IMG/VR virus record: IMGVR_UViG_2695420739_000014 | Location: 1-4,226 of that record | Reading direction: 5' to 3' (one strand) | Origin: a virus | Lineage: Duplodnaviria > Heunggongvirae > Uroviricota > Caudoviricetes | Length of the DNA stretch: 4,226 bases | Part shown: piece after piece, positions 1 through 4,226 of the stretch | Position numbering within the stretch: the stretch's first letter is position 1 | How the letters are laid out: the number at the start of each line of letters is the position of its first letter | Made by a program: the position numbers and the translations under genes | Notes under the pieces: model-generated | Databases searched by the model: none | Told to the model about the DNA's origin: nothing | Seen by the model: only the letters and a program-made list of their open reading frames with translations

Positions 1-228
1 CGTGGCTGTCTGGAATATGACGTCAGCGCCACCGACATCACCAGCTCGTTTATGGCTATCCGCAAGAGCATGACCAGCAGCGGACGCAGCGCCACCTATG
101 AGGCCAGCCGCAGCGAGGAAGCCAGCCACGCCGACCTCGCCTGGGCGACCATGCATGCCCTGTTAAATGAGCCACTCACCGCCGGTATCAGCACCCCGCT
201 GACATCCACCATTCTGGAGTTTTACTGA
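1..228 (+). CDS. P: Terminase large (ATPase) subunit, C-terminal 75 codons only; the 5' end lies upstream of the window (P2 gpP-like)
   Basis: Frame 1 is open from base 1 to TGA at 226-228 (translation ends ...ASHADLAWATMHALLNEPLTAGISTPLTSTILEFY*). The stop overlaps the portal ATG as TGATG. Position directly upstream of the portal gene and co-oriented matches the P2 P-Q late operon. Not in the ORF track because it has no long start-to-stop ORF inside the window. Confidence 0.75.
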   Translation, partial: RGCLEYDVSATDITSSFMAIRKSMTSSGRSATYEASRSEEASHADLAWATMHALLNEPLTAGISTPLTSTILEFY

Positions 229-1262
229 TGAGCAAGAAAAAAGGGAAAACACCGCAACCTGCGGTAAAAAAAATGGCCGCCAGCGCCCCGAAAATGGAGG
301 CATTCACCTTTGGTGAGCCGGTGCCGGTGCTCGACCGCCGTGACATTCTGGATTACGTCGAATGTATCAGTAACGGCAGATGGTATGAGCCGCCGGTCAG
401 CTTTACCGGTCTGGCAAAAAGCCTGCGTGCTGCCGTGCATCACAGCTCACCGATTTACGTCAAACGCAATATTCTGGCCTCGACATTTATCCCACATCCG
501 TGGCTTTCCCAGCAGGATTTCAGCCGCTTTGTGCTGGATTTTCTGGTGTTCGGTAATGCGTTTCTGGAAAAGCGTTACAGCACCACCGGCAAGGTCATCA
601 GACTGGAAACCTCACCGGCAAAATATACCCGCCGTGGTGTGGAAGAGGATGTTTACTGGTGGGTGCCGTCCTTCAACGAGCCGACAGCCTTCGCACCCGG
701 CTCCGTGTTTCACCTGCTGGAGCCGGATATTAATCAGGAGCTGTACGGCCTGCCGGAATATCTCAGCGCCCTTAACTCTGCCTGGCTGAATGAGTCAGCC
801 ACGCTGTTCCGCCGCAAGTATTACGAAAACGGCGCTCATGCCGGATACATCATGTACGTCACCGATGCCGTGCAGGATCGCAACGATATCGAAATGCTTC
901 GCGAAAACATGGTTAAGTCGAAAGGCCGCAACAACTTTAAAAACCTGTTTCTCTATGCCCCGCAGGGGAAAGCTGACGGCATTAAAATTATCCCGCTCAG
1001 TGAAGTGGCGACGAAGGACGATTTTTTTAATATCAAAAAAGCCAGTGCCGCAGACCTGCTGGACGCGCACCGCATCCCCTTTCAGTTGATGGGCGGCAAG
1101 CCGGAGAACGTCGGGTCGCTGGGTGATATTGAGAAAGTGGCAAAGGTCTTTGTCCGCAATGAGCTTATCCCGTTACAGGACAGGATTCGGGAAATAAACG
1201 GCTGGCTCGGTCAGGAGGTCATCCGCTTTAAAAACTACTCACTGGACACTGACAACGGCTGA
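228..1262 (+). CDS. Q: Phage portal protein (P2 gpQ-like), 344 aa
   Basis: Complete ORF ATG 228 to TGA 1260-1262. GGAG at 216-219 sits 8 nt upstream of the ATG. The translation (MSKKKGKTPQP...EAFTFGEPVPVLDRRDILDYVECISNGRWYEPP...) is recognisable to me as the P2-family portal; length and position next to the terminase gene and about 170 bp from cos agree with P2. Confidence 0.93.
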   Translation: MSKKKGKTPQPAVKKMAASAPKMEAFTFGEPVPVLDRRDILDYVECISNGRWYEPPVSFTGLAKSLRAAVHHSSPIYVKRNILASTFIPHPWLSQQDFSRFVLDFLVFGNAFLEKRYSTTGKVIRLETSPAKYTRRGVEEDVYWWVPSFNEPTAFAPGSVFHLLEPDINQELYGLPEYLSALNSAWLNESATLFRRKYYENGAHAGYIMYVTDAVQDRNDIEMLRENMVKSKGRNNFKNLFLYAPQGKADGIKIIPLSEVATKDDFFNIKKASAADLLDAHRIPFQLMGGKPENVGSLGDIEKVAKVFVRNELIPLQDRIREINGWLGQEVIRFKNYSLDTDNG

Positions 1263-1267
1263 ACATC

Positions 1268-1289
1268 GCCGCCTGCGGGCGGCTTTTTT
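1268..1289 (+). terminator. Rho-independent terminator downstream of the portal gene
   Basis: Perfect 6-bp GC stem GCCGCC (1268-1273) / GGCGGC (1278-1283), 4-nt loop TGCG, followed directly by TTTTTT (1284-1289), starting 6 nt after the Q stop codon. Confidence 0.8.
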
Positions 1290-1431
1290 ACACCCTGTCA
1301 TCACGCCCTCACACGCTCACCACCGCACAAAACACCCCGCAGACACACCAACGCCTCAACGGGCAGACTAAACGCCGTCACGACGCGCTCAGACGCTGAA
1401 AAAATAAAATCAGCACCACCGCCAGCGCGCA

Positions 1432-1450
1432 GTGCTTTCCCCGCCTCGCC
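1432..1450. other. cos cohesive-end site of a P2-like phage (19 nt)
   Basis: GTGCTTTCCCCGCCTCGCC at 1432-1450 is the reverse complement of GGCGAGGCGGGGAAAGCAC, which I recall as the 19-nt cohesive end of phage P2. It lies in a gene-free gap between the portal gene and the converging replication/cargo genes, as in P2. Confidence 0.85.
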
Positions 1451-1540
1451 CGCCCGCTTCATGGGACGCTTTTAATGCAGGAGCATCAGGAGCCTCGCGC
1501 CGCGCCAGCGCTGGTGCTGACTGGCAAATTCTGAAATAAA

Positions 1541-1558
1541 AAACGAATGCAAATTCAT
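1541..1558 (-). terminator. Weak candidate intrinsic terminator downstream of the DUF2971-like gene
   Basis: On the - strand, 21 nt after the TAG stop: 6-bp AT-rich stem AUGAAU (1558-1553) / AUUCGU (1548-1543) with one G-U pair, loop UUGC, then UUUUUUAUUU. The stem is weak, so this is tentative. Confidence 0.3.
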
Positions 1559-1578
1559 GCACCGTATGTATGCAGAGG

Positions 1579-2397
1579 CTATTTAGACTCAAGTTGGATT
1601 TTATAATTTGTAAAATCAGCTTTTGCTGTCATTATTTCAATGCCATTTTTTTTGGCGAAATTTTCAATAAAAACTCGCATATCTCCGGATAGACGCTCGC
1701 CAATAATTATCGCATCAATGCAACATCCTTGCAGGGGAACTTCGATACCACTCTGATGTTCATAAACAGCCTCAGTATCGAGGAAATGCAAGCTTCTTAC
1801 CTCATCCTCTCGCTCCCAATCAGAATGTTTAACAAGTGCAAAATCAAAATTCACAGACACCGGTTCACCACGAGCCATCTCAAGGAGATATTTATAAAAA
1901 TCAACTCTAGGGGCTTTATCGTCATATGTAACATCAAAAAGTTCAATACCCGACCCCTTCAACCTTTCTCTATTATATGCAAAACATATTCCTTTCATTC
2001 CGTTTCCATAATAACCCCACATCAATCTACTATTATAGTTTTTAGTAAAACTTGCTACTGCAACATTCTTTTGAAACTCGATTAGAAAACCACTAGCAAA
2101 ACCGTCCCCCCACACTTCATCAAAGCGTTGATAAATCTTACCAAGCTCATTTTTATCTAATAGTTCTCGAAGCTCCCTCCCTTCACCTGTAATTTTATCC
2201 AATCTATCTATCAGGGTTGATATATCCGACTTATCGAAATACTTAAGGGATTCTTTATCAAAATGATAAAACATGTCAAATGGGTCATTAAGAATGCTAT
2301 TTTTGGAATGCCAAATAGCATTGTTAACAAGCTCATTTATAGTATTGATGTTATCCCCTCTAAACCTGAAGATATGAGTTGCACTTGAAAGAATCAT
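1579..2397 (-). CDS. DUF2971-like protein (272 aa), AT-rich accessory gene; candidate defence/abortive-infection effector, function unknown
   Basis: ORF from ATG (2397-2395) to TAG (1581-1579). AAGGGG Shine-Dalgarno-like sequence 5 nt upstream of the ATG. Spot counts give about 27-42% GC per 60-nt block against about 60% in the portal gene. Motifs I associate with DUF2971: N-terminal ...AIWHSKNSILNDPFDMF... and central ...LMWGYYGNGMKGICFAY... No Walker A P-loop. Confidence 0.8.
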   Translation of the reverse strand: MILSSATHIFRFRGDNINTINELVNNAIWHSKNSILNDPFDMFYHFDKESLKYFDKSDISTLIDRLDKITGEGRELRELLDKNELGKIYQRFDEVWGDGFASGFLIEFQKNVAVASFTKNYNSRLMWGYYGNGMKGICFAYNRERLKGSGIELFDVTYDDKAPRVDFYKYLLEMARGEPVSVNFDFALVKHSDWEREDEVRSLHFLDTEAVYEHQSGIEVPLQGCCIDAIIIGERLSGDMRVFIENFAKKNGIEIMTAKADFTNYKIQLESK

Positions 2398-2463
2398 TCT
2401 GGCCCCTTTTCAGCCGGTCAAGAAAAGTAAGACTCTAACGCCTCACTCGCTCGTTGTTCAACC

Positions 2464-2498
2464 CCGCCAGCACTGAAAGCAAGTTTCAGCACCAGCGG
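2464..2498. repeat. Imperfect inverted repeat in the intergenic gap upstream of the DUF2971-like gene
   Basis: 15-nt arms CCGCCAGCACTGAAA / TTTCAGCACCAGCGG pair at 11 of 15 positions around a 5-nt spacer GCAAG; the inner 6 bp (CTGAAA/TTTCAG, 2473-2489) are perfect. It sits between the small-ORF stop (2511) and the DUF2971-like start (2397). Confidence 0.4.
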
Positions 2499-2510
2499 TG
2501 TTTGCTATGG

Positions 2511-2741
2511 TCAACGTGGCCGCGGAATTATCGGACCTCTCGCTGGTATGAATGATCCATTTTGCTGATTGCTGATATCACGGAGCTTACCGTAATTATC
2601 CCTGACTATTTCGGCACACCCGACCAGCTCGTCAGGCGTCAGATTTTCGTTAACCATAATCTGCTGTAGACGGTGAACAATAGCCATCAGCTTGATATTT
2701 TTAGTTTTATGTTGCGGTATCTCGCCTGGTATTCTGTGCAT
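2511..2741 (-). CDS. Hypothetical small protein (76 aa from the ATG at 2741; the ORF-track start at 2753 is a GTG)
   Basis: ORF ends at TGA 2513-2511. The ATG at 2741-2739 overlaps the TAA stop (2743-2741) of the upstream gene as TAATG, suggesting translational coupling. No strong Shine-Dalgarno sequence and no family recognised (MHRIPGEIPQHKTKNIKLMAIVHRLQQIMVNENLTPDELVGCAEIVRDNYGKLRDISNQQNGSFIPARGPIIPRPR). Confidence 0.4.
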   Translation of the reverse strand: MHRIPGEIPQHKTKNIKLMAIVHRLQQIMVNENLTPDELVGCAEIVRDNYGKLRDISNQQNGSFIPARGPIIPRPR

Positions 2742-3196
2742 TATCCAAGCCACCCGTTTTGCTGTGCACGCTCCATCTGTTCATCTGAATAGTTCCATGC
2801 TCCATCCGTGGCAACCATTGCCCCGCCAGACATCCCCGTCTCTGGTTCATACATAACAGCAAGGCCGAGCTGATGCATAATTTCATGATTAATTCTGAAT
2901 ACCAGACCACGCTCACTAAGTTCTTTCCAGTTCACAATCTCATATGCGCCTGTATTAAGCAGCTCAATACTTAGCAAGACATAATCTTCCAGCCAGTCTG
3001 ACAGGTCAGTAACATCTGTTATCCGGGCTTCAACCTTTCGCCCCGTATACACACCCTGTACCCATTCATGCAAAATCAACGTGTCCCCGCGCTCATAATT
3101 ACGGTCATTTTTCCGAAACTCTGCGCGTTTCTTTCCTTCCAGCACAAGGTCAAAATATTTGGCGTGCAGCTTTACCTCGTGAATTTTTGCCATCAT
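2741..3196 (-). CDS. DUF3850/ASCH-like (PUA-fold) domain protein with C-terminal HExxH motif, 151 aa
   Basis: Start assigned to ATG 3196-3194, which overlaps the TGA stop of the A-like gene (3195-3193) as ATGA; GGAG lies 5 nt upstream. The ORF-track start at 3229 is a GTG inside the A coding region and is less likely. N-terminal MAKIHEVKLHAKYFDLVLEGKKRAEFRKNDRNYERGDTLILHEW... resembles DUF3850/ASCH domains. HEIMH is encoded at 2887..2873. Stop TAA 2743-2741. Confidence 0.75.
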   Translation of the reverse strand: MMAKIHEVKLHAKYFDLVLEGKKRAEFRKNDRNYERGDTLILHEWVQGVYTGRKVEARITDVTDLSDWLEDYVLLSIELLNTGAYEIVNWKELSERGLVFRINHEIMHQLGLAVMYEPETGMSGGAMVATDGAWNYSDEQMERAQQNGWLG

Positions 3197-4226
3197 TTCC
3201 ACTCCATTACTGTTGAGAATCCCGGCCACTCATCAGCGACCGGATACGTGAATTTTTTCCCGTCATAATTTACGGTCGCGCCACGCGCCAGCGCCTCAAG
3301 CTCCCATCGCTGCGGCCTGATACCGTTCTGAGCAAGGTCAACGCGGATACGGGTAATTTGCATTCTTTCCGACCGGGTCAGTCTGGCCGATGGTGCAATT
3401 TCATGTGGTTTTAACGGGCTTCCGTTTCTCTGCTGACGGTTTGGCGTTCGCAGGTCGTGTTTTAATGCGCCCCTGAGCGCCCTCACGACCTCCGGTTCAT
3501 TCCATTCAATAACACCGTCATCAACCAGATTAAGCACGGCTGCGGCGTGCTCAGAAGGTGTGGGAGCCGGTAACGAAGTATCACCACCGGTGAGCTTTCC
3601 ACAGTTATTGACAGGACTCCGAGGCGCGGCGATGCCGCTTTTTAAAGTCAGAGGCTCAACGACCGGAACTTTCGGCACAATGCGCCAGTCCGTCGTTCTG
3701 GTGATATGAATATGACGCGCGCCGAGATGCGGCGCGTAAATGCCGACCACTCTCTCGACTTCTTCCTCGTACTCGTTAACTTCATCCGACGGACTACGGG
3801 CGACCCTGACAGTCTGACAATCGCGCGGGACATTTGCCCCACCCTGCGCGCTGATATACAACGCAAAATCACCACTGTCTGCGGCGGCGCGTGCAGCCTC
3901 GACGCGCTCGTCAAACTCATCAGCAATGCTGACGCCGCGAGGCAATTTGCGTAGTTCACGGTAAGCCCCCATTGTCGGCAGACCAACCGTTTTAAATTGT
4001 GGGATGCGCCACGTTGACGCCCATGCGGTAACAGCCGCAGCAGTGTCTTTCAGCGGTCTGCCGGTATCGTTATCGAGCTGACCATCCAGTGCATAGCCAT
4101 CGATGTTTTTTGAGATGTATTTCGCGATATACCCCGCAGCACCGCCCTGGTTAAGGTGTTTTGCCTGAAAACGGTTTCGCGCGGCTCCTCTTTCGTCGCC
4201 ATCCTCTTTGAGCGCATAGCGACGCA
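3193..4226 (-). CDS. A: Rolling-circle replication initiator endonuclease (P2 gpA-like), C-terminal ~344 codons; the 5' end lies outside the window
   Basis: The - strand frame is open from the window edge (4224) to TGA 3195-3193; the ORF track shows only the part from the internal ATG at 3972. The translation contains GAAGYIAKYISKNIDG with two tyrosines four residues apart, matching the Y-x-x-K-Y active-site arrangement of P2 A as I recall it. If the first tyrosine is Y450, the implied total length is about 761 aa, the size I recall for P2 A. Confidence 0.85.
   Translation of the reverse strand, partial: RRYALKEDGDERGAARNRFQAKHLNQGGAAGYIAKYISKNIDGYALDGQLDNDTGRPLKDTAAAVTAWASTWRIPQFKTVGLPTMGAYRELRKLPRGVSIADEFDERVEAARAAADSGDFALYISAQGGANVPRDCQTVRVARSPSDEVNEYEEEVERVVGIYAPHLGARHIHITRTTDWRIVPKVPVVEPLTLKSGIAAPRSPVNNCGKLTGGDTSLPAPTPSEHAAAVLNLVDDGVIEWNEPEVVRALRGALKHDLRTPNRQQRNGSPLKPHEIAPSARLTRSERMQITRIRVDLAQNGIRPQRWELEALARGATVNYDGKKFTYPVADEWPGFSTVMEWK
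3608..3627 (-). other. Candidate replication origin / A-protein nick site inside the A coding region
   Basis: The - strand reads GCGCCTCGGAGTCCTGTCAA. The P2 ori is known to lie within gene A; I recall the nick-site sequence only approximately, so this is tentative. It is flanked on the + strand by a GC hairpin GCGGC-GAT-GCCGC (3626-3638) followed by TTTTT. Confidence 0.35.

Follow-up and report, generated by a model that had tools for sequence, protein, structure and literature searches.

The 19 nucleotides at positions 1432–1450 very probably represent the cos cleavage sequence of a P2-like phage (Peduovirus) in the joined state, as present in a prophage or a circularized genome; this assignment was deduced from sequence comparisons covering the window, i.e., the whole stretch of 4,226 nucleotides analyzed in this study. 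Within the window, GTGCTTTCCCCGCCTCGCC occurs a single time, on the plus strand, and is the exact reverse complement of GGCGAGGCGGGGAAAGCAC, the sequence of both cosL (positions 1–19) and cosR (positions 33575–33593) as annotated in the P2 reference genome NC_001895. Read on the minus strand (1450–1432), it belongs to the P2-type cos sequences of Peduoviridae and P4, given by GGCGAGGCGGGGAAAGCAC or a close variant. The first-pass annotation had matched the sequence, on the reverse strand, to the P2 cohesive end and had proposed an alignment to the P2 reference ends as a check; this match was correct, as the alignment to cosL and cosR was identical at 19/19 positions. For P2-related phages, PMC3931495 gives the same sequence for the 5'-extruding cohesive end. 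Furthermore, comparison of the Q-to-cargo intergenic region with phage records revealed that the linear records of P2, Wphi, L-413C, fiAA91-ss, HQ103, P24A7b, and others start (base 1) exactly at window position 1450, and thus, for many linear records, the deposited genome ends coincide with the edge of the 19-mer. Nothing contradicts the identification as P2 cos. Together with the orientation of the window, it is correct but ordinary, since approximately 40% of complete E. coli genomes contain a cos region of this kind. The sequence of P2 cos was already known in 1974 (Padmanabhan et al. 1974; see also Ziermann and Calendar 1990, both as cited in PMC3931495 and PMC9122126).

A chance match in GC-rich intergenic DNA playing no role in packaging is vanishingly improbable. 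The region is indeed GC-rich (approximately 60%), but 200 dinucleotide-preserving shuffles yielded, on average, 0.01 matches to the 19-mer even with up to three mismatches allowed, and the 19-mer sits within approximately 150 bp that can be aligned to the cos regions of P2, P4, and 186. The exact identity at 19/19 positions and this alignment of the surrounding cos region rule out the chance reading.

Flanking genes and the map junction

The features recognized in the window, given with their coordinates and strand, are as follows:

1..228, plus strand: gpP, large terminase, C-terminal 75 codons (stop codon 226–228; Pfam Terminase_6C, E = 2.5e-11)
228..1262, plus strand: gpQ portal, complete, 344 aa (Pfam Phage_portal; 339/343 aa identical to P2 gpQ)
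1266..1290, plus strand: Rho-independent terminator after gpQ, the tQ equivalent (GC stem 1268–1283, then a T run)
1425..1486, no strand assigned: cos core (GCGCGCA, the 19-mer, and CGCCCGCTTCATGGGACGCTTTTAATGCAGGAGCAT; at least 90% conserved per column among 112 unique P2-type and P4-type cos regions)
1432..1450, no strand assigned: cohesive-end sequence, 19 nt, exact reverse complement of P2 cosL/cosR
1499..1520, no strand assigned: right-arm block 2 (CCGCGCCAGCGCTGG), including the right arm of the inverted repeat 1410–1429/1501–1520
1543..1575, no strand assigned: right-arm block 3 (ACGAATGCAAATTCATGCACC...ATGTATGCAG; approximately 90% conserved in the P2-like and P4-like sets)
1579..2397, minus strand: cargo gene, 272-aa DUF2971 protein (Pfam DUF2971, E = 1.8e-5; PADLOC PDC-S31; phrog_1762)
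2511..2741, minus strand: 76-aa ORF with its start overlapping the stop codon of the Orf91-like gene (phrog_11386, E = 4.7e-43; also called in relatives)
2741..3196, minus strand: Orf91-like gene (DUF3850/ASCH and DUF7415 in Pfam; phrog_1812; 150–151 aa in relatives)
3193..4226, minus strand: gpA replication endonuclease, C-terminal 343 codons, open to the window edge (Pfam Phage_GPA)
3590..3650, minus strand: P2 replication origin region inside gpA (61/61 identical to P2 29862–29922)

The order gpA, Orf91-like gene, cargo gene, cos, gpQ, and gpP identifies the window, by its gene content, as the place where the right and left ends of a P2-like (Peduovirus) genome are joined, and confirms the first-pass annotation, which had assigned it to this junction of the phage map. 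As in other P2-type genomes, the 19-mer lies between the portal gene with its terminator (gpQ stop at 1262, terminator stem 1268–1283) and the right-end accessory region. The distance from the portal stop codon (1260–1262, closing the ORF 228–1262) to cos, previously estimated at approximately 170 bp, was measured as 169 nt, compared to 167 nt in P2 (20–186), in which tQ is annotated at the matching place (160–181). For the P2 genes of the window, the relationship is very close: the gpP part shares 74/75 amino acids with residues 516–590 of P2 gpP, the gpA part 339/342 with residues 419–760 of P2 gpA, and the flanking genes on both sides reach 99% amino acid identity to P2. The P2 nick site at 29892 corresponds to window position 3620. 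P2-like phages of Escherichia and Yersinia were the best database matches, with everything in common but the cargo. For annotation, cos sets the zero point and the orientation of this P2-like element and delimits its defense hotspot on one side.

Regarding the remaining genes, the Orf91-like gene occupies the position of P2 Orf91, downstream of A, and the 76-aa ORF at 2511–2741, for which no Pfam match was obtained, has no counterpart in P2. From approximately position 2590, within this ORF, the window is again homologous to other P2-like phages. A truncated A gene, as suggested by the apparent start at 3972 in the ORF list, was rejected, since translation revealed an uninterrupted frame between 4224 and its stop codon at 3193, reaching the window edge.

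These flanks also bear on a second explanation, namely that the 19-mer originates from a P4-like satellite or an engineered cosmid instead of a P2-like phage, which is extremely improbable. The left end of P4 (NC_001609) carries the same 19 nt, and 54–63 of the approximately 116–118 IMG/VR cos regions examined were found without a P2-type left arm. However, the window features gpQ/gpP on one side and gpA with the Orf91-like gene on the other, and neither psu/gop/int nor vector sequence was found; the arrangement of a P4-like satellite cos, with psu/delta/sid on one side and a gop/int hotspot on the other, is therefore not that of the window. Moreover, the left arm in the window is identical to that of P2-like prophages. 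The flanking genes rule out an origin from a satellite or a cosmid.

Architecture of the cos site and its predicted cleavage

For the analysis of the site beyond the 19-mer, the circular junctions of P2, P4, and 186 were constructed and aligned with the window, and 116 cos regions with the exact 19-mer (112 of them unique) were gathered from IMG/VR, approximately half of them with and half without a P2-type left arm. As estimated from conservation, the full cos site extends over approximately 1425–1575 and consists of a 62-bp core including the 19-mer, followed in the direction of the right end and the cargo by two conserved blocks. The core (1425–1486) aligns without gaps to P2, P4, and 186 and matches the conserved core of approximately 55 bp, common to P2, P4, and relatives, that is attributed to Ziermann and Calendar 1990 in PMC3931495 and PMC5694545.

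Deviations of the core from the consensus are confined to positions 1466 (A), 1469 (C), and 1481–82 (GA), where the window carries minor alleles; all of these are polymorphic columns, in which all or most bases occur among 126 elements. Compared to P2 itself, three differences were recorded, located in the right half of the core and likewise all at columns that vary among these elements. Only 4 of the 126 elements, all of them with the same cargo, match the window over the entire 62-bp core. None of them is a phage isolated as virions, and hence no isolated phage proves that this variant works.

Block 2 comprises a conserved stretch at approximately 1499–1515 (CCGCGCCAGnnCTGG), conserved to 50–90% in the P2-like and P4-like sets, and contributes to a 20-nt inverted repeat (1410–1429/1501–1520, 85% complementary) that brackets the cos core. 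Since this block (CCGCGCCAG..CTGG) was found in P4 and 186 and is missing from P2 itself, it is probably dispensable. Block 3 is centered on ATGCAAATTCATGCACC and is kept in P2, P4, and 186; the cargo gene ends directly beside it, with its stop codon at 1579. Four ATGCA motifs in the same orientation were located on the plus strand (1475, 1547, 1557, and 1570), in blocks conserved in all three phages. Their number in the right arm of cos (four in 130 nt, compared to 0.19 expected; Poisson P approximately 5e-5) suggests that they possibly act as terminase recognition elements. An Rfam scan of the window returned no RNA family match. By sequence, the cos site is complete and should be a substrate for any P2-type terminase.

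In a comparison with known cos sites, the window shares with P2 the cohesive end, the location after gpQ and the terminator, the core, and the ATGCA block, the Q-side arm being approximately 95% identical; the three core substitutions and the possession of block 2 set the window apart. P4 has the 19-mer and the core in common with the window, as well as the two right-arm blocks, and passages of PMC9122126 describe a defense hotspot directly beside its cos; unlike the window, it is flanked by psu and gop/int instead of gpQ and gpA, and the Q-side homology ends approximately 7 nt out. The cos site of phage 186 (NC_001317) shows the same architecture and right-arm blocks and is likewise preceded by the portal gene (W) with a terminator, whereas its cohesive end (GGCGTGGCGGGGAAAGCAT) differs at 2 of 19 positions. 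The lambda cos resembles the site in the staggered terminase nicks at a defined position that produce 5' cohesive ends, but features a 12-nt overhang of unrelated sequence; a search for the lambda 12-mer in the window gave no match. P2 is reported to package circular monomers, and lambda concatemers.

According to established P2 biology, the gpM/gpP terminase would recognize cos on replicated phage DNA, and cleavage at the cos of the window by this enzyme can be presumed by homology. The strands would be nicked 19 nt apart, with predicted cut positions between 1431 and 1432 on the plus strand and between 1450 and 1451 on the minus strand, leaving 5' overhangs; this geometry was deduced by analogy from the annotation of 186 ('top strand cut at 5' end and bottom strand cut at 3' end') and from the 5'-extruding ends described in PMC3931495. 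The DNA would then be translocated through the gpQ portal and packaged, and after injection, the 19-nt 5' sticky ends of the virion DNA are expected to re-anneal, ligation restoring the sequence at 1432–1450. In P2, cos is necessary and sufficient in cis for packaging, given that deletion of cos from a P2 lysogen prevented the formation of progeny and that P2 packaged a plasmid carrying a P4-derived cos (PMC9942202).

Packaging competence of the element

The first-pass annotation had also described the packaging genes as apparently intact and the element as possibly still packageable. The first statement holds for the portal gene, which is complete with 344 aa; of the terminase, only 75 of the 590 gpP codons lie within the window. 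The second is plausible and partly supported, the complete cos, the open reading frames, the low dN/dS values, and the identical origin all being consistent with it. The window represents 4.2 kb of an element of approximately 31 kb; of gpP, it includes 13%, and it contains no part of gpM, gpN, gpO, or the capsid, lysis, and tail genes. As gpM, 87% of gpP, and the capsid and tail genes lie outside, packageability cannot be established from the window. Likewise, the internal, joined cos says nothing about recent activity, because this state is normal in every integrated P2-like prophage, with attP located far from cos. P2-like prophages are not known to be inducible by UV.

All visible frames are uninterrupted, i.e., gpQ is complete, the C-terminal parts of gpP and gpA as well as the Orf91-like gene and the cargo gene are open, and neither stops nor frameshifts were found in these five genes and gene parts. 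Relative to P2, gpQ had a dN/dS of 0.05, and the C-terminal parts of gpA and gpP had values of 0.08 and 0.15, respectively; selection on the P2 genes of the window is purifying. Furthermore, in all ten assemblies encoding an identical cargo protein, the gene order of P2 was complete across 20 kb (10 kb to either side), namely int, C, cox, B, ..., A, Orf91-like gene, cargo, cos, Q, P, O, N, M, L, lysis, R, S, and V. These ten elements occupy two chromosomal sites, and Escherichia coli ES5 represents a third.

It is conceivable that cos is intact while the element is a defective P2-like remnant, in which cos and the open gpQ have merely persisted and could at best serve a co-resident helper; we regard this as unlikely but by no means negligible. 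In addition to the restricted gene content of the window, the remnant of a P2-like prophage at the cpxP–fieF site (L182; GCA_023100505.1, JALMKS010000040.1, 5794–11259) speaks for it. This remnant encodes the identical portal protein, shows 0/169 mismatches in the Q-to-cos arm, and retains the 19-mer unchanged, despite a deletion from mid-gpN to gpD, by which ogr adjoins gpO. The features from which packageability had been deduced thus also occur in defective elements. Moreover, in ES5 (L016, NZ_CP133871.1), a relative with 98.4% identity, the P2-family major capsid gene (15486–16558) is annotated as frameshifted, which may reflect real decay or a sequencing or assembly error. Against a defective remnant stand the complete gene order in 10 of 10 same-cargo loci, the absence of stops and frameshifts from the five genes and gene parts, the purifying selection, and the origin region identical to that of P2, as well as the possibility that the ES5 frameshift is a sequencing error.

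Cargo gene and possible module exchange at cos

Where P2 carries old and tin at its right end, the window harbors the DUF2971 cargo gene, with a GC content of approximately 36% compared to approximately 55% in the flanks. The PADLOC profile PDC-S31 (PDLC04990) matched the protein over its full length (E = 5.8e-33, residues 5–270 of 272), and the Pfam DUF2971 model scored 26.4 bits compared to a cut-off of 22; querying the PDB with its sequence returned no match. On the basis of these profile matches, the cargo is a candidate single-gene anti-phage defense. DUF2971 was predicted to adopt an ADP-ribosyltransferase fold related to DarT and AbiGi (PMC12522546), and Aristaios, a lactococcal single-gene antiphage system, is a DUF2971 protein (PMC11381338). 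By analogy with this literature, anti-phage or ADP-ribosyltransferase activity may be considered a candidate function of the cargo. The interval between gpA and gpQ beside cos is the anti-phage hotspot described in passages of PMC9122126 and of a further study (NAR 2026, PMC13586616). The window conforms to it in having a low-GC accessory gene with a defense-candidate profile match between cos and Orf91/gpA, and in sharing its backbone with other strains that carry different cargos, and it differs in that DUF2971/PDC-S31 is not named in the passages of the two papers that were searched. The cargo adds another example of a DUF2971/PDC-S31 candidate defense gene in the hotspot.

The identical portal protein was found beside at least seven different hotspot contents, among others HATPase and methylase, HNH, FRG and reverse transcriptase, a 515-aa reverse transcriptase, and HIRAN and exonuclease. 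Comparison of two groups of elements (loci L006–L015 and L177–L186) allowed the junctions between backbone and cargo to be mapped. Five of the elements encoding the identical portal protein, with a left arm identical to that of the window (0/169 mismatches), possessed five unrelated right arms and cargos, the first mismatches being located at 1461–1466 and followed by heavy divergence. Conversely, ten elements sharing the right arm and the cargo of the window (0–2/130 mismatches) differed in the left arm at 3–43 positions, the last mismatch being located at 1377–1422. Taken together, the limits on both sides imply that the exchange junctions are bracketed by 1423–1460, that is, by cos itself. 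The same comparison indicates that the right arm of cos moves together with the cargo rather than with the terminase genes.

The distribution of variable sites among the same-cargo elements follows this boundary. Per 200 nt, 15–32 variable sites were counted in nearly every bin of gpP/gpQ (six in the first 200 nt), 0–4 from approximately 1400 to approximately 3200, and 7–23 in gpA, the low diversity of the cargo being built in by the selection of loci by exact protein identity and its end positions still being informative. The SNP density rises again at approximately 3200–3400, in gpA.

These results raise the possibility, which we put forward tentatively, that the 19-nt cohesive end serves as the crossover point for swaps of defense cargo in P2-like phages. 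The pattern suggests, as a hypothesis drawn from a small sample, that heterologous linear genomes may be joined via their identical sticky ends and that a second, homologous crossover may take place near the Orf91/gpA boundary (approximately 3200–3400). If true, end-joining at cos would provide a homology-independent route for module exchange. In this picture, at the nucleotide level, the swappable module would begin at cos and take in its right arm. The junctions at cos fit the speculation of Rousset et al. 2022 that cohesive ends seed recombination, as worded in a passage of PMC9122126. For 186-like prophages, a replacement by retron DNA starting at cos was described by Dodd and Egan 1996, as cited in a passage of PMC5694545.

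Distribution of the cos region and its relatives

Among 5,426 complete E. coli genomes, matches to the 101-bp cos region were obtained at 2,937 positions, distributed over 2,151 genomes (approximately 40%). Among species representatives, the exact 19-mer was recovered from Escherichia, Salmonella, Klebsiella, Raoultella, Kosakonia, Phytobacter, Yokenella, Atlantibacter, and Dickeya. Further exact copies came from isolates labeled Vagococcus and Sphingomonas, as well as from metagenome-assembled genomes and bins labeled as Bacillota, Phycisphaerales, Fretibacterium, Clostridiales, Lachnospiraceae, Chloroflexales, and Verrucomicrobiia. These off-taxon occurrences (loci L144, L145, L146, L150, L160, L162, L165, L167, L169, and L175) possibly represent mis-binned or contaminating DNA of enterobacterial phages.

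The whole window is shared with five complete E. coli chromosomes at 97.9–98.4% identity, ES5 being the best match. Exact-protein look-ups with the cargo and portal proteins yielded no locus identical to the window, the best one reaching 98.84%. An exact 61-mer containing the private allele 1296 T gave no match in GTDB species representatives or JGI metagenomes; in IMG/VR, the same 61-mer was matched three times, in all cases next to a different cargo.

What the first reader, a model, noticed from the sequence alone, without database searches (positions are those of the whole stretch)
1579..3196. Accessory cargo in the P2-type variable locus between replication gene A and cos
Seen in sequence: three - strand genes (DUF3850/HExxH protein, a 76-aa ORF, an AT-rich DUF2971-like protein) fill the interval between the A stop (3193) and cos (1432-1450). 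Established knowledge: in P2 this interval holds orf91, tin and old; it is a recognised variable locus that carries different anti-phage genes in different P2-like prophages. Inference: this cargo is a candidate phage-defence or superinfection-exclusion module. None of the three proteins has a Walker A motif, so none is an Old-type ATPase. I cannot tell from memory whether the DUF3850-like gene is simply the orf91 equivalent or whether the 272-aa gene is related to P2 Tin.
Basis: partly seen in the sequence, partly recalled or inferred. Interest (0 to 1): 0.85.

Follow-up and report, generated by a model that had tools for sequence, protein, structure and literature searches.

The report
One-gene ADP-ribosyltransferase-like cargo in P2 hotspot
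This is the already-known variable "defence hotspot" next to the packaging site of a P2-like prophage. Only one of the three flagged genes is swapped-in cargo: an untested toxin-like enzyme of a family with one proven anti-phage member.

Summary
The three minus-strand genes, the A stop codon and a cos site identical to P2 cosR are at the stated coordinates.

- The DUF3850 gene is the P2 orf91 equivalent: 73 of 75 N-terminal residues are identical. It carries an extra DUF7415 tail.
- This gene and the 76-aa ORF are translationally coupled to A. The trio is found in 472 of 5426 E. coli genomes at most. They are backbone, not cargo.
- Homology to P2-like phages with other cargo stops at 1486 and resumes at 2435. 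The swapped cassette is therefore about 950 bp and holds only the 272-aa DUF2971 gene (GC 36%).

The DUF2971 protein is unrelated to Tin or Old.
- It matches PADLOC candidate PDC-S31 (E 6e-33).
- It keeps the family-invariant Tyr and ExE residues.
- Relatives sit in this same hotspot in Enterobacter, Yokenella, Pantoea and 186-like E. coli prophages, with different neighbours.

Best reading: a stand-alone, NAD-dependent ADP-ribosyltransferase-like anti-phage gene, analogous to Lactococcus Aristaios. It is untested. The hotspot is published (Rousset 2022).

It is a new member of a known kind, of modest interest.

A conserved 70-nt hairpin element marks the A-side edge of the cassette.

The parts
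1..228 (+). 3' end of the large terminase gene (gpP); context only
   Evidence: Annotated as terminase ATPase/large subunit in the aligned records.
228..1262 (+). Portal gene (gpQ). It is the cos-distal conserved flank of the hotspot.
   Evidence: Pfam Phage_portal at 3.3e-14. Annotated as portal in ES5 and vB_YpM_50.
1268..1290 (+). Intrinsic-terminator-like hairpin plus T-run after Q
   Evidence: Scan result GCCGCCTGCGGGCGGC followed by TTTTTT.
1432..1450 (.). cos, the 19-nt cohesive-end sequence
   Evidence: Identical to the annotated cosR of P2 NC_001895.
1487..2434 (-). The swapped cassette (about 950 bp, GC 0.38). It contains a 37-nt leader, the DUF2971 ORF and a 3' flank. Its cos-side edge lies between 1486 and about 1570, depending on the comparator.
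   Evidence: Homology to P2-likes with other cargo (L001, L002, L023, L024) ends at 1486 and restarts at 2434/2435. 186 and Enterobacter L005 share the GGTGCAT...TGCAT motif at about 1540-1570. GC value.
1579..2397 (-). 272-aa DUF2971 protein. Predicted ADP-ribosyltransferase-fold enzyme and candidate single-gene anti-phage effector.
1533..1565 (-). Weak intrinsic-terminator-like hairpin (1565->1543) plus U-run (1542->1533), 14 nt after the DUF2971 stop
   Evidence: RNA fold of 1490-1582(-) gives the hairpin ACGGUGCA/UGCAUUCGU followed by UUUUUAUUU. It was not picked up by the consensus scan, so it is tentative.
2435..2504 (-). Conserved 70-nt non-coding boundary element. It has a 15-bp hairpin (2498->2464), then GGGGTTGAACAACGAGC...GAGGCGTTAG. 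It contains a promoter-like TTGAAC-N18-TAGAGT. Conservation stops exactly at ...GTTAG, where cargo begins.
   Evidence: Distribution: found in 66 phage records including 186, PSP3 and Wphi, and in 500 of 5426 E. coli genomes, never annotated. Structure: 95% of cells paired, 5 pairs with double changes, 0/500 shuffles reach this. Pairing is 95% in the A-sense strand against 81% in the opposite strand. Boundary: cargo-specific sequence follows directly. No Rfam match.
2511..2741 (-). 76-aa conserved small ORF of unknown function. It belongs to the backbone and has a variable Pro/Arg-rich C-terminal tail.
   Evidence: phrog_11386 at 5.7e-43 over the full length. Its start overlaps the DUF3850 stop (TAATG). 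Homologues occur in E. coli, Enterobacter and PSP3 in front of different cargo.
2741..3196 (-). The P2 orf91 equivalent: an N-terminal DUF3850/ASCH domain plus a C-terminal DUF7415 domain (HExxH at residue 104). It is the tail of the early/replication operon, not cargo.
   Evidence: Pfam DUF3850 at 7.9e-18, DUF7415 at 2.3e-14, ASCH at 9.2e-11. 73/75 residues identical to P2 Orf91. ATGA overlap with the A stop. At most 472 of 5426 E. coli genomes match this region.
3193..4226 (-). 3' 1 kb of replication gene A, which runs off the window. It is the conserved flank of the hotspot.
   Evidence: The frame is open to the window edge. It aligns to the intact 761-aa A of ES5. phrog_91 'nicking at origin' at 9e-81. 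1712 of 5426 E. coli genomes match.

Best explanation
The window is the cos-proximal variable locus (hotspot) of a P2-like prophage.

Backbone. The early/replication operon ends with A, an Orf91-type DUF3850+DUF7415 gene and a 76-aa ORF. All three are translationally coupled. A conserved 70-nt hairpin element follows them.

Cargo. Between that element and cos lies a single foreign, AT-rich cassette of about 950 bp, carrying one gene. Its 272-aa DUF2971 product is predicted to be an NAD+-using ADP-ribosyltransferase-fold enzyme. Its nearest structural relatives modify nucleic acids: Tpt1/KptA and DarT.

Proposed mechanism (inferred, not shown):
- The protein works as a stand-alone, antitoxin-less anti-phage effector carried by the prophage.
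- It is held inactive. Candidate autoinhibitory parts are the large helical insert (residues 48-111) or the C-terminal alpha/beta subdomain (residues 215-272).
- On infection by a competing phage it ADP-ribosylates DNA, RNA or an essential protein. This blocks phage replication or aborts the infection, as DarT, CmdT and the DUF2971 protein Aristaios do.

Acquisition (inferred): cassette replacement using the conserved flanks, namely the 70-nt element and the cos region.

Shown here: the anatomy, the cassette boundaries, the family and fold assignments, conservation of the putative catalytic residues, and recurrent residence in the hotspot.
Inferred: enzymatic activity, substrate, trigger, expression in lysogens and the defence phenotype.
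For: Location and turnover:
- The gene lies between gpA and gpQ next to cos. This locus is published as an anti-phage hotspot (PMC9122126; PMC9519451).
- The cassette is in 5 of 5426 complete E. coli genomes, while 1712 carry the A gene.
- Precise homology breaks at 1486 and 2435.
- GC is 0.36 against 0.56 for A.

Family:
- Full-length match to PADLOC candidate PDC-S31 at 5.8e-33.
- Pfam DUF2971 score above the gathering cut-off.
- A DUF2971 protein, Aristaios, is an experimentally validated single-gene abortive-infection system (PMC11381338).
- DUF2971 has been independently classed as a DarT-like ART with a conserved Tyr and ExE (PMC12522546).

Structure:
- The model is confident (pLDDT 87, pTM 0.80).
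- DarT also tops the Foldseek list.

Catalytic residues: Y130 and E197-x-E199, together with N37, D38, K190, W194 and R201, are invariant across 65 relatives of 18-50% identity. All are present here.

Context: relatives at 49-74% identity, and a 33% clade, all sit in the A-to-portal interval of P2/186-like prophages. Hosts are Enterobacter, Yokenella, Pantoea, E. coli and a metagenome. Neighbours differ and no constant partner gene is seen.
Against: - No experiment exists for this clade. PDC-S31 is only a candidate, and no paper mentions it.
- The hotspot also carries non-defence cargo, such as partition systems and cytolethal distending toxin. Only 3 of 8 new P2-hotspot systems tested by Rousset et al. 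gave protection.
- Fold similarity is remote. Foldseek E-values are not significant (best 0.14), and no PDB sequence match was found.
- ART motif I is ambiguous: H8 is not conserved family-wide.
- No strong sigma-70 promoter lies upstream. The best candidate, TTGAAC-N18-TAGAGT, matches 8 of 12 positions and fell below the scan threshold.
- The gene is co-directional with the early operon, which the prophage repressor keeps off. Expression in a lysogen is therefore unproven.
- tblastn found no relative in 50,697 isolated phage genomes.
Confidence: 0.55

Rival explanations
1. The DUF2971 enzyme serves the phage's own lytic programme. It would be transcribed by read-through from the early operon and would ADP-ribosylate host targets or host defence factors. 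This would be host takeover or counter-defence, as with T4 Alt/ModA/ModB, rather than protection of the lysogen.
For: - Same strand as A, Orf91 and the small ORF.
- No canonical terminator between the small ORF and the gene. The hairpin at 2498-2464 has no U-run.
- No strong promoter of its own.
- In a 186-like prophage the start codon is only 17 nt after the conserved element, so the gene would lie on the SOS p95 transcript.
Against: - The gene is dispensable and rare: 5 of 1712 A-bearing E. coli genomes.
- Other co-directional cargo at this same site includes validated defence genes.
- It matches a defence-candidate model, and a family member is an Abi system.
- No relative was found in sequenced lytic or temperate phage isolates.
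Confidence: 0.15
2. The gene is non-defence cargo. It could be a lysogenic-conversion toxin or effector acting on eukaryotic or competitor cells, or a selfish toxin-like gene with no benefit against phages.
For: - The hotspot also carries virulence cargo, such as cytolethal distending toxin in about 2% of loci.
- About 18% of DUF2971 proteins were predicted to be secreted effectors, and Legionella lpg1268 belongs to the family.
Against: - No signal peptide or transmembrane segment is visible in MILSSATHIFRFRGDN... (sequence).
- No secretion or delivery partner lies in the cassette.
- This clade is restricted to P2/186 hotspots in commensal Enterobacteriaceae.
Confidence: 0.1
3. One reading: the three genes (DUF3850/HExxH, 76-aa ORF, DUF2971) together form one accessory defence or exclusion module.
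For: - All three lie between A and cos on one strand.
- Rousset's pipeline counts every gene between gpA and gpQ as part of the locus, and lists 'DUF3850/ASCH + hypothetical...' arrangements.
Against: - The two upstream genes are backbone. They share 73-78% nucleotide identity across 2435-2700, and 93-95% overall, with phages carrying unrelated cargo.
- They are translationally coupled to A.
- The DUF3850 gene is 97% identical to P2 Orf91 at its N-terminus.
- The region matches at most 472 E. coli genomes, against 5 for DUF2971.
- Enterobacter relatives have DUF2971 directly after A, without DUF3850 or the small ORF.
- Neither upstream gene has a PADLOC hit.
Confidence: 0.05

Closest known systems
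P2 cos-proximal (gpA-gpQ, 'tin-old') anti-phage hotspot (Odegrip 2006; Rousset et al. 2022, PMC9122126; Vassallo et al. 2022, PMC9519451)
   Same: Same position, between replication gene A and portal Q and next to cos. Same behaviour: conserved flanks, and low-GC cargo that differs between otherwise near-identical prophages. DUF2971-containing arrangements already appear in Rousset's Table S5.
   Different: Canonical P2 carries tin and old on the opposite strand, and its homology to this window stops inside orf91 at 2973. Here the cargo is one gene on the A strand. This DUF2971 clade was not among the systems tested.
Aristaios (Lactococcus plasmid pUCCL641_199, 316 aa; PMC11381338)
   Different: Gram-positive plasmid rather than an enterobacterial prophage. 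316 aa against 272 aa. tblastn against plasmids found no Lactococcus match, and all plasmid hits were 31% identical or less. A direct comparison was not possible because the sequence is not held. Aristaios is validated as abortive infection; this protein is untested.
DarT of the DarTG toxin-antitoxin defence system
   Different: No detectable sequence similarity. There is no DarG macrodomain antitoxin or any constant neighbour. The window's protein has large helical inserts and an extra C-terminal subdomain.
Tpt1/KptA RNA 2'-phosphotransferase
   Different: Only 8% identity. Tpt1 has a housekeeping role in tRNA splicing, not a mobile-element role.
PADLOC PDC-S31 (phage defence candidate, single gene)
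   Same: Full-length HMM match (PDLC04990, 5.8e-33, residues 5-270 on profile positions 5-256 of 259).
   Different: PDC-S31 models are generic DUF2971 models. More distant relatives score higher: 150 bits against 113. It is a computational candidate with no published validation that I could find.
P2 Orf91 (for the DUF3850 gene)
   Same: Same position and the same ATGA coupling to A. 73 of 75 N-terminal residues are identical.
   Different: P2 Orf91 is 109 aa and lacks the DUF7415/HExxH C-terminal domain. The 150-aa fused form is the common one in E. coli prophages.

Membership tests
P2-type gpA-gpQ cos-proximal variable hotspot | Lies between replication gene A and portal gene Q, adjacent to cos | tested here: met
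   A occupies 3193-4226(-), Q occupies 228-1262(+), and cos at 1432-1450 is identical to P2 cosR.
P2-type gpA-gpQ cos-proximal variable hotspot | Content differs between closely related prophages while the flanks stay conserved | tested here: met
   The flanks are 91-98% identical in phages and prophages that carry other cargo. The breaks are at 1486 and 2435. Five E. coli genomes hold this cargo, against 1712 with the A flank.
Pfam DUF2971 (PF11185) | Score above Pfam's gathering threshold | tested here: met
   26.4 bits against a cut-off of 22; E 1.8e-5; profile positions 1-88 of 89.
Pfam DUF2971 (PF11185) | Retains the residues that are invariant across the family | tested here: met
   N37, D38, Y130, G136, K190, W194, E197, E199 and R201 are invariant in 65 sequences of 18-50% identity. 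All are present in the window's protein.
ADP-ribosyltransferase superfamily | ART fold (split beta-sheet NAD-binding core) | tested here: inconclusive
ADP-ribosyltransferase superfamily | Catalytic motifs: (H/R) on beta-1, Y or S-x-S as motif II, E or ExE as motif III | tested here: inconclusive
   Y130 and E197-x-E199 are invariant, as reported for DUF2971. Motif I is unclear: H8 is conserved only in this clade, and R11/R13 are consensus but not invariant.
ADP-ribosyltransferase superfamily | Binds NAD+ and transfers ADP-ribose | not testable with these tools
   This needs biochemistry.
DarTG toxin-antitoxin defence | Adjacent DarG-type macrodomain antitoxin | tested here: not met
   The cassette holds one gene. 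Neighbours differ in seven contexts, and none is a macrodomain by Pfam.
DarTG toxin-antitoxin defence | Sequence homology to DarT | tested here: not met
   A profile search of all PDB sequences, which include DarT, found nothing below E = 1.6. No PADLOC DarT model was hit.
PADLOC PDC-S31 candidate | Full-length match to a PDC-S31 HMM | tested here: met
   PDLC04990 at 5.8e-33, covering residues 5-270 of 272 on profile positions 5-256 of 259. PADLOC's own calling thresholds were not available.
Aristaios single-gene Abi | DUF2971 domain in a stand-alone protein on a mobile element | tested here: met
Aristaios single-gene Abi | Direct sequence relatedness to pUCCL641_199, and an abortive-infection phenotype | not tested
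   The sequence (PRJNA1086404) is not held in the tools. tblastn against PLSDB gave no Lactococcus hit. The phenotype needs experiments.
P2 Tin / P2 Old | Sequence similarity to Tin or Old; Walker A ATPase motif for Old | tested here: not met
   BLASTP E is 0.68 against Tin and 0.58 against Old. There is no Walker A motif.
P2 Orf91 (DUF3850) - for the 2741-3196 gene | Same position and coupling after A, and a homologous DUF3850 domain | tested here: met
   ATGA overlap with the A stop. 73 of 75 residues identical. Pfam DUF3850 at 7.9e-18.
HExxH zinc metallopeptidase - for the DUF7415 domain | Strictly conserved HExxH plus a third ligand in a protease fold | tested here: inconclusive
   HEIMH is present at residues 104-108. 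However, the first His is Lys in the Yokenella homologue. The domain is only about 53 aa long and modelled at pLDDT below 50. No peptidase family was hit.

The most novel reading that the evidence does not exclude
This clade could be a self-contained nucleic-acid ADP-ribosyltransferase immune protein. It would need no antitoxin because its helical insert or C-terminal subdomain acts as a built-in phage sensor and autoinhibitor. Its delivery into P2/186-family genomes would be organised by the conserved 70-nt, strand-specific hairpin element. That element would act as a dedicated cassette docking or expression site (site-specific or ssDNA-based exchange, or a shared promoter/processing signal), rather than as a passive block of flanking homology.
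Probability: 0.12. Interest if true: 0.6.

Novelty: new member of a known kind. Interest (0 to 1): 0.3.

Why it matters
If the DUF2971 gene protects against phages, it would add an enterobacterial, prophage-borne ADP-ribosyltransferase-like single-gene system to the P2 hotspot catalogue. It would also give an E. coli-tractable model for a very large and almost uncharacterised family: 16,667 cluster representatives at E <= 1e-3. Only one member of that family, Aristaios, has a phenotype, and none has a known substrate.

The exact cassette boundaries and the conserved 70-nt edge element also give a practical handle. They could be used to mine cargo automatically in P2/186-like prophages, and to ask how that cargo is exchanged and expressed.

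None of this overturns current understanding. The hotspot, the defence-candidate status and the ART prediction are all already in the literature or in databases.

Tried and rejected
Searches that found nothing or nothing significant:
- Rfam scan of the whole window at E <= 1: no match.
- NCBIfam: no family for any of the three proteins.
- tblastn of the 272-aa protein against 50,697 phage records: no match.
- Profile search of PDB sequences: nothing significant.

Hypotheses rejected:
- Tin or Old relatedness.
- SOS control of the cargo. LexA-box search (CTGT-N8-ACAG, up to 1 mismatch) gave two sites, at 430-445 and at 2777-2792. About three are expected by chance, and neither lies upstream of the cargo.
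- The promoter-like site at 2421->2393 as the gene's promoter. It overlaps the start codon, so it cannot serve this ORF.
- A disrupted A gene. The ORF listing showed A as 3193-3972, which suggested a break, but direct translation shows the frame is open to the window edge.

Dead ends:
- The structure model of the DUF3850+DUF7415 protein.
- Odegrip 2006 (PMC1367236) and Nilsson 2004 could not be read. I could not check whether the 70-nt element has already been described as a recombination site. [quoted passage not shown]
- Aristaios could not be aligned directly, because its sequence is not held.
Full report
**1. What the window is.**
The window is a P2-like prophage segment, read in the opposite orientation to the standard P2 map.
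- The + strand carries the end of the large terminase gene and the portal gene Q (228-1262; Pfam Phage_portal). A terminator-like hairpin follows at 1268-1290.
- Window 1450->1432 reads GGCGAGGCGGGGAAAGCAC. This is identical to the annotated 19-nt cosR of P2 NC_001895.
- The - strand carries replication gene A from the window edge to its stop at 3193-3195. The ORF listing showed a 259-aa fragment, but translation shows the frame is open to the edge. It aligns to an intact 761-aa A in E. coli ES5.
- The whole window is 98.4% identical to the ES5 prophage.

**2. The observation.**
All three - strand genes exist as described.
- 1579-2397: 272 aa, DUF2971.
- 2511-2741: 76 aa.
- 2741-3196: DUF3850/ASCH plus DUF7415, with HEIMH at residue 104.
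- None has a Walker A motif.
- The DUF2971 gene is AT-rich: GC 0.36 and GC3 0.30. The other two genes are at 0.46-0.47, and A is at 0.56.

**3. Only one of the three genes is cargo.**
- Canonical P2 is homologous down to 2973, which lies inside the DUF3850 gene. The first 75 residues are 97% identical to P2 Orf91. This gene is therefore the orf91 equivalent. P2 itself has a shorter, 109-aa version without the DUF7415 domain.
- The gene's start overlaps the A stop (ATGA). The 76-aa ORF's start overlaps its stop (TAATG). This is typical translational coupling within one operon.
- P2-like phages and prophages that carry unrelated cargo stay homologous from A through both genes down to 2435. On the cos side they are homologous again from 1486. 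The examples are vB_YpM_50, 'P2SIAC10', E. coli AR_0081 and MS 16-3.
- In AR_0081 and MS 16-3 the order is A, then a 150-aa DUF3850 protein, then a 68-77-aa ORF, then different cargo.
- In a Yokenella prophage, DUF3850 and DUF7415 are separate genes upstream of A.
- Counts in 5426 complete E. coli genomes: 1712 match the A segment. 472 match some part of 1451-3196, mostly 2590-3196. Only 5 have the full interval including DUF2971.
- The swapped unit is therefore 1487-2434, about 950 bp. It contains a 37-nt leader, one ORF and a short 3' flank with a weak terminator-like hairpin and U-run.
- The DUF3850 pair is semi-conserved backbone, present next to roughly a quarter of P2-type A genes. It is not part of the cassette.

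**4. What the cargo protein is.**
- Family matches: Pfam DUF2971 above threshold; phrog_1762, function unknown; PADLOC candidate PDC-S31 over the full length at 5.8e-33.
- The PDC-S31 models are generic DUF2971 models. More distant relatives score higher.
- It is unrelated to Tin and to Old.
- An exhaustive profile search finds 16,667 cluster representatives at E <= 1e-3, but only 28 at E <= 1e-30. This is a small clade of a huge family.
- With 38 homologues, AlphaFold gives pLDDT 87 and pTM 0.80.
- Foldseek ranks DarT first, but not significantly. Sequence searches of the PDB find nothing. The fold call is therefore supported but remote.
- Across 65 relatives of 18-50% identity, the invariant residues are N37, D38, Y130, G136, K190, W194, E197, E199 and R201. 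A Tyr plus an ExE motif was also reported when DUF2971 was classed as a DarT-like ART (PMC12522546).
- All these residues are intact here, so the protein looks like an active enzyme rather than a relic.

**5. Context of relatives.**
- Every relative whose contig I fetched lies in the A-to-portal interval of a P2- or 186-like prophage, on the A strand, with different neighbours.
- Enterobacter hormaechei (60% identity) has it directly after A. E. asburiae has it after a 76-aa ORF.
- Yokenella and Pantoea have it with DinI or AIPR neighbours. A metagenome contig has it with DUF7380.
- A 33%-identical clade in a 186-like E. coli prophage follows tum/DinI and an orf97-like gene.
- There is no constant partner, and no macrodomain. 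It behaves as a stand-alone gene.
- No relative occurs in 50,697 deposited phage genomes. Distant relatives (31% identity or less) occur on plasmids.

**6. What is already known.**
- The gpA-gpQ locus is a published anti-phage hotspot. It has 1,650 arrangements in 18,150 loci. old-tin and three of eight new systems were validated. The locus also holds non-defence cargo such as partition systems and CDT (PMC9122126). Vassallo et al. found four new systems there (PMC9519451).
- Rousset's Table S5 already lists DUF2971-containing arrangements with a different protein. DUF2971 does not appear in their table of tested systems.
- A DUF2971 protein from a Lactococcus plasmid, Aristaios, is a validated single-gene abortive-infection system with a predicted ART fold (PMC11381338).
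- ART toxins in defence are established for DarT (DNA) and CmdT.

**7. Best explanation and its limits.**
- I conclude that the cargo is a stand-alone ART-like candidate anti-phage effector acquired by cassette replacement. My confidence in the defence role is about 0.55. My confidence that it is an ART-fold enzyme is higher.
- The weak points are expression and validation.
- The gene points the same way as the repressed early operon. The only upstream promoter-like sequence is TTGAAC-N18-TAGAGT, matching 8 of 12 positions. No experiment exists for this clade.
- The main rival is a lytic-cycle, phage-benefiting ART (confidence 0.15).
- Co-directional cargo at this exact site is common, however, and includes validated defence genes. 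Orientation alone is therefore weak evidence.

**8. The boundary element (noticed in passing).**
- Immediately upstream of the cassette, at 2435-2504 on the - strand, lies a 70-nt non-coding element.
- It is about 90% conserved from P2-like phages to 186, PSP3, EtG and Klebsiella phages.
- It is present in 500 E. coli genomes and is never annotated. Canonical P2 lacks it.
- It contains a 15-bp hairpin with compensatory changes. 95% of cells are paired, 5 pairs show double changes, and 0 of 500 shuffles reach this.
- Pairing is better in the A-sense strand (95%) than in the opposite strand (81%), because of 36 G.U cells. This points to an RNA or single-strand DNA role.
- Conservation stops exactly at ...GAGGCGTTAG, after which the sequence is cargo-specific in every locus.
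- In 186 the element sits between orf97 and the terminator t95b.
- Its function is unknown.

**9. Verdict.**
- It is a new member of a known kind.
- Interest is about 0.3.

Noticed in passing
window 2435-2504 (- strand); also L015 (phage 186) 2501-2571, L016 (PSP3) 2501-2593, L005 4885-4965: A conserved, unannotated 70-nt element lies at the A-side edge of the variable locus. It has a covarying, strand-asymmetric 15-bp hairpin, followed by GGGGTTGAACAACGAGC..GAGGCGTTAG. Conservation ends exactly where cargo starts. It occurs in 66 phage records and 500 E. coli genomes, is absent from canonical P2, and has no Rfam match. Possible roles: a cargo promoter or 5' element, a 3' processing signal of the early/SOS operon, a single-strand DNA signal, or a recombination site.
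   Followed up: partly
window 2741-3196; L004 (P2) 4317-4646; L010 226-522 and 819-992: The Orf91-type gene is modular. Most E. coli P2-likes have DUF3850 fused to a DUF7415 domain (150 aa). Canonical P2 keeps only the first 75 residues in common. A Yokenella prophage encodes DUF3850 and DUF7415 as separate genes upstream of A. The HExxH motif's first His is Lys in the Yokenella copy.
   Followed up: partly
window 2511-2590 (3' third of the 76-aa ORF): High-identity homology to most E. coli P2-likes breaks at 2590, inside the small ORF. Its first 54 or so residues are conserved. Its Pro/Arg-rich C-terminal tail differs between prophages.
   Followed up: partly
L024 (E. coli MS 16-3) 3139-3200 and 1899-2900: In this prophage the cos-like sequence lies in the middle of the variable interval, and an extra gene sits between cos and the portal gene. 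Cargo can therefore lie on both sides of cos.
   Followed up: no
L011 (Pantoea) 4001-7159: Here the conserved 70-nt element lies downstream of the DUF2971 gene (4900-4926). An 85-aa ORF and an AIPR (abortive infection) gene follow it. The hotspot can therefore stack several candidate systems, and DUF2971 is not always the first gene after the element.
   Followed up: no
window 2250-2279 (- strand): The best sigma-70-like match in the region (TTGACA-18-AAGAAT, 10 of 12 positions) lies inside the DUF2971 ORF, on the sense strand. It is probably a by-product of AT-richness.
   Followed up: no
L003 (E. coli ES5) 847-1919: The closest full-length match to the window is a prophage whose major capsid gene is annotated as frameshifted. 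That copy may be defective, even though its hotspot cargo is intact.
   Followed up: no
L015 (phage 186) 1763-2494; L006 4169-4900: 186 orf97 is annotated 'expression from plasmid blocks 186 infection'. It sits just upstream of the conserved element. An orf97-like 243-aa gene precedes the DUF2971 gene in the 186-like E. coli prophage.
   Followed up: no

Follow-up and report, generated by a model that had tools for sequence, protein, structure and literature searches.

A DUF2971 gene beside cos in a P2-like prophage: acquired hotspot cargo and a putative ADP-ribosyltransferase effector of abortive infection

The window analysed here is a stretch of 4,226 nucleotides from the IMG/VR virus record IMGVR_UViG_2695420739_000014 (positions 1 to 4,226). 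Its layout runs from gpA through a DUF3850 gene, an 80-aa ORF and the DUF2971 gene to cos and the portal gene, and the features are as follows.

1-228: end of the terminase gene gpP
228..1262, plus strand: portal protein gpQ
1268-1283: terminator
1413..1428, minus strand: terminator-like hairpin with a T-run, just beyond cos, kept in YpM50, L004 and L010
1432..1450, minus strand: cos, the exact P2 19-nt cohesive end (comparison with annotated P2 cosR)
1547..1574, minus strand: conserved cos flank with three TGCAT repeats (alignment and sequence)
1579..2397, minus strand: DUF2971 / PDC-S31 gene, 272 aa, predicted ADP-ribosyltransferase fold
2398..2434, minus strand: cargo-specific 5' leader of ~37 nt (alignment and blastn boundaries)
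2403..2408, minus strand: Shine-Dalgarno AAGGGG (direct sequence reading)
2435..2504, minus strand: cassette-junction element (blastn boundaries, alignment, covariation and covariance model, CM)
2511..2753, minus strand: 80-aa ORF, phrog_11386
2741..3229, minus strand: DUF3850/ASCH and DUF7415 protein, 162 aa, counterpart of P2 Orf91
3193..4226, minus strand: C-terminal part of the replication endonuclease gpA, its frame open to the window edge

The 272-aa ORF noticed in the sequence-only reading is encoded at 1579-2397 on the minus strand, with its ATG at 2395-2397 and its TAG stop at 1579-1581. The Shine-Dalgarno-like AAGGGG reported there is read 5 nt before the start codon, and the upstream intergenic gap (2398-2510) does measure 113 bp. 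The probability of 272 codons without a stop at the composition of the gene is ~1.5e-10, and dN/dS is 0.15-0.16 against homologues of 74% and 60% identity; as judged from these ratios, the gene is under purifying selection. The low GC content claimed for it also holds (35.9% GC, GC3 29.7%), but the figure of about 60% given for the flanks was slightly high, as these measure 53-60%: the portal gene has 53% GC (GC3 65%), the gpA end 55.6%, the cos intergenic region 58% and the gpP end 60.5%. The DUF2971 gene is a real ORF of foreign composition.

It is also, as had been proposed, the last gene before cos. Its stop codon is separated by 4 nt from the conserved cos flank and by 128 nt from the P2 cohesive-end 19-mer GGCGAGGCGGGGAAAGCAC, which is present exactly, in reverse complement, at 1432-1450. 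The flank, with TGCAT repeats at 1547-1551, 1557-1561 and 1570-1574, is common to the window, P2, 186 and vB_YpM_50 and forms the downstream edge of a cargo slot. In P2-like phages the slot between gpA and gpQ is a published defence hotspot with 1,650 arrangements, and DUF2971 occurs 18 times in the supplementary table of that study (Rousset et al. 2022, PMC9122126). Homologues of the window protein with 74%, 60%, 50% and ~30% identity all occupy the gpA-portal slot, on the gpA strand; they come from a metagenome contig, Enterobacter, Pantoea and E. coli 186-like prophages. At 17/95 loci the slot is nearly without cargo; it is variable and dispensable. Among its other cargo is Rst_DUF4238 of phage pro483, a validated single gene in the same gpA-portal slot which excludes other phages (PMC9122126).

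The position and composition of the gene had been likened to those of P2 tin and old, and one explanation would be a diverged Tin or Old homologue in their place. The resemblance stands as far as the hotspot and the similar AT-richness are concerned: tin and old are AT-rich accessory cargo of the same slot and exclude other phages. It does not extend to sequence or orientation. BLASTP gave E 0.68 against P2 Tin and E 0.58 against P2 Old, with no alignable region in either case, and the window protein carries no AAA/ATPase or TOPRIM signature. Furthermore, tin and old run against gene A, starting on the cos side and from their own promoter, whereas the DUF2971 gene is co-oriented with A. Homology is refuted by sequence and domain content, which leaves this explanation a negligible chance.

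No neighbouring gene is conserved across six homologue contexts, and at the Enterobacter locus the DUF2971 gene is the only one between gpA and the portal gene; it is a stand-alone gene with no obligatory partner. These contexts bear on whether it might be the toxin half of a toxin-antitoxin or addiction module, comparable to DarT-DarG or AbiGi-AbiGii, with the 80-aa ORF (2511-2753) as antitoxin. Most ADP-ribosyltransferase (ART) toxins depend on an immunity partner, this small ORF lies immediately upstream on the same strand, and in the loci seen of a DUF2971 clade of ~300 aa a 243-aa gene always precedes DUF2971. However, the 80-aa ORF is kept in P2-like phages without DUF2971, is missing from the DUF2971 loci of Enterobacter and Pantoea, forms elsewhere a cassette of its own between two junction elements, and shows neither a macrodomain nor any other known antitoxin signature; as an antitoxin it is ruled out by this distribution. 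The 243-aa gene is orf97 of phage 186, and is present in 186 itself without DUF2971. No antitoxin gene was found beside the DUF2971 gene, and scans of the window with Pfam, PADLOC and NCBIfam returned no macrodomain, hence no adjacent DarG antitoxin. A module of this kind is therefore highly improbable.

Assignment to DUF2971, made from two motifs, was borne out. Both NDPFD (residues 37-41) and MWGYYGNGMKGICFAY (126-141) are found in the protein, and hmmscan gave a match to Pfam PF11185 with E 1.8e-5 and 26.4 bits against a gathering cutoff of 22, although the match is modest and partial, covering residues 126-201 only. RefSeq labels near-identical E. coli genes DUF2971. The search with defence-system HMMs returned a full-length match to PADLOC PDC-S31 (PDLC04990, E 5.8e-33; residues 5-270 aligned with positions 5-256 of the 259 in the model), three more PDC-S31 models also matched, and 123/123 diverse relatives matched both DUF2971 and PDC-S31. 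NCBIfam gave no match for this gene or its neighbours. PDC-S31 (phage defence candidate, single gene 31; PADLOC-DB v2.0.0) is likewise a stand-alone gene of ~270 aa; it is a computational candidate only, with no phenotype or mechanism attached, and a search of a literature library found no paper mentioning it. In a library built from all public genomes and metagenomes the gene has ~16,000 relatives at E <= 1e-3, counted as one representative per 50%-identity cluster, and tblastn found relatives in a plasmid collection as well; among 50,697 cultured phage records there was no homologue. The window gene is thus an additional member of an already flagged candidate defence family and is not unprecedented.

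The sole tested member of the family is Aristaios, a 316-aa DUF2971 protein with an ART fold encoded on the Lactococcus plasmid pUCCL641_199, from which it defends the bacterium as a validated single-gene abortive-infection (Abi) system (PMC11381338; BioProject PRJNA1086404). The two have in common the single-gene architecture on a mobile element (PMC11381338), but Aristaios is longer and belongs to a Gram-positive plasmid, whereas the window gene comes from an enterobacterial prophage. The proteins are distant, with an identity that is probably below 25%; tblastn of the plasmid collection with the window protein gave no lactococcal match.

The description of DUF2971 as a family of unknown mechanism is outdated. 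Published FFAS/HHpred links place it in the ART superfamily, similar to DarT and AbiGi (PMC12522546), and this prediction was reproduced here at the level of the fold. Structure prediction with AF2 gave a model with pLDDT 92.5 and pTM 0.85, and the fold search with this model recovered the ART fold, with DarT as the top Foldseek PDB matches. The predicted fold is nearest to the nucleic-acid-acting ARTs (Tpt1/KptA, DarT); in the model it carries a helical insert (~aa 48-111) and a small C-terminal alpha/beta subdomain (~aa 217-272). The BFVD viral fold library contained a few uncharacterised proteins only, at E ~5e-4. At the sequence level, the published links to ARTs were not reproduced by any of three comparisons: a PDB profile search gave no match, and hence no sequence bridge to ARTs; a Pfam scan of the 123 members at E <= 1 had no ART family among the matches listed; and hhalign of the family profile with E. 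coli KptA indicated no relation (probability 0.1%, E 0.46). HMMER/Pfam searches gave no DarT or AbiGi match, and PADLOC no DarT match for the window protein.

The signature of the family is complete in the window protein: NDP-F/E near the N-terminus, MW-x-x-Y, and K-x3-W-x2-E-x-E-x-R. Across the 123 diverse relatives N37, D38, Y130, W194, E197 and R201 are invariant, and P39, M126, W127, G136, Y158, K190, E199 and G233 are conserved in at least 90%. The tripartite motif expected of ARTs is [H/R] ... [Y or S-T-S] ... [E or E/Q-x-E], and a putative NAD-site signature can be assigned in the same order, as R/K11 or H30, Y130 and E197-x-E199, the last at the start of strand 199-205. R/K11 and, in the subfamily of the window protein, H30 are the candidates for motif I, and the conserved basic residues K190 and R201 are counted in this putative signature. 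Compared with DarT of DarTG, an ssDNA thymidine ADP-ribosyltransferase, the window protein adds large helical inserts and the C-terminal subdomain, and has E-x-E where DarT uses a single catalytic Glu.

An ART fold need not make a toxin. The protein might instead serve RNA repair or processing, as an NAD-dependent RNA 2'-phosphotransferase like Tpt1/KptA, as an end-modifying enzyme, or as a binder whose catalysis is different or absent. Tpt1 has an Arg/His catalytic set, and the conserved basic residues R/K11, R13, K190 and R201 resemble it; the poor conservation of the motif-I His across DUF2971, seen here and published (PMC12522546), also fits. On the other hand, the conserved E197/E199 pair and Y130 are typical of ART transferases and not of Tpt1, a housekeeping or repair enzyme without E-x-E which is found in other genomic contexts and, by the hhalign comparison, has no sequence relation to DUF2971. 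Together with the defence-hotspot setting and the Abi phenotype of Aristaios, this makes a function of the non-toxin kind decidedly unlikely.

The 113-bp gap had been taken as consistent with independent expression of the gene, which the analysis does not uphold, as ~70 of the 113 bp are a conserved junction element also found in phages with other cargo. In this element (2435-2504) a 15-bp hairpin (2464-2498) precedes an invariant tail, GGGGTTGAACAACGAGC-N3/4-GCGAGGCGTTAG (2435-2465), and the element is present in >120 P2/186-like phage contigs irrespective of their cargo. Compensatory changes were found in 10/15 pairs of the hairpin, a value reached in 0/500 shuffles, and the CM match has E 1e-24. 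The variable cargo slot has its fixed upstream border at this element, which may explain how cargo is exchanged or expressed there. Three other identities were rejected for it: the end of a coding ORF (the tail spacer has indels, and a stop occurs in frame), a known RNA (Rfam gave no match) and an integron attC site, for which the GTTGAAC of the tail fits GTTRRRY but there is no inverse core and no IntI integrase. It is unmentioned in Rousset 2022 (PMC9122126) and in a 2026 preprint.

Between this element and the start codon lies the ~37-nt leader, which is conserved only among the DUF2971 cassettes of the 272-aa clade (the window, L004, L011 and strain ES5, NZ_CP133871). It is long enough for the Shine-Dalgarno sequence but not for a promoter, so the gene probably has none of its own. 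No strong sigma-70 match was detected in the gap. The sole match of the promoter scan, TTGACC-17-AATGAT at 2421-2393, extends over the start codon, where it is of no use to the DUF2971 ORF. A second candidate, TTGAAC-N18-TAGAGT, spans the boundary of the element and agrees at 8/12 positions only; it is unlikely to be a promoter because its -35 falls in a segment that is kept whichever way the cargo is oriented. As the cassette brings only ~37 nt of its own upstream DNA, its transcripts probably start in the upstream operon and read through the junction hairpin. Downstream, the first terminator-like signal is the hairpin with T-run at 1413-1428, and the interval between cargo and cos contains no t95b-type terminator. 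An intrinsic terminator directly after the gene was considered and rejected, since only a weak hairpin of the TGCAT repeats is present (fold z-score -0.67), the T-run of which is specific to the window.

Because the gene is co-oriented with an early operon that is repressed in the lysogen, and has no convincing promoter of its own, expression during lysogeny is not assured. It could encode an ART of the lytic cycle which is co-transcribed with the early replication operon and benefits the phage, through host takeover, anti-defence or interference with P4 satellites (compare T4 Alt/ModA/ModB), and which gives the lysogen no protection. The location directly downstream of gpA on the same strand, the short cargo-specific leader and the lack of a strong sigma-70 match in the gap are in keeping with this, as are two comparisons: P2 old and tin, for which lysogenic conversion is proven, are oppositely oriented with their own mapped transcript starts, and in 186-like prophages the ~300-aa clade lies downstream of the LexA-controlled tum-orf97 operon. 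The distribution of the family argues against it, with ~16,000 cluster representatives in public genomes and metagenomes, occurrence on plasmids and no homologue of the window protein in 50,697 cultured phage records, as do its classification by PADLOC as a defence candidate, the defence of the bacterium by Aristaios, and the variability of a slot that is almost empty at 17/95 loci. A purely lytic role is considered unlikely.

According to the sequence-only reading, the gene was acquired independently, sits in a hotspot next to cos and is a candidate for a defence or Abi effector that acts as a single gene; PDC-S31, the hotspot and Aristaios support this. On balance, and with moderate confidence, the DUF2971 gene is best explained as acquired hotspot cargo of a P2-like prophage which encodes a putative ART effector of abortive infection. 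The lysogen would produce small amounts of the protein, which would stay inactive until a superinfecting phage provides the trigger. It would then transfer ADP-ribose from NAD+ to a nucleic acid, or possibly to a protein, and the modification would halt macromolecular synthesis of phage and cell alike, resulting in abortive infection or growth arrest.

A more specific combination of proposals is put forward tentatively, and it is doubtful that all of its parts hold together. The protein may be an ART of the DarT/Tpt1 type that targets nucleic acids and has no antitoxin, one which its helical insert or C-terminal subdomain keeps silent and a phage cue switches on directly. In addition, the expression of all slot cargo may be governed by the previously undescribed junction RNA at the cassette boundaries of P2/186-like phages, with its hairpin and invariant 30-nt tail. 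If true, an antitoxin-less, phage-cued ART would represent a new way of regulating ART-based immunity.

The DUF2971 family is very large and has one validated defence member. The E. coli prophage copy is compact, has a high-confidence model and candidate catalytic residues, and can be studied in a genetically tractable P2 lysogen. It therefore offers an entry point to whether DUF2971 proteins ADP-ribosylate, and what target, and to how a stand-alone ART spares its host without an antitoxin. The window gene is also one more case for the catalogue of P2 hotspot cargo. Its exact protein is recorded in 106 collection blocks, and the context was the same in the 24 contigs read.

The window comes from a P2-like (Peduovirus) prophage read through its joined cos site. 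Its features, and the positions of one element in two other loci, are as follows:

1-228, + strand: end of the terminase gene gpP
228-1262, + strand: portal gene gpQ (phrog_68, E 5e-176)
1268-1283, + strand: terminator
1432-1450, - strand: P2 cohesive end, 19 nt, exact
1579-2397, - strand: DUF2971 ORF, the gene under study
2435-2504, - strand: junction element, a 15-bp hairpin and then the invariant tail GGGGTTGAACAACGAGC-N3/4-GCGAGGCGTTAG
2511-2753, - strand: 80-aa ORF (phrog_11386)
2741-3229, - strand: DUF3850/ASCH plus DUF7415 protein, counterpart of P2 Orf91
3193-4226, - strand: C-terminal part of the replication endonuclease gpA
2840-2914 in phage 186: junction element
5855-5927 in the Pantoea prophage L009: junction element

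The nearest cultured phages are Yersinia phage vB_YpM_50 and its relatives, which are 96-97% identical to the window outside 1487-2434; this sole unmatched stretch is the DUF2971 gene itself. The features described for this gene by the sequence-only reading were recovered, namely the 272-aa ORF, a Shine-Dalgarno-like AAGGGG (5 nt ahead of the ATG), a 113-bp upstream gap, the motifs NDPFD and MWGYYGNGMKGICFAY in the protein, and a low GC content (35.9% versus 53-60% in the flanks; GC3 29.7% versus 65% for the portal gene). It does abut cos: 4 nt separate its stop codon from the conserved cos flank, and 128 nt separate it from the cohesive end. Chance does not account for the ORF, as the probability of a 272-codon open frame at this composition is ~1.5e-10 and dN/dS is 0.15-0.16 against homologues of 74% and 60% identity. 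An identical protein is present in 106 blocks of a public collection, with the same context in the 24 contigs examined, and near-identical copies annotated as DUF2971 were found in 5 of 5,426 complete E. coli genomes.

The proposed DUF2971 membership was supported by Pfam (PF11185, 26.4 bits, cutoff 22) over residues 126-201 only, and a much stronger, full-length match was obtained to the PADLOC single-gene defence candidate PDC-S31 (E 5.8e-33). The protein also matches phrog_1762 (function unknown), and an NCBIfam scan gave no match. Homologues, 48 by word-indexed search and 148 by profile, form two enterobacterial clades, one with proteins of 272 aa (≥47% identity) and the other with proteins of about 300 aa (about 30%). 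When 1.84 billion representatives were searched exhaustively with a profile, 15,998 proteins scored E ≤ 1e-3 and just 27 scored E ≤ 1e-30; the group is a small subfamily inside a superfamily that is very large and consists mostly of stand-alone proteins of 250-330 aa. All 123 sampled relatives matched both DUF2971 and PDC-S31.

In P2-like phages the cos-proximal stretch from gpA to gpQ, where P2 old and tin sit, has been defined as a hotspot of anti-phage systems with 1,650 arrangements counted, and DUF2971 is entered 18 times in the supplementary table of that study; going by its main text, none of these entries was tested (Rousset et al., PMC9122126). Six contexts were compared: those of the window protein, of homologues at 74%, 60% (Enterobacter) and 50% (Pantoea), and of two at ~30% in 186-like prophages of E. 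coli and Enterobacter. In all six the gene lies in the gpA-to-portal slot on the gpA strand, and in the 60% homologue it is the only gene separating gpA from the portal gene. Neighbours vary, with no partner gene conserved across the six. The window gene is a new member, from an enterobacterial prophage, of a candidate defence family that is already recognised, and the hotspot holding it is recognised too. No homologue was detectable by tblastn in 50,697 cultured phage records, and plasmids carry distant DUF2971 members only.

Other arrangements of the slot were also observed. In the Pantoea prophage (L009, 5001-8159) an AIPR (abortive infection phage resistance) gene stands beside the DUF2971 gene, an example of stacked defence candidates. 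An IMG/VR contig (L016) carries a different subtype on the antisense strand, a 175-aa ORF starting MILYKYMHYD...NFNDPYE, and DUF2971 has therefore entered the hotspot more than once. The ~300-aa clade copies (L005, L010) immediately follow tum and orf97, the pair that makes up the LexA-controlled p95 SOS operon in phage 186 (L013), so these copies may be inducible by DNA damage. According to its annotation, the orf97 product of 186 itself prevents infection by 186 on plasmid expression.

A confident AlphaFold2 model built from a 63-sequence alignment (pLDDT 92.5, pTM 0.85) has an ADP-ribosyltransferase (ART)-like fold, with the ART toxins TreX, SopF, TreTu, heat-labile enterotoxin, scabin, PARP15, CteC and pertussis toxin among the later-ranked matches. 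Over 123 diverse relatives N37, D38, Y130, W194, E197 and R201 are invariant; P39, M126, W127, G136, Y158, K190, E199 and G233 are at least 90% conserved; and position 11 always holds a basic residue (R 67, K 45). Within the two hotspot clades H30 is invariant, but it is poorly conserved in the wider set (28/123). This pattern fits a published account in which DUF2971 is an ART of the H-Y-E type, akin to DarT and AbiGi, whose motif-I His is poorly conserved, whose Tyr is strictly conserved and which carries an E-x-E motif (PMC12522546); the predicted enzymatic fold is already in the literature. No sequence-level link to any ART was found by PDB profile search, by Pfam scan of the 123 relatives, among the matches listed, or by hhalign against KptA, and the ART assignment is accordingly fold-level evidence with literature support and does not prove activity.

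Experimental data on the family are limited to Aristaios, a DUF2971 protein of 316 aa from a lactococcal plasmid, which is a single-gene abortive-infection system and whose AF2 model is likewise ART-like (PMC11381338). The earlier claim of a candidate single-gene defence or abortive-infection effector stands. Taken together, the PADLOC candidacy, hotspot position, foreign composition and purifying selection favour, as the best-supported reading (judged a little better than an even chance), single-gene anti-phage defence via NAD+-dependent ADP-ribosylation, by an enzyme that would have to be restrained with no antitoxin. The target would most plausibly be nucleic acid, judging from the nearest folds (Tpt1/KptA and DarT); this is the weakest step. 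The window copy is a good model for the mechanism of the family.

The 113-bp gap does not bear out the suggestion of an independently expressed moron. The junction element keeps about 90% identity in 186-like prophages where the DUF2971 proteins share only ~30%, and is also kept in vB_YpM_50, which has a different cargo gene; 2435-2504 falls outside the cassette, leaving about 37 nt of cargo-specific upstream DNA (Shine-Dalgarno and spacer). As a scan of the gap found no promoter usable for the gene, transcription most likely enters from upstream, across the element. P2 old and tin differ: their transcripts have mapped starts and run from the cos side, against gene A, whereas the DUF2971 gene is co-oriented with A. 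Such upstream-driven transcription, which may or may not give expression in the lysogen, is the main support for a rival reading, in which the enzyme would serve the phage during lytic growth rather than protect the lysogen.

The element was found in 66 records of cultured phages, 186, PSP3 and Wphi among them, and in at least 120 IMG/VR contigs of P2/186-like phages; it is not in P2's right end or in P4, and has no Rfam match. Across 95 loci its distance to cos ranges from 240 to 3,520 bp and the cargo past it falls into at least 23 clusters in both orientations, marking it as the fixed upstream edge of the slot. Stem sequence is wholly different between lineages while pairing is kept: in 40 sequences 92.7% of cells are paired (slid registers all ≤52%), compensatory changes occur at 10 of 15 pairs, and the covariation score of 0.393 (0.205 shuffled) was reached by 0 of 500 shuffles. 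G·U pairs predominate at three stem positions, which ties the structure to the sense strand, either as RNA or as ssDNA of that strand. There is no U-tract; phage 186 has its annotated terminator t95b 24 nt beyond the element. At least three unrelated genes (orf97-like, DinI/TumB-like and the 80-aa ORF family) have their stop codons 9-21 nt ahead of the element, and in the Pantoea prophage it comes after the DUF2971 gene itself. Its possible roles are stabilising or processing 3' ends, insulating, or serving as a recombination flank when cassettes are exchanged.

On the cos side, three TGCAT repeats lie within 28 bp (1547-1574, -) and a fourth in TGCATTAAAA near cos (1475-1479, -). They are conserved in the window phage, P2, 186 and vB_YpM_50, and presumably belong to the region that functions in cos/terminase recognition. 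A T-run, TTCGTTTTTTATTT, follows the third repeat in the window lineage only (1500-1560, -). Phages 186 and vB_YpM_50 have a t95b-type terminator between cargo and cos, whereas the window phage does not; the next terminator-like hairpin after its DUF2971 gene is at 1413-1428, past cos.

The Orf91 counterpart has 162 aa and fuses DUF3850/ASCH (an RNA-binding-like domain) to a C-terminal DUF7415, compared with only 109 aa for P2 Orf91; the window gene for it overlaps gpA's end at its start and the 80-aa ORF at its end. The 80-aa ORF is annotated with differing starts (76 or 80 aa) or skipped. Its family (C-terminus ...PPPRR) acts as its own mobile cassette in some phages, and in two loci (L042 and L100) is bracketed by two copies of the element.

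Follow-up and report, generated by a model that had tools for sequence, protein, structure and literature searches.

REP elements of Escherichia coli protect upstream mRNA from 3′ exonucleases, and the early RNase III sites of phage T7 and the sib site of phage lambda act on the stability of the upstream message. Short conserved sequences at the module boundaries of lambdoid phages are reportedly the subject of the modular theory of Susskind and Botstein and of work by Juhala et al. in 2000 and Clark et al. in 2001. The region of P2-like phages considered here is said to have been analysed as the "TO region" by Nilsson et al. in 2004 (Mol Biol Evol 21:1) and by Odegrip et al. in 2006, and these two studies may describe a stem-loop. 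The gpA-portal region of P2-like phages is among the best-studied reservoirs of anti-phage defence genes, which are located at the cos-proximal "tin/old" hotspot (PMC9122126). The mechanism of cargo exchange is called unresolved in hotspot papers that do not mention the element described below (PMC9122126, PMC13586616, bioRxiv 10.1101/2024.10.15.618418).

This element, here termed E, shares features with each of these systems. As in REP/BIME sequences, imperfect GC-rich palindromes of about 35 nt are found just after stop codons in intergenic or 3′-UTR sequence that would be transcribed, can fold in mRNA, may occur in tandem between co-oriented genes and have no U tract. E differs from REP/BIME in showing no sequence match to them, in occupying one locus of P2-like phages compared to hundreds of dispersed REP copies, and in having a second hairpin, a conserved loop and no associated RAYT-type transposase. 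The T7 early intercistronic sites and lambda sib are, like E, phage hairpins of about 20 bp with small irregularities located between or after cistrons, and none of them is a terminator. RNase III sites consist of about two turns of mostly regular double-stranded RNA, and hairpin 1 of E contains 18 pairs and one mismatch, followed by the second hairpin. However, E has no sequence similarity to the T7 and lambda sites, and it lies upstream of the phage 186 terminator t95b rather than overlapping it. E shares with the intrinsic terminator t95b a stem-loop form and a position at the 3′ end of one operon, but E lacks a U tract and is a separate feature 20 nt upstream. Integron attC sites and E are imperfect inverted repeats at the 3′ end of co-oriented cassettes that fold in a strand-specific manner and occur in arrays. 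Finally, E resembles the lambdoid linkers in being a short stretch of conserved sequence that separates exchangeable modules and could support homologous recombination; since E in addition shows structural covariation and strand asymmetry, it is probably more than a homology patch.

The Prophage Segment and Its Genes

The stretch analysed, referred to as the window, comprises 4,226 nt (IMG/VR record IMGVR_UViG_2695420739_000014, positions 1–4,226) and was assigned to a P2-like prophage of the Peduoviridae type by gene content and sequence comparison. Its features are listed in Table 1.

Table 1. Positions of genes and sequence features in the window.
Feature	Position	Strand	Remark
Terminase gene, end	to 228	+	
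Portal gene	228–1262	+	
Terminator after portal gene	1268–1283		
cos cohesive-end sequence	1432–1450	−	Identical to P2 cosR
Variable (cargo) segment of cos-proximal hotspot	1515–2434		Delimited by homology ends and GC drop to 0.27–0.42
AT-rich cargo gene, 272 aa, DUF2971/PADLOC PDC-S31	1579–2397	−	
Whole conserved element E	2435–2504	−	Homology island; flanks differ between phages
Hairpin 2 (AACAACGAGC...GNGAGGCGUU)	2437–2458	−	Alignment A2 columns 50–73
Full hairpin 1: AAC/GUU closing pairs, A·G mismatch, 15-bp stem	2460–2502	−	Alignment A2 columns 6–48
Reported repeat: 15-bp stem at the centre of hairpin 1, with its 5-nt loop (RNA: CUUGC)	2464–2498	−	
80-aa ORF (Wphi gp92/PSP3 gp37-like, phrog_11386)	2511–2753	−	
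P2 orf91-like gene (DUF3850/ASCH + DUF7415)	2741–3229	−	
Replication endonuclease gpA, C-terminal part	3193–4226	−	
P2 ori 20-mer GCGCCTCGGAGTCCTGTCAA within gpA	3608–3627	−	Reads on minus strand

The orf91-like gene overlaps its two neighbours, gpA at that gene's end and the 80-aa ORF at its start, and the ASCH/DUF3850 domain of the orf91-like protein belongs to a PHROG family labelled RNA-binding. A functional link between E and the orf91 ASCH protein was rejected, as E is also found in PSP3/186-type phages, in which no orf91 lies between gpA and cos and E follows tum or orf97. The TGA stop codon of the 80-aa ORF is located 8 nt ahead of hairpin 1, and the cargo gene starts 37 nt past E. The product of this AT-rich gene (GC 0.27–0.42) matched the PADLOC candidate defence family PDC-S31 with an E-value of 5.8e-33, and the gene is a candidate single-gene anti-phage system in the P2 hotspot.

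Parts of the window were matched in about 2,250 of 5,426 complete E. coli genomes, and an end-to-end match was found in only five. The closest of these, strain ES5, has the same genes and carries E unchanged; in the other four, identity across the whole window was 97.9–98.4%. A lack of the repeat in close relatives with an identical gene set, which the initial annotation named as a refutation, was thus not observed.

Structure of Element E

An imperfect 35-bp inverted repeat had been described in the initial annotation, within an intergenic gap between the 80-aa ORF and the DUF2971 gene. The gap (2398–2510) is real, and the coordinates and sequence of the repeat are exact: the arms CCGCCAGCACTGAAA (2464–2478) and TTTCAGCACCAGCGG (2484–2498) surround the loop GCAAG and form Watson-Crick pairs at 11 of 15 positions. 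The arms were lengthened to 19 nt (2460–2478 and 2484–2502) by a repeat search. Each of the four positions without a Watson-Crick pair is a G-T on the minus strand, which encodes both flanking genes, so that minus-strand RNA would form a perfect 15-bp stem with 11 Watson-Crick and four G-U pairs. The predicted fold of this RNA has a free energy of −20.6 kcal/mol (z −5.5; 0/200 shuffles as stable), compared to −10.8 kcal/mol (z −2.5) for the plus-strand RNA, in which A-C mismatches interrupt the stem. Folded as DNA, the minus strand reached −14.6 kcal/mol (z −2.7) and the plus strand −8.9 kcal/mol.

The hairpin is the most stable 35-nt local RNA fold on either strand of the window. As DNA, the repeat is one among 18 comparable repeats in the window, and a hairpin at least as stable was present in 2 of 12 whole-window dinucleotide shuffles. 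Judged from the window alone, the hairpin is not beyond chance, and its stability by itself is not significant. The repeat was confirmed to be real by sequence comparison, the same hairpin being kept with compensatory changes across many P2-like phages that differ in both flanks.

The reported repeat forms the central stem of the first of two hairpins within E, which is about 70 nt long. On the sense strand, E follows a stop codon and reads AAC-G-CCGCCGGUGCUGAAA-CUYGC-UUUCAGUGCUGGCGG-G-GUU-G, continued by AACAACGAGC-NNN-GCGAGGCGUU-AG. Hairpin 1 has a stem of 19 positions (18 pairs and one mismatch) and a conserved CUYGC loop; the single mismatch is A·G in the window and usually G·G in the family. 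Hairpin 2 is weaker than hairpin 1, with an internal loop and tandem G·A/A·G mismatches. In about 16 sequences GA is changed to UC (U-A/C-G), by which Watson-Crick pairing is restored, and one locus (L091) has hairpin 2 as a perfect 8-bp version. The window copy of hairpin 2 is degenerate: its apical loop has 2 nt, and a single-sequence fold gives AACG/CGUU only. The hairpins are separated by one unpaired base (G49), and coaxial stacking would be possible.

The invariant core of E is CUGGCGGGGUUGAACAACGAG, and C25 and U26 of the loop are also invariant. The loop, the 3′ arm and the linker are conserved beyond structural need, which points to a binding partner. A covariance model of the element (R1) scored the window copy with 84.8 bits on the minus strand vs 25.5 bits on the plus strand, and the covariance models of Rfam 15, run against the window, gave no match at E-values up to 1.

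Conservation of the Fold on One Strand

The structure statistics were calculated from 83 distinct copies of E. In hairpin 1, 96.5% of the cells were paired; when the 3′ partners were slid by 1–3 columns, 28–45% of the whole-structure cells were paired. Five hairpin 1 pairs were changed on both sides, examples being CCGCC/GGCGG to CCACC/GGUGG and, at columns 18–36, G-U to C-G to A-U. The whole-structure covariation score was 0.119 against 0.087 and was reached by 0 of 500 shuffles, a control that overstates significance since many of the sequences are related. RNAalifold, unaided, predicted the same two helices as alignment A2, and diverged second copies of E (e.g., in L038) were found to keep the hairpin through many compensatory changes. 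Hairpin 1 contained 196 G-U cells and 13 A-C cells (about 15:1), and the sense fold was the more stable one in 81 of the 83 copies (mean −27.1 vs −18.1 kcal/mol). As judged from the alignment, these results show that a strand-specific double hairpin is under selection.

In a comparison of pairwise identity, E reached 0.83 and gpA coding DNA about the same (0.82), the apparent conservation of E being inflated because the sample was partly gathered with a pattern derived from E itself. A coding role of E was rejected: substitutions follow pairing and not codon periodicity, and the flanks differ.

Distribution, Position, and Orientation

In BLAST searches of phage genomes, P2-like phages with other cargo remained homologous to the window through the repeat and up to 2435, and some phages shared only a block of about 79 nt with it. 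A pattern scan of viral contigs yielded 120 loci, 117 of them with the whole block, in 86 distinct versions. When one genome per species was scanned, E was found in 15 Enterobacterales species of the genera Citrobacter, Enterobacter, Kluyvera, Trabulsiella, Erwinia, Rosenbergiella, Symbiopectobacterium, Scandinavium, and Escherichia, the remaining matches being attributed to chance. E. coli genomes having E carry it in 1–3 places each. In a set of 80 loci sampled by the gpA protein alone, and hence chosen independently of E, the element was present in 46 and absent from 34. E is also absent from the genomes of P2, where a gap of 38 nt separates orf91 from the convergent tin gene, and of L-413C. 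The element is therefore dispensable.

The position of E relative to genes was shown to be fixed. All 50 covariance-model matches in the gpA-anchored sample were co-oriented with gpA. A stop codon of a sense-strand ORF was located 0–17 nt upstream of hairpin 1 in 73 of 81 distinct contexts, and most copies are followed 1–130 nt later by the start of a co-oriented gene; the next gene was co-oriented in 40/45 cases of the gpA-anchored sample and in 80/112 of the pattern-based sample. Between E and the portal stop codon there were about 415 nt in loci free of cargo and over 4,100 nt at the other extreme. Arrays of the type gene-E-gene-E occur, some of them after orf91/orf92, with all copies co-oriented.

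Such an array was found in PSP3 (L004) with the order tumB-E-gp37-E-gp38, the E copies being located at 608–700 and 1033–1086. In phages of this type, two E copies 405 nt apart flank the gp37/orf92-like ORF in a cassette-like manner, and the upstream copy has the Watson-Crick form (CUCGC/GCGAG) of hairpin 2. The two-copy cassette arrangement was also found at the loci L022, L029, L044, L045, L074, L098, and L112.

Phage 186 and the Relation to Terminators

In phage 186 a single copy of E was found at 30339–30416 (98 bits), between the orf97 stop codon and t95b, which is annotated as "p95 transcript terminator" and lies 20 nt downstream of E. By this placement E is within the span of the annotated p95 transcript. 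Plasmid-expressed orf97 is noted to block infection by phage 186, and orf97 may thus itself be cargo. The phage 186 record has no feature at E, which fills nearly the whole gap between orf97 and t95b (L161:3840–3964; 30339–30463).

No U tract was associated with the element: at least five T in the next 8 nt were found in 0/90 copies after hairpin 1 and in 0/89 copies after hairpin 2, and a terminator scan of the window gave no call at E. Loci in which the same orf97-like gene is not followed by E have another structure at that position: a canonical terminator in L171 and an unrelated hairpin in L176. In cargo-free phages (L127:5072–5140, L161:3918–3964), a weak intrinsic terminator (ACCGGC...GCCGGUUUUU; t95b in phage 186) is present about 20–30 nt past E. 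In the window, the terminator segment downstream of E has been replaced together with the cargo.

Element E at the Cargo Junction

When the window was aligned with loci carrying other cargo, homology of the gpA side set in at 2435 in 53 of 59 cases; some 68 alignments were confined to E (roughly 2435–2504). On the cos side, homology ends at about 1480–1519 (55 loci) or at 1570–1580 (14 loci). One of the readings offered in the initial annotation, a recombination scar left by insertion of the AT-rich gene, is borne out as far as the place is concerned, the homology ending right beside E. The repeat itself is no by-product of that insertion, since E is a structure maintained by selection and lies on that side of the junction which the phages have in common.

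The sequences downstream of E fall into more than 40 unrelated classes and those upstream into about 20; a given cargo start was combined with as many as five different upstream genes, and the converse was also seen. The variable columns of the 5′ arm track the upstream flank, and from hairpin 2 on the association with the downstream flank is stronger; the switch is gradual. This pattern suggests that crossovers have occurred inside or beside the invariant core. Junctions are also found elsewhere: in relatives without E, homology breaks at 2591, ~2970, 3113, and ~3200, and in some loci shared leaders of varying length reach past E. In two viral contigs (L162 and L184), gpA is identical to that of the window in one and 98% identical in the other, and both split from the window inside the 80-aa ORF, at 2591, to continue into a different and longer cargo region (5.9 kb) without E. 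The near-identical gpA combined with this break indicates a very recent exchange at a junction other than E.

Proposed Role of Element E

The aligned loci show that E is structured on one strand, conserved with covariation, fixed in where it lies and how it is oriented, and situated at the junction; its role in RNA and in recombination is what we infer. In the interpretation that we propose, E would form the last part of the message from the genes immediately upstream and would then fold in that RNA. Here the upstream message would be the early operon extension orf91-orf92, and in phage 186 the SOS operon tum-orf97. E would act in cis as a structured 3′-UTR or intercistronic module, its stable stem either blocking 3′-to-5′ exonucleases or serving as a processing site of the RNase III type, so that the upstream phage message would gain a defined and protected end, uncoupled from whatever cargo follows. 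As a secondary effect, the core CUGGCGGGGUUGAACAACGAG, being conserved among phages that otherwise differ, would offer a short patch of homology that, together with the cos/portal side, could allow cargo to be swapped by homologous recombination. On our analysis, we give a cis-acting RNA structure for end protection or processing that doubles as a homology patch for cargo exchange an even chance of being correct. A transcript-processing or attenuating hairpin was among the readings of the initial annotation; the hairpin in a transcript is the favoured option, given the sense-specific fold, the position 0–17 nt past stop codons, the co-orientation with the operon and the annotated phage 186 transcript, and the roles in processing or attenuation are putative. 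As phage 186 has a canonical terminator 20 nt later, E would not be needed there for protection of the 3′ end.

The main rival is that E is a hairpin of single-stranded DNA on the strand displaced in gpA-driven rolling-circle replication, where it could be a lagging-strand priming signal, a helicase-loading signal or a hotspot of template switching. The ori 20-mer, 1.1 kb upstream of E, also reads on the minus strand. We take the strand nicked by P2 gpA to be the one on which ori reads, in which case the displaced strand is the strand on which E folds. Since the minus strand is thus probably also displaced during replication, strand asymmetry does not separate RNA from single-stranded DNA. In addition, the minus strand was also favoured when folded as DNA, and DNA hairpins tolerate G-T and tandem G-A mismatches. 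However, three or four G-T pairs per 15 bp are far costlier in DNA than in RNA, some phages have two copies, each after an ORF, and P2, L-413C, and the 34 close relatives without E (of 80) replicate all the same. Besides, the tight placement after stop codons and the replacement by ordinary terminators fit a role in RNA better. Weakened by this pattern and by the dispensability of E, a role in single-stranded DNA is considered unlikely.

The combinatorial shuffling of upstream genes and downstream cargos around E, together with the alignments in which E alone is shared between different flanks, could also be explained by a passive homology linker with no molecular function, spread as a module boundary by recurrent recombination. 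That E is no more conserved than gpA coding DNA would agree with this. A linker of this kind is nevertheless quite improbable, because compensatory and wobble-keeping changes, as well as G-U cells outnumbering A-C cells 15:1, indicate that selection acts on the fold of a single strand and not on sequence identity, and because E has a fixed orientation and a conserved loop.

Slightly less probable again is a site of site-specific cassette recombination similar to integron attC, with strand exchange at a fixed point in folded single-stranded DNA. According to this explanation, defence genes would be captured and exchanged in the invariant core, near G/TTGAAC, of the folded minus strand by gpA or by a host factor that acts on the strand displaced in rolling-circle replication. 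It would account for the co-oriented gene-E-gene-E arrays with their 405-nt period in PSP3-type phages, for the sharp junctions at both ends of E, for strand-specific folding, for the change in linkage, to the upstream flank before the invariant core and to the downstream flank after it, and for the Trabulsiella loci in which an orf92-like gene, E and cargo stand apart from any prophage. The 3′ base of hairpin 1, GTTGAAC, fits the attC core GTTRRRY, but after GTT such a match is expected by chance in 1 of 16 cases, and its 5′ partner reads (N)NNAAAC and not RYYYAAC, leaving only the AAC/GTT pair. Hairpin 1 differs from attC also in being a continuous helix with a single G·G mismatch, with neither extrahelical bases nor an unpaired central spacer, and E is conserved in sequence whereas attC conserves structure. 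In the annotated contexts, only P2/186 genes and no IntI or attI were found beside E arrays. The only recombinases of these phages are Int, a P2/186-type integrase whose gene is far from E, and the HUH protein gpA, and the known sites of both do not resemble E. The many hotspot junctions elsewhere and the shared leaders that extend beyond E by varying lengths also argue against strand exchange at one fixed point.

The remaining explanations, including pure chance, are disfavoured. An intrinsic (Rho-independent) terminator of the upstream operon would fit the GC-rich stem of 15–19 bp right after a stop codon, its −20.6 kcal/mol and the canonical terminators that occupy the same place where E is absent; it is made very improbable by the lack of a U tract after either hairpin, by the terminator scan, by the separately annotated t95b of phage 186 and by the co-oriented genes that soon follow most copies. 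Least credible is an operator for a dimeric regulator of the downstream gene (an operator was among the readings of the initial annotation), since the dyad repeat upstream of the cargo gene is conserved irrespective of which of the more than 40 downstream classes follows, is broken at 4/15 positions in the window, is symmetric on one strand only throughout the family (196 G-U vs 13 A-C), unlike a dyad-symmetric site in double-stranded DNA, varies so as to keep pairing rather than half-site identity, and is not consistently accompanied by any regulator gene.

As for the structured RNA that could double as a homology patch, about half of the close P2-type relatives sampled have E at the cargo junction, where it is a precise landmark for delimiting cargo. 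It is a candidate for insulating the phage message from arbitrary foreign genes, a candidate for the place where recombination swaps cargo genes and, with a working covariance model in hand, a candidate new RNA family. If E is only a stabilising hairpin, it would be a modest addition. If it is a recombination site, the view of hotspot turnover would change. A cassette site of the kind outlined above would amount to an integron-like mechanism without an integron integrase and would explain the fast turnover of the P2 cos-proximal hotspot.

Other Motifs and Genomic Contexts

The absence of a convincing sigma-70 promoter nearby, pointed out previously, agreed with a promoter scan. A promoter in E (TTGAAC, 18 nt, TAGAGT) had only 8/12 matches and no call in the scan, and it was rejected; the sequence that would serve as its −10 box spans the junction and varies between cargo classes. 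A second candidate, TTGACC/AATGAT at 2421–2393, was rejected as it overlaps the start codon. A relation to the put-like antiterminators of HK022, which also have two hairpins, was rejected as E is at the end of an operon and not upstream of terminators.

The cos end GGCGAGGCG was compared to hairpin 2, with which it shares the 8-mer GCGAGGCG. In consensus copies this 8-mer lies in the 3′ arm of hairpin 2 (2437–2446), and the window copy reads GTGAGGCG. As the cos ends of the 186 type differ at the shared 8-mer (they read GGCGTGGCG), the likeness is probably a coincidence. Similarly, the 7-mer CGCCTCG shared between ori and antisense E was discarded, being on the opposite strand, not kept in the window and expected by chance at about 0.1.

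All contexts inspected (plasmid matches and genome loci) were P2-like except for two Trabulsiella loci. In the chromosomes of T. guamensis and T. odontotermitis (L155:3212–4371, L137), an orf92-like ORF and E are followed by an uncharacterised gene of 261 aa, and no gpA or portal gene was found within 8 kb. The Trabulsiella loci represent a fragment of the hotspot module that is not embedded in a recognisable prophage. The neighbours of E there include a DDE transposase fragment, a RelE/HTH toxin-antitoxin pair, T6SS VasI and Hcp fragments, fieF, and pfkA.

In several E. coli records (NZ_AP027599.1 and NZ_CP147084.1, among others) the whole-window match starts at record position 1253, and other E. 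coli chromosome records have an E copy at 2619–2691. Several E. coli assemblies thus appear to be rotated to begin at the prophage terminase gene, an artefact of assembly orientation.

Follow-up and report, generated by a model that had tools for sequence, protein, structure and literature searches.

The gene that follows the replication initiator gene A in the stretch of viral DNA analysed here (4,226 nucleotides, which we call the window) is the full-length form of orf91 of phage P2. Its product consists of two separate, well-folded modules, an N-terminal ASCH/DUF3850 PUA-like beta-barrel and a C-terminal domain that Pfam lists as DUF7415, and the HExxH motif in the second of these is a coincidence confined to its lineage and does not mark the site of a zinc protease. 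What looked like the pairing of a PUA-like fold with a possible metalloprotease turns out to be a two-DUF phage protein already in the catalogues, its HExxH a product of chance, and as flagged it matters little. Taken as a whole, the explanation we favour, with moderate confidence, is an accessory gene of the P2 orf91 type that encodes two modules, carries no zinc site and uses DUF7415 as an adaptor.

It is a real gene. The open reading frame, the overlap of its start with the stop of A and the GGAG upstream (Table 1) had all been picked out in an earlier note on this DNA, and all are present in the sequence. The start codon (ATG, 3196-3194) shares nucleotides with the stop of A (TGA, 3195-3193), and a second ATG follows at 3193-3191. 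A GTG at 3229, which would give a protein of 162 residues, was considered as the start and rejected: the ATG at 3196 is supported by the annotation of P2 and by the alignment to phrog_1812, in which residues 2-150 fall on profile positions 1-150 (E 8e-83). It is from this GTG that the earlier note counted its residues 115, 116 and 119; counted from the ATG, the motif HEIMH occupies residues 104-108. The frame of A is open from the end of the window to 3193 (the program-made list of reading frames starts it at an internal ATG, 3972). The fragment of A matches phrog_91, "nicking at origin of replication", at E 9e-81, and its identity is also backed by the annotation of near-identical phages. An ATGA junction after A is likewise annotated in P2, vB_YpM_50, P24A7b and P37. 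Since its ATG overlaps the stop of A, translation of the gene is probably coupled to that of A; A, our gene and the 76-residue reading frame that starts on its stop codon probably make up a coupled chain of three. P37 carries an annotated equivalent of that small reading frame, the N-terminus of which is homologous to the N-terminus of another DUF7415 protein, P0063. A search of NCBIfam with the four genes assigned a family to none of them.

Table 1. Positions in the window of the gene, its domains and motifs, and the genes on either side.
Feature	Position	Strand	Remarks
Gene of 151 aa, DUF3850 + DUF7415	2741..3196	(-)	Protein begins MMAKIHE; TAA stop 2743-2741
ATGA, start codon of the gene over TGA stop of replication gene A	3193..3196	(-)	
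GGAG, Shine-Dalgarno-like tetramer within the 3' end of gene A	3202..3205	(-)	5 nt 5' of the ATG
Replication initiator gene A (rolling-circle nickase), 3' 343 codons	3193..4226	(-)	Frame leaves the window
76-aa ORF, phrog_11386	2511..2741	(-)	ATG 2741-2739 overlaps TAA of the 151-aa gene (TAATG)
DUF3850/ASCH (PUA-like) domain, aa 5-77	2966..3184	(-)	Pfam PF12961, PF04266; Foldseek 3IUW
GKKRAEFR, aa 21-28, fits GxKxxExR	3113..3136	(-)	Regex match
DUF7415 domain	2789..2938	(-)	Pfam match aa 87-129; conserved core extends to Y136
HEIMH, aa 104-108	2873..2887	(-)	Family-conserved: E105, H108 only; 104 mostly Arg/Lys elsewhere

The N-terminal module is the easier of the two to place, and here the earlier note, which had recognised an ASCH/DUF3850 PUA-like fold from the letters alone, was right. 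Pfam DUF3850 (PF12961) matches residues 5-77 at E 6.6e-18 (65.1 bits, cutoff 22.9) and ASCH (PF04266) residues 9-74 at E 7.9e-11 (43 bits, cutoff 21.2). The protein has the cleft motif GxKxxExR, said to have been described as the ASCH signature by Iyer, Burroughs and Aravind in 2006, and K23 and R28 within it are invariant among the aligned sequences. In Foldseek the model of this domain superimposes on PDB entry 3IUW, an Enterococcus faecalis "activating signal cointegrator" with 40% identity, at E 2.5e-8, with a target TM score of 0.90 and an rmsd of 1.4 A over 81 columns, and a profile search of the PDB with the domain also matched 3IUW, at E 2.8e-13. The two share the PUA-like barrel, but 3IUW is a stand-alone domain of 80 residues and has no DUF7415. 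The matches to E. coli YqfB, an ac4C amidohydrolase, and to ZmASCH are too weak (E 0.03-0.07) for the activities of those two enzymes to be assigned to our protein; neither of them has a DUF7415 domain. By family precedent, the module may bind nucleic acid, a nucleoside or a modified base. Our literature search turned up no DUF3850 member with biochemical data, and the papers that deal with DUF3850 give statistics on domain fusions only.

The C-terminal region has a name as well. Pfam DUF7415 (PF24187) matches it at E 1.9e-14 (54 bits, cutoff 27), and the two-domain protein is already catalogued, as phrog_1812 and in RefSeq under the name "DUF3850 domain-containing protein"; the "unusual pairing" of the earlier note is not borne out. 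DUF7415 is found in phage proteins (PHROGs 3954, 33705 and 2502), stand-alone or fused, and we sampled it as 150 representatives at 50% identity and as 35 non-redundant viral loci from IMG/VR. The family core, RINxE[IV][LM]HPLGLA ... S.G ... DG.W.Y, is complete in our protein, which carries the core residues G97, L98, I102, N103, E105, H108, G111, A113 and S123. Conserved columns among the representatives include N103 (148 of the 150), S123 (145) and D131 (131). Where our protein departs from most members is in the His at the variable "x" of the core, which is what makes the HExxH, and in its fusion to DUF3850, most members being stand-alone or joined to other partners.

Structure prediction gives the C-terminal part a helix (residues 90-95), a second helix (98-110), a beta-hairpin (112-117/122-128) and a third helix (138-146). 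The model of the whole protein has a pLDDT of 87.8 and a pTM of only 0.62; the C-terminal domain alone reaches a pLDDT of 94.2. DUF7415 is thus predicted to be a phage-specific helix-helix-hairpin-helix domain of about 55 residues, well ordered. A disordered or variable C-terminus, one of the outcomes that the earlier note had allowed for, is not what we find: the domain is ordered in the model and conserved in the alignments. Nor does the model, in which the note had proposed to look for a zincin-like helix pair, resemble a zincin fold, and no peptidase matches it. Foldseek of the DUF7415 model against the PDB gave a best E of 1.1, with no solved structure matched, a search of PDB sequences with a profile of the family alignment returned one irrelevant match at E 1.3, and a literature search on DUF7415 found no publication.

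What, then, of the HExxH? The earlier note had seen HEIMH, QLGL directly after it and two glutamates 9 and 11 residues beyond H108 (E117 and E119), all correctly, and had likened them, if superficially, to a minimal zincin site. Spelled out, the proposal would make the C-terminal region a small metallohydrolase in which H104 and H108 bind zinc, E105 is the base, a downstream Glu supplies the remaining ligand and the ASCH domain targets the enzyme. Several observations speak for it. The motif is invariant among two-domain relatives of 49-97% identity and turns up again within some other DUF7415 subgroups; both histidines lie on one face of a confidently predicted helix; and position 117 is acidic throughout the close clade. 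The family as a whole tells a different story. At position 104 the 150 representatives have Arg in 57, Lys in 24, Thr in 18, His in only 17 and Asn in 12, a basic residue in 98 altogether, and His is present in 7 of the 35 independent viral loci; where His is missing its place is taken by Arg, Lys, Thr, Asn or Ala, replacements that a zinc-binding position would not allow. E105 and H108 are kept (125 and 145 of the 150), but the glutamates are not, with Glu at position 117 in 21 and at 119 in 70, and at 119 even close relatives have Leu or Thr. That homologs might fail to conserve the motif had been foreseen in the earlier note; at the level of the family they do fail.

The geometry is no kinder. 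In zincins (MEROPS clan MA) the third ligand is a His at +6 in HExxHxxGxxH, a Glu on a later helix some 20 or more residues downstream, or the Asp of GTxDxxYG. Our protein continues after HEIMH with QLGLAVMYEPETG, in which position +6 is not His, and has no third ligand at any zincin-typical position, the two candidate glutamates sitting merely 9-11 residues off in the predicted beta-hairpin. Nor does the model show the zincin fold of a beta-sheet subdomain, an active-site helix and a lower helical subdomain; the domain is some 55 residues long, and its model lacks the beta-sheet subdomain. What the zincins (gluzincins, metzincins and minigluzincins) share with this protein is the five-residue HExxH on a helix; DUF7415 is far smaller, its first His is unconserved, and it has neither a third ligand nor any similarity of fold. 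We therefore regard a zincin here as extremely unlikely. The earlier note had cautioned that HExxH is common by chance, and this holds over a scan, though per protein the motif is rare: it arises in 1.4% of shuffles of our protein and is expected in about 0.4% of generic proteins of 151 residues. By helical periodicity, position 104 shares an exposed face with R101, E105 and H108; together they suggest a charged surface for binding.

The relation to P2 turns on the domain boundary. P2 Orf91 (NP_046796.1, "DUF3850 domain-containing protein") lies directly 3' of A, as our gene does; in P2 coordinates A ends at 30319 and Orf91 starts at 30316, with the same ATGA overlap. Over residues 1-75 the two proteins are identical at 73 of 75 positions (97%), and beyond that they have no similarity. 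The full-length alignment to P2 Orf91 that the earlier note had entertained accordingly stands for residues 1-75 and not for residues 76-151, which have no counterpart in P2. P2 Orf91 is 109 residues long and has no DUF7415, and its breakpoint falls at the domain boundary, adjoining the P2 tin/old cassette. As for the C-terminal extension, which the note had wanted surveyed, the P2 copy lacks DUF7415, while in E. coli 346 of the 380 matches span at least 80% of the gene, making the two-domain form the commoner one. The reference orf91 has been shortened or recombined from a two-domain gene that is more common than it, and the A-proximal boundary of the variable region can fall within this gene, at the junction of its domains.

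That region, between gpA and gpQ, is a published P2 hotspot (PMC9122126), and our gene is an accessory, non-core gene of P2-like (Peduovirus) phages at its A-proximal edge. A survey of 5426 complete E. coli genomes gave 380 with the gene and 1712 with the fragment of A; of the P2-type A loci in this species, roughly a fifth have the gene. No copy follows A in vB_YpM_22, pro483 or phage 899, and the cargo downstream of the gene differs from phage to phage, for example among P24A7b, P37, vB_YpM_50 and P2. A literature listing enters P2 orf91 as "unknown". In the methods of one preprint a sentence describes it as "an essential protein", with no evidence given; many Peduoviruses lack the gene, so we have set this label aside.

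DUF7415 itself travels widely. It is a mobile phage module, which either neighbours replication initiators and Dam methylases or is fused to enzymes of nucleic acids or nucleotides. Of the 150 representatives, 27 consist of little but the domain (starting no more than 25 residues from the N-terminus and ending no more than 25 from the C-terminus). Fusion partners among the representatives are a dATP/dGTP pyrophosphohydrolase (three cases), an Rv2179c-like exonuclease, thymidylate kinase, DUF3850 and a ClpX-type zinc finger; in the 35 viral loci they are DUF3850 (five), DUF5405 (three; the family given to P2 Orf83 by its reference record), an exonuclease (two) and Lar (one). As for neighbours in those loci, GPA lies upstream in ten and downstream in four, a Toprim primase upstream in two and a Dam methylase downstream in eight. 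The 858-residue gene upstream of P0063 (locus L006) was considered as a homologue of A; it showed no BLASTP similarity to the fragment of A in the window, and the P0063 locus is therefore not counted as next to A. Widespread, structurally unmatched and biased in position towards replication initiators and Dam methylases, DUF7415 would make a reasonable, if small, subject for work on structure and interactions.

What might the protein do? Most likely it is an accessory protein that binds nucleic acid and has a C-terminal module of the adaptor type. It would be translated from the early replication transcript, coupled to A, with the 76-residue reading frame coupled to its stop in like manner. 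DUF7415 would be a portable adaptor for a partner or ligand, which phages append to, or set beside, nucleic-acid and nucleotide enzymes linked to replication; in our protein it may tether or regulate the nucleic-acid-binding ASCH domain during replication of phage DNA. Against this role, the link to replication does not hold everywhere: in six or seven of the 35 loci a stand-alone DUF7415 gene of 62-74 residues lies between the late genes L and X, and in lytic phages the domain occurs in early or nucleotide-metabolism regions, with nrdD/nrdG and Nudix among its neighbours and partners. The conserved polar residues N103, E105, H108, S123 and D131 could equally well form a catalytic or metal site as a binding surface.

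If they did, DUF7415 would be a new small fold in which this polar set and the mostly basic position 104 form a site for a ligand, metal or substrate, and the domain would mark a hitherto unrecognised module of replication, nucleotide supply or anti-restriction. We think this a minority possibility. Read in this way, P2-like phages flank their initiator with DUF7415 (the DUF3850 and DUF5405 fusions, the adjacency to Dam), and lytic phages join it to enzymes that handle dNTPs.

Unlikely, in our judgement, is that the protein is an early counter-defence factor, for example against restriction, whose ASCH domain reads or masks modified or unmodified bases while DUF7415 engages a host defence protein. 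Its place in the gpA-gpQ hotspot region, variably present among near-identical phages, is consistent with such a role, as is early expression from a lytic operon. An orphan Dam methylase follows the DUF7415 gene in 8 of the 35 loci, a C5 methylase precedes one DUF7415 gene, there is one fusion to the restriction-alleviation protein Lar, and the authors of a survey of ParB folds raise, as speculation, an anti-defence function for ParB-DUF3850 fusions of phages. All of this is evidence from context. Adjacency to Dam may, however, merely reflect common residence in the replication module, our protein matched no known anti-defence family, and the stand-alone copies between L and X fit poorly with early action.

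Rather improbable, too, is the proposal that DUF7415 is a small non-zincin domain, enzymatic or binding a metal or ligand through N103, E105, H108, S123 and D131, that acts for instance on a nucleotide or nucleic acid with the His, Arg or Lys at 104 contacting phosphate. Near-invariant polar residues in so small a domain, a basic residue at 104 in 98 of the 150 and the company of MazG-like pyrophosphohydrolase, dTMP kinase, exonuclease, nrdD/nrdG and Nudix all point that way. Yet some 55 residues are few for an autonomous active site, the conserved polar residues of tiny domains are often structural, and no fold relative hints at a chemistry.

That the gene is prophage cargo for defence against other phages, acting with the downstream DUF2971/PDC-S31 gene, is very unlikely: Rousset et al. 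do report cassettes with accessory genes at this hotspot (PMC9122126) and a PADLOC candidate defence gene adjoins it, but the gene is coupled to A, has no obvious promoter of its own and is combined with unrelated cargo in P24A7b, P37, vB_YpM_50 and P2, so it is not tied to PDC-S31. PADLOC-DB 2.0 matched neither our protein nor the product of the 76-residue reading frame at E <= 0.01. We considered these two as a functional part of the PDC-S31 cargo and rejected the idea, the pair occurring elsewhere with unrelated cargo; the only PADLOC-DB 2.0 match at the locus is the neighbouring gene of 272 residues, to PDC-S31.

The window comes from a P2-like (Peduovirus) genome, of which it forms the cos-proximal end. 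Megablast matched it to 127 phage records, the closest being Peduoviruses of Yersinia and Escherichia at 96-97% identity. Between the replication initiator gene, A, and the portal gene, Q, lies the stretch that Rousset et al. (2022, PMC9122126) described as a "hotspot" in P2-like prophages. Because its frame stays open for 343 codons up to the window end, A is intact here and merely runs off the window (an ORF listing had given 259 aa from 3972). A terminator-like element, a G+C-rich hairpin followed by a T-run (1266-1283, plus strand), comes immediately behind the stop codon of Q, at the edge of what is presumed to be the cos region.

Features of the window in order of position.
Feature	Position	Strand
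Terminase gene P, end portion	52-228	+
Portal gene Q	228-1262	+
Cos gap after Q (presumed cos region)	1263-1578	
DUF2971 gene, 272 aa	1579-2397	-
76-aa ORF (phrog_11386)	2511-2741	-
Flagged ORF, 151 aa	2741-3196	-
Replication gene A, last 343 codons	3193-4226	-

The flagged ORF starts at the ATG at 3196. This codon shares ATGA (3196-3193) with the TGA of gene A, and GGAG stands 5 nt before it, both as an earlier note on this DNA had it. The gene ends much as it begins: its TAA stop (2743-2741) overlaps the ATG (2741-2739) of the 76-aa ORF as TAATG, and phage P37 is annotated with an equivalent of that small ORF. This chain of overlaps suggests translational coupling within an early replication transcript, and the note's idea of co-translation with A would hold on the same grounds. 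A promoter scan of the region shows weak consensus matches only. An in-frame GTG at 3229 is disfavored as the start: residues 2-150 align to positions 1-150 of the PHROG profile, and the P2 annotation is likewise at odds with it. The first ~47 residues of the 76-aa ORF are homologous to the N terminus of another protein, P0063 (188 aa, ending in DUF7415; E 9e-8), so small modules appear to shuffle among adjacent genes. In several other Peduoviruses, homology stops near 2590, within this ORF.

Pfam places DUF3850 on residues 5-77 (E 6.6e-18), with ASCH at E 7.9e-11, and GKKRAEFR (residues 21-28) fits GxKxxExR, which we take to be the ASCH signature. An AlphaFold2 model built for the full protein from a 53-sequence alignment (pLDDT 87.8, pTM 0.62) matches an Enterococcus protein that consists of DUF3850 alone (PDB 3IUW), with a Foldseek E of 2.5e-8, a TM of 0.90, and an rmsd of 1.4 Å; a profile search of PDB sequences also recovered 3IUW (E 2.8e-13). 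Together, these confirm the proposed PUA-like fold. YqfB and ZmASCH, which are enzymatic ASCH proteins, match the model only weakly by Foldseek, and we found no measured activity for any DUF3850 member in the literature.

In the C-terminal part, Pfam assigns residues 87-129 to DUF7415 (PF24187); the score is 54 bits and the cutoff 27. The pairing of domains had been thought unusual. It is in fact catalogued, since the whole protein is PHROG 1812 over its full length (E 8e-83) and appears in RefSeq as "DUF3850 domain-containing protein", adjoining "replication endonuclease", in 380 of 5426 complete Escherichia coli genomes. We found no papers on DUF7415 in the literature. The domain family is small: a search of 1.84 billion representatives (50% identity) with the C-terminal 72 residues gave 196 matches at E <= 0.001. 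Modeled alone, residues 80-151 (74-sequence alignment; pLDDT 94.2, pTM 0.79) form a short helix, a 13-residue motif helix, a beta-hairpin, and a last helix, a confident model of a conserved domain and contrary to any idea of a disordered or variable C terminus. When this model was compared with all of the PDB by Foldseek, the top match had an E of 1.1 and none of the first 50 was a peptidase; a profile search of PDB sequences with DUF7415 returned nothing relevant. What remains of interest is DUF7415 itself: no solved structure is related to it in fold, and its genomic positions are non-random.

DUF7415 is a portable module of phages. Its positions are biased toward Dam methylases and toward either side of the replication initiator, and it recurs joined to enzymes that act on nucleic acids or nucleotides. 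We aligned the best 150 of the 196 matches (representatives at 50% identity; median length 121.5 aa). Of these, 27 consist of little but the domain, which starts <=25 aa from the N terminus and ends <=25 aa from the C terminus. Pfam fusions in 67 longer representatives include dATP/dGTP pyrophosphohydrolase (three, MazG-like), Rv2179c-like 3'-5' exonuclease, thymidylate kinase, and DUF3850 (one each), a ClpX-type zinc finger, and others. For an independent sample we took 80 IMG/VR loci and removed redundancy, which left 35, mostly contigs of ~30 kb, as large as a P2-like genome. Fusion partners there were DUF3850 (five), DUF5405 (three), exonuclease (two), and Lar (one). Upstream of DUF7415 stood a GPA-type initiator in 10 loci and a Toprim primase in two; downstream, Dam methylase in eight and GPA in four. 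Single contexts agree with this census: Toprim primase, DUF7415, Dam; DksA-like, DUF7415, Dam, GPA in a 186-like prophage; C5 methylase, DUF7415; and helicase, DUF7415. In the reference record, P2 Orf83, encoded immediately upstream of A, belongs to DUF5405. In loci L050, L074, and L087 (around 3716-4192) and L045, from other P2-like phages, DUF5405 with a C-terminal DUF7415 lies directly upstream of the GPA gene and overlaps it, so both genes flanking A can bear the domain. Among lytic phages, DUF7415 adjoins a Nudix gene in phage Miller and sits in the early region of T5-like phages. In T4-like Klebsiella phages (vB_Kpn_K65_evo1, L003 3477-3710, and relatives), nrdD and nrdG are separated by a small DUF7415 gene that overlaps both.

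A second, late-expressed location is left unexplained by the replication-linked picture. In 6-7 of the 35 loci (L046, L055, L058, L070, L072, L084, L090, and similar, around 3990-4200), a stand-alone DUF7415 gene of 62-74 aa is inserted into a P2-like late operon, after the head-completion gene L and before the tail gene X, with Phage_GPL upstream in seven and Phage_tail_X downstream in six.

Our preferred reading of the window protein is a putative nucleic-acid-binding early accessory factor, in which the ASCH domain would supply the binding cleft and DUF7415 would act as a partner- or ligand-binding adaptor. The Dam and Lar associations, like the hotspot location, suggest a rival reading that we rate as less probable, an anti-restriction or counter-defense role. 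The DUF7415 core, RINxE[IV][LM]HPLGLA...G.S.G...DG.W.Y, is well kept among the 150 representatives (N103 in 148, E105 in 125, H108 in 145, S123 in 145, D131 in 131). That these five residues build a new, non-zincin catalytic or metal site strikes us as improbable.

By sequence comparison, the window gene is the full-length form of P2 orf91. In the P2 reference, the start of Orf91 (30316) likewise overlaps the A stop (30319), and its annotated product is a 109-aa DUF3850 protein. A full-length alignment with Orf91, which the note had raised, holds for residues 1-75 (97% identity) and for none beyond; P2's copy has lost DUF7415, with the breakpoint at the domain junction beside the tin/old cassette. 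In P2 NC_001895 (L002 4317-4646), similarity ends after codon 75 (window ~2971), which places the A-proximal recombination boundary of the cassette inside orf91; the 34-residue tail of Orf91 is unrelated to the window protein. The full-length form is commoner, with 346 of 380 E. coli matches covering at least 80% of the gene.

The flagged gene does not belong to the core. It is found in 380 E. coli genomes (384 places), the A fragment in 1712 (2007 places), and in vB_YpM_22, pro483, and 899, A is directly followed by other cargo. In this phage, the variable cargo that occupies the gpA-gpQ hotspot is the DUF2971 gene; its product matches the PADLOC candidate defense family PDC-S31 (E 5.8e-33) and phrog_1762, and the breaks in the best phage matches to the window fall precisely around this gene. 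That the flagged gene is part of this defense cargo is unlikely: it has no PADLOC match, appears coupled to A, and is paired with unrelated downstream genes in P24A7b, P37, vB_YpM_50, and P2, and is thus independent of the window's cargo.

The coupling and the ASCH domain of the earlier note have stood; its zincin has not. HEIMH lies where described (2887-2873) as residues 104-108, the numbering 115/116/119 counting from the GTG, and the two glutamates are indeed 9 and 11 residues past H108 (E117, E119). HExxH arises in 1.4% of shuffles of this protein, unusual for one protein and expected many times genome-wide, much as the note cautioned. FRINHEIxHxLGLA is invariant in close two-domain relatives (49-97% identity). 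Across the 150 representatives, position 104 is R in 57, K in 24, T in 18, H in 17, N in 12, and A in four, with others scattered; the 35 loci give R 12, H 7, N 5, and A 3, plus others. The core reads as HExxH solely in those members whose x happens to be a His. A zinc ligand would not tolerate a swap to Arg, Lys, Thr, or Ala. The two glutamates vary as well: position 117 is Glu in 21/150, and position 119 is Glu in 70/150 and Leu or Thr even in relatives of 50-57% identity. The model has neither the beta-sheet subdomain nor the second ligand-bearing helix of zincins. With no peptidase among the top 50 PDB fold matches besides, a zincin is very unlikely. The predicted helix 98-110 carries hydrophobics at i/i+4 (L98, I102, I106, L110), a periodicity that would put F100, R101, residue 104, E105, and H108 on its exposed face. 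With R, K, or H at position 104 in 98/150, about two thirds, this face would suit a charged binding surface better than a metal site.

Follow-up and report, generated by a model that had tools for sequence, protein, structure and literature searches.

The window, which is the whole stretch of 4,226 nucleotides analysed here (IMG/VR virus record IMGVR_UViG_2695420739_000014), carries on its minus strand the end of a P2-like replication operon, a small gene, a conserved non-coding element and hotspot cargo. In the order of transcription, the features are:

3193..4226, minus strand: 3' part of the replication initiator gene A, which runs off the window (phrog_91 / phrog_14675)
2741..3193, minus strand: upstream orf91-like gene, with a DUF3850/ASCH N-terminal domain and DUF7415 (Pfam; phrog_1812; PGAP coordinates in E. 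coli ES5)
2751..2753, minus strand: GTG of the longest mechanical ORF, inside the upstream gene (rejected start codon)
2739..2743, minus strand: TAATG stop/start overlap of the upstream DUF3850/DUF7415 gene TAA (2743-2741) and the small-ORF ATG (2741-2739), read from the sequence
2511..2741, minus strand: small gene, 76 codons and TGA (2511-2513), member of PHROG 11386 and of the Wphi gp92 / PSP3 gp37 family
2559..2714, minus strand: conserved core, residues 10-61, predicted to form two antiparallel helices with an NLTP turn (AlphaFold2; alignment)
2514..2558, minus strand: predicted disordered Pro/Arg-rich tail, residues 62-76, GSFIPARGPIIPRPR (low pLDDT)
2505..2522, minus strand: lesions of the window allele at the 3' end (comparison with relatives)
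2435..2504, minus strand: conserved non-coding element directly 3' of the small gene (alignment of 44 distinct copies)
1579..2397, minus strand: hotspot cargo, a DUF2971 protein and candidate defence gene PDC-S31 (Pfam; PADLOC PDC-S31, E 5.8e-33)

At the upstream end of the small gene the minus strand reads T2743-A2742-A2741-T2740-G2739, and at the other end the protein terminates in ...SFIPARGPIIPRPR. The orf91-like ORF has limits 2741-3193/3229 and Pfam matches to DUF3850, ASCH and DUF7415; it is joined in turn to the gpA gene by a 1-nt overlap, TGATG at 3195-3191. In E. coli ES5, whose locus is 99.2% identical to the window, the PGAP annotation gives the small gene identical ends and calls identical starts for the DUF3850-like gene and the small gene. 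A preliminary description of this DNA had reported the overlap at 2741, the 76-aa ORF with its ...IIPRPR end, a GTG 12 nt upstream, and DUF3850-like and DUF2971-like genes on either side; the sequence bears out the former points and Pfam matches both flanking genes. The longest mechanical ORF opens at this GTG (2753), four codons before the ATG (MAWIM...). The GTG is not the start: the ATG persists while the sequence before it changes among at least five unrelated ones, and the GTG is missing from the other contexts. The PHROG profile also begins at the ATG-encoded Met: in the match to phrog_11386 (E 5.7e-43, 145.9 bits), which covers positions 1-68 of the 69 in the profile and residues 5-72 of the translation (80 aa), position 1 is aligned with the Met at 2741. 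By these comparisons, the small ORF starts at ATG 2741.

Judged by its pattern of substitution, the small ORF is a real protein-coding gene under strong purifying selection. A comparison of 60 distinct homologous sequences across 53 codons gives a dN/dS of 0.067 and a pS of 0.54, and the variable columns are distributed by codon position as 25/13/49. The frame is open in 60/60 of these sequences, and each of the five other frames has stops in 59-60 of the 60. Of 93 homologous places, 87 align an ATG with that of the window, and the frame reads through in all except Wphi, whose copy is frameshifted near codon 9. The coding status had earlier been left uncertain, and frame conservation and substitution in relatives answer clearly in favour of a gene. 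The weak ribosome-binding site remarked on at the same time is real: in the window GGGTGG lies at -17..-12, and only GGA at -7..-5. The lack of a strong Shine-Dalgarno sequence here, and the annotation of an opposite-strand ORF instead in phage record LR595887, are what could be said for there being no gene at all, the conservation of the region reflecting a DNA or RNA element. This has next to no probability and is already refuted by the frame and the substitution pattern: dN/dS is low, variation is dominated by third positions, the other frames, including those of the opposite strand, are closed, and in other contexts the gene has its own Shine-Dalgarno sequence (GAGGG, GGTGGAG or GGGGGG). 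A selected protein with a defined start corrects two records, LR595887, in which the gene is missed, and Wphi, in which it is frameshifted.

The protein is homologous to gp92 (orf92) of Wphi and gp37 (orf37) of PSP3 (64-91% identity by tblastn), which, like the other members of PHROG 11386, are hypothetical proteins of P2-like phages. The homology is full-length, the sizes are equal, and in each case the gene stands at the end of a rightward operon before a variable region, although the window allele has an altered, shortened C-terminus (IIPRPR versus IIPPPRRP). The earlier statement that the ORF has no recognisable family is therefore correct for Pfam, NCBIfam and PADLOC, which give no match (0 families in PADLOC), but not for PHROGs. 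Matches by tblastn occur in 34 phage records; the family comprises about 196 protein clusters in the Enterobacterales, and the gene is present in 402 of 5426 complete E. coli genomes. By tblastn it is absent from P2 and phage 186, and is thus dispensable. The gene is a true accessory component of P2-like (Peduoviridae) phages: with it the conserved part of the rightward early/SOS transcription unit ends, and the variable gpA-gpQ hotspot follows at once. Upstream of it, the genes fall into at least five classes. In PSP3-type phages it lies about 195 nt after the SOS-controlled tumAB/DinI-like genes, with a GAGGG Shine-Dalgarno sequence of its own, and elsewhere it is preceded by other small genes or directly by gpA. 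Downstream sequences differ at most loci. The gene is an autonomous module whose slot is kept while both neighbours change. Its existence is not new, since databases already hold it as a 'hypothetical protein'; what is new is the finding that its place is always the final conserved one ahead of the P2 defence hotspot. The P2 variable region itself is reportedly described by Nilsson 2004 (Mol Biol Evol) and Odegrip 2006 (J Bacteriol).

This distribution bears directly on the suggestion, made in the preliminary description, that the small protein could be an antitoxin. Placed beside a candidate defence gene, it might indeed serve the DUF2971 (PDC-S31) gene, or the DUF3850 gene on its other side, as a paired antitoxin, immunity protein or regulator. 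However, the neighbouring genes change from locus to locus, the small gene following at least five different upstream genes and preceding dozens of unrelated cargos, so that it is not the antitoxin or partner of either. The DUF2971 cargo of the window is shared by only 5 of the 5426 E. coli genomes, against the 402 that have the small gene, and by this count it is no conserved partner. No conserved adjacent toxin partner was found when the upstream and downstream contexts were compared, and no antitoxin or DNA-binding domain (RHH, HTH, Phd/YefM and similar) was detected in the protein with Pfam, NCBIfam or PADLOC. The antitoxin reading is largely refuted by genomic context and is left with very little probability.

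Another suggestion of the preliminary description was that gpA, the DUF3850-like gene and the small ORF are translated as one unit in the replication operon. In the window lineage this is a reasonable inference, because the TAATG -1 overlap behind the DUF3850/DUF7415 gene is kept in at least 35 loci and TGATG joins that gene to gpA. Since the small gene's own Shine-Dalgarno sequence is weak, the TAATG junction is a probable site of termination-reinitiation coupling. Altogether, TAATG or TGATG overlaps occur at about 40 loci, and where the overlap is absent a good Shine-Dalgarno sequence is present. The arrangement resembles that of coupled phage operons with ATGA/TAATG junctions, in having 1-nt overlaps between gpA and orf91 and between orf91 and the small gene and a weak distal Shine-Dalgarno sequence, but here coupling would be lineage-specific. 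It is not a property of the family, whose PSP3-type copies stand alone with their own Shine-Dalgarno sequences and whose other copies follow other small genes or gpA.

The small protein is predicted to be a two-helix hairpin with a disordered Pro/Arg tail. In the AlphaFold2 model the helices span residues 10-31 and 36-61, with pLDDT >90 for about residues 20-50, and the core includes the invariant residues L18, M19, V22, R24, L25, M29, L34, T35, E38-C42, V46 and D48. A helix-turn-helix reading of LTPDELVGCAEIV was rejected, as a single continuous helix is predicted from 36 to 61. A profile search against PDB sequences gave a best match of E 1.4, and Foldseek against PDB and BFVD a best E >5, a two-helix hairpin being too simple for fold matching. 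The tail has a dN/dS of 0.147 in the 78-aa long-tail subfamily. Its terminal PPPRR[RP] is preserved despite synonymous codon changes, and on this evidence from codons it is selected at the protein level. The family consensus ends in ...F.PARGPIIPPPRRP; in the window allele, mutation and truncation have left ...IIPRPR. Where relatives have CCA/CCG (Pro) at codon 74 and CGA (Arg) at codon 77, the window has CGG (Arg) and TGA, and positions 2505-2510 still read CCA TAG, the ancestral final codon and stop. This 3' end is common only to protein clusters P0001 and P0002. Because the tail is damaged (P74R, with the last two residues lost), the C-terminal function of the window allele may be weakened.

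A lead to function comes from distant relatives. Among 31 family representatives (50% identity), six score above the gathering threshold for Pfam zf-C4_ClpX, and the zinc finger of a Serratia member (P0152) is identical at 31 of 34 positions to the zinc-binding domain of E. coli ClpX (PDB 2DS5). The core of the small protein aligns with that of the zinc-finger-fused forms with an hhalign probability of 98.8%. The fused genes, annotated 'ClpX C4-type zinc finger protein', occupy the equivalent slot: at three loci (L093-L095) the order is gpA, one gene, the fused gene, cargo and portal, and in Pectobacterium (L012) the fused gene follows gpA. The fusions of Serratia and Pectobacterium P2-like prophages thus share with the window the homologous helical-hairpin core and the slot after gpA and before the hotspot cargo, but have a ClpX zinc-binding domain where the window protein has its 15-residue Pro/Arg tail. 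In the AlphaFold2 model of one fused form, hairpin, floppy linker and zinc finger appear as separate modules. In some members of the family the protein consists of the core, lacking both tail and zinc finger, and so the core must work alone. The window protein itself has no C4 zinc-binding domain (PF06689), as it has no Pfam match and a single Cys. It is therefore the domain fusion in distant relatives, and not the window protein, that suggests the link to ClpX.

The N-terminal zinc-binding domain of ClpX dimerises and binds adaptor tails and some substrates. As our best functional guess, a tentative one of low probability, the small protein would be a ClpX-linked adaptor or decoy. The hairpin core would serve as a protein-binding module and the C-terminal appendage would connect it to the host ClpX unfoldase. 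In distant lineages (Serratia, Pectobacterium and others) a near-exact ClpX zinc-binding domain stands in place of the Pro/Arg tail. In the simplest model to cover both forms, the family would modulate ClpX-dependent degradation or remodelling in lytic growth, as adaptor, anti-adaptor or decoy, and the Pro/Arg tail of the tail-bearing members would be a docking peptide. Of the roles offered in the preliminary description, adaptor is the one that the fused homologues favour, as a possibility. Taken as a whole, the explanation that accounts best for the locus is a selected accessory gene of P2-like phages at the edge of the hotspot, coupled through TAATG and putatively modulating ClpX; we give this full combination a little less than an even chance.

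As a working analogy from general knowledge, the protein can be set beside SspB-type adaptors and beside lambda CIII (acting on FtsH), T4 PinA and T7 gp4.5 (acting on Lon), which are small phage inhibitors of host AAA+ proteases. What is alike is the small size, early phage expression in the case of the inhibitors, and a binding module with a short flexible C-terminal peptide or amphipathic helix; unlike homologues, they have no sequence or fold similarity to the small protein. The ClpX-binding motif of SspB is LRVVK-COOH. The small-protein tail does not contain LRVVK and is similar only in being Gly/Pro-rich, hydrophobic and then basic. No SspB substrate-binding domain is found in the protein with Pfam or NCBIfam, and the predicted two-helix hairpin is not the beta-rich SspB fold. 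A literature search for phage-encoded ClpX zinc-finger proteins or ClpX inhibitors returned nothing relevant. What is new in the present analysis is a testable functional lead, in that a zinc-binding domain nearly identical to that of host ClpX in the relatives suggests action on ClpX.

The same fusions can be read otherwise. MerR-type regulators, too, can carry a fused ClpX-type zinc finger (P0162 and P0163), and so the finger may be a mere dimerisation module, uninformative on ClpX. In that case the protein would be an early host-takeover or anti-defence factor, whose hairpin binds some other target in the host or a competitor phage, while zinc finger and tail contribute only dimerisation or solubility. 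A small, dispensable early gene beside a defence hotspot, absent from P2 and 186, would suit such a role, as would the core-only relatives. However, the 31/34 identity of the Serratia finger to host ClpX exceeds what dimerisation needs and looks like mimicry, and the protein-level selection on PPPRR means that the tail is no mere spacer. We regard this alternative as possible but doubtful. Pressing the ClpX-linked reading further, the family could be a previously unrecognised class of phage-encoded ClpX modulators, targeted either by a captured zinc-binding domain or by a PARGPIIPPPRRP docking tail, the latter proposed for the members in E. coli and Salmonella phages, with the adjacent hairpin as a separate, undescribed module marking the boundary of the defence hotspot. 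Such targeting would allow P2-like phages to reprogramme ClpXP in the course of lytic growth, for instance in order to shield a phage protein or to block protease-triggered abortive-infection systems. This broader proposal is unlikely as it stands in full.

The element 3' of the gene consists of a 17-pair hairpin (2461-2501), a small second stem (2437-2458) and an end ...GAGGCGTTAG. The hairpin is supported by covariation in the alignment: 94.7% of cells are paired, against 28-49% in slid controls, and there are 10 double-change pairs versus 4.2±1.2 in shuffles. A search of the whole window against Rfam gives no match at E ≤1. The element is not recognised as an intrinsic terminator, as the stem is followed by GGGGUUGAACAACGAG with no U tract, and a terminator scan is negative here. 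The hairpin follows the small gene in the tail forms seen (Escherichia, Salmonella and Klebsiella types). It is also found in phage 186, after orf97, and twice in PSP3, once after tumB, the two copies flanking gp37.

Alternatively, the small protein could assist replication, acting together with gpA on the displaced single strand, for example with its Arg-rich tail binding the hairpin to help lagging-strand initiation, or it could protect the transcript 3' end. Inside gene A, at 3608-3627, there is an exact match to GCGCCTCGGAGTCCTGTCAA, reportedly the P2 ori nick/cleavage sequence in the work of Liu and Haggard-Ljungquist. The hairpin lies about 1.1 kb downstream of this sequence on the same strand, and it pairs well only on the sense strand (84 G.U versus 7 A.C cells). 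In the window lineage the small gene is probably coupled to gpA and orf91, and whereas the tail forms seen have the hairpin, the one zinc-finger form examined for it (Serratia L093) does not. Against a role in replication, the PSP3 copy of the gene follows an SOS operon and not gpA, the hairpin also comes after unrelated genes (186 orf97 and PSP3 tumB) and is present in 186, which does not have the small protein, and the predicted fold has no nucleic-acid-binding domain. On balance this role is improbable.

The closeness of the hairpin to the stop codon could also mean that the ORF is a regulatory upstream ORF, in which EF-P-dependent ribosome pausing at PPP and Pro-stop would control folding of the hairpin and hence read-through into the cargo. 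PPPRRP-stop is 7 nt from the hairpin base in nearly all tail-form loci, and the DUF2971 gene, which starts 37 nt past the element, shows no convincing promoter; a promoter inside the element was sought by scan and inspection and rejected for want of an acceptable -10 hexamer. A leader peptide, however, has no need of a whole 50-residue core under selection as strong as that measured here (dN/dS 0.067), core-only and zinc-finger forms (the latter as examined in Serratia) are without the hairpin, and many alleles end in Arg rather than Pro. We consider such control very improbable.

Homology between phages ends abruptly past 2435, and by the alignment the variable hotspot begins at this position. 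How genes are exchanged at the P2 hotspot is, according to Rousset et al., 2022 (PMC9122126), unknown. Term searches within that paper, in which 'orf91' does not occur, and within a 2026 survey of P2-like viruses found neither the small ORF nor the hairpin mentioned. Since the conserved structured element lies at the hotspot edge and stops at the very point where phages cease to be homologous, it is the natural place to look for the mechanism. The two ends of the element repeat each other in inverted orientation (AACGCC...GGCGTT), and CGCCTCG, on its antisense strand, also occurs in the ori nick sequence. We considered whether the element could be an integron attC-like or pseudo-ori site and rejected the idea: the 7-mer in common lies 9 nt within the boundary, on the opposite strand, and conservation passes through GTTAG with no halt between G and TT, so that the likeness is treated as chance. 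A cassette with cargo between two copies of the element was also rejected, as only 16 of 69 loci repeat any element 11-mer downstream, at scattered positions. The window itself has a single 14/15 inverted match to the element, at 1505-1519.

The small ORF is a real gene. It lies in the right end, in reverse orientation, of a P2-like (Peduoviridae) prophage, with the following features around it.

228-1262 (+): portal gene (phrog_68, Pfam Phage_portal)
1268-1283 (+): terminator after the portal gene
1579-2397 (-): DUF2971 gene, hotspot cargo, fourth in transcription order
2435-2504 (-): conserved element; cargo starts at 2434
2461-2501 (-): 17-pair hairpin of the element, with covariation
2511-2741 (-): small ORF, third in transcription order
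2741-3193 (-): orf91-like gene (DUF3850/ASCH plus DUF7415), second in transcription order
3193 to the window end (-): 3' part of gene A, first in transcription order

On the minus strand 2743-2739 read TAATG, in which TAA closes the orf91-like gene and the ATG, with its A at 2741, starts an ORF of 76 codons that ends at a TGA (2513-2511) and whose product has the C-terminus ...SFIPARGPIIPRPR. The gpA/orf91 junction has a one-base overlap, TGATG. The longest mechanical ORF starts at GTG 2753, four codons before ATG 2741, where the Shine-Dalgarno sequence is poor: GGGTGG is too distant and only GGA is found at -7 to -5. The TAATG, the 76-codon frame, the GTG and the poor Shine-Dalgarno had been remarked upon in the preliminary description, and all are present in the sequence. 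It had left coding status to be judged from frame conservation and substitution pattern in relatives, and on that test the ORF is clearly coding. Phage records, genomes representing species and viral contigs of IMG/VR supplied 92 homologous loci, which with the window make 93 places for comparison. The aligned ATG is present in 87 of the 93 (window counted), and the frame is open in all except phage Wphi, where it is shifted near codon 9. For 60 distinct sequences compared over codons 1-53, dN/dS is 0.067, with high pS (0.54) and low pN (0.06). Variable columns at codon positions 1, 2 and 3 number 25, 13 and 49, and stops interrupt every one of the five other frames in 59-60 of these 60 sequences. 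At the E. coli ES5 locus, 99.2% identical, NCBI PGAP assigns the orf91-like gene and the small ORF the same starts as those read in the window. The Wphi frameshift lies at about 3564-3620, and gp92 is annotated there from a downstream start. LR595887.1 (Peduovirus P24A7b) also has an annotation problem: an opposite-strand ORF, 1844-2143 (+), covers both the small gene and the element 3' of it, and the conserved gene itself is left unannotated in its favor.

The match of the protein to PHROG 11386 is full-length (E 5.7e-43), with position 1 of the profile aligned to the Met encoded at 2741. The family comprises 196 clusters at 90% identity, includes Wphi gp92 and PSP3 gp37, and is found in Escherichia, Salmonella, Klebsiella, Enterobacter, Citrobacter, Edwardsiella, Buttiauxella and others. 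Of 5426 complete E. coli genomes, 402 contain the core DNA of the gene, annotated 'hypothetical protein', and Pfam, NCBIfam and PADLOC hold no model for the protein. The gene is ordinary insofar as its product falls in a family of hypothetical phage proteins already in databases. At least five upstream contexts, unrelated to one another, precede the conserved ATG:

orf91-like gene, TAATG overlap (at least 35 loci, the window among them)
101-aa gene with the C-terminus ...HVEGGDW, TAAATG
71-aa gene with the C-terminus ...AWGDD, TGATG
DinI/TumB-like gene (PSP3 type), spacer of ~195 nt, canonical GAGGG Shine-Dalgarno
gpA directly (Pectobacterium)

GTG 2753 is confined to the first of these and missing from the others, where the ATG is kept, which rules it out as the start codon in favor of ATG 2741. 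In the window, the weak Shine-Dalgarno and the conserved one-base overlap make translation by termination-reinitiation coupling likely. The earlier proposal of a translationally coupled operon holds for the window's lineage but not for the family. The sequences following the gene number dozens and are unrelated to each other. Neither neighbor is constant, which makes the gene an autonomous module, and a partnership with DUF3850 or DUF2971 is rejected. The same variability, with no fixed partner of either kind, argues against the suggestion that the product is an antitoxin, and that suggestion does not stand.

AlphaFold2, run on a 40-sequence alignment, predicts helices at residues 10-31 and 36-61 joined by a conserved NLTP turn, with pLDDT >90 at residues about 20-50 and a disordered C-terminal tail. 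The invariant residues (L18, M19, V22, R24, L25, M29, L34, T35, E38-C42, V46 and D48) all fall within this hairpin. Past residue 53 the linker differs in length and sequence among lineages, but almost every protein ends in PPPRR plus one last residue, R or P. This motif is encoded by many synonymous combinations (CCG/CCA/CCT/CCC; CGT/CGC/CGA/AGA), indicating selection on protein rather than DNA. The window's type is the long-tail one (...F.PARGPIIPPPRRP, 78 aa), which ranges from Salmonella to Edwardsiella and has a tail dN/dS of 0.147. The window allele is damaged, with CGG (Arg) replacing Pro at codon 74 and TGA replacing CGA at codon 77; the ancestral CCA-TAG is retained at 2505-2510, beyond the new stop. 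This ending is common to only two small clusters, and the C-terminus of the allele is slightly degraded.

A functional lead comes from homologues that carry a zinc finger. When 1.8 billion representative proteins were searched with a profile, only 31 family representatives came up, 6 of them 101-122 aa long, and each of the 6 has the homologous core, a linker and then Pfam zf-C4_ClpX above the gathering score. The cores of tail and fused forms are homologous (hhalign probability 98.8%). In Serratia the appended domain is identical at 31 of 34 positions to the zinc-binding domain of E. coli ClpX (crystal structure PDB 2DS5), which points to capture of the sequence from the host. The slot of the small gene is also that of the fused genes: in three Serratia loci (L093-L095) gpA is followed by one gene, then by the fused gene, HicAB cargo and portal, and in a Pectobacterium locus the fused gene directly follows gpA. 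In the AlphaFold2 model of a fused form, the hairpin, a floppy linker and the zinc finger make up distinct modules. The ClpX zinc-binding domain dimerises and binds the tails of adaptors (SspB) as well as some substrates, such as λ O and MuA. Most plausibly, a phage protein with a near-exact copy of this domain would compete with ClpX or dock onto it. The capture leads us to favor, tentatively, a model in which family proteins would, while the phage grows lytically, modulate degradation or remodelling that depends on ClpX, the selected Pro/Arg tail perhaps serving as a docking peptide in members that bear it. The fusions lend indirect support to the adaptor role suggested earlier. We nevertheless regard the ClpX model as rather doubtful, because some members have the core only, because the tail does not closely resemble the SspB motif, and because C4 fingers of the ClpX type also occur in fusions with MerR-family HTH regulators (metagenomic proteins P0162 and P0163), so that the domain is reused outside both ClpX and the small-protein family. 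No function gained support when solved and predicted structures were searched by fold and by sequence.

Past the gene, nearly all tail-form loci have an element of ~70 nt, CAAACGCCGCCGGTGCTGAAACTTGCTTTCAGTGCTGGCGGGGTTGAACAACGAGCnnnGCGAGGCGTTAG, which starts 1-4 nt after the ancestral stop and ends in ...GCGTTAG, with complete sequence divergence immediately beyond. Its hairpin cells are paired in 94.7% of cases as against 28-49% in slid controls, and double-sided changes occur in 10 pairs as against 4.2 ± 1.2 in shuffles (observed value reached by 0 of 500). G.U pairs exceed A.C mismatches, 84 to 7, which places the structure on the sense strand, either in RNA or in ssDNA of that polarity. By terminator scan the element is not a U-tract terminator, and it is not in Rfam. 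In phage 186 it is found at 4343-4413, seven nt after the orf97 stop and before the annotated terminator t95b. PSP3 has it after tumB (3060-3105) and again after gp37 (3451-3530), so that there the small gene is bracketed by copies. Given its presence after the unrelated genes orf97 and tumB, the element is an independent 'end-of-gene' module of these phages rather than part of the small gene. It is absent from L093, the single fused locus examined. In Trabulsiella odontotermitis (3477-3833) the stop of the small gene is lost, TAG to CAG, and the frame continues for ~40 codons through the hairpin.

For the element three kinds of role are conceivable: it may stabilise the 3' end or be a site of processing, it may act in single-strand replication as a signal ~1.1 kb downstream of ori, or it may bound the hotspot in recombination. 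Within gene A, 3608-3627 (-) exactly match the 20-nt GCGCCTCGGAGTCCTGTCAA, which we take to be the P2 ori nick site; in the cargo-portal interval, 1432-1450 (-) exactly match the 19-nt GGCGAGGCGGGGAAAGCAC, presumably the P2 cohesive end. A 14/15-nt inverted copy of the 5' arm of the hairpin (2487-2501; CAGCGCTGGTGCTGA) is found at 1505-1519 (+), near the cos-proximal end of the cargo, with a score reached by 0 of 300 shuffles. At other loci, 11-mer repeats of the element are found in 16 of 69, at scattered positions, and a cassette-like arrangement with flanking copies is therefore not general.

The value of the finding is modest: a testable link to ClpX and a structured element at the edge of the P2 defence hotspot. 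The gpA-to-portal interval is a known variable 'hotspot' of P2-like phages which, according to Rousset et al. (2022; PMC9122126), holds old and tin in P2 and many defence systems in other phages. In the window the DUF2971 cargo protein matches PDC-S31, a PADLOC candidate defence family (E 5.8e-33). Among 5426 complete E. coli genomes, just 5 carry this cargo at the locus. The DUF2971 gene starts with an ATG 37 nt beyond the hotspot boundary and has no convincing promoter of its own, so its expression may rely on transcription reading through out of the early operon. As to the orf91-like gene, its ASCH/DUF3850 domain is PUA-like and putatively RNA-binding. P2 matches the window in this gene only from 2973 leftward in gene order, and is thus divergent in the DUF7415 half. 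In Serratia phages DUF3850 is located elsewhere, upstream of gpA (L094).

Follow-up and report, generated by a model that had tools for sequence, protein, structure and literature searches.

Identity of a gene A segment of a P2-like phage with the mapped P2 replication origin, and a family-wide hairpin beside its nick site

Gene content of the window

The window, i.e. the whole stretch of DNA that was analysed (4226 nt), covers the junction region of the right and left ends of a P2-like phage or prophage and is reverse-complemented relative to the P2 record. The plus strand carries the terminase and portal genes, while the open reading frame list of the window places three cargo ORFs, followed by the 3' part of replication gene A, on the minus strand. 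The main features are:

1 to 228, plus strand: end of the terminase gene P
228 to 1262, plus strand: portal gene Q, with the cos region next to it
3193 to 4226, minus strand: 3' part of gene A (replication endonuclease gpA), comprising the last 344 codons and the stop codon; the 5' part of the gene is outside the window
4117 to 4131, minus strand: codons of the active-site motif Y-I-A-K-Y (Tyr450 and Tyr454 of P2 A), with the translation GYIAKYISKNIDGY

The gene A segment is 98.2% identical in nucleotide sequence and 99.1% identical in amino acid sequence to gene A of phage P2, and residues 1–44 of the fragment match the C-terminal end of the Pfam family PF05840 (Phage_GPA). Numbering of the two tyrosines was computed from the 761-aa P2 protein, and PMC3986222 cites the role of the two motif C tyrosines. 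The HUH-like motif PHWHM is present in the translated homologs of 186, PSP3 and vB_YenM_06.16-2, while the corresponding part of the gene studied here is outside the window. Both marks of the enzyme family, an HUH motif and catalytic tyrosine, are seen, the tyrosine motif in the window and the HUH-like motif in the homologs. A sequence search of the PDB revealed no solved structure of a sequence relative of gpA, and no Rfam match was found within the window.

The phage differs from P2 only outside the origin, such as in the cargo genes that lie between A/orf91 and cos. A 272-aa ORF (1579–2397, minus strand) occupies this interval at the position of tin/old in P2, where P2-like phages are known to have a defence hotspot. 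The ORF has matches to Pfam DUF2971 and to the PADLOC candidate defence family PDC-S31 (E = 6e-33). Near-identical DNA for this ORF is absent from the phage collection, where just 43% of window positions 1263–3192 is covered. The gene at the orf91 position (2741–3229, minus strand) encodes 162 aa against 91 codons in P2 orf91, contains a DUF3850/ASCH and a C-terminal DUF7415 domain, and overlaps the end of gene A with its start (3193–3229). The end of this ASCH gene is in turn overlapped by an 80-aa ORF (2511–2753, minus strand), for which neither Pfam nor PADLOC gave a match. Inspection by eye of the plus strand directly after the gene Q stop codon revealed the sequence GCCGCC-TGCG-GGCGGC followed by TTTTTT (1268–1290). 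This hairpin with its T run is likely to be the intrinsic terminator of the P-Q operon beside cos.

Identity with the mapped P2 nick site

The position of the P2 origin within gene A has been known from mapping since the 1990s, P2 needs this origin in cis for its replication, and gpA is known to act in cis. According to two published accounts, gpA nicks its origin at position 29,892, inside its own gene, and stays joined to the 5' end; among Peduovirinae the nick sequence is conserved (PMC8537503; PMC3986222). Passages of both papers, citing Liu & Haggard-Ljungquist 1994 and Odegrip & Haggard-Ljungquist 2001, describe gpA as covalently joined to the 5' end, with the 3'-OH priming leading-strand synthesis. 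A preliminary description of this DNA had pointed out that the minus strand at 3627..3608 resembles the P2 nick region. Our analysis finds it identical to P2, with the annotated nick at 29892 falling on window position 3620. The features concerned are:

3608 to 3627, minus strand: the 20-mer GCGCCTCGGAGTCCTGTCAA, the same in P2, fiAA91-ss and Yersinia phage vB_YenM_06.16-2
3619 to 3620, minus strand: probable nick between G3620 and G3619 of CTCG↓GAGT, +/- 1 nt

The 20-mer occurs only once in the window, even when up to 3 mismatches are allowed, and gave 0 matches in 200 dinucleotide-preserving shuffles. The alignment with the mapped P2 origin that the preliminary description had proposed as a check reveals 100% identity to P2 (AF063097) over window positions 3560–3700 (at least 141 nt). 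In the P2 record, 'rep_origin, nick site at ori' is annotated at 29892 (position 3702 of the extracted locus), which falls on the first G of CTCGGAGT. In the fiAA91-ss record, GCGCCTCGGAGTCCTGTCAAT is annotated as rep_origin 'located within gene A', whereas in the 186 record the origin, assigned 'by similarity with P2', is put at the second G of the homologous CGG. Because the P2 and 186 annotations point to the first and the second G, respectively, they place the nick between these two bases, and they agree with each other if one labels the base with the 3'-OH and the other the 5' base. The nick is therefore most likely located in CTCG↓GAGT, between positions 3620 and 3619, +/- 1 nt. The records give the nick without naming the strand that is cut, and its 5' and 3' sides refer throughout to the minus-strand (A-sense) reading.

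The origin lies in the part of gene A encoding the C-terminal part of gpA, around 500 nt downstream of the Tyr450/Tyr454 codons. It is thus situated inside a PF05840 gpA gene and 3' of the YxxxY motif, and it matches the mapped P2 nick site. In all of the loci examined (99 + 6) the origin is single-copy and occupies a homologous position inside the A/rep gene, and the origin annotation of 186 coincides with it. Taken together, the segment 3601–3638 of the minus strand is almost certainly the rolling-circle origin of a P2-type phage, located in the 3' part of gene A, and none of the observations speaks against this assignment. The presence of the P2 origin within gene A is already known and annotated in reference records. 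The value of our analysis as a discovery is accordingly small, and consists of the confirmation of a mapped origin together with two modest additions, namely the hairpin and a peptide that the origin dictates.

Synonymous-site constraint on the origin core

For the comparison of gene A across the family, 160 loci with A homologs were collected from bacterial genomes and viral contigs, in addition to annotated phages, and the region was codon-aligned. Removal of redundancy left 99 representatives (<92% nucleotide identity) which are 41–100% identical in amino acid sequence. The same-codon fraction was determined among sequence pairs sharing an amino acid, with the first 180 codons as the baseline. 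The most constrained element is:

3601 to 3624, minus strand: origin core CCT CGG AGT CCT GTC AAT AAC TGT (P-R-S-P-V-N-N-C), invariant at synonymous sites

The consensus of this core across the 99 homologs is CCT-NGG-AGT-YCT-GTC-AAT-AAC-TGT, a stretch of 24 nt which is almost invariant including its synonymous sites. In codons 201–208 (3624–3601) the same-codon fraction is 0.92–1.00 as compared to 0.44 +/- 0.12 (maximum 0.81) elsewhere. Third-position identity of the core is 0.99 both in the P2-like clade (n=48, baseline 0.44 +/- 0.05) and in the 186-like clade (n=39, baseline 0.40 +/- 0.06). Synonymous variation among P2-like A genes is therefore suppressed within 3600–3645, as the preliminary description had expected of a segment that both encodes A and acts in cis as its origin, and the loss is sharp at 3624–3601. 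Individual codons are held with the same strictness: AGT is found in 97/99, GTC in 93/99 and TGT in 96/99 of the homologs, and the two Asn codons AAT-AAC are never swapped.

Conservation of this kind could in principle originate from the protein, if R-S-P-V-N-N-C were a functional peptide motif of gpA (for example a contact containing the Cys) and its likeness to the nick region a mere consequence. The protein alignment agrees with this to the extent that the S, V, N, N and C residues of the peptide hardly vary. However, conserved catalytic motifs of gpA vary freely at synonymous sites, and AKYISKNID, the most conserved of them, has an ordinary same-codon fraction of 0.54, whereas the synonymous sites of the core are frozen. 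The common variants of the core are single-base changes with radical effects on the amino acid (CGG Arg, TGG Trp or AGG Arg; CCT Pro or TCT Ser), so that Arg/Trp and Pro/Ser replacements are tolerated at the cost of one base. Moreover, the core is flanked in the alignment of homologs by a gapped, unalignable linker, and its position is that of the annotated nick site. A Rahnella prophage (L039, 2040–2125), whose A gene is frameshifted just upstream of the origin, retains the intact core DNA in another frame, read as GVLSITV. Decay of the prophage or an error in sequencing is the probable cause. The codon-level conservation has led us to reject the protein-motif reading, which is largely refuted and which we regard as very improbable.

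On the evidence of the alignments, selection preserves the DNA of the core and not the encoded peptide, and the DNA-level constraint is real. Considering the frozen synonymous sites, the radical variants, the unalignable flanks and the frameshifted Rahnella locus, the peptide [R/W]-S-[P/S]-V-N-N-C would be a by-product of the origin being passively translated within a gpA linker that is variable elsewhere. The origin thus illustrates, cleanly and in numbers, how a cis-acting DNA element can override codon choice inside a gene.

A separate observation concerns a Photorhabdus prophage (L065, 2059–2136), in which a 6-nt tandem duplication, GAGTTC-GAGTTC, at the nick site adds two Ser codons. This duplication could be the footprint of aberrant cleavage and rejoining.

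The constrained element extends beyond the span initially described. It includes the core (3601–3624), the hairpin (3626–3638) and, in the P2-like clade, a flank reaching to about position 3672:

3639 to 3672, minus strand: upstream flank GTTGAGCCTCTGACTTTAAAAA, with the A5/T5 run and a TGAC inverted relative to GTCA of the core

Third-position identity in this flank is 0.72–0.84 versus 0.44 +/- 0.05 in clade I (P2-like) only, whereas clade II is not raised.

A conserved hairpin on the 5' side of the nick

Direct reading of the plus strand gives GCGGC at 3626–3630, GAT at 3631–3633, GCCGC at 3634–3638 and TTTTT at 3639–3643, exactly the GC hairpin with adjoining T run that had been pointed out in this place. 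The corresponding feature is:

3626 to 3638, strand not assigned: hairpin GCGGC-ATC-GCCGC (minus-strand reading), present in the centroid structure, with a conserved stem

In P2 as well as in the window, the minus strand reads AAAAA-GCGGC-ATC-GCCGC-GCCTCG↓GAGT, which leaves six unpaired nucleotides, GCCTCG, between the stem and the nick. Folding of the 81-nt region as single-stranded DNA gives z = 0.2 for the window and −1.5 for 186 relative to shuffles, and such a single-sequence fold is uninformative for a stem of 5 bp. The hairpin is considered more than chance because it is conserved with compensatory changes in the homologs.

Stems were detected in each sequence separately, as a perfect stem of at least 5 bp with a loop of 3–8 nt in the 24 nt upstream of the core, using 97 representatives. 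A stem of at least 5 bp is present in 79–80% of the 97 homologs, as against 6% of 7,633 windows from the same genes, 7% of GC-matched windows and 6.5% of shuffles. With the minimum stem length raised to 7 bp, the corresponding values are 20% in the homologs and 0.1% in the controls. In the great majority of the homologs the stem ends 4–7 nt 5' of the nick. The 5' arms represent at least 12 distinct stem sequences, and examples include GCGGT/ACCGC, GCGCC/GGCGC, GGCGGC/GCCGCC, GGCCGC/GCGGCC, GGACGGC/GCCGTCC, CGTGCG/CGCACG, GCGACGC/GCGTCGC, GCGGTGC/GCACCGC and, in 186, (A)GGGCGC/GCGCCC(T). In the gapless alignment (P2 register) the pair formed by columns 23 and 29 is CG in 31 sequences and GC in 30. 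Covariation amounts to 0.212, as compared to a shuffle mean of 0.128 (0/500 shuffles reach the observed value), and is also above that of all slid registers. Nearly all of the stem pairs are Watson-Crick G-C pairs, with a few of the G-U type.

With the gapless alignment as input, a covariance model (R1) was made in order to re-register the hairpins with 3-nt and 4-nt loops. The alignment stayed gapless, pair counts were unchanged and the 186-type register had a low score in the mixed alignment; for this reason we relied on the per-sequence hairpin detection with its controls. When used as a search model for hairpin plus core, it gave exactly one match per locus in 99/99 loci. It also gave one match inside the rep gene of each of six distant Peduoviridae, namely Vibrio K139, Salinivibrio SMHB1, Mannheimia PHL101, a Burkholderia phage, Haemophilus HP2 and Acidovorax Acica. 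Each of these distant relatives has a GC stem of its own, such as GCGCAC-GCA-GTGCGC in HP2 and GCGCGGC-TCT-GCCGCGC in Acica. Around 15–20% of the homologs are exceptions, mainly from a Rahnella/Serratia clade, with stems of 5–6 bp closing loops of 16–21 nt or with weak stems.

Within the 63-nt origin segment of a Pragia fontium locus (L041), the usual GC stem of 5–7 bp is replaced by GCGAAGCGC. This sequence contains GCGAAGC, a motif known as an unusually stable DNA mini-hairpin.

As far as can be judged from the homologs compared, the hairpin is conserved across the family as a structure and not as a sequence. The T5 run, which the preliminary description had joined to the hairpin, does not share this conservation. 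It is absent from the 186-like and more distant homologs, and the T5/A5 run corresponds to the Leu-Lys codons TTA-AAA of the P2-like clade, to which it is specific. This bears on the possibility that the hairpin and T5 (3626–3643, plus strand) act as an intrinsic terminator of antisense transcripts entering gene A. The simple pattern of such a terminator, a GC stem of 5 bp followed by T5, is indeed present. However, 3 such patterns occur in this 1 kb (expectation 1.2 +/- 1.3), the stem has no more than 5 bp, and no ORF or transcription unit of the plus strand ends here. In addition, the T run is missing in the 186-like phages, K139, HP2 and other homologs that keep the hairpin. The terminator reading has hence been rejected, as the T run is not conserved with the stem and a plus-strand gene end is lacking, and we consider it barely credible.

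An outer inverted repeat, TTGAC...GTCAA (3649–3653 versus 3607–3611), brackets the hairpin and the nick. P2-like and 186-like sequences both contain it, read in different frames. It does not form part of the centroid fold and is missing in K139, SMHB1 and several enterobacterial lineages. We therefore make no claim for it.

A description of the hairpin was not found in the literature searched, a set outside which the original 1993 and 1994 papers lie. Text matches to the nick sequence itself came from unrelated primer lists only. Its family-wide covariation is possibly an unreported, if modest, detail. It speaks for a function of this small hairpin. Together with the core, the hairpin also makes up a short signature (hairpin + CT-NGGAGTYCTGTCAATAACTGT) by which the origins of P2-like prophages could be located.

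Possible role of the hairpin in origin recognition

The arrangement described above suggests a concrete hypothesis for the recognition of the origin by gpA. It starts from the established action of gpA, an HUH-type enzyme with two active-site tyrosines, which nicks the origin and stays on the 5' end, with the 3'-OH priming rolling-circle synthesis. The 19 nt on the 3' side of the nick (GAGTYCTGTCAATAACTGT) might form the sequence-specific contact, which would remain attached to gpA. The GC hairpin located 4–7 nt 5' of the nick might serve as a structure-specific element for recognition or positioning on single-stranded origin DNA, much as the inverted repeat 5' of nic does for conjugative relaxases. 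It is possible that the hairpin acts at initiation, after local melting of the DNA, and/or at the termination and re-initiation cleavage of the displaced strand.

Being part of the A-sense strand, the hairpin also occurs in the A mRNA, where it might act in translational pausing, mRNA stability or the coupling behind the cis-action of gpA, either instead of or besides its action in origin DNA. The covariation is equally compatible with such a role, and the alignment does contain a few G-U-type pairs. However, the spacing of 4–7 nt from the nick is fixed across lineages that differ in their coding context. Such spacing is the standard substrate geometry of HUH nucleases and has no obvious meaning in an mRNA. 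The predominance of Watson-Crick G-C pairs also speaks against a function in RNA. We thus regard a role of the conserved hairpin in the mRNA as unlikely.

With respect to the origin DNA, we tentatively suggest that the GC hairpin could be an obligatory part of the Peduoviridae origin which is read by its structure, and that the gpA origin could be relaxase-like rather than phiX174-like, a proposal which we still regard as somewhat doubtful. If the hairpin has this role, a corollary would be that the origin dictates the peptide [R/W]S[P/S]VNNC in a free linker of gpA, so that a DNA function imposes protein sequence.

Comparison with known systems

The origin in the window is without difference from that of P2 (AF063097, 29892), with which it shares the same sequence over at least 141 nt, the same position in gene A and the same hairpin. 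In coliphage 186 and PSP3, where the origin is annotated by similarity inside gene A, the core CTCGGAGTTCTGTCAATAACTGT is present at homologous codons with a hairpin immediately 5' of it. However, the hairpin of 186/PSP3 is different (GGGCGC-TTCT-GCGCCC); it is in another register, has 6–7 bp and a 4-nt loop, and is devoid of the A5/T5 run. Beyond the core, the protein flanks in 186/PSP3 are unrelated to those of the window.

The gene A protein of phiX174 is an HUH Rep protein with two tyrosines, which has its origin in its own cis-acting gene, nicks after a G and becomes covalently attached to the 5' end. These features are shared with the present case, and the likeness in arrangement lies in the location of the origin inside the initiator's own cis-acting gene. 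In sequence, the phiX174 origin is not known to resemble the P2 origin apart from a short AATAAC, and the 30-nt origin of phiX174 is not known to depend on a flanking hairpin.

The nic sites of conjugative relaxases, such as TrwC of R388 and TraI of the F oriT, have a GC-rich inverted repeat a few nucleotides 5' of the nick on the strand that is cleaved, and the cleaving enzyme is of the HUH type. Relaxases mainly read the 5' side of nic. The origin described here has a like architecture, with a conserved stem-loop a few nucleotides 5' of the nick that shows compensatory changes, and its stem is conserved while its sequence turns over. However, gpA is a replication initiator and not a relaxase, and the strongest conservation in its origin is found 3' of the nick (19 nt), as opposed to the 5' side that is read by the relaxases.
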